This document shows positions 1 to 64,000 of a stretch of 64,000 nt of DNA, piece after piece; positions within the stretch are counted from its first letter, which is position 1, and each line of letters begins with the position of its first letter. Position numbers and translations under genes: made by a program. Location: NCBI RefSeq assembly GCF_018977255.1, contig NW_024704742.1:23438001-23502000 (forward strand), given 5' to 3'. The stretch comes from Callorhinchus milii (lineage: Eukaryota). The notes beneath the pieces are model-generated. The model saw nothing but the letters and a program-made list of their open reading frames with translations, ran no database searches and was not told the origin of the DNA.

Positions 1-2430
1 ATTTGTTTTAACATGTTATTTTCACAAAAATGAACTTTTCATTTTTATTCAAAAACAAACATATTCAAAAACAAAAACACCATTCTTTTAGTAAAAGTAA
101 CTTTTCAAAAATACAATAGGGCATTATAATTAAACATTTGGAGTTTGAAATCTATAAGTGTGAGTAAATTACAAATATTGCGAATCTAGCAGAAAATTAA
201 AATGCACATTGATTTTAAAAAAATTGTGATGCAAGCCTATTCAATATCGATATTTCACAGGTGAACTTTACCTACAGAAACTGGAAAAAAATAAGTACAG
301 TATGCTATACATTTGGGAAATGATTTAACATGTTTTAGACTTGATGTGGTGCCTGCAGTGAAGGAATTTAGAGCTGCTCTGAATCACTTTCCTCAGTCTG
401 GATTCAAGAAAAACAGAGTGCCGCTAACAGGCACCAAATGCAGGTTACTAGTTATTAAAAAGAAACGCAACCAAATCTCGAACATTTAAAAATTTAAAGT
501 TTCAACTTTAATAATTGGTTTTGCAATAGCAGCAGTTAGATTAGAATTATGAGCATCAATTCAATTCTTAAACCACCTTCTTGAGCAACACTTAAAATCA
601 GATCCATGTCAGTTACATTATACTTTTACTGTTGTTTCAAGATGGGAATTGCTTCAAAAACTGAAGCAAATGAATGTGTATTGCAACATTAAAGTAATAC
701 TGCTATGTACTTATAATCCCTGCAATTACTCAAACCCACAAAGACCCATAGACAAATATGCTATATATAAGGTTAAACTAATAAAGTAACTATGTTGTAT
801 CTATCAAAGAATCAGTGATTCTTGAGTTGACCTCGATAAACTGGGTTTTTAATATCCAAACAAAGCTACCTGGCAGTCCATAGCTTTGCTTCCTCAGACT
901 GGTCATTAAAAATCAAGGGAACAAAATGCAAGTAAGAGAAATCAGCACATCACTGTAAAGACCTATTACACTTTACTCTGCCAGAACAGAATTTGCCCTG
1001 CATTTATACAAATGCTGGAAGGCTGGAGCATTTCTAGTTGTGTTGAGATCATTTTCATTGATTTGAACTGCAAACCATAGTATGAGAAAAAGGGATGTTT
1101 CATTTTTAATTAGTAGCTGAGTGCACAATTTATGACAAACAGTTCTCACAATTCCCTTCATTATTGGTTACAAAATAGGCCAATGGTATGTAATACCCTT
1201 GGGTTACTGAGTGGGAACCTGCCAATAAAATATATAAATAGTTTGCACCTATTATAAGTAAAAAGAATAGCAACAATAGAGTCTCATCGCTTTGAACAAA
1301 GGAATGTTTGTGCGGGGGTCTTGCATATGTTAGCTTTATTTTACCCCCCTCGGGGTTGGTGTGCCTTCCCTCAGACCTTACAGATAAAGATGCTGTTGCT
1401 CCCTGCTGCAACACCCACAGTAAACACAGAGAGAGCTAAACAAACATGTTGTAGAGCAGCAAAAAGAAAAAAAGGCCAGCCTCCCATAATGTATTTATTG
1501 TCAGGAGCAGACCTCCTCCTCTCCTCCTCTCCTCCCTGGGCTCATTAGTTGAAGTATGATGAGAGGTGGTAAAGGAGTGAATGTAGTTCAATTCATTGAG
1601 GGCTTTCAAGTGGCTCTCAAGATGGAGAGCCCCTTTCTGTTCCTGTCTCCCTCACTCATTCACTCGTTGCGGATTCCTTTAAGAGCCCAGGCTGCCACTT
1701 TCTATTTAATGCACCTTCAAGGAAGTGCTGATGGGACTCAAAAACAACCCCAACACGGTGCTGGAGGGTGGCAAGGCTCTTCAATTACAGCTTCTGATAC
1801 GGTGGCCTTTAATTATTCATGCACAAGGAGAAGACTCGCTGCTTTCTTTCACGGGATTGTGCGCCGAGGACGTTTCGGGCAAAATACGGTGGCAGTTCGA
1901 AAGCTCCGCTTCAAACCGCGTTGAATGTATATTTTCGGTGGTATTCATTTAGATTTAGCTTTTTTTCTTAGTTTTTTTTATTTTTTATATGTATACATAA
2001 AAAAAACAGTAAATAAATGCGGTCGTAGTGCAATGCGAGAAGTGAGAGCATAATGTGCTGTGAAGCCCTGGAAATCCGGTGGTTGAAGTGTTTGTGACTG
2101 AATTAATTGACGTCTCCCACAAAAGGGCGAGAAGAGCCGTTGGTATTTGGGTCACATTTATAATATATATTATTATTATTGGGTCACATTTACTCACTCC
2201 GCGCGATGGGGGTTGTTCTGCTGAGGAGATGACATTGCTCTTTCGTCGAGAATTCGGCGCTTAAAATAACTCTTTTTTTTCTAAAAAAAAGTCGCGATTT
2301 CGTGCCTTCGAATTCTATTTCTTCCTCCAAAAAAAATACACCTCTGGTCTCGGGGAACAACGCCGTATCGAAGTGCGCGTTAGTACCGGGAGGTTCGCTC
2401 TGTACCGGTTTGATGGGGGTCTGAACTGGA

Positions 2431-3200
2431 CCCCCCACCTCACCTCCAGCCTCACCCCCCACCTCACCCCCTCACCTCCAGCCTCACCCCCTCACCCCCA
2501 GCCTCACCCCCACCTCACCTCCAGCCTCACCCCCTCACCTCCAGCCTCACCCCCTCACCCCAGCCTCACCCCCACCTCACCTCCAGCCTCACCCCCTCAC
2601 CTCCAGCCTCACCCCCTCACCTCCAGCCTCACCCCCTCACCTCCAGCCTCACCCCCTCACCTCCAGCCTCACCCCCTCACCTCCAGCCTCACCCCCTCAC
2701 CTCCAGCCTCACCTCCAGCCTCACCCCCTCACCTCACCTCCAGCCTCACCCCCACCTCCAGCCTCACCCCTCACCTCCAGCCTCACCTCCAGCCTCACCC
2801 CCTCACCTCACCTCCAGCCTCACCCCCTCACCTCCAGCCTCACCTCCAGCCTCACCCCTCACCTCCAGCCTCACCTCCAGCCTCACCCCCTCACCTCACC
2901 TCCAGCCTCACCCCCACCTCCAGCCTCACCCCCTCACTCCAGCCTCACCTCCAGCCTCACCCCCTCACCTCACCTCCAGCCTCACCCCCTCACCTCCAGC
3001 CTCACCTCCAGCCTCACCCCCTCACCCCCAGCCTCACCCCTCACCTCCAGCCTCACCTCCAGCCTCACCCCCTCACCCCCAGCCTCAACTCCAGCCTCAC
3101 CCCTCACCTCCAGCCTCACCCCCTCACCTCCAGCCTCACCCCCTCACCTCCAGCCTCACCCCTCACCTCCAGCCTCACCCCCTCACCTCCAGCCTCACCT
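2431..3200. repeat. C-rich minisatellite, variants of CTCCAGCCTCACCCCCTCAC (~20 bp)
   Basis: Directly visible tandem units. Confidence 0.95.
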
Positions 3201-3423
3201 TCGGCCTCGACAGAAGTCGAGATTCAAGGCGTGATTTGTTTGCATTTGATTTTAAAGAAAAGGAAACCGTAAGTAGTATTCAAAACACGAAATGGAGCGA
3301 ATTGTTATTTTTTTTTGTTTTTTTTTAAAAAAACTAAATAAAATAACTACTCGGAGTCTGATTCTGTGGTCGATGTGTACTGGGAGATGCTGCAAAATTG
3401 CGCGTTTGGAAAGCGCTCGAGAG

Positions 3424-4562
3424 CCGCACCCGCACACCCCGCACTCTCATCCCCCGCACCCTCACCTCCCGCACCCTCACCCCCCGCACCCTCACCCGCC
3501 GCACCCTCACCCCCCGCACCCTCACCCCCCGCACCCTCACCCGCCGCACCCTCACCCGCCGCACCCTCACCCCCCGCACCCTCACCCGCCGCACCCTCAC
3601 CCCCCGCACCCTCACCCCCCGCACCCTCACCCGCCGCACCCTCACCCCCCGCACCCTCACCCCCCGCACCCTCACCCGCCGCACCCTCACCCCCCGCACC
3701 CTCACCCGCCGCACCCTCACCCCCCGCACCCTCACCCCCGCACCCTCACCCGCCGCACCCTCACCCCCCGCACCCTCACCCCCCGCACCCTCACCCGCCG
3801 CACCCTCACCCCCGCACCCTCACCCCCCGCACCCTCACCCGCCGCACCCTCACCCCCGCACCCTCACCCCCCGCACCCTCACCCGCCGCACCCTCACCCC
3901 CCGCACCCTCACCCCCCGCACCCTCACCCCCGCACCCTCACCCGCCGCACCCTCACCCCCCGCACCCTCACCCCCGCACCCTCACCCGCCGCACCCTCAC
4001 CCCCCGCACCCTCACCCCCGCACCCTCACCCCCCGCACCCTCACCCGCCGCACCCTCACCCCCGCACCCTCACCCCCGCACCCTCACCCGCCGCACCCTC
4101 ACCACCCGCACCCTCACCCCCGCACCCTCACCATCCGCACCCTCACCACCCGCACCCTCACCCGCACACTCACCACCACCCTCACCACCCGCACACTCAC
4201 CACCCGCACCCTCACCCCCCGCACCCTCACCCCCCGCACCCTCACCCCCCGCACCCTCACCCCCGCACCCTCACCCCCGCACCCTCACCCCCCGCACCCT
4301 CACCCGCCGCACCCTCACCCCCCGCACCCTCACCCCCGCACCCTCACCCGCCGCACCCTCACCCCCCGCACCCTCACCCCCGCACCCTCACCCGCCGCAC
4401 CCTCACCACCCGCACCCTCACCCGCCGCACCCTCACCCGCACACTCACCACCACCCTCACCACCCGCACACTCACCACCCGCACACTCACCACCACCCTC
4501 ACCACCCGCACCCTCACCACCCGCACCCTCACCACCCGCACCCGCACCCTTACCCGCACCCT
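3424..4562. repeat. C-rich CpG-containing minisatellite, 14-15 bp unit CCGCACCCTCACCC(C/G)
   Basis: Directly visible. The 3' part drifts to CACCACCCGCAC variants. Confidence 0.95.
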
Positions 4563-4793
4563 CCGGCTCCGGCTCACAGGGACAACCAACAAGAGTAAAA
4601 GCGATTCGCTCAAAAAGACCCCCTCCCTCCCTCCCCCATCCCATCCCATCCCATCCCATCCCCGAGTCAGAACAACACGAAGGTTTAGTTTTAAAGCATA
4701 ACATCACAGTCAGTCACCTCCTCCTCTCCAGCAGTTGCAAAAGTGCATTCAGTGAAGGGCAGTGGAGTTTTAACTCGTGCACAAAGCGGGGGC

Positions 4794-5112
4794 AGCCCTA
4801 CCCCCCCCCCCCCCACAGCCCTACCCCCCCCACACAGCCCCCCAGCCTTACCCCCCACCCCCCACACACCCCCACACCCCCCACACCCCCCAGCCCTACC
4901 CCCCCCCACACACCCCCAGCCCTACCCCCCCCCACCCCACACACCCCCAGCCCTACCCCCCTCCCACACAGCCCCCCCCCCCCCCCCACACCCCCAGCCC
5001 AGGGAAACACCAAGCGCACGCCCCCCCTACCCCTGGTCGATAAGAGATCAGTCGCGGGGGAGGGGAGGGGGTGGGGGGGGAGCTGGGTGGGGGGGGATGA
5101 GGGGGGGGTGGG
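4794..5112. repeat. Low-complexity C-rich repeat (CAGCCCTACCCCCC) switching to G-runs after ~5055
   Basis: Directly visible. Confidence 0.85.
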
Positions 5113-5537
5113 GAGAAAAAAAAAACGGGCCGAGGCACTTCAACGCCTCTTGTTCCAGTTGCATCGGAAAATAACTTCGCTGAAATCCGTTTGAAAAATT
5201 GCGTCAATTGTTTTCATTTGTAAAATTTGGAGATTTCATTTGATTCCGTTTCATTTGGGAGATGCGGAGCGAGAGTGAGCGGAACTGGACCCCGAGCGCG
5301 GTCTCCCATTCGAATATGTGGCGAGAGAGAGAGAGAGAGAGAGAAAAAGATGAGTGGCATTAAATGGACAGTTAGTGGAAGCTGCTCGCAGGTATGTGGG
5401 ATTATTATTTTTTTTTTTTGGGGGGGGGGGTAGGTTTATACGAAATAAATCACCATTCAAAATCACATATCGAGACTTGGATGTAATGCAACAATTTATA
5501 TTCAGTAAAGATGCACTGCTGCAAAGAACACAGTACA

Positions 5538-5845
5538 CATTTACATTTCTATAGCACCTCTGGGGTCTGGAGCAGGTCCCGCAGCACCCGACAGTCCCGG
5601 CCTGGCATCCAAGCCGGAGGTGCGAGCCGAGGGGGTTTCAGGGGACGGGGAAGGAGACGGGGGTCATCAAAGAGGCAGGTCTTGAGACGGAGCTTGAATG
5701 AGATGAAGGGGGTGAGAGTTGGGGGACTCGGGGATAGAGCTCCAGAGAGTGGGGGTGGGAGGGGGGCAATAAACATAACCGTTGTGCGTGAGAAACGACG
5801 GTCGGCCACAAGGGTGAGAGAACAGATGTGGAGCGAGCCAGTGAG
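5538..5845 (-). mobile_element. Decayed L2-type LINE 3' end
   Basis: The minus strand encodes SFKLRLKTCLF, typical of the L2 ORF2 C-terminus, and has ctcactggctc (HWL) near 5840. The tail tatagaaatgtaa resembles the other L2 copies in this window. Confidence 0.6.
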
Positions 5846-8800
5846 TAAGTGAGTGAGTGAGTGAGAGAGAGAGAGAGAGAGAGTGATGGAGTGAATGAAT
5901 TAAGGAGTGACTGGATGAGTGTGAGAGAGAGTGAGTGGATGAAGGAGTGAGTGAGTGAGTAGATGAGACAATGAGAGAGTGAGTGAGGGAGTGACTGGGT
6001 GGGTGAGGGAGGGAGGGAGTGACTGGGTGGGTGGGTGGGTGAGGGAGTGATTGGGTGGGTGAGGGAGGGAGTGACTGGGAGAGTGACTGGGTGAGGGAGG
6101 GAGGGAGTGACTGGGTGGGTGGGTGAGGGAGTGACTGGGTGGGTGGGTGAGGGAGAGAGTGACTGGGTGGGTGGGTGGGTGAGGGAGAGAGTGACTGGGT
6201 GGGTGGGTGAGGGAGAGAGTGACTGGGTGGGTGGGTGGGTGGGTGAGGGAGAGAGTGACTGGGTGGGTGGGTGAGGGAGAGAGTGACTGGGTGGGTGGGT
6301 GAGGGAGTGACTGGGTGGGCGGGTGAGGGAGTGACTGGGTGGGTGGGTGAGGGAGTGACTGGGTGGGTGGGTGAGGGAGTGACTGGGTGGGTGAGGGAGG
6401 GAGTGACTGGGTGGGTGAGGGAGGGAGTGACTGGGTGGGTGAGGGAGGGAGTGACTGGGTGGGTGAGGGAGGGAGTGACTGGGTGGGTGGGTGAGGGAGT
6501 GACTGGGTGGGTGGGTGAGGGAGGGAGGGAGTGACTGGGTGGGTGGGTGAGGGAGTGACTGGGTGGGTGAGGGAGGGAGTGACTGGGTGGGTGGGTCAGG
6601 GAGGGAGTGACTGGGTGGGTGGGTGAGGGAGGGAGTGACTGGGTGGGTGGGTGAGGGAGGGAGGGAGTGACTGGGTGGGTGGGTGAGGGAGTGACTGGGT
6701 GGGTGAGGGAGTGACTGGGTGGGTGAGGGAGTGACTGGGTGGGTGGGTGAGGGAGTGACTGGGTGGGTGGGTGAGGGAGTGACTGGGTGGGTGGGTGAGG
6801 GAGTGACTGGGTGGGTGAGGGAGGGAGTGACTGGGTGGGCGGGTGAGGGAGTGACTGGGTGGGTGAGGGAGGGAGTGACTGGGTGGGTGAGGGAGGGAGT
6901 GACTGGGTGGGTGGGTGAGGGAGGGAGTGACTGGGTGGGCGGGTGAGGGAGTGACTGGGTGGGCGGGTGAGGGAGTGACTGGGTGAGTGGGTGGGTGAGG
7001 GAGGGAGTGACTGGGTGGGCGGGTGAGGGAGTGACTGGGTGAGTGAGGGAGGGAGTGACTGGGTGGGTGAGGGAGGGAGTGACTGGGTGGGTGGGTGGGT
7101 GAGGGAGTGACTGGGTGAGGGAGGGAGTGACTGGGTGAGTGACTGGTTGGGTGGGTGAGGGAGTGACTGGGTGGGCGGGTGAGGGGGGAGTGACTGGGTG
7201 GGCGGGTGAGGGGGGGAGTGACTGGGTGGGCGGGTGAGGGAGTGACTGGGTGGGTGGGGGAGTGACTGGGTGGGTGGGTGAGGGAGGGAGTGACTGGGTG
7301 AGTGGGTGGGTGAGGGAGGGAGTGACTGGGTGGGCGGGTGAGGGAGTGACTGGGTGGGTGGGGGAGTGACTGGGTGGGTGAGGGAGGGAGTGACTGGGTG
7401 GGCGGGTGAGGGAGGGAGTGACTGGGTGGGTGAGGGAGGGAGTGACTGGGTGGGCGGGTGAGGGAGTGACTGGGTGGGTGGGGGAGTGACTGGGTGGGTG
7501 AGGGAGGGAGTGACTGGGTGGGCGGGTGGGTGAGGGAGTGACTGGGTGACTGGGTGGGCGGGTGAGGGAGTGACTGGGTGAGTGGGTGGGTGAGGGAGGG
7601 AGTGACTGGGTGGGCGGGTGAGGGAGTGACTGGGTGGGTGAGGGAGGGAGTGACTGGGTGGGTGAGGGAGGGAGTGACTGGGTGGGTGAGGGAGGGAGTG
7701 ACTGGGTGGGCGGGTGAGGGAGTGACTGGGTGGGTGAGGGAGGGAGTGACTGGGTGGGTGGGTGAGGGAGTGACTGGGTGGGTGGGTGAGGGAGTGACTG
7801 GGTGGGTGAGGGAGGGAGTGACTGGCTGCGTGGGTGAGGGAGTGACTGGGTGGGTGGGTGAGGGAGTGACTGGGTGGGTGAGGGAGGGAGTGACTGGCTG
7901 GGTGGGTGAGGGAGTGACTGGGTGGGTGGGTGAGGGAGTGACTGGGTGGGTGGGTGAGGGAGGGAGTGACTGGGTGGGTGGGTGAGGGAGTGACTGGGTG
8001 GGTGGGCAGGTGAGGGAGTGACTGGGTGGGTGGGTGAGGGAGTGACTGGGTGGGTGGGTGAGGGAGTGACTGGGTGGGTGGGTGAGGGAGTGACTGGGTG
8101 GGTGGGTGAGGGAGTGACTGGGTGGGTGGGTGAGGGAGTGACTGGGTGGGTGGGTGAGGGAGTGACTGGGTGGGTGGGTGAGGGAGGGAGTGACTGGGTG
8201 GGTGAGGGAGTGACTGGGTGGGTGGGTGAGGGAGGGAGTGACTGGGTGGGTGGGTGGTTGAGGGAGTGACTGGGTGAGTGGGTGGGTGAGGGAGTGACTG
8301 GGTGGGTGGGTGAGGGAGTGACTGGGTGGGCGGGTGAGGGAGTGACTGGGTGGGTGGGTGAGGGAGGGAGTGACTGGGTGGGTGGGTGGCTGAGGGAGTG
8401 ACTGGGTGGGTGGGTGGGTGAGGGAGTGACTGGGTGGGCGGGTGAGGGAGTGACTGGGTGGGTGAGGGAGGGAGTGACTGGGTGGGTGGGTGAGGGAGTG
8501 ACTGGGTGGGTGGGTGAGGGAGTGACTGGGTGGGTGAGGGAGGGAGTGACTGGCTGGGTGGGTGAGGGAGTGACTGGGTGGGTGGGTGAGGGAGTGACTG
8601 GGTGGGTGAGGGAGGGAGTGACTGGCTGGGTGGGTGAGGGAGTGACTGGGTGGGTGGGTGAGGGAGTGACTGGGTGGGTGGGTGAGGGAGGGAGTGACTG
8701 GGTGGGTGGGTGAGGGAGTGACTGGGTGGGTGGGCAGGTGAGGGAGTGACTGGGTGGGTGGGTGAGGGAGTGACTGGGTGGGTGGGTGAGGGAGTGACTG

Positions 8801-9516
8801 GGTGGGTGGGTGAGGGAGTGACTGGGTGGGTGGGTGAGGGAGTGACTGGGTGGGTGGGTGAGGGAGTGACTGGGTGGGTGGGTGAGGGAGTGACTGGGTG
8901 GGTGGGTGAGGGAGGGAGTGACTGGGTGGGTGAGGGAGTGACTGGGTGGGTGGGTGAGGGAGGGAGTGACTGGGTGGGTGGGTGGTTGAGGGAGTGACTG
9001 GGTGAGTGGGTGGGTGAGGGAGTGACTGGGTGGGTGGGTGAGGGAGTGACTGGGTGGGTGGGTGAGGGAGTGACTGGGTGGGTGGGTGAGGGAGGGAGTG
9101 ACTGGGTGGGTGGGTGGGTGAGGGAGTGACTGGGTGGGTGGGTGGGTGAGGGAGTGACTGGGTGGGTGGGTGAGGGAGTGACTGGGTGGGTAGGTGGGTG
9201 AGGGAGTGACTGGGTGGGTGGGTGGGTGAGGGAGGGAGTGACTGGGTGGGTGGGTGGGTGAGGGAGTGACTGGGTGGGTGGGTGGGTGAGGGAGTGAGTG
9301 GGTGGGTGAGGGAGGGAGTGACTGGGTGGGTGGGTGAGGGAGTGAGTGGGTGGGTGAGGGAGGGAGTGACTGGGTGGGTGGGTGAGGGAGTGAGTGGGTG
9401 GGTGAGAGAGGGAGTGACTGGGTGGGTGGGTGAGAGAGGGAGTGACTGGGTGGGTGGGTGAGAGAGGGAGTGACTGGGTGGGTGAGTGGGTGGGTGAGGG
9501 AGGGAGGGAGGGAGTG
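5842..9516. repeat. ~3.6 kb G-rich satellite: (GGGT)2-5 GAGGGA (GGGA)0-2 GTGACT, preceded by (GAGT)n/(GA)n
   Basis: Directly visible, with units of 20-32 bp built from 4-nt modules. Confidence 0.97.
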
Positions 9517-9574
9517 AGACAGGGGGCCGCCAGCCGGCGATGTGGCAGCTCAGCCTCTGCTGCTGTTTAACCCT

Positions 9575-9830
9575 CTGTGTCCAATCTGCGGCCCCGCCGG
9601 CGCTCATTGGTCCCCGGGCGGCAGCCTGCCCTGTGATTGGTCCCCGGGCGGCAACCTGCCTTGTGATTGGTCCTCGGCCGGCAGCCTGCCTTGTGATTGG
9701 TCCCCGGGCGGCAGCCTGCCCTGTGATTGGGCCGCCGCCGCCGCACGTCTGTGTGTGGGGGGGGGGGGGTGGTCCGGCCTCCCGGCGCCCAGAGCGCCTG
9801 CGCGGCTGGCAGGGGACCATTCATAAACTA
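9575..9830 (+). promoter_or_regulatory. Putative MAB21L2 proximal promoter
   Basis: CpG/GC-rich. It has CCAAT at 9581, five inverted CCAAT (ATTGG) at 9606, 9636, 9666, 9696 and 9726, GGGCGG/CCGCC boxes and a TATA-like CATAAA at 9822, about 430 nt before the ATG. The TSS cannot be fixed from sequence. Confidence 0.65.
9604..9730 (+). repeat. 30-bp tandem repeat, ~4.2 copies (TGATTGGTCCCCGGGCGGCAGCCTGCCCTG)
   Basis: Near-identical units are directly visible with a period of 30. Confidence 0.95.
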
Positions 9831-10255
9831 AACTCTTACACACTTCCTGAGCGTGGGCAAAAGTGGTCATAGCAATAAAAACACTGAGAATCACAGGCAG
9901 AGAGAGAGAGGGAGAGGGAGGGAGGGAGGGAGGGAGGGAGATGAAAGATAAGAGCCAACTTTGGTCATTTACATTTTACGTTTCAAAACAGCGACAAATG
10001 CCACTACTTTAAAAAAAAAAGGCATCTTATTTGAAGAATTGCTGGCAGCTAAGGAGGTCTCAGGTTGTCATTTCGATTTGCCTCCCTCTCCTTCCCTCTC
10101 TCCTCTCTCTCTCTCTCTCTCTCTGAACCATTTAGGTCCAATGCACACGTTTCAGGTCTCCATCTAAATAGTGGCTGCCCACTGAACACCCGTAAGCATT
10201 GGATCCGTCAACGTACAACGAGATTCCGGTGTACAGCCCGGACCACTGTCCCAAC

Positions 10256-11335
10256 ATGATCGCGGCTCAAGCCAAGCTGGTCTACCAGCTGAACAAGTAC
10301 TACAACGAGCGGTGCCAAGCTCGGAAAGCCGCGATCGCAAAGACCATTCGGGAAGTGTGCAAAGTAGTTTCCGATGTCCTCAAAGAAGTGGAAGTCCAAG
10401 AACCCCGCTTCATCAGTTCTCTTAGCGAGATCGAGACGCGCTTCGAAGGGTTGGAGGTGATCGCCCCCACAGAGTTTGAGGTGGTCCTGTACCTGAACCA
10501 AATGGGGGTGTTCAACTTCGTGGACGATGGCTCGCTGCCTGGCTGTGCCGTGCTCAAACTGAGCGACGGCCGCAAGAGGAGCATGTCCCTTTGGGTCGAA
10601 TTCATCACAGCATCGGGCTACCTGTCAGCCAGAAAGATCCGCTCCAGGTTTCAGACCCTGGTGGCACAGGCAGTGGACAAATGCAGTTATCGGGATGTAG
10701 TGAAGATGGTAGCGGATACGAGTGAGGTGAGGCTGAGGATCAGGGAGCGCTACGTGGTGCAGATCACCCCAGCCTTCAAGTGCACAGGCATCTGGCCCAG
10801 GAGCGCGGCTCAGTGGCCCATGCCGCACATCCCGTGGCCAGGACCCAATCGAGTGGCTGAGGTCAAGGCAGAAGGCTTCAACCTGCTCTCCAAGGAGTGC
10901 TACTCCCTGACAGGCAAGCAGAGCTCTGCCGAGAGCGATGCCTGGGTTTTACAGTTCGGCGAAGCTGAGAACAGGCTGCTGATGGCGGGCTGCAGGAAAA
11001 AGTGCCTCTCGGTTTTAAAGACTCTGCGCGATCGGCATCTGGAATTGCCGGGGCAGCCGCTCAATAACTACCACATGAAGACACTGCTGCTCTACGAGTG
11101 CGAGAAACACCCGAGAGAAACCGACTGGGACGAGTCGTGCCTCGGCGACAGGCTGAACGGCATCCTCCTCCAGCTCATCTCCTGCCTCCAGTGCCGGAGG
11201 TGTCCTCATTACTTTCTCCCTAACCTCGATCTTTTCCAAGGAAAGCCCCATTCGGCCCTGGAAAGCGCAGCGAAACAGACTTGGCGATTGGCGAGAGAAA
11301 TTCTTACCAACGCAAAGAGCCTCGACAAGCTATAG
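10256..11335 (+). CDS. MAB21L2: Protein mab-21-like 2, single coding exon, 359 aa (Mab-21/cGAS-like nucleotidyltransferase fold)
   Basis: Uninterrupted ORF MIAAQAKLVYQLNKYY...REILTNAKSLDKL*, with the ATG at 10256 in context ccaacATGa. As I recall the paralogues, these segments match MAB21L2 rather than MAB21L1: VYQLN, SLSEI, IRERY, AAQWPMP, ECYSLTG, QFGEAE, TLLLYE, ALESA, SLDKL. It is nested antisense among LRBA-like exons, the known arrangement. The ORF-track start at 10199 is a TTG. Confidence 0.97.
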   Translation: MIAAQAKLVYQLNKYYNERCQARKAAIAKTIREVCKVVSDVLKEVEVQEPRFISSLSEIETRFEGLEVIAPTEFEVVLYLNQMGVFNFVDDGSLPGCAVLKLSDGRKRSMSLWVEFITASGYLSARKIRSRFQTLVAQAVDKCSYRDVVKMVADTSEVRLRIRERYVVQITPAFKCTGIWPRSAAQWPMPHIPWPGPNRVAEVKAEGFNLLSKECYSLTGKQSSAESDAWVLQFGEAENRLLMAGCRKKCLSVLKTLRDRHLELPGQPLNNYHMKTLLLYECEKHPRETDWDESCLGDRLNGILLQLISCLQCRRCPHYFLPNLDLFQGKPHSALESAAKQTWRLAREILTNAKSLDKL

Positions 11336-11635
11336 TAAAACTTGTGATCCCTGCAAACTTATTCAGCAATTAGCGCAAGGCACACGGTGTGAACTTATTA
11401 ATAATTAAACAGAGGCTTTAAGAGAAGCAAACGGACTTTGGCGTGAAACAGATCTAAGGTACATTTTAAACTACGGTAAATGTAACCGACAAACTTGTTT
11501 TGGATGTTGTCAGCCTGCGAGGAATCTTTATTTAAGTATGCAGTCTTTTAAAGGCCAAGGCAATTTCTGTTGTGAAATGTATTTTGCGTGCCAATTCCAG
11601 ATTCTGTGCCCCTGAAAAAGACGTGTAATAATGGT

Positions 11636-11641
11636 AATAAA
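11636..11641 (+). terminator. Candidate proximal polyadenylation signal of MAB21L2
   Basis: AATAAA 300 nt after the stop, with U-rich sequence downstream. An alternative is the variant TATAAA at 12010-12015, followed by the GU-rich tctgttgtcgtgttt. Confidence 0.4.
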
Positions 11642-14600
11642 ATTATTTACCTTACTGCACTTTTTGTCAGTTAATTTACATGTGAGCGAGTTAGTTTGGT
11701 TAGATCGCTGCTTGGCAAATTCGAGTTTAACATTGCGATGCAATGCATTTTAAATGAATCATAAAACGTATTTATATGCTCAATTCCCCCGGCGCCGTAA
11801 GAAGAAATTTACAAGTAAAAGCATCGCTTGTATTTGTGCAAAGGGTCAACAAAAAAAAACACAATTCAAAATAACTTCAGTATTTTAAACAGTAAATGTC
11901 ATGGGTCCAGTTCCAGTTCCCTTTCATCTCGTTTCATGGGTTATTAGTTATCCTTTTTGCAATATTTTTTTTAAAAAATAACGTAACTTCAAATAATTCA
12001 AACTCTACATATAAACTATTTTATCTGTTGTCGTGTTTACTCCTTTAAAGTCTGGTCAGAAGCTGCGTCGACTTATTTCAAAATATTTCAGACACCTCGG
12101 CATCTCACTGACAGGGAAAATCACTTCCTAAAACGTCGAGTCGCCGAAAAATGAAACATTAGTCGGGTTATTACTGAAGAATTTCTTTGAAAAATAGTCA
12201 AGATTTCAGGTGACCTCCAGTAAATATATCGATGCATTTGGGGCGAAACTAAACTTTCTCTGTCTCACGTGCAATGGTGTGAATGGGTTCTAAGCCTTTT
12301 TTTTTAAAAAAAAGGTTTTTTTTAAAAAAAAAGAAAAAAGTGGAAGAAAGTCAAAACGGCCGATTAGGGCCTAAAACATAATACATCCGCAAAATCCAAC
12401 CTCGGATGCAGACAGCAGCAGCTCTCGATAACCCGAACAGGGCACCGCTATGTGCTCTGGTTTACAAGGGAAGATGGGGGACAGGGCAGCTCCAACTGTA
12501 GCCTAACAATAAAACAGTCACCAACAATGGCATCCGGGAAGGCCCGGAATCACTGCGGCCGATAGGCCACCGGGACCACATCCAAATCAAGTATGTGGCG
12601 GCTACAGAGCAATCGTGTACTCCTTGTGGGTTATTTTCATCCGATGTAGATGACAGAGCTCGAGGAGGGTTCAGAATATGGAGTTTTGATATGACTGGAA
12701 ACTCAGTGTTTTTGTTTAGTGTTACAGCTCCACTTATATCTGTAGGGGTACCTCTTAGTGAGAGGGAACACTACTCTGAACTTTAGCATCTACTGTGGAA
12801 ATCTCCCTACATCACCGCGTTGAAGTTACATACGAGCCCACCCCAATTCTGACAAACCAGAGATATAAAAAGATACAAACAGAGATATCATGATTTTAGT
12901 AGTAATTCATTAATGAAAAGAAAAGTTTCGATTTTAACATCACATTTTTGGTTATCAGATAAACAGAAACTATCGCAATTTTCAAATCTATATTCGAATT
13001 GGGATTTTAAATGCTGCCTTAATATTTTGTGACCACCTCACATTGTGGAATATCTCTGTTTGGAAAAACCCTCCAAATAGATTCTAAAACAGAGACATGT
13101 TTTTTTAAAAAAATTAAAACAAACCTCAAGCTAAAATTATATATATATTAACTACAGCAACCTGGATTGATTGAATGGATAGCAGTTCAAATGTTATTTA
13201 ATATTAGCAAAATAGTCACTCTCACAGGTCACTGGGATTGTACCGAGTCAGGAAGGTTATCGGTTTTTAAAGAACGATATACCTAACGGAAGGTTCAAGT
13301 GAACTCAAGTCAATTCGGGATTAGTCCTTGAAATATATCCGAACTATGATTTTTTTAAAAAAAATCGAGGGTTTGCGAGGGGACATTCAACAGGCTTCAG
13401 ACCAGCTCGTCAGCTTTCAGCTCTCCAGCTACTGTCGGGTTAAAGTCAAATTGGTGTAAGTGTGAAGCCCAGGGTTATCAGCAGATCTTATCAGAGCCTC
13501 AAATCTGGTAAGAGCTTGTCAGGCTGTTTTGGTTTCTGGTGTTAAGGACAAACAACAGCCACTCCTTACAAAATCGCTCAAAACTAAACAGCTTATGCAC
13601 TGTGGGCAAAGAGGGAAAGGAGATCACTGCTTTAGGAATAAGCTTTTAAGGAGATTTATATTCCTTCTAATTTAATTTTATCCGCTTCCACCCCGGACAG
13701 ATACTTAATCCCGAATTGACTGAATTGAATATTACGATATTTTCATCTCGTTCGTAACGTCGGTTGGTGATTCGGTATTACACACTCACGGGCTTCTCAT
13801 AAAACAAAATGCATTGTGAACAGAGAAAATACTGATACATTATTTGAGGGGGGAAATAAAGACTATCAGGGCGATAGAAAATCGCATTGCAATTTCCGGG
13901 CTAAAATCTTTAAACGTTTGTTTGATACTCAGAAGTATTATTTTAACACAAATACGGACTAAAATCTAAATGAGATTTGGGCCCCAACTAATGGGAATCA
14001 CAACCCGCAGTTGTAGTACTGTATTCCATTTTATTGGCGATTTCAAATTTTAATTTCAAAATATTCTAACGTTGCCAGGATATATATTTTTTAAAAAAAC
14101 TATATACAGTAAGTAGTTGGATATATTGTCGTGGTTCTCAGAGGGCCACATACCTTTCTTGATCTTATGCAGGAAAGGGGATAAAGTTTGATCGCACTGT
14201 TTCACACACATCTATGAATTCACTTCCCATTCCTTTCAGTCACTGCGCTATGTCCTTTTATAACTCCCGAAATCGGAAGGATGTCAGGCACCAACAGTGA
14301 TGATTTAGCAGAAAATATGGATCCTTTAAAACTTGTAGAATCAATACTTTTTAAACTTATCGTAAGATCAACTTTTGACAACATTTTGCTGTGACGCGTT
14401 AATTCCACCTCATCGTATTGTATAAGAAGCTGAGCATCCAGATATAAACTGGCAGAATCCCCTCCAATACATCATCGCAAATCGGGCTCGTCTCTCAATG
14501 TGGTCTTTTGACACTCGAGACGGGCACTGTACAAATAATTAAGGATATTGTTAAAAAATAATGTGCCTTTTTTGCTAAACGGACGCGTCTATTCATATCG

Positions 14601-16082
14601 AAGAATTGCAGTGTTGTGGATTACCAAATAGCGTTTGTCAAACCTTATTGTCTTACACCCACAGAGCCGAGAGCACAGCAGTTAATTATGCTTTTGCATA
14701 GTTAATCTGAACTGTAAAACATACATATATACGTATCTATGGTGAGATGGTATAAAATGGTAACATGGTTCAAAGGCAAACGCGATAATGCTTCACATAA
14801 AGCAGTTCAGTACACTAGTCTCATCATTCCCCTTAACAAGGCGGGAAACCACTCTGAACCTGACCAGTATTTCAGCGCTAGTCAACAATATCAATACAAT
14901 TCAATCACAAAACCAAGGGAGTAGCAGCTCATTGTTATATCTGGGAGTAAAGTGCAGCTTCAAACCCAACCATCGCCATCCAAAGCCGAGAGAATGCACC
15001 ACCTCGGTGGATAAAAATGTCAGCTAAACGCCCGTCAATGACAGAATTATCTGGTGAAATATTCAGATGGCTCTGATTTGTTGGCAGATTTCAGTGGCTA
15101 TAATGTACCAATTATTAATGCATCTGAATAATTCTCTCAGGACTTCCGTAATTGCACAACAGCATTCAAATTGAGTCGAAATGATTTGAAATACAATTAA
15201 TTAACGACTTCAGGAGCAAAAATATTGTTACGGCTGCTAATATGTAAATATGAACAGGGGCGCGGAACAATAATAATCCTTGCATTTAAGTAACCACAAT
15301 CATGGAAAACAGTCTGCTCATTTACTGGAACACGCAGAAGGCATCAACAAATGTTTTATCGGCCAAACAAACAGCTGGTGTTGGTGTCTGAGGAGGAAAT
15401 AAAAACAAAAGAACCGCCCTACGATTTAGGGCGTCTGAAAGAATGGGAATTTGCTGATTGTGTGCGAGATTGGGGCAGATATTAACCTTCCAGATTTATT
15501 TTCCTCTTGGCTGTGGGAAATACATTTTGCGTTCATAATTAATACTCCACCTTTGTAAAAAAAGGAAACCTCCATAAACACCACCACACTCGATAAAACT
15601 TCGTACCGTGCGTAACGCTGTTTCAAAATGCGATTTAATATATGAAGACTTCGGTCATGAAAGGAGGCGAGAGAAAAAAAATCTCTTATAAAGAGACTCC
15701 AGAGCAGAAACGCAAGTGGCTATCTCATCTCAATGTCAAAAGCAGTATATTTCGCGTGCAGGACTGAATCATACTGGCACGCTGGGCGTACTTTAGGGAA
15801 CCGAATTGCAATTGTTATAGGATTTGCATTTTATTTAAATTGTACATAATTATGTCAACTATATTATAATCCCATTCGTGATTTTGCTTTCCAGCAACTG
15901 TGTGTAGGATAGCACTGCTCTGCTGTGGCATTGTATTCAACGTCATGAGTCTTTGCCCTCCATCGTATGAAAACACGATAGTGTTTGTGCGGTCAGTGCA
16001 GTTTCTGCGCTGGGGTTAAAATCTGGTGCACTTAAAAGAGTCGTCATTAAATTCAGAGTCCGATGCATCAGCGTTGCCTTAC

Positions 16083-16219
16083 CTTGGGATCTAGTTTTTT
16101 ATAACTGGGATCTTCCTCGTCCACCTCGAAGTAAAGCTCTGAGGACGTGATTGACAAGGTTCCCTTAGCAACCACCACCGGGGCGATGAGCTGGACAGCA
16201 GTGGTGAAATTCACCGGTC
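16083..16219 (-). CDS. LRBA: LRBA internal coding exon, 137 nt, start of the BEACH-type PH domain: (G)PVNFTTAVQLIAPVVVAKGTLSITSSELYFEVDEEDPSYKKLDPK
   Basis: Translated by hand. Acceptor tcctgttccag, donor AAG|gtaagg, phase 1 to phase 0. KGTLS.TSSELYFEVDEEDP matches LRBA. The intron after it contains MAB21L2 and runs off the left end of the window. Confidence 0.95.
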
Positions 16220-18587
16220 CTGGAACAGGATAAAGGGCGACTTACTAACAACTTTTTTTTTTTTTTTACATTTTCGTTAAGATCGAGCAAAAGAAAGACT
16301 CGCCAAAAATCAGATACTGCGAAAATAGAGAAAAGAGAGAGTAGGAAAAGTATTGCCCCCCAAAAACACACGGCTGAAAATTAAGCTGCTATGTTACTAG
16401 TAGGACCGTAGTATTCATAATATTTTTTTAAAAAAATAACGTTTGATTTTAGTACGGACCGAGGCGTTTTATTTATAACTTCAAATTTCATTTTTTTAAA
16501 AATTAACAGTGACCTTAGTTCCAATTTGTGTTATTTCTGAATTTCCATGCAATAGCCTGTAGGATGTATTGGCCAAATAGTCATTCCATTCATTTGAACT
16601 AAATGCAAGCACAGTCCTACACTGCATTTACCAAATTATACACTTATTTAGGGCGTTGTTCAAAATTGTCAAAACAAGGAAAAAATTGGAATTCGAACAA
16701 CAACCATTTTTGTATTAGCTTTTAACTTGTGCTAACCTCGGAATTATATGTATATATAACATATACACTATATATAGTATATATAATATTTAAACTTCTT
16801 TTTAATGGGAATTGCTGTTGTTTTGTGAGACTAGGAATGCGCATTTCACAGCTGCCCAGTTTGGTTTCCAGCTGGATGCACTTCATTGTAATAATTACTA
16901 AGTACAGGGGGATTTATACAGAAGGAATACCACTCACAGCGGAAGCACTGGGAAACACAATGCCTGTAAAATACACAGAGGTTTATCTGATGGGTTTCGA
17001 AACACGGAATCATAAAACCTATAATGTCCATAGAACTACATAAGTGGCAAAGACATGGCTAAATATTATGATACACACAATATAGTCTAACGCACCGTGC
17101 TACGCTCCAAAATATCAATAAATATTAATACAAAATATTATAGTAGGCCAATGTACGATCGTGACCAGGTTTGTTTTTCACGTCGTGTATGTCAATGGCA
17201 GCGTTTTGTGGAATGAAATCAGCACTTATAAGCCACAAACAGACCCGATATGAATGTACAAAAACACCTTCCCGTTGTACTCCGTGGAATGGCGTGTGTG
17301 GATCCCAGAGGCGCAGCGCTTTCCAACTCTCTAAAGATACGTTTCTAATGTAGTTTAGTTTTAGTTTAGAAATGTGTAAGATATCAAATGAGGTCCATGC
17401 GCGAAATGGCCAAGGCAATCAGTCTATGAGTAATTGCCAAAAAAAATTCCAAATTAATTGTCATTTCCATTGATTGTTCAGACCTGGGTAGTCTTTAATC
17501 TCTCATCAATCTTAATGTATGCCACCTCGACAATAGCAGGCGATTCTCATGTGAGATTAGAGCAGTATTTGCCCTCTATTCCCACTCTACAATATATTGT
17601 GTTTGCAGATGGTCAGCAGATAGACACAAAACCGCCTTGATTTCCCCAAGCTCTTTCAGAAATGGATGGAATCGCCATCTCGTGTTCCTTGCCGTCTCAC
17701 TGTGCCCTTAATGCATTAACATGGAATACAGGAGAGAAATAACATTTTTCAATCACGATGAGACATTCAATTACAACGAGAACACAGGAGCCATCTGCAA
17801 TGATCTGGCATTGCATACAGCCCATGGCTCCTGTAGAAGACCCCTGACGACTTCCAGTTAATTTACACCACAGACTTTATTAGAAAGGATTACTGCTTAA
17901 GCCTATTCCCAGTATCAAGATTTTATAATTAAACCCCGCTCTCACCCTTTGCGGGACCTATTAGAGAGTTCGGCTTTACTGTACTGGGAAAGTGCTACGC
18001 CCAGCAACAATTTCACACTTGTTACTCCAGCTGAATGTTCTGAAGTAAAGCAATCCTACGCAAATGGCATAAATATAAATAGCGCTGTTAACCCTGGTTG
18101 AGTAAGTGTAAATTGAAGTGTGCATTAGTGAAGTGAAGAGCCGGTCAGGGTTCTGACACCACATAATAATTAATGAAATAATAATAATAATTACTGCAAA
18201 AACGCTAAACTCCAATGGCAATGTGTATCTAAATGTGTTGTGACACTAGTTATATTCTAGAAAGTTTAGAATGCATTATTCACTTGAATTATGTTAATAG
18301 TTCGCTGAATGAGGGCTCTGACACGCTATCCTGCGCCTGGGGGCACTATATAAATGCAAGTAGTTGTTGTTATTCTTGTTGTAAAACTTAAACTCCGGAT
18401 TGAACGTTTGAAAAATGAAATATTAATTGTTCTAATAATGACATAAATATTAAATTACGCTCAGGTAATCCCCAGAGTTCCTATTTTTAAACGCAGGAAC
18501 TCTGTACACAATAGTGGCACTTTCCCTCGACCCATGCTCAAAATAATATCTGCAATAAACCTTCTTGTCCACTAATGACGATTCCAT

Positions 18588-18912
18588 CTCTCCTCCCTGT
18601 ACCCAGCGATCTCCCTCTGTACCCAGATATCTCCCTCTGTACCCAGATATCTCCCTCTGTACCCAGCGATCTCCCTCTGTACCCAGATATCTCCCTCTGT
18701 ACCCAGATATCTCCCTCTGTACCCAGATCTCTCCCTCTGTACCCTGCTATCATCTCTCTCCCTCTGTACCCAGATCTCTCCCTCTGTACCCAGATCTCTC
18801 CCTCTGTACCCAGATCTCTCCCTCTGTACCCAGATCTCTCCCTCTGTACCCTGCTATCATCTCCCTCCCTCTGTACCCAGCGTTTACAGCTATCAGCTCC
18901 TCCCCTCTGTAC
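18588..18912. repeat. Minisatellite, ~20-21 bp unit CTCCCTCTGTACCCAGAT(A/C)T
   Basis: About 14 visible units, including two longer CTGCTATCAT variants. Confidence 0.93.
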
Positions 18913-20389
18913 TGAGCTATACCTATCAGCGCTTTCTCCCCCCCGTGCTCAGCCATAGCAGCTACCGGAGCTCTCTCTCCCCGTACACGGAGTCAGCTGC
19001 GCCTTTTGCTCTCCATACGCTGACTATTCTTTAGCGATGAACCCGCTTTCCCCCCCATCCCGTCCCATGTCCCGGGTTAGTGAGTAACCTCAATCCCTTC
19101 CCTTGTGCTCAGGCGCCGGGAGTGAGGGCATTCTCCATCCTCCCTCGCGATGCCCAAGGATAGAGAGAATCCGCTTTCCCTGCCCAAGTTCACCAAAGAG
19201 AGTAATAATAGTAATCTATGTGCTCCCCTCCTCCACCTTGTCCACGGTCTGTCTCACCCGTGCCCATCAACAGCAGGAATCCTCCCTCTGGAGGAGCCTT
19301 TAGCCAGAAATGTCCCCAAGCGCCCCCCGCCCGCCCGCCGTCCAAACTAACTGTTGTTTTCTCGACTCGTCGTCCATATGAATTCGCATTCACCAATTAG
19401 TTCCACATCAGAAAATAATGACTGTATGTCTGGGTTTACTCCATTTAACCCGCGTCACATCACCTGCTTAAAATACTACCCCGCAGGTGAAGCGGAGCGG
19501 GAGGTGGGACAGGACTGATATCCGCAGTCATTTGAATTTGTTCTTTGGAAGTATGTTCAGTGGTGTTGAGGATTCAGGTAGAAGTCGTTTCACTATTGAA
19601 CATCCATCAGCCGGACAGATCAGTCTCAGATATACACACACAAGGCATAATAAATAATAATGATAATAATTATTACACAAGGTATGATCTGAGAGTCATG
19701 GGTGGGGGGGGGGGGGGGGGGAGGGGGGGGGGTCTGGATCCACTAAATGACACCAGGGGGAGGAATGAAACTCGGGATTACCAACTACAAGTCACTATTA
19801 GTGGATATCTTTTGAAATGTTGAAATTCGAGGTTTATGATCTTCTCCGTCTTTTTAAGTCGTTCTTTCCCGTATCGCTGATGTGTACCATTGGGAGTCTG
19901 TCCGCCAGAGACTGGTCAGGAGGGGCAACACGGGCACTGCACTGCCTGACTGCCCTCCCAGGGAAGGCTGGTGGGGTGGGTGGGTGGGTGGGTGGGGTGG
20001 GGTGAGTGAGTGAGTGAGTGAGTGAGTGAGTGAGTGAGTGAGATCCGAACAGGTCAACGACCGACTGAGCTTTTCCGACACACGGGAGAGAAAAAAAAAT
20101 AGGATTTGCTTTCCCGACCAGTCAAAACATTTCACCCCAAACTTTCCCCCCCACCCCCCACCCCCCTTCCCAAGGTGAGCAGGAGTGAAGTGAAGTGAAG
20201 TGAGGTGCAAGGGAGCGAGCAGACGAGGAAAATGACATGTTTTATTGGCTTCATTAGGGACCGGGACACTTCATCACTGTCCCCCCAGCGCCGCTCCCCG
20301 GACTACTGAGCTTCGTGAAGGTACACACACACACGCGGGGCCGGACTTGTAAACGTTGGGCCGCTGTGAAGAAAGACAAATTAATTTAC

Positions 20390-20536
20390 CCGCCATGTTA
20401 TCAATCTCCTTCTCCTCGAGTGAAGTGAGGGCGTCGTCATCTCCTTCCAGGAGGCTGTCGCTCTCGGGGTTGTGGTTGCCCACGGCCTGGGTCCGGAGAG
20501 AGGGTCTGCCTTTCACCAGCACATCCTCGGCAGAAC
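20390..20536 (-). CDS. LRBA: LRBA internal coding exon, 147 nt: (G)SAEDVLVKGRPSLRTQAVGNHNPESDSLLEGDDDALTSLEEKEIDNMA(G)
   Basis: Acceptor tctccccacag, donor G|gtaaat, phase 1 to phase 1. It matches the acidic linker (LLEGDDD...EKE.DN.AG) before the PH domain of LRBA/NBEA and is in frame with both neighbouring exons. Confidence 0.93.
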
Positions 20537-20545
20537 CTGTGGGGA

Positions 20546-20576
20546 GACACACACAGACACACACACACACACACAG

Positions 20577-20617
<41 letters not shown>

Positions 20618-20654
20618 CACAGACACACACAAACACACACACACACACACACAC
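20546..20654. repeat. Interrupted (CA)n microsatellite abutting an LRBA splice acceptor
   Basis: Directly visible. Confidence 0.97.
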
Positions 20655-20721
20655 GGGCTGTTGAGAAGTGCCAGTACTCAAGTCAGTCAGTCACCTCCGG
20701 CCGCGGTCACAAAGCTAATCA

Positions 20722-21000
20722 CAATTATTATTATTAATAATATTATTCATATGCATTAATAACATTATTAATATATTATTAATATTATCAATATATTATT
20801 CATATTATTATTATAATATCATTAATATTATTATTGTAATATTATCAATATTATTATTATAATATTATTAATATTGTTATTATAATATTGTTATTATAAT
20901 ATTGTTAATATTATTAACAGTTATTATTATTATTATATAATAATGTATATTTTGTAATAATTTATTATAATACAATAATAATTATGAATTATTATTATTA
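20722..21000. repeat. AT-rich low-complexity (TAT/AAT)n tract
   Basis: Directly visible. Confidence 0.9.
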
Positions 21001-21526
21001 CAGTAAAAGACATCTCTTACGGGCAATAACCTCAAGGTTTTTTTTTAAACAAAAAAGTGTTTGAAATTTAGGGAAACGGCCTCGGTTTTAGAAGTACAAA
21101 TAGGTGCATTTTTTTTTCTTCCAGAAGTTCGTCGTCTGCTGTTTATAAAAGCTACGAGATCCGCGGGGTCTACTCGAACACAAACACAACAATAATAATC
21201 CTTTGTAATCTCAAAGCGTTCCACGAGAAGTACTGTAACGTGAGTTTACTGTCTGGTTTGGGGCGAAACCCAAGTAAAGATAACAAATAAAACCACGTGT
21301 ACTGTTCCCATTGCACTTCATGATCATTTCAAAAATGCAAGGATTATTATTATTAATATTATTATTATTATTATTATTGCTTCTTTCATTCAATAGTCGG
21401 CACATTTCCACTTCGAATGCCCCCCGTTTCCGAACCGGATGGTGTTCACATAGATATCGAGCACTGCTTCCACTGGATGTGTGTCCCGGGACAGCTCACT
21501 TGCGCTCGCTGCAGCTTCAAGAATAA

Positions 21527-21591
21527 ATGAATGGATGAATGAATGACTGAATGAATGACTGAATGACTGAATGACTGACTGAATGGATGGA
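21527..21591. repeat. (TGAA/TGAC)n tetranucleotide repeat
   Basis: Directly visible. Confidence 0.85.
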
Positions 21592-21967
21592 TCATCTTTG
21601 CTCAATTTATCTCGCGTCCCATTTCGATTTCCCCCCCTTTTCCTAGAAGTCAGTGAAACCATGGGGTGGACCTTACAAAACACACACAGTCTCCATCCAC
21701 CCACTGCGTTTCTTTTTTTTTTCGCAAACGCCTGTGCAATCCAAACCTGCCCCGGCGAGAAAACCACCAGGGCATCTCCGGATCGCAGAAGCATCCGTGG
21801 GGGGTGGGGGGGGGAAAGAAATATAAAGCGAGTGTGTGCATTAACTGGAAGTGATGAGCCGAAAAAAAAAATAACCCGAAAAAAGTCATGAACGGTTTTC
21901 TGGTTTTATAAAAGATGCGAGAAAGAAAAACTGGTTAATAGTGAATTGCTCGTTTCAATATAATAAA

Positions 21968-22019
21968 GGGGGTGTGGGGGGGGTGGGGGGGCGTGTGTGT
22001 GTGGGGGGTGGGGGGGGGT

Positions 22020-22066
<47 letters not shown>

Positions 22067-22121
22067 GGGTGGGGGGGGGGGGGGGGGGGGGTGTGGGTGT
22101 GGGGGGGGGGGGGGGGGGGGT
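21968..22121. repeat. Poly-G/(GT)n tract
   Basis: Directly visible long G homopolymers. Confidence 0.9.
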
Positions 22122-22864
22122 GACAGCAAACACTTTCATTCAACCTCCGATTCCTTTTCAAAAAAAACAAGCAGCAGATTCCGCGTGAATAGCGGCAGCT
22201 CTGCTATCGATGGCCGAAGTCACCATCAATTATCGCCCATCGAAATGTTAAACGTTTGCACTGACGTTTGCGATGTTGATGTGTGGGGTTTCTGGAGTCG
22301 AATCATTTGAATTCTAATTTTGCGTTTCTTTCTAACGATTCAGAGGAAAGATGGCTCAAAACCCGCCGCGAAGCAGAACAGCTCCCGATCTCCTGCCCGT
22401 GTTGCCGGAGCCACGAGTATGTGCGAAGCGGCGACTCCTCCTCAGACCCTACACTCCTTCTTTAAACGCAGTTCAGAGCGGCGTTGGGGGACTGCAGCGC
22501 CGGTCCCACATTACACAGTAACGACGGGCAATCAGTTCGGGTTCAGTTAAACCTTCAGTGCGATGCGGCAATTTGCTGCAAAATTTAGGGAAACGGTTCA
22601 ACGGAATCACTCCTCCAGACCAGGGGGTTCTGACCAATCCAGGGGTCCGTGGCGAAATGTTGGGAAGTTGTTATGTTTAACTCTAATTTTAAAATGCGCA
22701 CTTCATTTTTTTTGCATTCAGTGCCACCGCCTCAAGTTCAAACTGGTACCAACTGAGGGTTATAGCTTCGTGGTTAATCTGACAGAGAAGTAACTCCGCT
22801 ACAAGTCTTTAATGCAGACCCACACCCTCCCCCCCTCCACCACCACCACCACCACCAACCAACA

Positions 22865-22867
<3 letters not shown>

Positions 22868-22898
<31 letters not shown>

Positions 22899-22956
22899 TA
22901 CACACACACACACACACATACACACACACACACACACACATACACACACACACACA

Positions 22957-22988
<32 letters not shown>

Positions 22989-23111
22989 TACACACACACA
23001 CATACACACACACACACACACACATACATACATACATACACACACATACACACATACACACACATACACACATACACACACACACACACACACACATACA
23101 CACACACACAC
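22868..23111. repeat. (CA)n/(CATA)n microsatellite
   Basis: Directly visible. Confidence 0.95.
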
Positions 23112-26086
23112 GCGTATGTGTTTATGAACACGCAACAACATAACGCTCTTGGGTGTAAAACTAAGACGATAAATAGGTTTTATGCAATGTTCTTGACATT
23201 TCAAATGTAAGCAGAACATATAACAACCCCAAATCATCTAAATACCGTAATGAAAACCAGGAGGTTTTTTTTAAAAAAAAGTGACTACGATTTCTGTACG
23301 ATTTGTATAAATGCTGCAGTGATTAATGAGGGAGATAAAGAGTTAAGACAATATTTTACTGCACCATTGGACTATATTCTTTACCAAATTTAAACACCTC
23401 TAAGCATGTACCATAACACTTTTTTAAAAAAAAAATGTGTAAATAACAGTTCGGCAGAAATTTTAAATGAGATAATTGTTCAGAAAGTCTGTATCCATAA
23501 TGATTAGGTTTAATAATAATCCAAAATTGTAATACTTAAATATATTTAAAATGTCAAGAATCAAAAGTTATACCAATGACTCATTGAAAGCAGGCGAATG
23601 TTTTAATATAAAACTGTCCATATTCAAAATACCACAACAAAATATCAACTCAAGCCTTAGTTTGATTATTCAGCATAATTTCAGATTGTCACATGTATAA
23701 ACCCAAAAGATCACCCGTCGAGATAGATAGTACCCCAACAAAGTTTTGAATTACATCTTTCTATTCTACTTCTTTCTTGTTATGTCATTACCATTCCTTA
23801 GAAAACCCCTTTTCCTTCAACTACCAACTGTTCCAGGAGGAGACTCTCAGGGGAAGAAAAAGCAAACTTTAAAACCGTCATTCAAAATCCTCAGACTATT
23901 TTCTGAACTTCAATTTTTCCATATATTACTTCTCTATCATTCCATCTGAATTGCCTTAAATCACATCAGTAAGCTATGATCCTCGAACTGTACTGTCCTG
24001 CTTGCATTGCCTGCAAACTAACAAGCCCATTCACACTCAATACTACTTTAAAAAAGTCAAATGTCAAATATGTAGACACATCTTACATTTTTAGCAGCTT
24101 TCATAACCTTAAGAAAGACCATACCAATAAATCCACTCACCATTAAGCCATAAGCACAACTACATGTAATCTGTGGCAACACAGATAGCCTACACTTCTA
24201 TTTCAGTTTTTGTTGAACAATTTGGTAAAGTATTCCTGCAATTTAACATTGATGTTAAAGTTCTATGTTCTTGTTTGTTTATTTTTTTCCCTTCCCTTGA
24301 CTATCGTAACTTGTGAAAACATATTACATTTATTTTCATTAAGGAGCAATGGCAACAAATGACTGAAATTACAACAAATTACAATGCAGAAACATTACAT
24401 CACATATTGGTTCATTTCAGTCCAACTAATTTGTGTTTATTTCACTAGTATCCTGCTTGCTTCATAAAATAAGTAATCTGACTATGATTGCTCAGGAAAA
24501 CAAAGCAGTTCAATCAATTAGCGTACTACAGTAATAAAGTCCCGTGAGGCACTCAAAATCAGTCCATTTAATGCTGCCTTTCTAATACAACAGTTTGCTT
24601 CAATTCAACAGTCAACATTAACAGTGTAGTGTAACTGGAGTTTGCAATGACAAAGCAACATTGATTCAGTCCATAGCAGGATTTGTGAAACCATCCTGAG
24701 GAGTGTTTTCAAATTTACATTTATGTGCACAAACTCAGTTTGACAGCAAATGACATGAAGCCAATTTTTAAGCTTAAAAATAGTGCAGAAATTCCAGGGA
24801 ACTGGAATTGGGCAACATTTAAGGTTTCTAATGTTGGAGCATCAACTCATCAATAATTTAAAAAGCACTGGTTAGTAGACACCTACACATTGGCATAAAT
24901 GCACAGCCATTGAGGTATGCTTTGTTTGACTTAGCCCCAGGCAGAAGTGATTCAGAGCTCATAGAATAGCAATACTCTGCCAGCTCTCAATCACTCTACT
25001 ACAGGCATGAGAACTGAGGCCTGCAATATAACCATGGCATAAAATGTCTTCTCCATACCCAACACCCTATTCCTTTTCCAGTTTGTTTTGCTACACATTA
25101 CAGATATAATTTAACTTTGTTAATGAATGCACAGCTCATATCGGTCTCAAATTCTGCCAAGTGATATGTTTACTTTTTAAAAATATGAAATCTATACAAG
25201 ACAGTAAATTGCAAAATAACTGAAAAAGCAATTACAGGGATTTGAGCTGGATTGTAATCTAAGGCTGTTGGGATTCCAAGTTGCAGAGTTTGTGTAGGAA
25301 AGATACATTTGAAAATATTTTCTTAAATTGTTAAATCAAAGATGAAAATTGCTTGCTAATGGAAAAAAAGAAAGGCCCTCACTAATATTTAGTATGGTCT
25401 TCCTGCAATTACCTCCCTCTTGAGGATCCTTAGTTAGCAGCAGTATTACTACCCTAATATATACCACATGCACAGCTAGTTACAGTTCATCGACAGTTTT
25501 GCAGTGCTGGATTGCATAACTCTTTCTTTTCACTAAGTCAAAAACAAAAATTCCTAGCCAGTTAATTTTATCTCAATCTAAAATCTAAAGTGGGGGTGGA
25601 GAGAAACCAAATGCTAAGTTTGATAATACACCTTTCTAGCATCAAAAAGAACAAAAGTAGTTCATGTAACACAGTTAAAGCACAAATACCAACAACAAAA
25701 TAAAAAAACTATTGTATTTTTAAGTTACCAGAATGCTTCAAATGTTCTTATAATCAGCCTTGAGAAATGCAATTAAATTGTCAGAATTAACAAATTTGTT
25801 TCGAACAAGAGAGTGGCCTGAAGTACAATGGCAAGTCTGGTATTGATCTGTAGCACAAGGAACATTACTCTTCAGGTATTTACTGTGCCACCTCTGCACC
25901 AGAGGCCTTACTTCAGTCCAAATCAATCCAAGGAAAAGATGGCTCTTTCCAGCAATAAATACATAACTAGCCTCAACAGAATTACATTGCTCTGGGGATA
26001 TTTTAGAGTAAACTGTTCTGAAGGTCCAACCGGGTTGGATTTGGACCACAGACTGAAAACAAGGGTCACTATGGGCTATCACTGAA

Positions 26087-26325
26087 ACAACAACAGCAAC
26101 ATGCCGGACAGCATCTCAGAGCGCTTCACAGTAACGGATCCTGGGGCCGAGCCAGGGGGAGGGGGAGGAAGGTGACCAAAGGCGCAGTCGAAAAGAAAGG
26201 TCTTCAGCTGAAACCTGAGGCAAAGGGAGTTCCAGAGCCTCAGACCGTAGTGGCTGAAGGCATGGCCGCCGATGGTGGAGTGGAGGACTCGGGGGACAAG
26301 GAGGAGGCCAGGTACCCGGTGGAAC
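26087..26325 (-). mobile_element. L2-type LINE 3' fragment
   Basis: The minus strand reads IGGHAFSHYGLRLWNSL..FQLKTFLF (L2 C-terminus) and ends in a (TGT)n tail. Confidence 0.7.
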
Positions 26326-26436
26326 AAAGGCAACGGGCACTGTTGTGAGGAGAGGAGGTCAAAACAAACCCTTATAAGGAAACCAAATATTTTGGAAAAT
26401 AACTCAAAAAGGTTAGCAGATTATTATGTTTTAAAC

Positions 26437-26865
26437 AATAATGATAATAATCCTTACATTTGATACAGCGCCTTTCACGGCAGCAAGATGTCTCAAAGCA
26501 CTTCACAGAATACACTGTAGAGTGGAGTGACTTTATTATACAGGCAAATGCTGCAGCCAATTTGCGCACAGCAATGTCCCACAAACAGCATTAAGTGAAT
26601 GTCCGATGGGGGATTGTTGGCCAGGAGACCTGAAGAAACTATTTTACCATTTGAAATAGTGCCATTTGATCTTTAACATTCACCTGATCTGGCAGATGTG
26701 ACCTCAGTTTAGCGTTTCATCTGAAGGACGACATCTCCAACAATATACAGCAAACTCACAGCACTGCACTGGAGTGTCAGCCTGGACTGTGTTCTGACAT
26801 TGGGCTTGAACCCACAACCTTCTAACTCTGAGGCAAGATTGCTACCAAATGAGCCAGGCTGACAC
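26437..26865 (-). mobile_element. Near full-length Deu-domain SINE (SacSINE1/AmnSINE1-like)
   Basis: tRNA-like head (gtcagcctggctcatttggtagc...gggttcaagccc), body gctgtttgtgggacattgctgtgcgcaaattggctgc, and an L2-like tail ending aaatgtaaggattattat. Confidence 0.75.
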
Positions 26866-28850
26866 ACAAATATCAGTAATGATACAAGACCACAGGGTAA
26901 CAAGGAATACTAACCAATGGAATCAAATAAAGCTGTTTCGAATTATGTAATTTTACAAACCTACACGTTCACAGAATTTGGTGAATAATAGGAGTCCTGC
27001 AGCTTTGTGGTGAGAGCACTCACCTGGTTCCCTGAAATGCTACTCAATTTTGCACATTCTCCTGCCTTTTCCCCATATCCTTTATATTTCTCCTTAACGT
27101 ACATATGCATCAATACTGTATATTAATAGAAAAGCTGTGTCAGGTGATTTGAAAATAAAATCCTAGAGTATTTCAACACAGATGGAGGTCATTGGCCCAT
27201 CATGTAGAATAGATTGCAGGAAATCCAACGCATGTGCAGAAGAGAGGCCTCATTGCTTTGACTCATGCTCATCGTAACAATTATGCAAGTATGCTCAAAA
27301 CCATACAAGATATACAGTATTGCACTCTTGAGGATATTATATGTTAGCCTATATGAGTTTCTCCAAGTTGTCCTCCCTCTTCGGAAAAACAATCCAGATT
27401 AATTGGCTACGTAAATTGGTGTTTCTGTGACATTGCTGATGCAAATTAGATGTTGCATTACAAACGCTTCATTTCAAAGCATTCTCTTTTACGTAAATGT
27501 AAGTTATCGTTGAAACATCATGATGTGGCTAAGGAATGGGCATTGATGAAACACCAATAAGTTATACTTCGACCAATGTAAATAGTTTTAGATCTGAATC
27601 TGCCTTCTGATGCTAAAAAATACACTGATATAAATTCAACAACAATAACTAGCATTTATATAGCGGCCTTCACGTGGGGTAGTGTGCCAGGGCGTAAGAT
27701 AAATATAGTTATACCACACTTTTAGCACTGAATCCAAGTATATTAAAACTCAGGAAAGAGCATGTTTTCTCCATACAAAGATTTTATATCACCTGAGAAT
27801 CTTCTCAAATGCTTTGCAACAAATTCCAGGATTCACTTCTTACGAAGATAGGTAGTGTTTCTGGAAAATTTATTTTCTCTGCACCATTTCCTCTCATAGT
27901 TTCATAACCCATGAATATAGATTTGCAACTTGAGCCAGCAGACAGGTGACATGCTCTCCAGACTTTGCTCACACAAATGAATAGTCCCCTGTTAGTTTTC
28001 TGGTGCTGATTGAAACTAATTGGCTTAGTTCTGCTGAGCTCCTCCCTCCCTGTAGTAGCAAAGTTAACTTCAGAAAAAATGTGTATGGTGTGGTGGGCAC
28101 GTGTTACGAATGCACAGAGCAACACATGGCAGCTCCAACGTACTGCACAACTGCTGTACTTATGGTGCTTCAAAAGACCCGGGGTCCTTCAAGTATAATT
28201 TACAGCTACAGGAAAACTGAATACATTCAGAACAGTTATAGATGTAATAAAAAAAGTGTACAATTACTAACATATTCTAGTTTTCTCTCATTTCCCCACT
28301 TGAGGAACTTTTTTTTAACAAACCTATACCAGCTTTACCATGTTTAGACAACTACACAGAGGCTCAGGAAACAAAAGGAGAAAAGCAAATGGTGGACTGA
28401 ACTACACATGTACATACATGCAAAAGATATAGCCCAAAACATTCCTTGTATAACTACTGAGGCTGTGTTATCTCTATCCCAGTTCCTCCAAGTGCATCTT
28501 AGTCCAGAATTCCACAATGATAACCAGCAAGCAGCACTAAGATAGGCTTGAACTGATTAGAAAGATTTTGCAGTATTCAGTAAATACGTAAGCTAAAACT
28601 CACCAATTGCGATCAAGTTGAAGCTAGATAAGAACCGACTATTCCATTATCATTTCAGTTATGATTTACAAAATAAAGACATCCAATATTTCACAGGAAG
28701 CACAATGATTTATGAATCCAACAATGCAAAAAAAATCCAACAGTGCAAGAGAGCTAGGGTTGAAATAGCACCATGTTAATTACGATTCACAGCATAGAGA
28801 TGCTCCCCAGTAATTTGAACCTAAAGAATAACCTGCCAAAATAACTGTAA

Positions 28851-29075
28851 CTTTCACCTGAGGGACTTGGATTTGAATCCAGCCCAAACAGATGGGATAA
28901 GAGTCTCCTCTTGATGGTGGCTCTTAAGGGTCATAAATGAAATGAGTCTGGGCTGTCTCAACTCAATTCCCAGTGGATATGAGACCACAGTACAAAACAG
29001 CCCATAATTCGGCACTAATTGGGCAACCTCACTCAAAGAGAGTACAGGGATAGATGGCGTGGGAAATGGAAATGT
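28851..29075 (+). mobile_element. LF-SINE-like fragment
   Basis: Collinear blocks resemble the LF-SINE consensus as I recall it: tttcacct..ggacttggatttgaatccagccca, tgaaatgagt..gtctca..ttcccagtgga, acaaaac..ggcactaattgg. Confidence 0.6.
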
Positions 29076-30174
29076 CTAACCAGTCTTTATAGTTCCAGCA
29101 TGTGCATATTGTATACTTCAAACTTTTATGCTAAAATAATCATACCTTAATACCCGTCCACTGCATATCGAGGAACATCTATTTCATAATGCACATTTAA
29201 CATGGTGCAGTTTTAATACTGTTTTATGTATGATTTACAACAAAAAGACAAGCTTGCACAAAAAACTTTACGAATTTTGAAGCTAACAATACAATGTACG
29301 AAAGCTAGGAATGAAACTGCATTAATAGTCAACCTCAACTTACAACAGAGAGATTTTTCCCATAATTAACTGAAAGAATAAGCCACCAAATTCTGTTGAA
29401 GAATCTGATTGACTTCTGTGCAGTGGAATATATATACACAGTATATATTGTCCGCATACCTGTATCTATACAGCCTAAGGTGCTTGCTAGATCAAGGATT
29501 ATTATTATTATATTATTATTATAAAAGAAATATATATAATTAGCAACTTGTGTGGAAAAAAAGCACATAGAGACAAAGACATGGAAGCAAAATTAAACAG
29601 AAAGAAGACTGAAGTTGAAAATGGCAGAAGGAAACAAAGCTGCTCTTAGGGTAGTTGAAAAGATAAACATGTCAAAAATATAAACAATGCAGAATACATA
29701 AATGACGGTGACAAAGTAGGTGTAAAATTGAGAATGAAAACAAACAAGAAGTAACTTGTGGCTTTGTGGGATGGCCTGTAAATATGGTATAAATATACAG
29801 CGACAGAGGAGACTAATTCACACATTTATTTTAGCAATTTAAAATCTAGACAACAGTAAACGTGTTACAAAAACAGAAGTTATGTCAATAAAGTACTGAT
29901 TTAACATCTGGAAGCCTAACACATACTAAAAAATGGTCTAAACCTCGGCCTTTGGCTCATGCATTGTTCTCCGCTGAGGTTGACGTTAACATACAAATTT
30001 AGTTTAGTGTATGGAAATTCTACATTGTATCCAAACCAAAAACAAAGGATTTGGTAATTGGAACATTGAAACATACAGGACTGCAAAAGAATGTTGTAAT
30101 TCATTAGGCCAGTCCCAAATGCCATACACCTCAATAAATTTCTTTGTCCAAATAGCTATCTAATTCCCTTAGGT

Positions 30175-30555
30175 CTGCAGTACTCCAAGGCACTGCTGAC
30201 GACAGACCAGCCCGCCTGGCTTGTTAGTAGGTCTTAGAGAAGCAGACCAGTCACTGGGGTTGGGATTTTTTCCCACTCGGTGCTTGTCAATTCTGCAAAG
30301 CCTCAACACTGTTCTGAACTGGACAAGTAGCAGAAAGATTGCCAGTGTTCCAACTGGTTAAATTCCAGCAGAAACCCCAACATACAAACTCATACATTTG
30401 CGCATAAACTCTCGGGGATAAGGCAAGTGGGGTTTATCCCTCTCGGGATACGCACTCCATATCGGACAAACTGAAACCATACACTAATTTGGTTTTGAGA
30501 CTCTTAAGCATTGTTATGAATTCCTACATGTGTCAGACATGCGGTTAGGATAAAA
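30175..30555 (+). repeat. Unclassified interspersed repeat, copy 1
   Basis: Collinear similarity to 31015-31478: gcactgctga, gcctggct, gtcactgg, tcccactc, ctggacaag, ctggtta, ccccaac, catgtgtcagacat. Confidence 0.6.
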
Positions 30556-31014
30556 GATACTATTATCTATTTTGAGCAGTACTGGATTTATTTGCCATTA
30601 TCAGTGCTCAAACAGGATTTGCAACACCATGCCAAAGAAAGCATTCCTGATTTAATAGTTCCCCTAAATTGGTGTAAGCTGCTAACTTAACTACCGTGCA
30701 CTGTCTGTGAAACTAGTAAATGTATGTACACTAGGAACTGGGGCTGTTCCACTATGGAGCCCTGAGTCACCCCAAATACCTCCCCTTATTGATAATAATT
30801 GAAATATATAAAGTAGTTTGCAAATAATTCAGTGTAATAATTACAGCGGTCGACATTTCATTTATCCAAGATGACTAACCTTACTGTTTTTGTATTTCAA
30901 ACTGTCAGATAATTTTTTAATAGTGAGGGGAAATACTACCATGTTGTGAGTCTCTCACAAACACCCTTTCATCCTCAGACCTTCTCTCCCTCTAGCTCAG
31001 TGCGGGCAGTTACA

Positions 31015-31478
31015 TCCGCAGTATTCCAGGGCACTGCTGATGATAGTATTGCCAGCCTGGCTCATCATAGGACTTGAAATGGCAGACATGTCACTGGCGA
31101 CAGGGAATCATATTATTCTTATAATTATCCCACTCAGCTCCTGTTAACCCTGCAAGCAAAAGCCCTAATGGCTAGGGTGGTCCTAGCTGGACAAGCAGTG
31201 GGAAAGCTTCACAGACAATGATATCAAAGGCAAGCTATGCGGTTTTAGCTGGTTAGACCCTAGCAGTACCCCAACGCACACTCTGGGGTTACTAAGCCCC
31301 AACCTGTTCCTAAAGCTTTCTGGAATTAGGTAAGCAAGATTTGTCCCTTCATTTCAACAATCTATCTCTGGGATTTCCATGTGTAGGTGGGATGTGTGAA
31401 ATTCTCAGTGTGGTCTGGATATTCTTAGCATGGTGATGGATTTCCACATGTGTCAGACATCCAGGGGACAAAAAAAAA
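31015..31478 (+). repeat. Unclassified interspersed repeat, copy 2, ending in an A-run
   Basis: Matches copy 1. Its 3' half (ggaattaggtaagc...ggata(t/c)tct) also recurs at ~51460-51590 and ~60190-60360. Confidence 0.6.
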
Positions 31479-31883
31479 GTGAGCGGTCAAATGCCAATGT
31501 AAAGTGAAGTCTCATGTGGAATTATTCCAAAAGTCCATATCTCTCAAGACAAGAACAGAACTTGTTTTGACACGTGACCTCTTCTGGCAAGAGAACAAGT
31601 TTTTGTTAAAAAGTTTACATTTTTGGTGAATATATGGGCTCAAGATGAGGACTGTCATTGCTGGAAAATTTAATACGTTACACTTTAGGCACCCAGTGAA
31701 TTAAGCATTCCCAAGTCTGATAATAACACAAGTCAGATGCAGAGTACTGCTGTACTCTGTTGTAAAGGGGAACTGACTTGTGAAGAATAGCTGCACAATT
31801 CCTCAATGTATAATGGCAAACATCTCTACACGAGTTTTAGGATCAAGGCAGTCTTGGAGCAGATATGTTGTACTGAACGTCCT

Positions 31884-33053
31884 CTTACCTCATAAAGGTG
31901 GTGGTGGGGCGAGTTAGGCAATCACAGCCAAACAATGTGCTGAGATTCATGCTCCATTTATTAGATACTTTGTGTTAGGTGCAATATGTGTGCAATCTCT
32001 CCTACTTATATATATAATGCTTCCTAATTGTGTAAATTTTGCTACCTTATATCATGAATGGGGAGTGCCGCCCTCAGTCCATTGTTCTTATTCATGTTAT
32101 TGAAGCGAACATATGTTTTGCATGTGGTACATCGCCTATAATATCAAAGCGTTTCACAGTTAAATGCTGTGTAATGTAGAGGTTGTGTATTTGTAGGTAA
32201 ATCAGCAGCCCATTTGCACACTGCAATTTTCCACCAACAGCGAGAAAGTAATGACAATTTATGTGACCAGGATAAAAGGAGAAACTCTCTTCTTTTTTCA
32301 ATAATAGAATGAGATTTTAAAATCTGATATAGAGACAAGGGATATTACACAAGGGAAAGCTCGTTACAAAATGTCTATTCACAGGTTTGCTCCAATGCAA
32401 CAATTTTAACGCATGAAAGACTGAAAAGAGACATCTAAGAAACAGCAGTAGCAGTAAAGATATTTTAGTTTATAATTTTTAGTTTTTCGGAATACATTTA
32501 GTAGGATATCCCCAGCCTGTGGTGAGCATCAAGTTTGAATTGATTCATTTCTCACAGGAGCTCCATCGTTCTGGTATCTCAGAACAAGATGACTAATTTA
32601 CAGCAGATTCTGAGCAGTTACCTTCACTCACTCATACTCACATGATTGAAGATTGCCCAAGATCATATCACACAGAAACTTTAATGATGGCCGATTATAG
32701 GAGCCCTTTATCCCATGAGTTTTGAGGATACTCAAGCCCAAACCCAAATATCAAAAAACAGTATGCTAACTCACTGTATCACACCCAGCTCTCCAAAGTA
32801 AACATTTTCAATGCTTTATCTGCACGTTTACATATGCAAGCAACACAGGACAGGATTTAGAAATGAGTGGACCCCTTTGTCCCTTACCTCATAAAGGTGG
32901 TGGGGGGGTGGGGGGGAGAGAGCTAGTCTATCACAGCCAAACAATGTTCTGATATTCATGCTCCATTTATTAGATACTTTGTGTCAGGTGCAATATGTGT
33001 GCAATCTGACCTACTTATGTATAATGTTTCCTAATTGCGTAAATTTTGCTACC
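31884..33053. repeat. Pair of ~165-bp direct repeats (31884-32046 and 32883-33053)
   Basis: Shared sequence cttacctcataaaggtggtgg...cacagccaaacaatg...ttcatgctccatttattagatactttgtgt...gtaaattttgctacc. Confidence 0.92.
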
Positions 33054-33974
33054 GTCAAAGAATACAAATGTTGGGAAATAATAATTTTCCCATACTAGAC
33101 ACCCTATGACTGTACATCACACTGCTAAGACATCGGAACAAGGTTAGTACAATTGAGTTATTACTATACTGGCAATCTGCACAAACATTTAACAATATAA
33201 CACCAAATAACTATTACCAGCATAATACTTCCACATTCCAATTTGAATATCCTTCTGTTGCTCTGAATGGCATTGCTAAAATAGTATGAATTCCAGCAGA
33301 TTTATGAAATTGATGAAGGCAGTTCTTAGGTAATAAACCTATAAACCTGACTAAGTCCATCTCGGAGGATTATGGTGTTCTGAAGGAAGATGAAGGAATT
33401 GCTTCAGGAATTGCTTGCTACTTATTGTGAATTGGATGAAGACTATACAGGGATGTTTTGTTTAATATCATTAACAGTTGTCAAGGAGTGGGAACCTTTA
33501 TCCCATTTGACTTAGTTTGAATTGCATTAATCTAGTCCCAAGAAGCAAAACGATAGTATTCTAATCAACCGTGTTGGCCAGTCCCTTTCCTGATTCTGAA
33601 ATGATTTTTTTCTTCTTTTAATACAATATTTTATCACTAGTTTTTCATATAAATAACATTTTTGATAGATTGACATGAAGATTCTGGATAACAGTCACAA
33701 ACAAAAGGCAGGGATGTCACTGAATGTAATTGGATATAATGATTGTGGACAAAACAAAATTAATCTACATCTATTAATGAATTTTCAGTGGGTTAAATGT
33801 TATTTTGTTCCAGTAATGATATATTGTACTATATGATATATTGTAGTATAATGTATCTGCACATCTCTCTAAATTCAATAATAAACTGATTTATACAAGG
33901 ATACGTGGCGCCGTAACAGTAAATGCAACAGTATCCTTATTTACAGAGACTACATTTGCACCACATTTTCCATC

Positions 33975-34180
33975 ACAGAAACAAGAGACCATCGAGTCTG
34001 TTGCATCTGTTCCACAGATTAGATCATAGCAGATCTTTTCATCCAACTTCTCCATCTTTTCTCCACTCCCCTTAATTCCCAAGTGTCTGTCTATCTCCCA
34101 TTTAAACATCACAATTGACTTTGCCATGAAATCCTCTGAGGCAGTGCATTCCACATTCTTACAAACCTCCAAGTGAAGAT
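33975..34180 (-). mobile_element. CR1-type LINE 3' fragment
   Basis: The minus strand reads ..SIVMFKWEIDRHLGIKG.., like the CR1 C-terminus (FK.ELD..L), followed by a 3'UTR-like segment. Confidence 0.55.
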
Positions 34181-35850
34181 ATACCTTTTGATCTTAATTT
34201 AGAATGTAGATAAAATGTAAGATGATGAATATTTGAATGAGAAGCAATATTCATGCATGCACAATAAAGAGTGTTCGTTAACAGAGAGATATTGGGAGAG
34301 ATGCAGACCAAGATAAGAAAATATTCCAGAGAATATTTTTTGTGAGTATGGGGGAGAGAAAGAATCCACAGGGACTGGAGTCAGAGTTGAAGAGTAGAGA
34401 TGTGGAAATAGATAAATATGGAATTTGTGCTTGATCATCTTTGGGTGTGAGGAGCATCTGTCCAGAACTTTCAGCCAGGAGATAAGCATTAGTGTGGTAG
34501 AGTCCACAATAAGATAGCAAGATGTATGGAAGGAGCAGGATTAAAAAACTGAAAGGTCTTTGGCTGATCCATGGTTTATCAAATAAGAGATAAGTGCTTT
34601 ATTCTTCATATTTACAATACCTTCCACATTAAATAGGTATGGCTACTTATGGAGAGATTTCTATACAATATTTGTATATACAGTATTGTTTAATACCAAA
34701 TTCAAATTACATGCCAAACCTAAAGATTTAAGGAGTGATACATTTCCTCATATGAGCTCCTTTGGAGGTAGACGTGAAAGGTTGGGAAGGCATACGTCCT
34801 GAAGAATCTGACTGTAGACCATTTGTCTAGAACTTGCATTCGTCTACAAATAAAACGCATAATCACTACACTTTACAGTAAATCCTGTGAAGTGCTTTTA
34901 GAATGTTTAAGGTCCTATATAAAATGAAAGGATCATTAATATCATATAATAATAATGGATATAATAATAATAATACTTGCATTTATTATGTGGTCATATA
35001 ATGGGTTTTAACTGCAGTAGTGTCCTGATGATTCACAGTTTTATATTGATATCAGGCAGCAAATCTCTTCCATTTGTTAAGATCTGCTGAGCAGTAAAAC
35101 TTCAATGAAGCCATAATGGTTTAAATAACCTGCAGGGGTTATCCTTGGCACTCCTGGTCAATTTCAATAAATCAACTTGTCAACTAAAGGCTAGTGGGGC
35201 AAGTTATCAGACTACATACATATATATTTGGGAGAGAGTATCTTCCGGATTGATCATGGTTATCATCCACAGAATGCTACACTTAAAAACAGAGCTGGAT
35301 CTCAAGTGGAATACAAAAGTAAGAGAACAATGACTTCTAGGCCCAATATGGAGCAATTGGATTGACTTTTTGAGCAGCCTAAAAATAAGAAATAATACAT
35401 TTAGAAATCTGTCTGCAAAAATCTTGACAATCATACAACATGACTTGGAGAAGATTCTCAATAAAAATATAATTGGGGGGACAGAGATATCATCTCCTGA
35501 TGCACAAATCCATAAATGTACTGTTTTTTTCATTCTTCTACTAAACAAGTCTGCTGCCACTATATTCAGTTACTATGATGCTGAACTCAAAGGGAGCATT
35601 TTGTGTTTACCGCCAGCACCCTGTACTAACATCATATTTCTTCCTGCTTCTTCACAATTAGCTCTAGGGTATTATAATCCTATAACAGTCTGGATTGGCC
35701 TCAAATTCAAGGAACAAATATTTCAAGTTTAGCTAGATTGCTCTCAACTTTAACAGTAGAATTTGATTGCGCCATGGCTACTTCTTTTCAGTTGTACCAG
35801 ACCTTCTTGTTCTTTCTACCAGACAACAAGGTAATACAAGACAATCCAAA

Positions 35851-37015
35851 ATTACATTTGTAAAGTGCCTTTCATGTCGGCCGGATGTCCCAAGCCGCTG
35901 AACAGTCTGGGATTAGGACCCGAGCCGGTGGGTGGGGGGGGGGATCAGGGAGGGTGGAGGGCAGGGGTAAGTGGGTGGCCGAAGGCACGGTTGAAGAGGA
36001 GGGTCTTGAGGAGTGTCTTGAAGGAAACAGCGGAGGGAGCAAGGCGAAGGGAATGTATGGGATGGAGTTCCAGAAGGTGGGAGCGGTGAGGATGAAGGCC
36101 TAACTACTGATGGTAGGGGGGCCAGGTACGGGACATGGAGCAGGCTGGGCAGGAGCCTGCTGAGTGGAGGGAGCAGACAGGTTGATAAAGGGTTAGTAGG
36201 TCAGAGAGGTACGAGGGGCCAAGGTCATGGAGGACCTTGAAGGTAAAGACGAGAATTTTGAACTCATTCTCTGAAGGATGGAGAGCCAGTGGAGCTGGGC
36301 GAGGGTGGGTGTGATGGGGTCAACGGAGCCTCGTGTGGGAGAAGACACGAGCTGCCAAGTTCTGGATGATCTGCAGCTTGTGGAGAAGAGTTGGAAAGGC
36401 CGACAAACATAGTCAAACCTGATTGTAATGAAGACAGGTTTGGCGGCCTGTGGGGTGAGCAGTGGCAGAGTCGAGCAATGTTGGGGGAAGTCAGAGCAGG
36501 ACATGGCATGGATGTGGGGGAGAAAGGAGAGTTGAGTCAAACAAGACACCTAGGTTCCTGACTGGCTTGGTGAGGTCAATGTACTGTTGCTGCCAGTGTC
36601 TGAGCTGCGGAGGCACTGGCGTGAGCCAATCAGGAGAGCCTCGATCTTGCTGACGTTCAACTATAGAAAGTTAGCTCTCATCCAGGACTTGATGTATGAC
36701 AGACAGTCTGACAGGACATCAGTGGTCCTGGTATCGAGGGTGGAAGCAGAGAGATAGAGTTGGCTACTAGTCCCACACATGTGGAAGTTGAGCCCATGTC
36801 TGCGGATGATGTCACCAAATGGAAGCATGTACAGGTTGGAGAGGACCGAGGACAGAGCCCTGAAGAACATCACACAAGACAGTGAGGGGGCTGGAGGACA
36901 AGCCATTTGTGGCGACAAAGTGGAGCCAGTGTTAGATAGGATCTGAACCATTCAAAGACAGAACCTTGAAGGTTAAGGTGAGAGGAGCGGAGGTGGAGGA
37001 GGATAGAGTGATCAG
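35851..37015 (-). mobile_element. 5'-truncated, frameshifted L2-type LINE (RT remnant plus 3' end)
   Basis: Minus-strand pieces: VLQGSVLGPL, NLYMLPFGDIIRRHGLNFHM (the YADD is decayed), QLYLS, LSDCLSYIKSWMRANFL, PITPTLAQLHWL and FKTLLKTLLF. Confidence 0.88.
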
Positions 37016-37724
37016 ATTTTTAGTCAGATGGTTAGATTTGGCAGATTTGTAGTTTATGTTCTCAGAATATCCAAAATATTTTTTTTCTGTCAGGTTGTAT
37101 GAAAAATAGATATTGTTTAGTTCTTTGGTTCTCATTCAGGGGGAAATTAGCTAACTCACGATAGCAAATGTAGACTTTGGCTTTCTCTGTTTTGAGAGTT
37201 TATAAGAGGCCTGAACTCTGGCTTATCTCTTTTCCCTCCAAGGTGTTCAGACCATTTCTTAAATGCTGCCTTACAAATGGGAACAGACCTACTCGTCAAT
37301 TTGTGGCTATTTAGTGTAAAAATATAATCAAAATCAAATATCCATTGTATTTGAGAAGGAAACAGAACCCCCAAATAACTTTGGAATCATTCATTTGTGA
37401 CAATCTGAACTCATTAATTTAGAATGTTTATTAGTCACGTCCTACTGAGCTCTTCTGACTTTGGGAGTCAAGATATGATATGTTTATCAAAGGTATCTGA
37501 TTTCACTGGGCTTTTGGTCTCCCCCCACCACCAGCAGCTCCTATCCCCAGCTCAGGTGGCAAACTGTCAAGTGTCTTGGGACATTATCCTGACGCAAAAG
37601 GCATTATATACATGTAAATTGTATTGTATCCTGTGGACTATGATCATCAGGAAGTCAAGCTGCAAGTTAACAGGTTAGAAAACTTATTTTATTTGTAGAA
37701 TTCAATGGTATGCACTCAAACAAT

Positions 37725-37995
37725 AATATTCTTTATATAGATATTGCACCTTTCACTTTGGGAAGGTGCCTCAAATGCTTCACAGGATTTACTGTAGAGT
37801 CTATTTGTATTTTACTGCATTTCTTTATTTTGTAGGCAAATGCCAGCGGTCAATTTGCAGACAACAATGTCCCACAAACCGCCATGAAGTGGATAACCAT
37901 TTGTTTTCTCTGGGGGACTGTTGATTAGGACACTGGAAGAAATTTTCAAATGGTGCCATGGGATCTTTAATGTCCACCTGAACAGACAGAAAGCC
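37725..37995 (-). mobile_element. Deu-domain SINE 3' half
   Basis: Shares tttgtaggcaaatg..caatttgc..caatgtcccacaaac and gtgccatgggatctttaatgtccacctga with the 26437 and 40352 copies. Confidence 0.7.
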
Positions 37996-38104
37996 TTTGG
38001 ATAATCTTCCTTGCAAGGAACACAAATGTTAATGAGGTATAATTGAATCGTGAAAGAAGCTCTCTTAAAATGATGTCCTGGGTGCCCTTGGCTCTACAGT
38101 AGTT

Positions 38105-38315
38105 TACAACAACAACTTGCACTTATAGAGCGCCCTCCACGCAGGGTAGCATCTCAGAGCACTTAACAATGGCGGAGCCTGATTCCGAGCCGGGGGGAGG
38201 GGAGATTTGGCCCTAAGCACGGTTGAACAGGAAAGTCTTCAGGCAGGACTTGAAAGAGGAGAGAGAGGGAGCAAGGTGGAGGGATTGAGCGAGAGTGTTC
38301 CAGAGTTTTGGGGCA
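38105..38315 (-). mobile_element. L2-type LINE 3' tail
   Basis: acaacaacaacttgcacttatagagcgcc tail and a FKSCLKTFLF-like minus-strand frame. Similar to 26087-26325. Confidence 0.65.
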
Positions 38316-40014
38316 TAATTTAAAGGACTTGTTGAGTCAACCTCAGCTCCAAGAACATTAATCCAAAATTATGGATTAAACATGCACATCTACAAGATCC
38401 ATAAAAAGGTGTTCCTACAAAGCAATTTGATCATATTTTATTGACGTACACCAAATTCCTAAGCATCACAGACCATTGTGTTCTTAATAAGAGCAATAAC
38501 TAAAAGGGCTTTGTGAGCCATATTCCTTATGTGTTTTATTACCAGATGAATTCTGTACAGTGTGTCTAGTTCAGTAATGATGCATTTTTATGAAGAAAAA
38601 AGCTGAATAAATTGCAAAGAATATTATATCCCAGTAGACTTCTATATAGAAACACTGAAGAAGCATTGACAACGAAAGACATTGTAACCTCTGACTTTGC
38701 AATAGTGTCCTCTTCATCTCCCAAGTGTGTTTTTAGAGTTCTAAGAACAGAACTATTGCGGATATTATTGATAAACCAAGATGTATTGAGTCATCACTGA
38801 TTAAAGGGCCTGAATTAGACCAGCTCCTTCAGAAGGATAGTTTTGGTGAGTTGTTTAAGGCATTTGGCCATCTTAGCAATGTCAATCTTTGCATTGCATT
38901 TGGCAATGGCCACAAGAAAATCCTGGAAGTTGCTGCAATCTTTAACACAGGGTCCATCAGCATCTAATGATTCAAGCTTCATGTACAGATAAAATGATGT
39001 TTAAAGTTAACACTTCCAGTTTCAGGGCAAATAAATGTTCCTGGTGGATGTGTGAACATCAACTTTTGTTGAGAAGTGAATAATGATTACAATACTCCAA
39101 ATAAACATCAGTTTCATGATTGCTTCTTTTATTACCTAATTCTACAATGGTCAACACCCCTAAAAACATGGGTTCCTTTGGTGTCCTGCTGAATTTTTGC
39201 AAGAGTTTTGAAATGTTGAATTTTGAAGAGGAGCTATTGACCTCTCCTCATGGCAATGGCTAATAAAATCTCAAAGTAACACGACTCTCAGTGGCAATAA
39301 GGTTAGAAAATACCAGCAAATAAATATTCAGAAATGTTACTTGTGATTAAAACAAAAGTATTAAACAGAACAATCATGCTAAATTCAAACAAAAAATATC
39401 AACCCCACAGGCTGAAATTATAAGGTGATGATATTTTTCACACAAAAGCTGAGTTAACACAATTGATGCACGTGATTCTTGGGAAGTGGGGAGGAAAGAA
39501 AAGAAGCATTAAAGACATTTAACTGTTGGATATTGGATACAAGAATGAACAAGACGAATGGTTGGATTCTGGTTATAAAATTCTTAAAAGAATCAAGTAG
39601 CTCCTCGTGATTTCCCTCTTGGCATGTTGAATTCCCTACATTAAACAAAGATGATAAACAAAGAATGCCTTACAATGTAATGAATTTGGAAACTTTCCAT
39701 CTCATTGCAGTATTAAAACTAATAGTAACTGCTTATTCTGTACAATACAGAATAACTACCAGTAGAGGGCTGTCCGCCATATATCTTGCTTAATTGCATA
39801 ATTCTTTTACTTGTATAATATTTTCTGACCTGGAATTTATGGCATTAGGTTCCATAATTTAGTGCCATAAATTCCATTAATTTGTTGACGGAACAAAGAG
39901 ATGTGTACATATAGAGTAAACTGTATTTGATATGATGAGTGTACTTTAGATTAAGATTATTCTGATATAGAATAGACCAGACAAAATCGTAAAAACACTA
40001 ATTTCATTGATCAG

Positions 40015-40220
40015 AGAGGAATGTCTCAACAAATGGCTGTTGTTAAAGTGGAGTCCCTAACAAGATTTAAAAAGGAATTGAATAATTAAATGAGGAAAAT
40101 AATTTGAGCCACAGAGAAAGAGCCGCGGAATGGAAATAGAGCAGCTACCTCCAGTGGGGGCAAACACCAGCACAGACAAGATGCATTGAATGGCCTTCTG
40201 TTCTGCAAACCTTCTCTGAC
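40015..40220 (+). mobile_element. CR1-type LINE 3' fragment
   Basis: ESLTRFKKELN-like C-terminus followed by a gaatggcct..tctg 3'UTR motif. Confidence 0.5.
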
Positions 40221-40351
40221 TATAAGCATCTGTCAATCACTGAGGAAAGGATGACCAAACCACACAAACATGTCCCAAAATATATAGTTTGTGTTCAAAT
40301 CTCCTCATACTGATAGCCTGTGAAATTGTGTCTAATACTCATTATAACACT

Positions 40352-40760
40352 GCTTGCAGTTGATATAGAGCCTTTCATGTCGGGAGGATGCCTCAAAGCA
40401 CTTCAAAGGATTTATAGTCAAATGCAGTAACTGTGTATTTTATAAGCAAATCCAGCAGGCAATTTGTGCACAGCAATGTCTCACAAGCAGCCATGAAGTG
40501 AATGAATAATTTAATCTGGGGAATTGTTGATCAGGACACCGGGAGAATCTTCTCTTCTCTTTTCAAATAGTGCCAAGGGATCCTTAATGTCTGCTTAAAC
40601 AGGCAGATAGGATCTCAGTTTAATGTCTAATCCGAAGGATGGCACCTTCAGCACTGCATTGGAGTGCCAACCTAGACTGTGAGTTCAAAGTCCTGACATG
40701 GGGCTTGAACCCACAACCGTCTGACTGAGAAACATGAGGGATAGGAGAGAGCCAGGCTGA
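40352..40760 (-). mobile_element. Near full-length Deu-domain SINE (SacSINE1-like)
   Basis: Collinear with 26437-26865, including gggcttgaacccacaacc and gagccaggctga. Confidence 0.75.
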
Positions 40761-43700
40761 TATTCAATAGGAAATAATTCTGGGACAGTGCCATATTAAA
40801 AGCCCCAGATTGCTAACTTCTTTAACAAACCTAATTGTTATCTTTACCTTGACTATAATGTCAGTACTATCATTTCAATTGGATTTGTTGAATTACAACT
40901 AGACACTTGATGATTGCACTCTCTGCAGATTGTAGATTCTATTATTTTTCCCATGTCCTCTGGACCCTTTCACTATCCCATCCTCTAAGCTTATGGCAGA
41001 GATTGTACGCTTTAGCCAAAAGACAATTCTCTACCTCTTTTGTTCAATTAGGTTATGAGCCCGCTGCAAATATATCCGTATAAAACCAAACCACAGGGCA
41101 TCTGAAATTCCTGACTTACTTCTGGAATGAATTGATTGTCTGGGCCCATTCATTATATATCAATATACATTGCCTACACTTCCAAGACATTTATGATAAT
41201 TTCAGGCACTACATTTCCACAAAATGGGGCATGTATGCACAAAGACAATCTAGCCCAAAGTGTTTAAATTCTCACAGGTATTAAGATGAAAAGGTCTTTG
41301 GAATAGAGGTAAGGGCATAAAACAGGTTCTTCTATCTCTAATCCAGCCAGACAATCTCATTCCTCCCCAGGTTGACCCATCTTGCTCAGCATCGTAATTT
41401 AAAAACCCAATCATTTAACCTGAGCTCTGACAATCCAAGACCTCCCCTGGCCTTATCCCTTGGCAATTTAACCAGACTAATTCTCAGCTTACACTTCCCA
41501 TAAAAAATATGGAACATCTTTTTTCTAATCTTAAACCAGTTGGCTTCAGCCACTGACTCATGGAGAATATTTATTTCATCCAGGGCATCACATTAAGAAC
41601 ATTCATTTTCTCTTGGACATAAAGGTTCAGTAGTTTCCACCTATCAAATTCCCTCCAAATACTTTGTCACTTATTTAATTTGATGCTAATTTTGAAACAA
41701 ACTTGATACTGAAAAGGATAAGAACTAGAAACCAACAGAACATTTCTATTTATAGCACTTCTTTCTCTTATGCATTTCCCTCCATATAATCCGTTTGATC
41801 CATAAGTCGCTATATCCATTTCTTCTACATCAATACTGTATTTCAGTGATTGTATTTGCCTTTCATTTTCAACTATAATTTTTAATCTAAATTATAAAGC
41901 ATGCAAGGAAAATTCTTGAACATTTAGTGCAGTGATGTAGTGATCAAGCATGTGTAATAAAGTAAGTGATTTTTGCACTCCATACATAACTCAGTTCGGA
42001 CTGGTTACTCATTGCACAGTGTCTGGAATTTTCAATAGCTCTGCATAATGTCACTATCTCAGACTCACCATTCTTATAGATTTCCTTGCGATACAAATAA
42101 CCAGGTATGCAATAAAACAACAGGTGCCTGCTCAAACTAATGAAAAGCTCAGCCTCCAGTAAATTACCTCATGTTCCAAGCTTACTCTTCTCCCTCATTG
42201 TAGGGGCTACTCTCACAAGCAATCTCTGCAATATATTGCTGCTACGATGATTACTATAGTTCACTTGAAGAACACAGTCAGGCGTGAGCCATTAATGTTA
42301 TCTGCAACAATGCAAGGGGCACATATCAGTAAACCCATTCCACTTACATTTGCACTGATTTTTTTTGCTCCAGTTTTAACAATGTTATTGGAGAGCATTT
42401 CATCTGAGCAGTCACCAATGCTTTCTCTCCTTTGTTGCAGTGAACAAGCAGGTGGTGTTATAATGCCACAATATTCCAGTGTCATGCATCAGGGTTTGTT
42501 AAAGATCGAATATGACTGGTAGCCCAAACTTGCAAATTAATTTTTTTCCTGAAGTTATTTCATTACTTCCTGCAATATAAGTAATAAGTATGTAGATGAT
42601 CTGAGCAGGCATACACATCTCAATCAGTTACTATATTGTTGCTCGACTCTGAGGCACAATGGTAATTATAGCATTGTCCAAAAGTTGCAACAGGTTCAAG
42701 GCTTCCATTTAAACTTTTAAATTGAATACATAAAACTCTCCTTGACACGAGCAACGGACAAATCTGTTAGGAATAATCAGTCTCAGTGGGAATAAAAATC
42801 AGAACAATGTTCAGGTCTTGTACCAAGCCTTATTGCTGTAATCTTTTGAAATACATGTATAATGTTTTTGATTGCACATGTTGGCATGTTGAATGAAAAC
42901 TACAAATATGAAGATGTACAAGTATTAATAATTGACAATTCTTACATTAATGTGTTATTCCCATTGTCTACATGTACAAGTACAAACTGGTAAAGCAATG
43001 AGCATGATTGTGTTTGTCCATCTAAATGTATGCTGCTAACAGGAGCAGTACATTATATCAAAACCCCTTTGGCAGAAGCAGCCCAGCTGTGCACTCTACC
43101 TATTTGGTTCTACTCTGGTCTCTAAGGATCCCCAGATTTGGTACAGTTATTGCTTTTAGATCACATTCTTATTGACTAATGTCAGCCTGGTCATTCATCT
43201 CGAGGACAGATGTCACAATTGCAGTGCTATCTTGTGACATATTGTGGACATTTTCTTCTGGAAGTACCTCTTTAAGGCAGGGTGCAATAGGTTAAGCTTC
43301 TAGACAGAATCAAAAATACAACTGATTGCACCATTCTATTTATTTTGTAGGAATTACTTTCAAAAGTTTAAAGTAGGAGCCACAGGAGCAATCAATATAC
43401 TGAAAGCCAGTAACAGACATTATCCTGAAACATTAGTAAAGAGGTGATCCTTGTGAATCGAGGTTGGCAATATTTTAGTTTCTCACAATTACTTTGAGAA
43501 AGTTTCACATTCAGTGGGCCTACCATTGTATTTTAAATAGTCAGGTATTTGACCTTCAACATGTCATTTTAATTGATAAGATTTAACCAGTAAGAACTGA
43601 ATTCAGCGCAAGTGATCTTCCAACATGATACCTTTTCAAAAACTCAGCATATCCAAACACACTTATAGCTAATGTTCTGCAATAGTATTTTATAGCTTTC

Positions 43701-44624
43701 ATTTTGCCTCACTTTTACCAGCGAATCAATGCTTGTTAATTAGTTTTCACTGCAGTTAAAAATGACCAAGTGCACGATCAAGTCAAATACATTTGTTTCC
43801 ATAGGAGGAGCGATCAATGTGTACCTCATTAACTTGTAGCACCAGCCCAAGAATCATTACAATCCACAGTAGTTTAGGAAAAGATTGGGTGGGGAAGAGA
43901 ACAAAGCAACATAAATGAATTTTATTCCATTTTCCAAAATGTTCCAAAAGAAGATTAGATAGCTGAGTGTCCCTTTTTGATTTTCAAATTAGGATCTACC
44001 TTTTCAAATTAGGATCTATCTTCTTTTTCCATTCATTTTTGTATTATCTTTAAACTAAAGAAAATGCTCAGGTCAGCAAATAATTATTAGATTAGAGTTC
44101 GGATTTTATTTCAGTTTCTTTGCAGTTTCTAATCAAAATGTTTTCTATTTTGTTTTAATCTAATTTGTCCTATTTGTGCAATTCAATATTGTTGATTTAC
44201 ATCTCTGCCTATGTTAAACTATATGTAAAGCTTTTGTGCAAAATTGTGCAGTGAAGAGTTATTTTACACTCATCTGGGCACAAGCATTAATAGTCTTGGA
44301 AATTTTTGACGATGGAGATTTTGAAGATGGATGAATAAAACATTGTTTCTGAATTGCATCTTTTCTGTTTTATCTAGTTTAGTGTACAGCTAACGGAATG
44401 ATGACAGAAAAAGCAAAACGTATTCATGCGTGGAAAAGTCTTATATGATGAGATACTGCTAAATTATTGAACACGTAACAGTGTGCACTTTAATCAGGGT
44501 TATTCAAAGTGCACCCGTGTGTTGTGGCACAATTTAAATTGCTTTACAAATGTAGCTCTAATTTGGGTTATTGTGTACCTGCTCTGCTGCCAGTAAGCAT
44601 GAACCAATTTTCTACAAAACTAAC

Positions 44625-44749
44625 CGTGCTCAATGGCTGCTTTTAGTGTAGCTTCAGGATGTGTTGATCCAAATGAGTTGCGAACGAAACGTCGGCGGCG
44701 CCGCAAGTCATCTTCCCAGTAGTCAAGGCGCCAGAACTCACGAGGACGA
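44625..44749 (-). CDS. LRBA: LRBA internal coding exon, 125 nt: (S)[41 protein letters not shown](G)
   Basis: Translated by hand; absent from the ORF track. Acceptor tttcattgcag, donor G|gttagt, phase 2 to phase 1. [20 protein letters not shown] is the LRBA/NBEA signature, and RP.EFW and STHPEATLK are LRBA-like. The final G plus GT of the next exon makes Gly. Confidence 0.95.
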
Positions 44750-47700
44750 CTGCAATGAAACAGAGGCACCACATATGTTAGCAATTATCAAACAGCATGG
44801 TAGCCCATAAGTAAGGAATAAAGATCTCCTTGTTTTCTTGGCCGTTTTGCAGTCTGAAACCTTTAAGTTAGGTTTGTCCTTGAAAATAACAATATCACCT
44901 TCCAGACTAAGAAACCCCTTTCCCTTTTTTCTTGGAAGGTGAAATGAGCACTAAATACATCATTTTGAAATGAATTGCTGACAGTGTGATCAGTTTCCCC
45001 ACACTCTCGTGGCATGTGCTCTGATTTCAGCCTCATTTCAGCCTCAGCAGGACACCTTTAGCTGTGACTGCGTTTATAAACCAGAATAGGGAAAAGGCCA
45101 TTATAAATATGGTATAGCATTACCTATATTAATCAAAGTCTACCCCTTCATCATTTTTCTTCCCAATTTGTGTGTTTTCACACAGGGTCAGTAAATCATA
45201 CCTTGCATTCTCAGTCCAGAAAGTGTTAACTTTAATGAACACCACTGTTACGCGGGTACATGAGAGATAATAAAATATTACTCTATTTAGACGTGCAGAA
45301 ATTTAATTAAAATAATCTCTTAAAATATTCATTACATTTAGCCCCTGAGGCACAGAGTAATGCCAAGAAAATGCATTTCCTCTCCTTTAGTGATTTTTTT
45401 TAAGGAACCTATTCCTGCAGAAAGACAAGGTAATACATTTAAAACAGATGACATTTATTTTTTCCAACATTACTTTAGGAGGCAAAATGTCAAGCACACC
45501 TAATTTTAATCAGCAAAATACAATAAAAAGGTAATGCTAATCTTTTTATCTGTTCATGTCAAATTGAAAGAAGGCTCTACTATGTAGGACAAAGAAACCT
45601 CCACTTTCATTTACAGTAACTTTGTAGTTTTCAAAAAAGAACAGCACACTTAAGAATTGCTAAAGATAAGATACATAAATTTTATTCAGTGGAGCGTAAC
45701 GTTTCTAAGTCAATATTATATGATCAGATTTCCTTGTTTTACTTCATTTTAAGTCAGTGGACGTTTACAAGCAGCATTTTATAAGTGCACAGAAGATGCA
45801 CTACATTACAGATGAAAGAACAATATTATTAAAACAATATTTCAACCACCAAGTTTTATATGTTATTTGCCGTAGACAGCAAGAATACACAAGCGTACCA
45901 CAGGGAGAGTGGAGAGTGATTTCTAATACTACAGAAGGTGCCTCTAGTGCAAAACAATTCACTTAGGAACTACAATCTGAATAAGCACTAGAATTCAATA
46001 AAAAGTGGATAATTCTATTTGTATGTCAGTATATTATTCACATTACACAGCAGCATGTGAATTTATGTCTACAGCTTCATCAAAATAATTAAGCTATTAT
46101 ATCATACATTAATTCACTAATATGTGCTTCAAAATCTGTTTCATATTGTACATTTTCTTGAAGTTAATCATTAACTTTTCATGAACAAATGTGTGTACAT
46201 CCTGTCCTCTATATCTATGCAACAGACAATATTGAAATAAAAAGAAATTAAAATGCATTTCACTGAAATCTCTTCCTGTTTTTGTTTAAAAAAAACCTAA
46301 AAGACATCAGTGACCTAAAATACTTTCAGTTCTTCATTATATTAAAAACTATTCTCGAAAAAACAGTGTGCGGGGTCTATTCCTTCATTTCTAGATTTTA
46401 GTCACATACCACAGCCTGTTATGTGTTTGGCTGCGATAGCTGCAGTGCCCAAATAGGCACTTCATCATCCTGGCTTCCAACATTCATCTATTAAAATTAT
46501 TATCAAATATCTACCGAGATCCAGGCGTGAATCATAGACTGCACCCAGTCTTCTGGGGAAAGATACAATGAAGGTCTATTCATCAGTATGGCAATCGGTA
46601 GAAGTAATTAGTTCCCAAGACCTAGATTTCTTACAAAGCTTATTTCACACAGTGAAACAACATATGATAGTGAAAAGCTAATGAAAGCCTGTAAAATGTG
46701 TTAACCTCTCTAGCAATCAATCCTCTGTTACTTTGTGTGCTAAATATTTTTTTAAAGCCAATAAATTATTAATTTCTCATCCATCCTTGACAGTTTTTGA
46801 CAGAATTATGTGATGCCATTCTTCAAGATAACAACAATTAAAATTACAAAAGGAACCTGCAGTGTTCATTTATGCACTCTGTGTGTAATTAGTTCTCCCA
46901 CAACAAGATGCTCCACTCAAGAGTAATCTTGACAGAAAGCGCATGTTGTCCATTTGCTTCCTCATCATATAATCCCTCCAATTTCTGGATAACTACACAT
47001 TTTAAATTACTCCATGTAAATTGATCCACGTGCATAACGGACTCAAATCTGCTAGTTTTTATTTTATCAGTAAAAATCACGTTCTACTATAAATATCAAC
47101 CACTTGTCTGCTTGGAAGCCAGTAATGAAAACAGCAACAATTCTGCTCTGTGTTATATACAGCATTCCATGCTCATCTCCACCTTTGTGCAAGACACAGC
47201 TTTATAAATGTATGTAATTTACCACTGATTGATAGTGGTCATTAGCTAGATATCAACGCCTGATCCAATACGCTACACAACAAGATATTCTAGAAAGCAA
47301 GGTTGGTTAAGACATAAAGGAATGCTGAAATTATACAAGATTAGTCTGAAGAAAAACGATGAAAATACTCATAAGAAAACAGATATTTTATGTATAGCTT
47401 ATATTTGCTTTATGTTAGAAGCTCTGTACAATTGTGTATATCCCAATCAATATTCATCACTAACACACCCAGCAACTAGATCAGAAATGAACAGTATACA
47501 AAAAATCTTTCAAATCAGTACTGATTTAAATCTTGTCAAGCAAATGTGTGCTCAAGTAAGAAACAAACTAGCCATGAAATGGATATGTTTTTGCAACTAT
47601 AAAAAACACGATCAAGTTATTCTCCTAACATTTAAAAGGGCATTAGTTCATGTTTAGTTATCAATAGGCCTTAGAATGACACGTTTATGAAAACTGCCGC

Positions 47701-49094
47701 TACCTTGCAGCAAGTGGTTCTGTATAATTTCAGCTCAAACATGAAAGCTGAAAATAGAATATACAAAATTGCTTTGCTATAATATTAACTGAAACAACTA
47801 AATAGAAGCTAAAATACAATGTGTTCCGTATTCACCCTGTAATCTTTGCCTCTCTTCCCTGCCTTCTCTGTCTTAATTTTAAATTTAATATAATTTTTCC
47901 CTCATCTGTTATGTACAATCGTTTGTAACATTCTTTAAATCTATTAATTTTACACGTCCATTTTCACCAAGCATTTTGGAGATTAGAACAAACATTTGAA
48001 AATGACTCAGATTGCCTGAAAACGGGTGTTAAAGGCTGTTTCCAGCTAATGACATTATGATTTAAAAATCAACCAAACTGGAAAACAGAACTCGCCAACA
48101 GAGACAAACTGAAGAAACATACCAAACAATGATCAAAGTGTTCTAGCAATAATTCAGTTTAAATGTATCTGATATAAAGTGGAAAGCTTGGTGCCTTGAA
48201 TTAACGCAATCACTTTTTAATCAAAGCATCAATCATAATCAAGTCTGCTGGTTAAATAACATGATTCCTAATTTGGAATTAAAGCCATCCAAAATATAAA
48301 AAATATATTCAAAAAGTACAGTTGAGGTGCCCAAGTTAAATGCACCATTTGGTTGGATTCCGAGACATACAAACTAGCAGGGTCTATTAGACAAGTTTTG
48401 GCCAATTCGAGATGAGATAGTGGTAAGGGAGCTATAGATTGAAGAAAAAGGCAATGAGGTTCACTCTTCATCCACATCAACTGATTCCCACTGGAACATG
48501 TACATTAAGATAAAATTAGGTCAAGATTTAGCACAAATGCAACGTCCCGCAAAGTTCAATTGTCTTCTGACAAATTATCCATTCTCTCAAATGAAGAACA
48601 GCCACTTGGACAAGACACTGGAGTGAAAGAACAGGAGAAATGTTGAGTGGACTAGGGCACAAGGTAAAAGTACTGATGATACATTCTATATTTCTACTGT
48701 GGTATGATGGGTTGCACTAATTGTTAGCAGATGTAAGAGAAAACAAGCTCCAACTCCAGACATTAAAAATAATGCTTGGTCATCATTTTGGAATAAATTG
48801 CAGGAATTACAGTCCAGTTACTCGGTTTACAATTATTCAAGCAAAATAATTTGTGGGTTCATATAGCTTTAATAATGAATTACTGAGGTTTAAGTGAGAC
48901 AAAATGCACCTACGTTAGAAAACTGGTTATCAGTAATCATCTGCATGTCTATTTAAGTTGGATATTGGGCTGTAAAACTAGCAAAAATAATCCAATTATG
49001 CACAACACACATGCAAAGTTCTGTGCAAACAGAAATAAATGCACAACCAAGGTTTCTTGACAGAGCAACGGTACTTTTCTATATTTAGAGATAG

Positions 49095-49388
49095 ATAATA
49101 ATAATAATAATAATAATCCTTGCATTTGATATAGGGCTTTTCACGTCGGGAGGACGTCCCAAAGCGCTTCACAGAACACACTGTAAAGTGAATTGACTGT
49201 ATATTTGTGGGCGAACGCGGCAGCCAATTGCGCACAGCAATGTCCCACAAACAGTCGTGGATTGAAAATGACCAATTTATTATTGTTTTTGGAGGGATTA
49301 TTATTAGGCGTGTGGAGTAAGGAAACTTGCCCAAGGTTTCGCCCTGCCTGGAATTGAACTCAGGTCTCTCGCTTGCAAAGCGATAGAC
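49095..49388 (-). mobile_element. tRNA-derived SINE with Deu-type 3' part and (TTA)n tail, internally deleted
   Basis: B-box-like gagttcaattcc, CORE-like accttgggcaagtttccttactcc and a long (ATA)n tail. Many CpGs are retained, suggesting a young copy. It lacks ~60 bp present in the 53268 copy. Confidence 0.8.
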
Positions 49389-50504
49389 ATAATATATATG
49401 TGCATAAATAAGAGAGCGAGGGAGAAAGAAGTGCTGGCACAGTGTGGAACTACAGTGACAATACAGCTATAGCCCCTGATGGAACAATTTCTTAGTTAGT
49501 GCTGCGGTTAATTTGTATTTTGTTTGATGCTCAAATGACTGCACTATTTGCTTATTTACATTTGGGCTGGGCCCAATTAGTGCTGATCATCGGTTCTATA
49601 CTGAACCACAGCTCAATCTTTAATCAATTAAGGAGACTCCTACTAAAATGTTTCTTTAAGTTTCTGCTTGAGCTCTGGGTTTACAAAGCTGGAAATTGAA
49701 TACAAAGACTTTATCAATGAAAAAGGCAATCTCTTGTCACCTCCCCCCCTCCCCCCCCCCCCACCCCGCAAAATGCATATGCACACATGGGAGTAGTTTC
49801 AGTGTACAGAGTGACAGAGTGCAAGGAGACTTGTCTTTGTGAAGCTAGTTAAGCCTATATTGCGGTTGACGTAACGTCACTAAACTGAATAGTCTCTGCT
49901 AGTGGGTCTTATTAAACAGAATTAGAGACATCTAGGTTTTTGTCAGGGTTATTTAGCAAAGTTTTCATTTTGCAGACGTAATAATCCACACAAGGGTTTT
50001 TGGTGTTTCACAAGGTTAAATTTTTCAAGTTCACCATCTGGATATGAATTAGTGTTCATACATATTTTACACATAGAAAGTTCTGAGAAAATTATTATAA
50101 AACCACCACCCCAAGCACTGATAAAAAGTGGGGGGAAAATCTAATTTCATGAAAATCAAGCATCCTGATATTAAAACTCTTGTTACAGATACTACTTCTA
50201 GCAAATGCACTTCGAAATGAAACCAATCACTTAAGAGTTTAAAATCTAAAATCACTTAAGTCTTTAAGCCATTGAGATGACAAATCAGTGTGAAAGGACT
50301 TTAGGAATGCAACAGTGATTTGATTCGTAGAATGGTCATTTTCAAAAGCAGAAGTGATCAGGGATAAGTCGAGATAAAAATCGAATGACTGTCTTTAAAC
50401 ATTTTTCAGGTCAAATAGCTTAGTCCAAGCAGGATAAGCACCGACTGTTTGCAGCAAGCCTCATTCAGGAAAGAAACACAATGAAATTTGGTGAAAATTG
50501 TTAT

Positions 50505-50790
50505 AGAATCGTCAAATTTTACAGCACAGAATGAGACCATGCCTGTGCCGGCTCTTTGAAAGAATTACCAATGAGTTCTACTCCCCTACTCTTATCCAAT
50601 TACCCTGCAAATTATTCCTTTTTAAGTTCCTATCTGATTCCCTTTTGAAAGCTATTACCAAATATGCTTCCATTACCCTTTCAGGCAGGGCATTCAAGAC
50701 CGTAACAACTCTCTGGGTAAAACAAACCTCTTCTCATCTCCCCTCTGTTTTTTTTAACCAATTATCTTAAATCTGTATGCTTTGGTTACC
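50505..50790 (-). mobile_element. CR1-type LINE 3' fragment
   Basis: tatctgattcccttttgaaagc..ccctttcaggcagggcattc..aacaactctctgggtaaaa; the minus strand reads FTQRVVTVLNALPERVMEA. Confidence 0.6.
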
Positions 50791-51714
50791 ATTTAAACCA
50801 ACACATTTCTGCACTTGGACAAAAGAACAGATTGGCAAATCTCCTCCCCGAGTTTTAAACAGCATAAAATGTTTAAAATTGGAATACAGTTTTGATAATT
50901 TGACAAATACCATATTCCGACTTCTAGTAAGGTTTACTACAAAATAAAAAGCCCCAGTGAGAAAAATAAACGAGTTAACTGTATAGAGATTGATTCCATC
51001 AAGATGTTCTCAATTTCTGACCAAAGCACTTGCATCTGGTGTATCTGCAAATCCAGCAACAATCAAAAATGTGTAAATTAAGGAAACGTTTGTGATGGTC
51101 GAGTACCTAAACTTTAAAAATTAGAGAGAACTAAGTTTTGTGTTAGATCCCACTTCTGGAATATGTTCATGAAATGGAATTTAAAAAACTAATTTGAAAA
51201 TATCTGCTTCCAAAAGCATATAATCAAAATGAGAATGAAACAAAATGTATGTACATTTTGTGGAATGTAAACTGTAAATTTTTTATACAAAATCAACATA
51301 CAATACTGGACAACATTCAATTAAATGTACATGGCACTCGCCACAAGCAGATTGAGGACACAGAGATCCTCTTGAGAATATGTTTTTTTTCACATAAAAA
51401 TAGCAAAGAAGTACCCGAAGCTTTGGCTCCTGCGAACCTGTGCCTACTAATTTTCAGTATTAGGTAAGCAGGATGTGTCCCTCGGGTGAGAGAGTGCACA
51501 CCCTTATTGCAGACAAATGGAAAATTGTGACATTGATATGTGGAAATAGTCTGGTTTGGATACTCTTAAATTTGGTGATGGTTTCCTTATATAATATTTT
51601 TTGGCTGACAAAAAACAACTTGCATTTATAGAAGCACCCTTCACATGGGGTAGAGCATCAAAGTGTTAAAACAGAAATAACATGTTGGTGTCAGCTTGGT
51701 TATAATAAAATAAT

Positions 51715-52150
51715 ATTAATAATCCTTGCATTTGATACAGCACCTTATCACATTGCTGAGATTTCTGAAAATGCTTCACAGAATATACTGTAAAGTGAAT
51801 TGATTGTACATTTTGTGAGCAAAATGTTCATTTTGCAGAAGGATGTGGGTTCAAGCCTCATGTTGGCTCATAAACTAAACCAACAATCTGATGAAGTCCT
51901 GAAGGACTGATGCATTGTTGGAAGTGCCATCCTTCGGATGACATGTTGATTTTGTGGAACTGGTCGAAAAGAGACGGGTGTCCTGGATTTTCCTGATGTT
52001 CTGGCCAACAATCCCCCAGATTAAAAAGTAGATCATTAATTTCATGTCTGTTTGTGCATAAATTGGCACTGTGAAAAACCCTGAATGTTTTGAAACATCA
52101 TGACGTGATAAGGTGACAAGTCAAATGCAAGGATTATCATTATTTATTAT
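51715..52150. mobile_element. Head-to-head SINE pair: minus-strand tail (51715-51825) plus a decayed plus-strand Deu SINE (~51835-52150)
   Basis: aatccttgcatttga at 51721 and its reverse complement tcaaatgcaaggatt at 52121. Internal gtgggttcaagcc and gtgccatccttcggatga SINE motifs. Confidence 0.7.
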
Positions 52151-53267
52151 CGGTCCAAAGTCATTTTAGTGACAAGCATCATTTCTAAAGTGTTCATATT
52201 TTCAGATTATAAAAATCCTTACTTCACATTAACTGTACAAGTAGATCAAGTGGAGCTTTTTCAAATTTAAATCATTGGATTTTATTTTTATAAACTTAAT
52301 AATTTAAGGTTAATGGCAAAATCAATGAAAGTATAATGGTAGCAACTACAACAACAAAAAGTTGCAAATAACACCTTTCATGCGGTTGCAGTAGTTAAAC
52401 TAGAAAGAAACACCGTTTTTTACAGCACAATCCTGATGAATTAAAGTGTATTCCTGTGGAACACAAGAAATTTATAAATCTTGCTAAGGAACTTTGAAAT
52501 AAATCATTTTGGAAATGTTTTGTATTTCAAATACAAATTCAAACTTATTGGTGCAGCATCTAACATGCAGAATCAATGAAAATCTGCCAATAGATGCCAA
52601 CACATATGCTTGTATATACTCTTTGATTTGACAAAATCAGTAATAAATACAAAGTAAACATAGAAAGAAATCTGATATTAACAAGTTTGTGTTTGAGTAT
52701 ATCAATAAACAGAACAATTCATTGTGAGGTTCTCATACTAAAAAAGTGAGGATTTATTTTAATGATCATAAGGCACTTGCAGTGGAAAGCCATTTCATGT
52801 ATTGCGTGTATATTATTGTCCATTCATTTCTATAGCACAATACAAATCTCTAAATAATGCCACAACAGTAATAATAATAATTAATTTGAAATAATGTCTT
52901 TCACAATAGGAGAACATGTCAAATTGTTCACATGATTCAATGAACCCAGATGTGTGGCTCATGAACAACAGTGAGCCACACCAGTCGAAAAATGTTACAC
53001 CAGAGACATGTGTGAGTATCCAGTTTCGAACGACATACAAATCAAAGACATATGCAGCAACAGCATAGTCGTAGTGGAATCACTATAACAAAGACACTGC
53101 ATACTTGTGTATACAGATGTTGAAAACCTGATCATTTTCAAATATTCCACACTCAATTAAAACTTGCAGCGAATTTGTTAATTTTCAAATGTAACTTTGT
53201 AAACAAGCCATTGATGCTTGCACAGGTACACATGCACGCTTCCAGTATTTAACTGACACACATGTAT

Positions 53268-53660
53268 AATAATAACATAAGAATCCTTGCATTTGATGTA
53301 GCACCTTATCACAACTTCGAGGTGTCTCAAGGCGCTTTATAGAATATATTGTAAAGTGAATTGACTGTATATTGTGTGGGCAAAACGCAGCAGCTAATTG
53401 TGCACAGCAGTGTCCCACAAACAGTCATGGATTGAGTGACCAAAGAATTATTTTTTNAAAACTTATTTTTGTTTTGAAGGGATTATTACCCACGGAAAAT
53501 CAATCCACCAATCAACTAACAACCGGTTCCCACTTACTGCTTGGTAAACAGAGGCGTGTGGAGTAAGGAAACTTGGCTAACATTTCTTCCAGCCCGGGAA
53601 TCAAACCCGGGTCTTCTCACTTGCCAGGGGAGTGCTCTAACCACTTACCTACAGGACTCC
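53268..53660 (-). mobile_element. Full-length tRNA-derived SINE, same family as 49095-49388
   Basis: Head ggagtcctgtaggtaagtggttagagcactc..gggtttgattcccggg (A/B-box-like), shared body, tail aaatgcaaggattc. It resembles elephant-shark SINE2 elements as I recall them. An isolated head fragment lies at ~26991-27030 (+). Confidence 0.8.
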
Positions 53661-56600
53661 ACGGTATTTACATACAAAGAGAGTAAAGACATCATGAGGT
53701 GCAAGTTCTATTCATTTAAGTACAGCAAAAACAGTTTGTGGGAATTGTCCATTAAATATATAAATTTACGTCATTATATTGTCACTCATAAAATATGCAT
53801 CAATTAAATACACTCATTTTCTGTGATTATACAGACGAGTATTATTTTAGATGTCTACACTAAAACCCAGACCAATAGGGCAGAGATCCAGTCTTGCGAG
53901 ATGGAATTTCTGGCAATGCACTTTTTTTTTGACACCAGCTTTTTCTAGTGCTGAAAAAAAGCTGGTAAGTGCCTGAACCTGCATTGGAATCGTTTGAATC
54001 CTTCGATATCTTCTGCTTGTGGGATTGAAATCAATATCAATACTTGGCCCCTGTAAGCCAGCAAGCACAATGAGGCGGTGACATGCGATAGCAGAGTGGG
54101 ACAGCGAGAGTCTACATGCGTGTGGGCCCACGGAATTGTTTTTTATATTTCCATTTCAGATCCGGTCCAGCTGGGGGCGAGTTCCAGATAGCCTGAGTCA
54201 GGTAAGCCTGGGGTTTACAGCGTTTCAATGTAAATTTTGAAAAGCCTGACTGGGGAAATTTTTACTGCATACATAACGAGTTTAAATAGCTATGCACATG
54301 TCTGTAAGCAAACTGTCAGTGGGAATTTTCTGAGACATGCTTTCTGCTGAAGCGGCTGTGAGCCACTCCGAGACCCTTCATGAGCCACATGTGGCTTGTG
54401 GCTCCTTAGTTTGACAACCCTGCCGGTCTAAGACATGCCTGGTTCCTCACAATAACATACATCATCGGATAGACTAGTACTGGAAAACATTGGTCCCAGG
54501 AATGTGCTAAAGGCAAGGATTGCTTCCTACAGTTAAAATGTAATTTTATAACTGTATTTTTCTCAGACTCAGACTTTGAACTGAAAGCACTCCTTCTAGA
54601 CTTTCCTTCCCCTTTAGGTTTACTTTGGTGTTTGCACAGTGGAGCCTATGGTTTGCTAACCTGTTGCCGGGTGTTAATTAGCTACCCTTGTCTTACTCAA
54701 TCATGTACATGGCACCATCGATCAATCTAATCCTAGTAATGAGGGGTGGGCGAGAGACATTCTGAGCCCTGTTGTGTTGTTTGTCCATGAATCCCTGTCT
54801 CAAGAAGGTTATGCAACATTTGAGAGTTTTCAGTTTGAAGTATTTCTTACTCATCAAATAAATATAGGCTACACAACAGGGAAAAGCAGTGGCCTGATGG
54901 GAAAAAAGGTTCCAGAGCCCAATTACAATTGTGTTTATATATGTTGTAAGATGGTATATTTATACTATACATCAACTTAACTACCATATCTCAAGCAATT
55001 TAAATAAAATGTTATTTTCATCTTCCCTAATCTCAAATAAAATAGATATTTGCTCCTAGAAATTCTATAATCCCATATGTTTGTTGAGGTCATGCGCTGC
55101 ACCCCAGAAAGGTGAAACTGAGATACTCAACAGCATTTAGTAACAGGAGACATCATGTCCTTATCATAATGAGCGGTTGAATCTTAAACATTGTGTAAGC
55201 TTTGGCATCTTGATATTTACTCATTACAAGAATACGTTAGTGGGGGATCCAGAGAAACGTTCCATTCAACCATGTAACAATACCAGAAAAAGTGGTGCCT
55301 AATTAAAAACATAGGCATAAACCAGGCATAAGCATGCAAATGTACTAATCATAGATCAGCTAGAGTGTTGGTAAACTGTGTATAAAAAGCTTCACTATTC
55401 TAAACTGTTCCAAAGTTTTCTGTTAGAATCTTAGGAAAATCAGTGATCAGGCAATTGTTTCTTTCAAACCAATTTTCCTACTAACTGGGGGAATTGTGAT
55501 TTACAAAAGGTTAGCAGCAGCATTAATAAACTTATCCAGATTAAAAAATAGCATTTTTTGAAAAGCCATTGTACTGATACATTTACTCATTCTGGAATTG
55601 TACTTTCATAGTCAAATTCAAGTTACATGATCTATAATAAGTCAATATGTTAAGCTGTGATACATTACAAGATAGCAGAGATGCCAGTGCTGAATGTATA
55701 TTCTGTATCCTTTCAACCCTAGTTATATTTTACACAGACCAATGTCTAGGAAAACATTGCACTGAGAACGGGTGTCAGAGATAAATCCCAAGAGGTATTC
55801 CTGGTTTGGTTTGAAACAATACAGTATGTTTGTGAGTGGTACATCCACATACACGCACCAACATCAATTCAAGATTCATCACCCATGAGTTATTACTCTG
55901 TGGTATATATTGTATAGAATTTATTTTTAACTTTCCTTTGCTCTCAAGAAATACCTGGCAGTGCAGTAAAGCATAGTTGACTCCTTGATTGGTACTAAAG
56001 AATAATGGACTTGGAAAAATAAGAGCATGCACAATCTATCATCACAATGTGTACAATCATCAGATCACTAGCATTCTTGTGCAGTACATGCCAGAAGCCG
56101 TATGGGGAGTTCCATATACTGCACTTCAGCAATCCAGCCCCACCATTTATTAATTACTGGGTTTGTATTGCATAGAAAATATATGATGGAACATAGTTTT
56201 CCACAAAATAAAGCAATGACTAAGGTTGGGCTATTTTCCATAAACAAAGTTTTATATCTTGTTTATACCAGAAATGATTGGTTTATGGGGATTTTTGTCT
56301 TAAGCTAGAAACAAACAAAGGCTTCTGTGTGAGGCTTATTATTGCAACAGACTGATTGAGTTGATGTCCTTCGATGGGGTCTCGTGGCTGAAGAGCTCAG
56401 TATGGACGTGGAACGGTTGGTATGTACATCTTGAAGTGATGGAAAATAGTGGTAAAAGTAACATTCAGAGAGTAAATCAGCACAAATGGATATTGTACAA
56501 GAGCTTAAAAATGACAGAAATAGAAACAATGTTTCCCAAATAAACCAGTTTTACTACATGAACATGTGTGATCTAAAGCATGCTAATTGGTACAATTTGA

Positions 56601-59600
56601 TAGTTTTACTTAAGTAAATTAATACATTAATTGCTTTACTGACAATACAGGTAAGAGGGTATTAAAGCACTTTGAAACAAGTAAGAAATGGATGGCAAAA
56701 GAAGGTTCAATCCACACACATTTTAATATTCATTCCAACACTATTTGATTAAAAAAGACTAATTTATAAAGTATTTTTTAAAATCGATAAATATAACAAA
56801 AATCAGGTTCGTAAAGGAATCTGGATAGATTCTGGAGTTGGGCGAACAAGTGGCAAGTATCATCTGGTGTGGACAAATGCAAATGAGATAGGAGGCGAGC
56901 AGATTTAAGAATGATTTTAAGATGAAAGATATTAGTCTATAAGAAAAACAGGAGAGGGATTTGGGGGATTGTTAGATAAATAGACCAGTTTCTTGTTCCA
57001 ATAGACATTATCTTGGATTTATCTACTAATCATTGTGTTTATTGCTATCAATCTACACATAAGATTGGTTATTCAACAGATCTGTAGCAAAGGAACAAAG
57101 TTATTATAAGAAATAAATGGGGATAAATTCCACCTTGGACTAGGTTTATTCTATTTATGCATCCAAAATTTTACAAGTTCTTAAACCCAGTTTTAATTTT
57201 GAAACCTGTTCGTGTAAGTTTTTTTCAAGAAAAACGATCTATGATTTTTTGATAGTACACAGGTTCAATAATGTTATTAATTTGCTACAAGAATTTTAAA
57301 AAAGGTTATCCACATTCCATCCAAACAATTGCAAATTTATTATCCAAAATACTAACTATTTGCAATTAGGCAATTTGACGGCAACTTCTCAAGATTAAAA
57401 GGAGACAAATGTTCACATTTCCAATTAAAATACACAAGTTTATGCGCAAATAGAGGATAATTATTCAAACTAAGAAAACAAAAATCATAGAAAATAAAAT
57501 CTCATTTGAGAAAATCTATATATCAAGTGTTTGTTAAAATTAAAATGAAGAAAAGTAACTGAAATATAAAAACAAGATTAAGAATACACATTAAGTGATT
57601 CAGATAATCAAACAGCTACGATTCTAGGAATGAAAGATTTGGCAATAAGCTACTTTCTTTCTGCATAAGTGTACATCAATGTGAATCAATGTGAATGGTG
57701 TAGAAAAGTGTGTGCAGCCTACAGACAAGGACATCTTAAAGACATAAAAATTACAGTCTTTTTTNAATCAAATATTGCACTCCACAGCTCCATCATAGAT
57801 GAAGGTAACTCATTTATCACTGCACTGGGCATCCTTTTATAACTAATTTTACAGCATTTACATAATCATGAATACCAGCTTGACAAACAGCAGAGCAAAT
57901 ACTGCATGGTATTAATGAAGAAAAATCTTCTACCAACCAATATAATGCCTTCATAAGTTTTAAATTAAATTTGATTTCCGGCAGTATATTTTAAAAAAAA
58001 ACATTTCTTTTAAAAAAACAGCATCGACTAAGCAGTGTATTAAAGAGCAAACAAATGCTGAGCCACAAAAATAAAGCATCACACATTTATTGTTTTCGTT
58101 AAATCAAACTTTTATCAAACCCATTTGATTCACATCATCCGCCAAATTGAGAATAACCAGAGAATGTTTACATTTAATGTGTATTGGTAATTTTAGGAAG
58201 TTTGATGACATTGTGATTTCATTGTCTATTTTTTTTCTTTTTTCTGACAAAGATAAATGATTGCCATCAATCACGATCCAATCGGTAATACTGAGACTCG
58301 GGGAAATGCATCACTCTTTACTAGTTTTCATGCTATCTGTGGAACCTTCGCTTCATTTTATCCAACGAACAAAAAATTCCAGCCGAGAAACATGTCATTC
58401 ACACCCACTAGAAAATTATGTATTATAGCTTTTACCTTTAATAATCTATAGTTGCAACAGGGCCATGCTGTTTTCTGTTTCGATTGAAGGTTAGGTAAAT
58501 ATTAGAATTTAAAACTTTAATGGGAAATTGTACTATATACTTGTTATGCTGAAAACAGCTTACATTTTTTGTAAACCAAAGCAGGCTTAACGGAAATTAT
58601 GAAAACTTCCTAATAGGATTTGAAGGAAGCAGACAGGACATTGAGATACTATTAGGTTGTCAAAAGGTTGAGAAATGAAAAGATGCAATTTAAAGTGTAC
58701 AATAAACAAAAACTTCAGCTGAAGGAAATAGCCTGCAACGGACCCAAAACCTATAGGTTAAAAACAAGAGTTTCTTTGAAAGAAAATGAAGTCTTATGAA
58801 AATATCAATAGCACCTTCTCCTACCTTTTTCAATGGGCAATACCTCATGTCATTCATTAATGAATATTTGTTCAAGATTGCATTTTTCAAAATTTGAGAT
58901 GACTGCAAAGTTTTTAATTAAATGCTGAACAATGTACAAGACTGTTCTGTACAAGCAAAGGATTGCTGATCCAAATTAACGTAATAGTAAACTGACATTT
59001 TACATGGTACACGATTATAATACGAACAAATATCCTGTTAAATATGGCACTCATGCAAGTCTGATTCAGCTGAAGCTAACTAATAAATAAAATCACAGCA
59101 TTCAAAAATTTAGCTCAATGCTTTACTGAAATACGATTTCCTTTCTTCCTTCTCCTACCCCTCCAAATTTTCACCTGGATTTTATTTAGAATGTAAAATG
59201 AAAACTTCCCCAGGGTTTGAAAATAGTAAACTTCAAAAGAATCATAAAAAATGCACACTATTTTCTGATAGTACCATCTGTAAAATCTGTTCTTGAATTC
59301 AGCTCGGATTGACGGAATGGAAGTATGAAAATGTCCTCCGTATATGAAATAAACTATAGCAGTCCCAACCACTTACTAATGTGTGTGACCTACAGATCAA
59401 AGGTGCCCTAATCTGGCACTAATTAGCAAATCCATTCAAAGAAATGACAAGGGCTCTGTAGTGAATCGTGCTACCCCGACATGGAAGTGCTCATTGCTGA
59501 TTGTGGGCGACTGGAATGGTAAAACGTTCCATTTCACAGCTTTAAACCAGGATGAGACCAACAAAGTTATCAGAAACCAAAGAAATTCTCCTACCATTAA

Positions 59601-61369
59601 TGGTTTCACACTGTTCTCCGCTCCCCTGGGTTTAAGCAGGGTATAAGATGCCACAAATCATCAGTGGAGAGAAACAAGGGAAAAATCTAAACACAGTTCC
59701 TTCATCTCAGTTTTCTGAGATGTACTGCAGTTTCTGCAGTGGACTTGAGTCACAAAATATGAATTGTGTAAAGGGATGCATCAAAATGTCTGTCATTGAA
59801 AAAGGGAGGAGGACGGAAAGGAGAGAAAGGGGAAATCCAGTGAGATCTTATTCAAGATCCTAAAGGATATAGATAAAATAAATCTGCTGTTTAAGATAAT
59901 CTACTTTGGGGATAGGAAAATGAATGGTAATGATCTTTTCTTGACCCAAATATTCCCATGTTCTTATGGAAGTTTCTGCTTTTCCCATCCAGTTGCAGCT
60001 TGAGCTAGATATAATACAATAGCTTGAGCTAGATATAACACAATACTGTTCCCAAATTATCTTACGATTGTGATTGAGCACTACATCAACCTGATATTTC
60101 AACATCTATATCAGCTATCTTGTGTGGTAGCCAAATAGTGCAAAACTATGGCTTACAGTTCCCTTTTATACAAGTGTTTGTTCACTTTCCGGAATTAGGT
60201 AAGCAGGTTGCCTCCCTCCAGGGAGAGAGTGCACATTCCATTCCAAATACAGGGACATTTCCATGCGTATGTGCCATGCACATTCTTAACTCTCAGTCTG
60301 GTTTGGATACTCATAAGCATAGCAATGGGTTTCCGTGTTTCCGGACACCCACCTGACCAAAATTAACGTTTGCTGCATTATTGGGAAACATCTGAGTACT
60401 CACTTAAATCAGCAATCTGAATACAGAGATAAAATACCAAGCTCACTATGCCATAGCTATGCTAAGGATAATAGTGGCTACTTATCAATATTAATTCTAT
60501 ATTCTCTTACAAGCTCGGTCAGTAACTCTTCAAGCCGGATTTCATCATTTCATCAAAAATATTCAAAAAAACAAATAGCAAAGAAACCACATTAAAGTTT
60601 CTGAATCATATCATTTTTAATGTTTTAAAAAATATATACATTTTATTTTTAAAACTAACAATGGTAAATCTATGGCAATCAAAGCCTATTACAACATTTC
60701 AAGTCACTTCAAAAATGTAGTAGGATTTGCATGCCATAGCTTCACTATTATTATTTTAAAAAATAAAAAAAATTAACTCTCCCCACTGCACAGACAGATG
60801 AGGTAACTGCTCAGGCATCCGATCATAGCAGAGCTGAGATCTGTGGATCTCTATAATGGAAAACAGTTATGACCCTCCTCCTACTCGATGGTGAAGTAAA
60901 CTAAAATACCACAAATTGGATTCATGCACATTCACATTCTGTATTTTAAAAAAGAACCGCCTATTTTCTAAGTGTAACTAACACACATTAGATAATGTTT
61001 GGTTTTAGTGATCATCTAAATTAAAAGTACATGTCACAAATGGATTCTAGGTTACGAAGGTTGTCTAACAAATATCAACAGTTGAAATGGTTGAGTGACT
61101 TATGGTGTCTATTGTTGCATGTTATCACAGTGCACCTCAGAGTGGCTTATGGATTCTCACAGTTTAGCTGAGGTCACACAGGAGTGTGATAAATTCAATT
61201 GGGCAAGCCAAAAACCAAGGTAACTCTCTCACATTTCCTAAAGAAACAGTTTGAGCTATAATGGCAGGTTCCCAAAACAGATCAGGGAACAGTACATAAC
61301 CAGCAATTGGTGGTGGTGGTGGGGGGAGCATAACAAAGCTTTTGGTTACTGATGAGTTGGGCAAATAGA

Positions 61370-61990
61370 AAAGTGCGGCTACACTTTTTCCGCGGAATCC
61401 ACTACAAAAATCCTCATCCACTACAAACCCGCTACAGATGTAGTTTCTGGGGAGCGGGCAAGTTGGAGGGACTGCGGGATGGAGTTCCAAAGGGTAGAAG
61501 CAGAGTGGCAGAAGACCCACCCACCAAGGATGGGGAAGGCAAGGCTTGGGACATGAAGCAGACCGGAGCCCACTGAGCAGAGGGAGCGGGCAGGTTGTTA
61601 GGAGGCCACAGAGGTAGGGAGGAGTAAAGCCATGAAGGGCTTCGAAGGTGAGAACCAGGATCTTGAACTCTATCCTCTGTATGATGGGAAGCCAGAGGAT
61701 GAAGATGGAGTTGATAGGTCGCGGAGCCTGGTGCGGGAGAGGACATGGGCTGCCGAGTTCTGGATGATCTGCAGCCTATAGATGGAGGAGTTGGGGAGGC
61801 CGACAAGCCGGGAGTTTGCGAAGTTGAGCCTGGATGTTATGAATGAGTGTGTGAGGGTCTCAGCGGCCTTCAGTGTGAGGCAGTGGCAGAGCCGGCCGAC
61901 GTTGTGGAGGTGGGCGAAGGCAGAGCTGACATGGCACGGATGTAGGGTAGAAAGGATAGTTGAGGGTCAAACAAGATTCCAGATTGGTTT
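61370..61990 (-). mobile_element. L2-type LINE fragment
   Basis: Collinear with ~36000-36550: gctgccgagttctggatgatctgcagc, gaaggtgag.accaggat.ttgaactc, gagggtcaaacaaga. Confidence 0.78.
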
Positions 61991-64000
61991 AGTAAGATGG
62001 ACTGTGCATCTCTGTCTCTGTGTGTCTGTGAGTGTGTGTGTCTCTCTCTGTGTCTCTGAGTGCGTGTGTACGTGTGTCTCTCCCTCTGTCTGTGTTCGGT
62101 GCTGGGGCCTGAGAGCTCCTGTAGCCTCACTGGTGTCAACCAATAAAAGTATCATTGAGTAATCAGAGACAGGAATGTTAGCTTTAAGTGGTCAATTCTT
62201 TTTTTAAAAAGTATATTGACAACAGTTGAGCAGGTGGACCATCATACAGTATTGTACACATATCGCTCCAATTGTTCAACCCATTTGATAGCAGCTAACA
62301 CTGGAAAGTGATATTTGATTTTTTTGACAGGTGTTGGTTGAAAATACAAGCAGAATGAGCTGGATATCATTCTATTTGAAGCTAACAATCTGAACCAGAA
62401 AGCGTCAACATCTTCACAATGACGTGTTGTACACATAGTATAGTTTGTTTTAAGAACTCATAAATATTCCATTACAGATATAAATGGTTGGCACAGCCCT
62501 GAAGCAGAGAGGGCGCTTACAATAAAAGGCAGCATTGCTGCATTTTCAGCTCTCACATAACTCAAGCGTCACCCAGAACAGCACACTGTCAACCAATCCA
62601 TCCAATTACTTCTCCAGTATAGCAAACTTATTCCTGTTTTTAAAGTTTAACTATTGCAGACATATAGTCCATACATAAAGGAGAGATTTTTAACACTGGG
62701 AGGGGGTGGGGGAGGAAGAGGCAAGAGTCTCATAACTATCCTTGAGCATTACAATTAAAAATGGGATTGTTACATTATTGTACTCGAGATATTAATGACA
62801 AAAAAGTAAAGATTTTAATGCATCCACTTGTTCAGTTAATCTAAGGGGTAGCGAAATTTACATGCTCACCATAGATTTATGGAATTAACTAAATTTATAG
62901 GAACAAAAACAGCTTCCACTACATTTCAAGTGCCAGAAGGAACATGTTTCTTACTAGGTCAAAATATTAACATCTGTCTCAATAAAGCAACTATTGAAGT
63001 ATAGAGTGAACAAAATCATCAGGGAAAAAACAGGAATATTCACATGGGTTAAAGATATTTATTTTATACAAGCAATTTGGATTGCCGTAATAAACAGTTT
63101 CAAATTAACTACAGTTGAATAAGGCTCAAAAGGTTTAAACACTGCAAACTATAAATAGCTGAGCAAAAATCAGAATCCTCAAGTGCTTCTTCACAATATT
63201 TACTGTGGCACATTGCAAAATCCACATATCATAAAGTATATATCTGGCAGATTACCTACCTCAGTAAGGCCCTACCAAATCATCAACCTGAGAAAATAAG
63301 AACATTTCCCGAAAATAGGAACATTATCCAAAAGGAATGTTCGGATGTCCTCACTCACATTGTATCATACAACCCATCAAGTCCCTCATCATTTGGAACC
63401 CCATCCAGGATTCCAGTCTCATCAAAACAAAATGTGTGCCTTCTAGTGGGTAGTACCAGAAGAGTGTGATCTCAGAAAGGCTTTACACATTTATTTCCCC
63501 CTAATATTTTCAATGTGTACATCTTTAATTTGCTGGAGCAGGGCCTGCCTGAGAATCCAGACAAATTGATCAGGATCTAAAGTTATGACATGACAAGAAG
63601 CCTTTAGGGATGCAATGAAACTCTCTACTATAGTAAAATATTGAGAACACTTTAACGTGTTTAAAACCAGTCATCATTACCTTCACTAACTAGTGCCGCT
63701 GGCTTCTGTGATATAAATTTTTAAACAATGATTTTAAAACATGCTCTGTAAAAGCAAGAGCATCAAAGAACACAAAACGTTGAAAAGAAATACGTAGTAT
63801 TGGTTAAGGTAAAAGGCTGGGACAACATTTCTACAGTTTAGAAAAAAAACTAGCATGCTATGTGAAGGAAAATGTAATTAAGAGTTAAAGTCCAGGGAAT
63901 ATATCTATACCTTGGAGAAGTTGCAAGACGGTGCATTTCAATGTAATTTAATTCATCGTGATGTATTTATAAATAAACGTAAATTACCTCTTCTAAAATG

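What the first reader, a model, noticed from the sequence alone, without database searches (positions are those of the whole stretch)
10193..10258. Candidate UUG-initiated 19-aa N-terminal extension of MAB21L2
Seen: TAA GCA TTG GAT CCG...CCC AAC ATG. The UUG at 10199 is in frame with the ATG, has G at -3 and G/A/U at +4/+5/+6, and is followed by a stop-free, complex frame (M)DPSTYNEIPVYSPDHCPN. The main AUG has A at -3 but no G at +4. Established: near-cognate initiation depends on strong context, and +4G with +5A/+6U favours it. Inference: a 378-aa proteoform may be made alongside the 359-aa one. I have an unverified recollection of a similar P-V-Y-S-x-D-x-C-P-N frame upstream of other vertebrate MAB21L1/L2 starts.
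Basis: partly seen in the sequence, partly recalled or inferred. Interest (0 to 1): 0.7.

Follow-up and report, generated by a model that had tools for sequence, protein, structure and literature searches.

The report
Conserved UUG-started extension of MAB21L2
The 57 bases just before the MAB21L2 start codon form an in-frame stretch beginning with UUG that is kept from sharks to mammals and probably adds 19 residues to a minor form of the protein, as a published list already proposed for the human gene.

Summary
In detail: TAA (10193-10195), GCA, TTG (10199-10201), then 19 open codons to the ATG at 10256 of an intronless 359-codon MAB21L2 gene.

**Conservation.** An open frame of this length is not unusual. 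All three frames are open here. The conservation is what stands out. All three MAB21L1/2-type genes of this genome keep GCN-TTG-GAT-CCG...CCC-AAC-ATG without indels. Forty-four over-extended public gene models or ORF calls, from shark to mammals, carry part or all of the peptide L-D-P-[ST]-x-Y-C-[ED]-x-P-V-Y-x-P-[DE]-x-C-P-N.

**Prior publication.** Fedorova et al. 2022 list human MAB21L2 and MAB21L1 in their supplement among 60 genes with coding-type evolution upstream of the AUG. For MAB21L2 they predict a TTG 19 codons upstream. That TTG codon -19 start is the one proposed here.

**My tests point both ways.**
- Amino-acid replacements across vertebrates are unusually conservative (P = 0.007).
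- Among the three paralogues, synonymous sites are far more conserved than in the CDS (11 of 13 codons identical versus 115 of 318), and changes show no third-position bias.
- So the RNA or DNA sequence itself is also constrained.

**Verdict.** No translation evidence could be obtained here. It is a real, deeply conserved element, probably (about 0.6) a UUG-initiated extension, and already published as a candidate.

The parts
10141..10167 (+). Short upstream ORF in another frame (ATG CAC ACG TTT CAG GTC TCC ATC TAA, 8 codons plus stop). It ends 31 nt before the TTG and is context only.
   Evidence: Read. Conservation was not tested beyond the alignment, where this stretch has no counterpart in L002 or L003.
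10193..10195 (+). In-frame TAA at codon -21, which closes the frame upstream of the TTG.
   Evidence: Human MAB21L2 also has a 20-codon primary extension, which implies a stop at -21 (supplement row).
10199..10201 (+). Candidate near-cognate start TTG (UUG) at codon -19, in the context GCA TTG GAT.
   Evidence: TTG is identical in all 3 paralogues. Gene callers start 378-aa ORFs at this codon in other vertebrates. TTG is printed for the human orthologue.
10199..10255 (+). The 19-codon candidate N-terminal extension (M/L)DPSTYNEIPVYSPDHCPN.
10225..10242 (+). Small invariant inverted repeat TCCGG-N8-CCGGA inside the extension. It may be a hairpin and is not statistically supported.
   Evidence: Fold z-scores were -1.57, -0.62 and 0.03. 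There is no covariation because the sequence is invariant.
10256..11335 (+). Annotated-type MAB21L2 coding sequence of 359 codons plus TAG, intronless. The AUG context is AAC ATG A.
   Evidence: It is 90-98% identical to vertebrate MAB21L2/L1 models.

Best explanation
The 57 nt between the UUG at 10199 and the AUG at 10256 are an ancient part of the MAB21L1/MAB21L2 gene, already present before the two genes separated.

The likely mechanism is leaky scanning. Scanning 43S complexes meet a UUG with G at -3 and GAU as second codon. A small share initiate there with initiator Met-tRNA. That gives a 378-aa form carrying a Pro/Tyr/Cys-rich tail with no Lys or Arg, M-DPSTYNEIPVYSPDHCPN. The rest scan on to the AUG (A at -3) and make the 359-aa protein.

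The same stretch carries a second constraint at the nucleotide level, because its synonymous sites are almost frozen. I think this most likely reflects an RNA feature that tunes the choice between UUG and AUG, but that part is inference.

Shown here: the anatomy, the conservation, the conservative replacement pattern and the synonymous constraint. Taken from print: the PhyloCSF scores and the Trips-Viz TTG call for human. Inferred: that the peptide is actually made, its amount, and what it does.
For: 1. Conservation among paralogues. All 3 MAB21L1/2-type genes of this genome share GCN TTG GAT CCG TCR ... CCG GTG TAC ARC CCG GAN CNC TGY CCC AAC ATG with no indel. Conservation ends at about the TTG, with 20-24 of 57 identical in the next block.

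2. Conservation across vertebrates. Of 76 stored proteins with the MIAAQAKL-type start, 44 carry at least 8 residues upstream. All 44 show the conserved frame or its C-terminal part. They include Scyliorhinus P0069, Xenopus P0072, Pleurodeles P0006, Gekko P0002, Crotalus P0048, Columba P0064/P0066, Passer P0067, Ovis P0059, Myotis P0068, Arapaima P0036/P0043 and many teleosts.

3. Alignment A1 of 25 sequences has D2, P3, Y6, P10, V11, P14, C17, P18 and N19 invariant.

4. Replacement pattern. The 16 replacement types seen in this frame are conservative. Mean BLOSUM62 is +0.19 against -0.78 for the 123 possible single-base non-synonymous changes (P = 0.007). Without the three changes specific to this window, P = 0.0002.

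5. Only 3n indels were seen: Metynnis P0078 and Hemibagrus P0010, each with one extra Pro.

6. Published scores. The PMC9789052 supplement gives human MAB21L2 a 20-codon extension, PhyloCSF 291.6 and 'TTG; 1052-1109', which is 19 codons. It gives MAB21L1 36 codons, 228.3 and 'TTG; 991-1072' with coverage 40.9. The corrected scores are 193.3 and 251.0.

7. The context rule is in print. G at +4, and A at +5 with U at +6, help non-AUG starts (passage of PMC524250).
Against: 1. No coding-type pattern in the only nucleotide data I had. Among the 3 paralogues, variable sites are 3/4/4 at codon positions 1/2/3, against 43/14/221 of 359 in the CDS.

2. Extension dS is 0.19-0.32 against 1.5-1.75 in the CDS. 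dN/dS is 0.26-1.10 against 0.03.

3. Identical codons at conserved residues number 11 of 13 against 115 of 318 (P = 6e-4). A conserved non-coding element would give this pattern.

4. All three frames are open in all three paralogues.

5. The protein set is ascertained. Models with a stop or frameshift upstream would simply start at the AUG, so the 32 of 76 without an extension say nothing either way.

6. UUG is a weak start. Its maximal efficiency is 5-10 against 100 for a Kozak AUG (PMC5778536 passage).

7. Published ribosome-profiling support for human MAB21L2 is low (rank 4331, coverage 7.1). The proteomics count is 0 for both genes. Neither is among the 30 genes given non-AUG models in GENCODE.

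8. This window's copy is the most divergent (C to N, T/S to I, L to H), with dN of 0.16-0.22 to its paralogues.
Confidence: 0.6

Rival explanations
1. The segment is an untranslated, sequence-constrained element of the 5' leader. It could be an RNA-protein or RNA-structure signal controlling use of the AUG, or a DNA-level conserved element inside the exon. On this reading its open frame and in-frame UUG are incidental.
For: Substitutions are spread evenly over codon positions (3/4/4). dS is 5-9 times lower than in the adjacent CDS. Codons are identical at 11 of 13 conserved residues against 115 of 318 in the CDS, and Pro codons at 4 of 4 against 2 of 16. All three frames are open. There is an invariant TCCGG-N8-CCGGA repeat. 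No peptide evidence is in print.
Against: Published PhyloCSF is positive for both paralogues. Replacements are conservative in this frame (P = 0.007). Conservation starts at a UUG in the best context of the four in-frame near-cognate codons. No significant fold was found, with z of -1.57, -0.62 and 0.03. Part of the evidence for this rival fits equally well with a translated stretch that carries an extra RNA constraint.
Confidence: 0.3
2. The stretch is translated, but not from this UUG. Translation could begin at another in-frame near-cognate codon (ACG -15, ATT -11 or GTG -9 in this window). In other species or in MAB21L1 it could begin further upstream, at the TTG at -27 or at an upstream AUG.
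For: MAB21L1 keeps K-L-A-P at -28 to -25. A TTG sits at -27 in L002. Gene calls of 386 aa start there (P0083, P0084). The human Trips-Viz call for MAB21L1 is 27 codons upstream. Hemibagrus P0010 starts M-S-S-L-D-P, and the Xenopus P0072 and Passer P0067 models start at far upstream AUGs. The GTG at -9 is invariant.
Against: In this window a TAA at -21 shuts out anything upstream. ACG and ATT are specific to this window, and GTG has C at -3 and T at +4. In MAB21L2-type sequences conservation begins at codons -20/-19. The rodent MAB21L1 models (P0005, P0007) read K-A-L-A-A-A-L-D-P. They lack the K-L-A-P tetrapeptide with the Leu at -27 but keep the Leu at -19.
Confidence: 0.07
3. The open frame and UUG are a chance feature with no conservation behind them.
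For: A 19-codon open stretch has a chance of about 0.4, and all three frames are open.
Against: The same sequence is present in three paralogues whose CDS synonymous sites are saturated (dS 1.5-1.75). It also appears in 44 models across jawed vertebrates.
Confidence: 0.01

Closest known systems
Human MAB21L2 and MAB21L1 candidate non-AUG extensions in the 'PhyloSET' of Fedorova et al. 2022 (Nat Commun 13:7910, PMC9789052; supplement rows and sections 6 and 11 read; addendum PMC10764858)
   Same: It is the same gene family, and for MAB21L2 the architecture is the same. There is a 20-codon stretch between an in-frame stop and the AUG, with TTG as its second codon, 19 codons before the AUG.
   Different: The published record is two rows of a supplementary table for human, based on mammals only. 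There is no mention in the main text (0 occurrences) and no GENCODE model. This report adds the orthologue in this genome, the reach to shark and across the paralogues, and the synonymous-site constraint.
GENCODE-annotated UUG-initiated extensions SLC25A32 and TNKS2, and CUG/GUG/ACG cases such as SFPQ, CCDC8 and FXR2 (listed in section 11 of PMC9789052)
   Same: An in-frame near-cognate codon upstream of a retained AUG gives two proteoforms from one mRNA by leaky scanning.
   Different: Those cases have ribosome-profiling support strong enough for annotation. MAB21L2 does not (rank 4331).
Protostome Mab-21 N-terminus M-L-V-P-[SAPQ]-D-M-M
   Same: Residues are encoded upstream of the Met that aligns with vertebrate Met1.
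   Different: It is AUG-initiated, only 6 residues long and not recognisably similar. No L-D-P motif was found in the 63 invertebrate proteins screened (P0086-P0148).
Conserved non-coding elements within 5' UTRs of developmental genes (general class; recalled, not searched)
   Same: Nucleotide-level conservation is spread evenly over codon positions and is kept between ancient paralogues.
   Different: This element starts at a well-placed near-cognate codon, is in frame with the AUG, and shows conservative residue replacements and a positive published coding score.

Membership tests
Conserved non-AUG-initiated N-terminal extension (criteria used in PMC9789052) | An in-frame near-cognate codon upstream of the annotated AUG with no intervening stop | tested here: met
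   TTG at 10199, 19 codons, no stop
Conserved non-AUG-initiated N-terminal extension (criteria used in PMC9789052) | Favourable initiation context (purine at -3, G at +4; A at +5 and U at +6 help) | tested here: met
   The context is GCA TTG GAT here, and GCA/GCG TTG GAT in the paralogues. The rule is in print in PMC524250.
Conserved non-AUG-initiated N-terminal extension (criteria used in PMC9789052) | Frame and start codon conserved in orthologues, without stops or frameshifts | tested here: met
   Three paralogues and 44 of 76 protein models keep it. The caveat is that models with a broken frame could not appear in that set.
Conserved non-AUG-initiated N-terminal extension (criteria used in PMC9789052) | Coding-type substitution pattern (positive PhyloCSF, dN/dS below 1, third-position bias) | tested here: inconclusive
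   The paralogue test shows no third-position bias and dN/dS of 0.26-1.10. Replacements across vertebrates are conservative (P = 0.007). Published PhyloCSF is 291.6/193.3 for human MAB21L2, which I did not recompute.
Conserved non-AUG-initiated N-terminal extension (criteria used in PMC9789052) | Ribosome footprints or an initiation peak at the non-AUG codon | not testable with these tools
Published human values are rank 4331 with coverage 7.1 for MAB21L2, and rank 1950 with coverage 40.9 for MAB21L1.
Conserved non-AUG-initiated N-terminal extension (criteria used in PMC9789052) | Peptide evidence for the extension | not testable with these tools
   The proteomics count is 0 for both genes in the supplement. 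Neither gene is in the supplement of PMC11317171.
Structured RNA element in the 5' leader | A fold more stable than shuffled sequence, with compensatory changes | tested here: not met
   z-scores are -1.57, -0.62 and 0.03. The only shared stem is invariant, so covariation cannot be judged.

The most novel reading that the evidence does not exclude
The 57-nt leader may be a dual-purpose element that predates the MAB21L1/L2 split. On this reading it encodes a UUG-started tail that gives a minor proteoform distinct properties: a Met-Asp N-terminus, Ser/Thr-Pro sites, and a P-P-V-Y motif in some copies. Its RNA sequence would also set the UUG:AUG ratio. Disease-associated 'UTR' variants in this stretch would then act as missense or start-site changes. 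One example is MAB21L1 c.-68T>C, which falls on the middle base of the Leu codon at -23 in the mammalian frame.
Probability: 0.15. Interest if true: 0.65.

Novelty: already known. Interest (0 to 1): 0.4.

Why it matters
MAB21L1 and MAB21L2 are eye and brain malformation genes. If the last 57 nt of the MAB21L2 leader (up to 81 nt in MAB21L1) are coding, variants there should be read as missense, start-loss or frameshift changes, not as UTR changes.

One such variant of uncertain significance is in print: MAB21L1 c.-68T>C, in trans with p.Arg62Cys (PMC8238893).

For translation biology, the case combines a very old near-cognate start, kept in both paralogues from cartilaginous fish to mammals, with frozen synonymous sites. 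That makes it a good test case for how RNA sequence downstream of a weak start codon is selected.

For annotation, it explains why many automatic pipelines over-extend MAB21L1/2 models upstream.

Tried and rejected
- **Sequencing runs.** No RNA holder is listed.
- **Vertebrate nucleotide sequences from public collections.**
  - The metagenome-contig scan gave 80 loci, all invertebrate-type (83% identity or less).
  - The genome-contig scan gave one unrelated weak hit.
  - The viral-contig scan gave none.
- **Structure of the 378-aa form.** The model from alignment A1 had mean pLDDT 33.7 and was unusable.
- **RNA fold of the leader.** It is not more stable than shuffles.
- **Splice acceptor just before the TTG**, which would bring in an upstream coding exon. 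The window has AG there but L002 and L003 do not. Rejected.
- **An AUG-started uORF in the +1 frame ending at the UGA of AUGA.** There is no ATG in that frame in the window. Rejected.
- **An older origin of the extension.** One metagenome locus, L006, has GCT TTG GAC CCC AGT (A-L-D-P-S) in frame, 15 codons before its first ATG. Its nearest named relative is a hemichordate. The rest of its leader is unlike the vertebrate one, and the 63 invertebrate proteins screened (P0086-P0148) lack an L-D-P motif. I leave this as a weak lead.
- **Earlier findings of this scan.** Nothing relevant turned up.
[quoted passage not shown] Only search listings were seen. PMC13754004 does not mention MAB21L.

Full report
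**What is there.** The window holds an intronless MAB21L2-type gene on the + strand (ATG 10256, TAG ending at 11335, 359 codons). Upstream and in frame lie TAA (10193-10195), GCA and TTG (10199-10201), followed by 18 further sense codons. This gives (M/L)DPSTYNEIPVYSPDHCPN before the Met.

**Is it more than chance?** The open frame alone is not. (61/64)^19 is about 0.4, and all three frames of the segment are open in all three paralogues. The conservation is what exceeds chance.
- The window's own assembly (991 Mb; window at C1:23438001-23502000) holds two more genes that are 94% identical in protein, L002 on C4 and L003 on C315.
- Their CDS synonymous sites are saturated against the window's gene (dS 1.5-1.75).
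- Even so, all three share GCN TTG GAT CCG TCR NNN TAC NNC GAG NNT CCG GTG TAC ARC CCG GAN CNC TGY CCC AAC ATG without a single indel.
- Identity drops to 20-24 of 57 in the next block upstream.

**Other vertebrates.** A protein search with the first 60 residues of the 378-aa form returned 33 proteins, of which 11 covered the whole query including the extension. Adding members of six clusters, 76 stored proteins have the MIAAQAKL-type start. Of these, 44 carry at least 8 residues upstream.
- These are over-extended automatic gene models, or ORF calls that begin at a bacterial-type start codon. They are useful only because they translate the leader.
- All 44 show the same frame or its C-terminal part: L-D-P-[ST]-[ATG]-Y-C-[ED]-[TSP]-P-V-Y-[NSP]-P-[DE]-[LVI]-C-P-N.
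- The MAB21L1 type appears in a shark (Scyliorhinus P0069), frogs and a salamander (P0072, P0014, P0006), a snake (P0048), birds (P0064, P0066, P0067), mammals (P0005, P0007, P0059, P0068) and teleosts.
- The MAB21L2 type appears in Gekko (P0002), Arapaima (P0036, P0043), Hemibagrus (P0010) and unnamed contigs (P0001, P0052).
- In alignment A1 of 25 sequences, D2, P3, Y6, P10, V11, P14, C17, P18 and N19 are invariant.
- Gene callers that accept only ATG, GTG or TTG start 378-aa ORFs exactly at codon -19 in several lineages. One JGI record prints L as first residue (P0051). This fits TTG.
- Two one-residue insertions keep the frame (P0078, P0010).
- This set cannot contain leaders with a stop or frameshift. 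It therefore shows that the frame is widespread, not that it is universal.

**MAB21L1 reaches further.** Its models also keep K-L-A-P at -28 to -25. L002 has a second TTG at -27, and 386-aa ORF calls start there (P0083, P0084). Two rodent models (P0005, P0007) read K-A-L-A-A-A-L-D-P where other mammals read K-L-A-P-A-L-A-A-A-L-D-P. They lack the K-L-A-P tetrapeptide with the Leu at -27 and keep the one at -19.

**It is already in print as a candidate.** Fedorova et al. 2022 (PMC9789052) screened human genes for coding-type evolution upstream of the AUG in 120 mammals and kept 60 genes (section 6).
- Their Supplementary Data sheet A_PhyloSET lists MAB21L2: 20-codon extension, PhyloCSF 291.6, Trips-Viz 'TTG; 1052-1109; rank 4331; cov 7.14', proteomics 0.
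- It also lists MAB21L1: 36 codons, 228.3, 'TTG; 991-1072; rank 1950; cov 40.9', proteomics 0.
- 1109 minus 1052 is 19 codons. Human MAB21L2 therefore has the same layout as this window: a stop at -21, one codon, then TTG at -19.
- For MAB21L1 the predicted TTG is at -27, matching the K-L-A-P leucine.
- The addendum with corrected parameters keeps both genes (193.3 and 251.0).
- Neither gene is named in the main text or among the 30 genes given non-AUG models (section 11).
- Searches pairing MAB21L1/2 with the usual terms found no paper on the subject (listings only).

- Among the three paralogues the CDS varies at 43/14/221 of 359 sites at codon positions 1/2/3. The extension varies at 3/4/4 of 19.
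- Third positions are far more conserved than in the CDS (P = 6e-4). No 19-codon CDS window has as few as 4 variable third positions (minimum 6, median 11).
- First and second positions are less conserved than in the CDS (P = 0.03).
- dS is 0.19-0.32 against 1.5-1.75. dN is 0.05-0.22 against 0.04-0.05.
- At residues conserved in all three, the codon is identical in 11 of 13 cases against 115 of 318 in the CDS (P = 6e-4). For proline it is 4 of 4 against 2 of 16.

This is not the pattern of an ordinary coding stretch. The nucleotide sequence itself is under selection.

At the protein level the signal goes the other way. The 16 replacement types seen across vertebrates (S/T, A/T, A/G, E/D, D/E, T/S, T/P, Y/F, N/S, L/V, L/I and others) have mean BLOSUM62 of +0.19. 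The 123 possible single-base non-synonymous changes of the same codons average -0.78 (P = 0.007). Without the three changes specific to this window, P = 0.0002. The most radical changes (C to N, L to H) are in this window's copy, which is the most divergent of all.

**RNA structure.** The leader plus the first codons do not fold better than shuffles (z = -1.57, -0.62, 0.03). A 5-bp stem, TCCGG-N8-CCGGA (10225-10242), is shared. It is invariant, so it cannot be tested by covariation. The cause of the synonymous constraint remains unexplained.

**Mechanism proposed.** The mechanism is leaky scanning. The UUG has the best context of the four in-frame near-cognate codons in this window (TTG -19, ACG -15, ATT -11, GTG -9). 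It has G at -3, G at +4, and A at +5 with U at +6. That combination is reported to help non-AUG starts (passage in PMC524250 citing Boeck and Kolakofsky 1994). UUG is intrinsically weak, with maximal efficiency of 5-10 on a scale where a Kozak AUG is 100 (PMC5778536 passage). The longer form should therefore be minor. The tail is rich in Pro, Tyr and Cys and has no Lys or Arg. I could not learn anything about its structure, because the model was unusable (pLDDT 33.7).

**Origin.** Protostome mab-21 genes start M-L-V-P-x-D-M-M from an AUG six codons upstream, with no likeness to the vertebrate tail. One unnamed metagenome locus (L006) has GCT TTG GAC CCC AGT (A-L-D-P-S) in frame upstream. Its nearest named relative is a hemichordate. 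The motif hits 6 of 85 loci in all. Four of these are the upstream in-frame sites and two are chance hits on the other strand. This is a weak lead to a pre-vertebrate origin.

**Verdict.** It matches a published candidate for the human orthologue. I put about 0.6 on a translated UUG-started extension that also carries an RNA-level constraint, about 0.3 on a purely untranslated conserved leader element, and the rest on other starts. It is not new as a kind or for this gene family.

Noticed in passing
window 6081-9486 and 9606-9730: A 3.4-kb minisatellite (24-nt unit, 136 copies, 82% matches) lies upstream of MAB21L2. It reads as a spurious 1074-aa ORF on the minus strand. A 30-nt repeat of 4.2 copies follows it.
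   Followed up: no
L003 (G000:C315:7436-8512, minus strand): This genome has a third MAB21L1/2-class gene on a small contig. It is 94% identical in protein to the other two, has GC3 of 0.94 and carries its own copy of the upstream frame (F-A-L-D-P-S-A-Y-C-E-P-P-V-Y-N-P-E-L-C-P-N). Arapaima also has two 'mab-21-like 2' models.
   Followed up: partly
L002 (G000:C4), codons -28 to -25 upstream of the ATG: MAB21L1-type genes keep a second in-frame TTG at -27 (K-L-A/S-P). This matches the TTG predicted for human MAB21L1 in the PMC9789052 supplement and the 386-aa ORF calls P0083/P0084. The two rodent models lack this K-L-A-P tetrapeptide.
   Followed up: partly
literature: MAB21L1 c.-68T>C (PMC8238893) and MAB21L2 chr4:150583030 A>C (PMC9789052 supplement file 3): The reported 5'-UTR variant of uncertain significance c.-68T>C was found in trans with p.Arg62Cys in a child with microphthalmia. 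It falls on the middle base of codon -23. That codon is Leu in the mammalian models seen here, so in the extended frame the change would be Leu to Pro or Ser. The likely pathogenic MAB21L2 variant lies one base after the listed extension, so it is the A of the AUG.
   Followed up: partly
L006 547-561 (metagenome contig, + strand): An invertebrate-type mab-21 gene has GCT TTG GAC CCC AGT (A-L-D-P-S) in frame, 15 codons before its first ATG. Ser is encoded by AGT where vertebrates use TCR. Its nearest named relative is a hemichordate.
   Followed up: partly
loci L010-L018, L023-L026 and others; proteins P0095-P0138: Arthropod and other protostome mab-21 genes begin M-L-V-P-x-D-M-M, from an AUG six codons upstream of the Met that aligns with vertebrate Met1.
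   Followed up: no
window 10141-10167: An 8-codon AUG-started uORF in another frame ends 31 nt before the TTG. It has no counterpart in the aligned leaders of L002 or L003.
   Followed up: no
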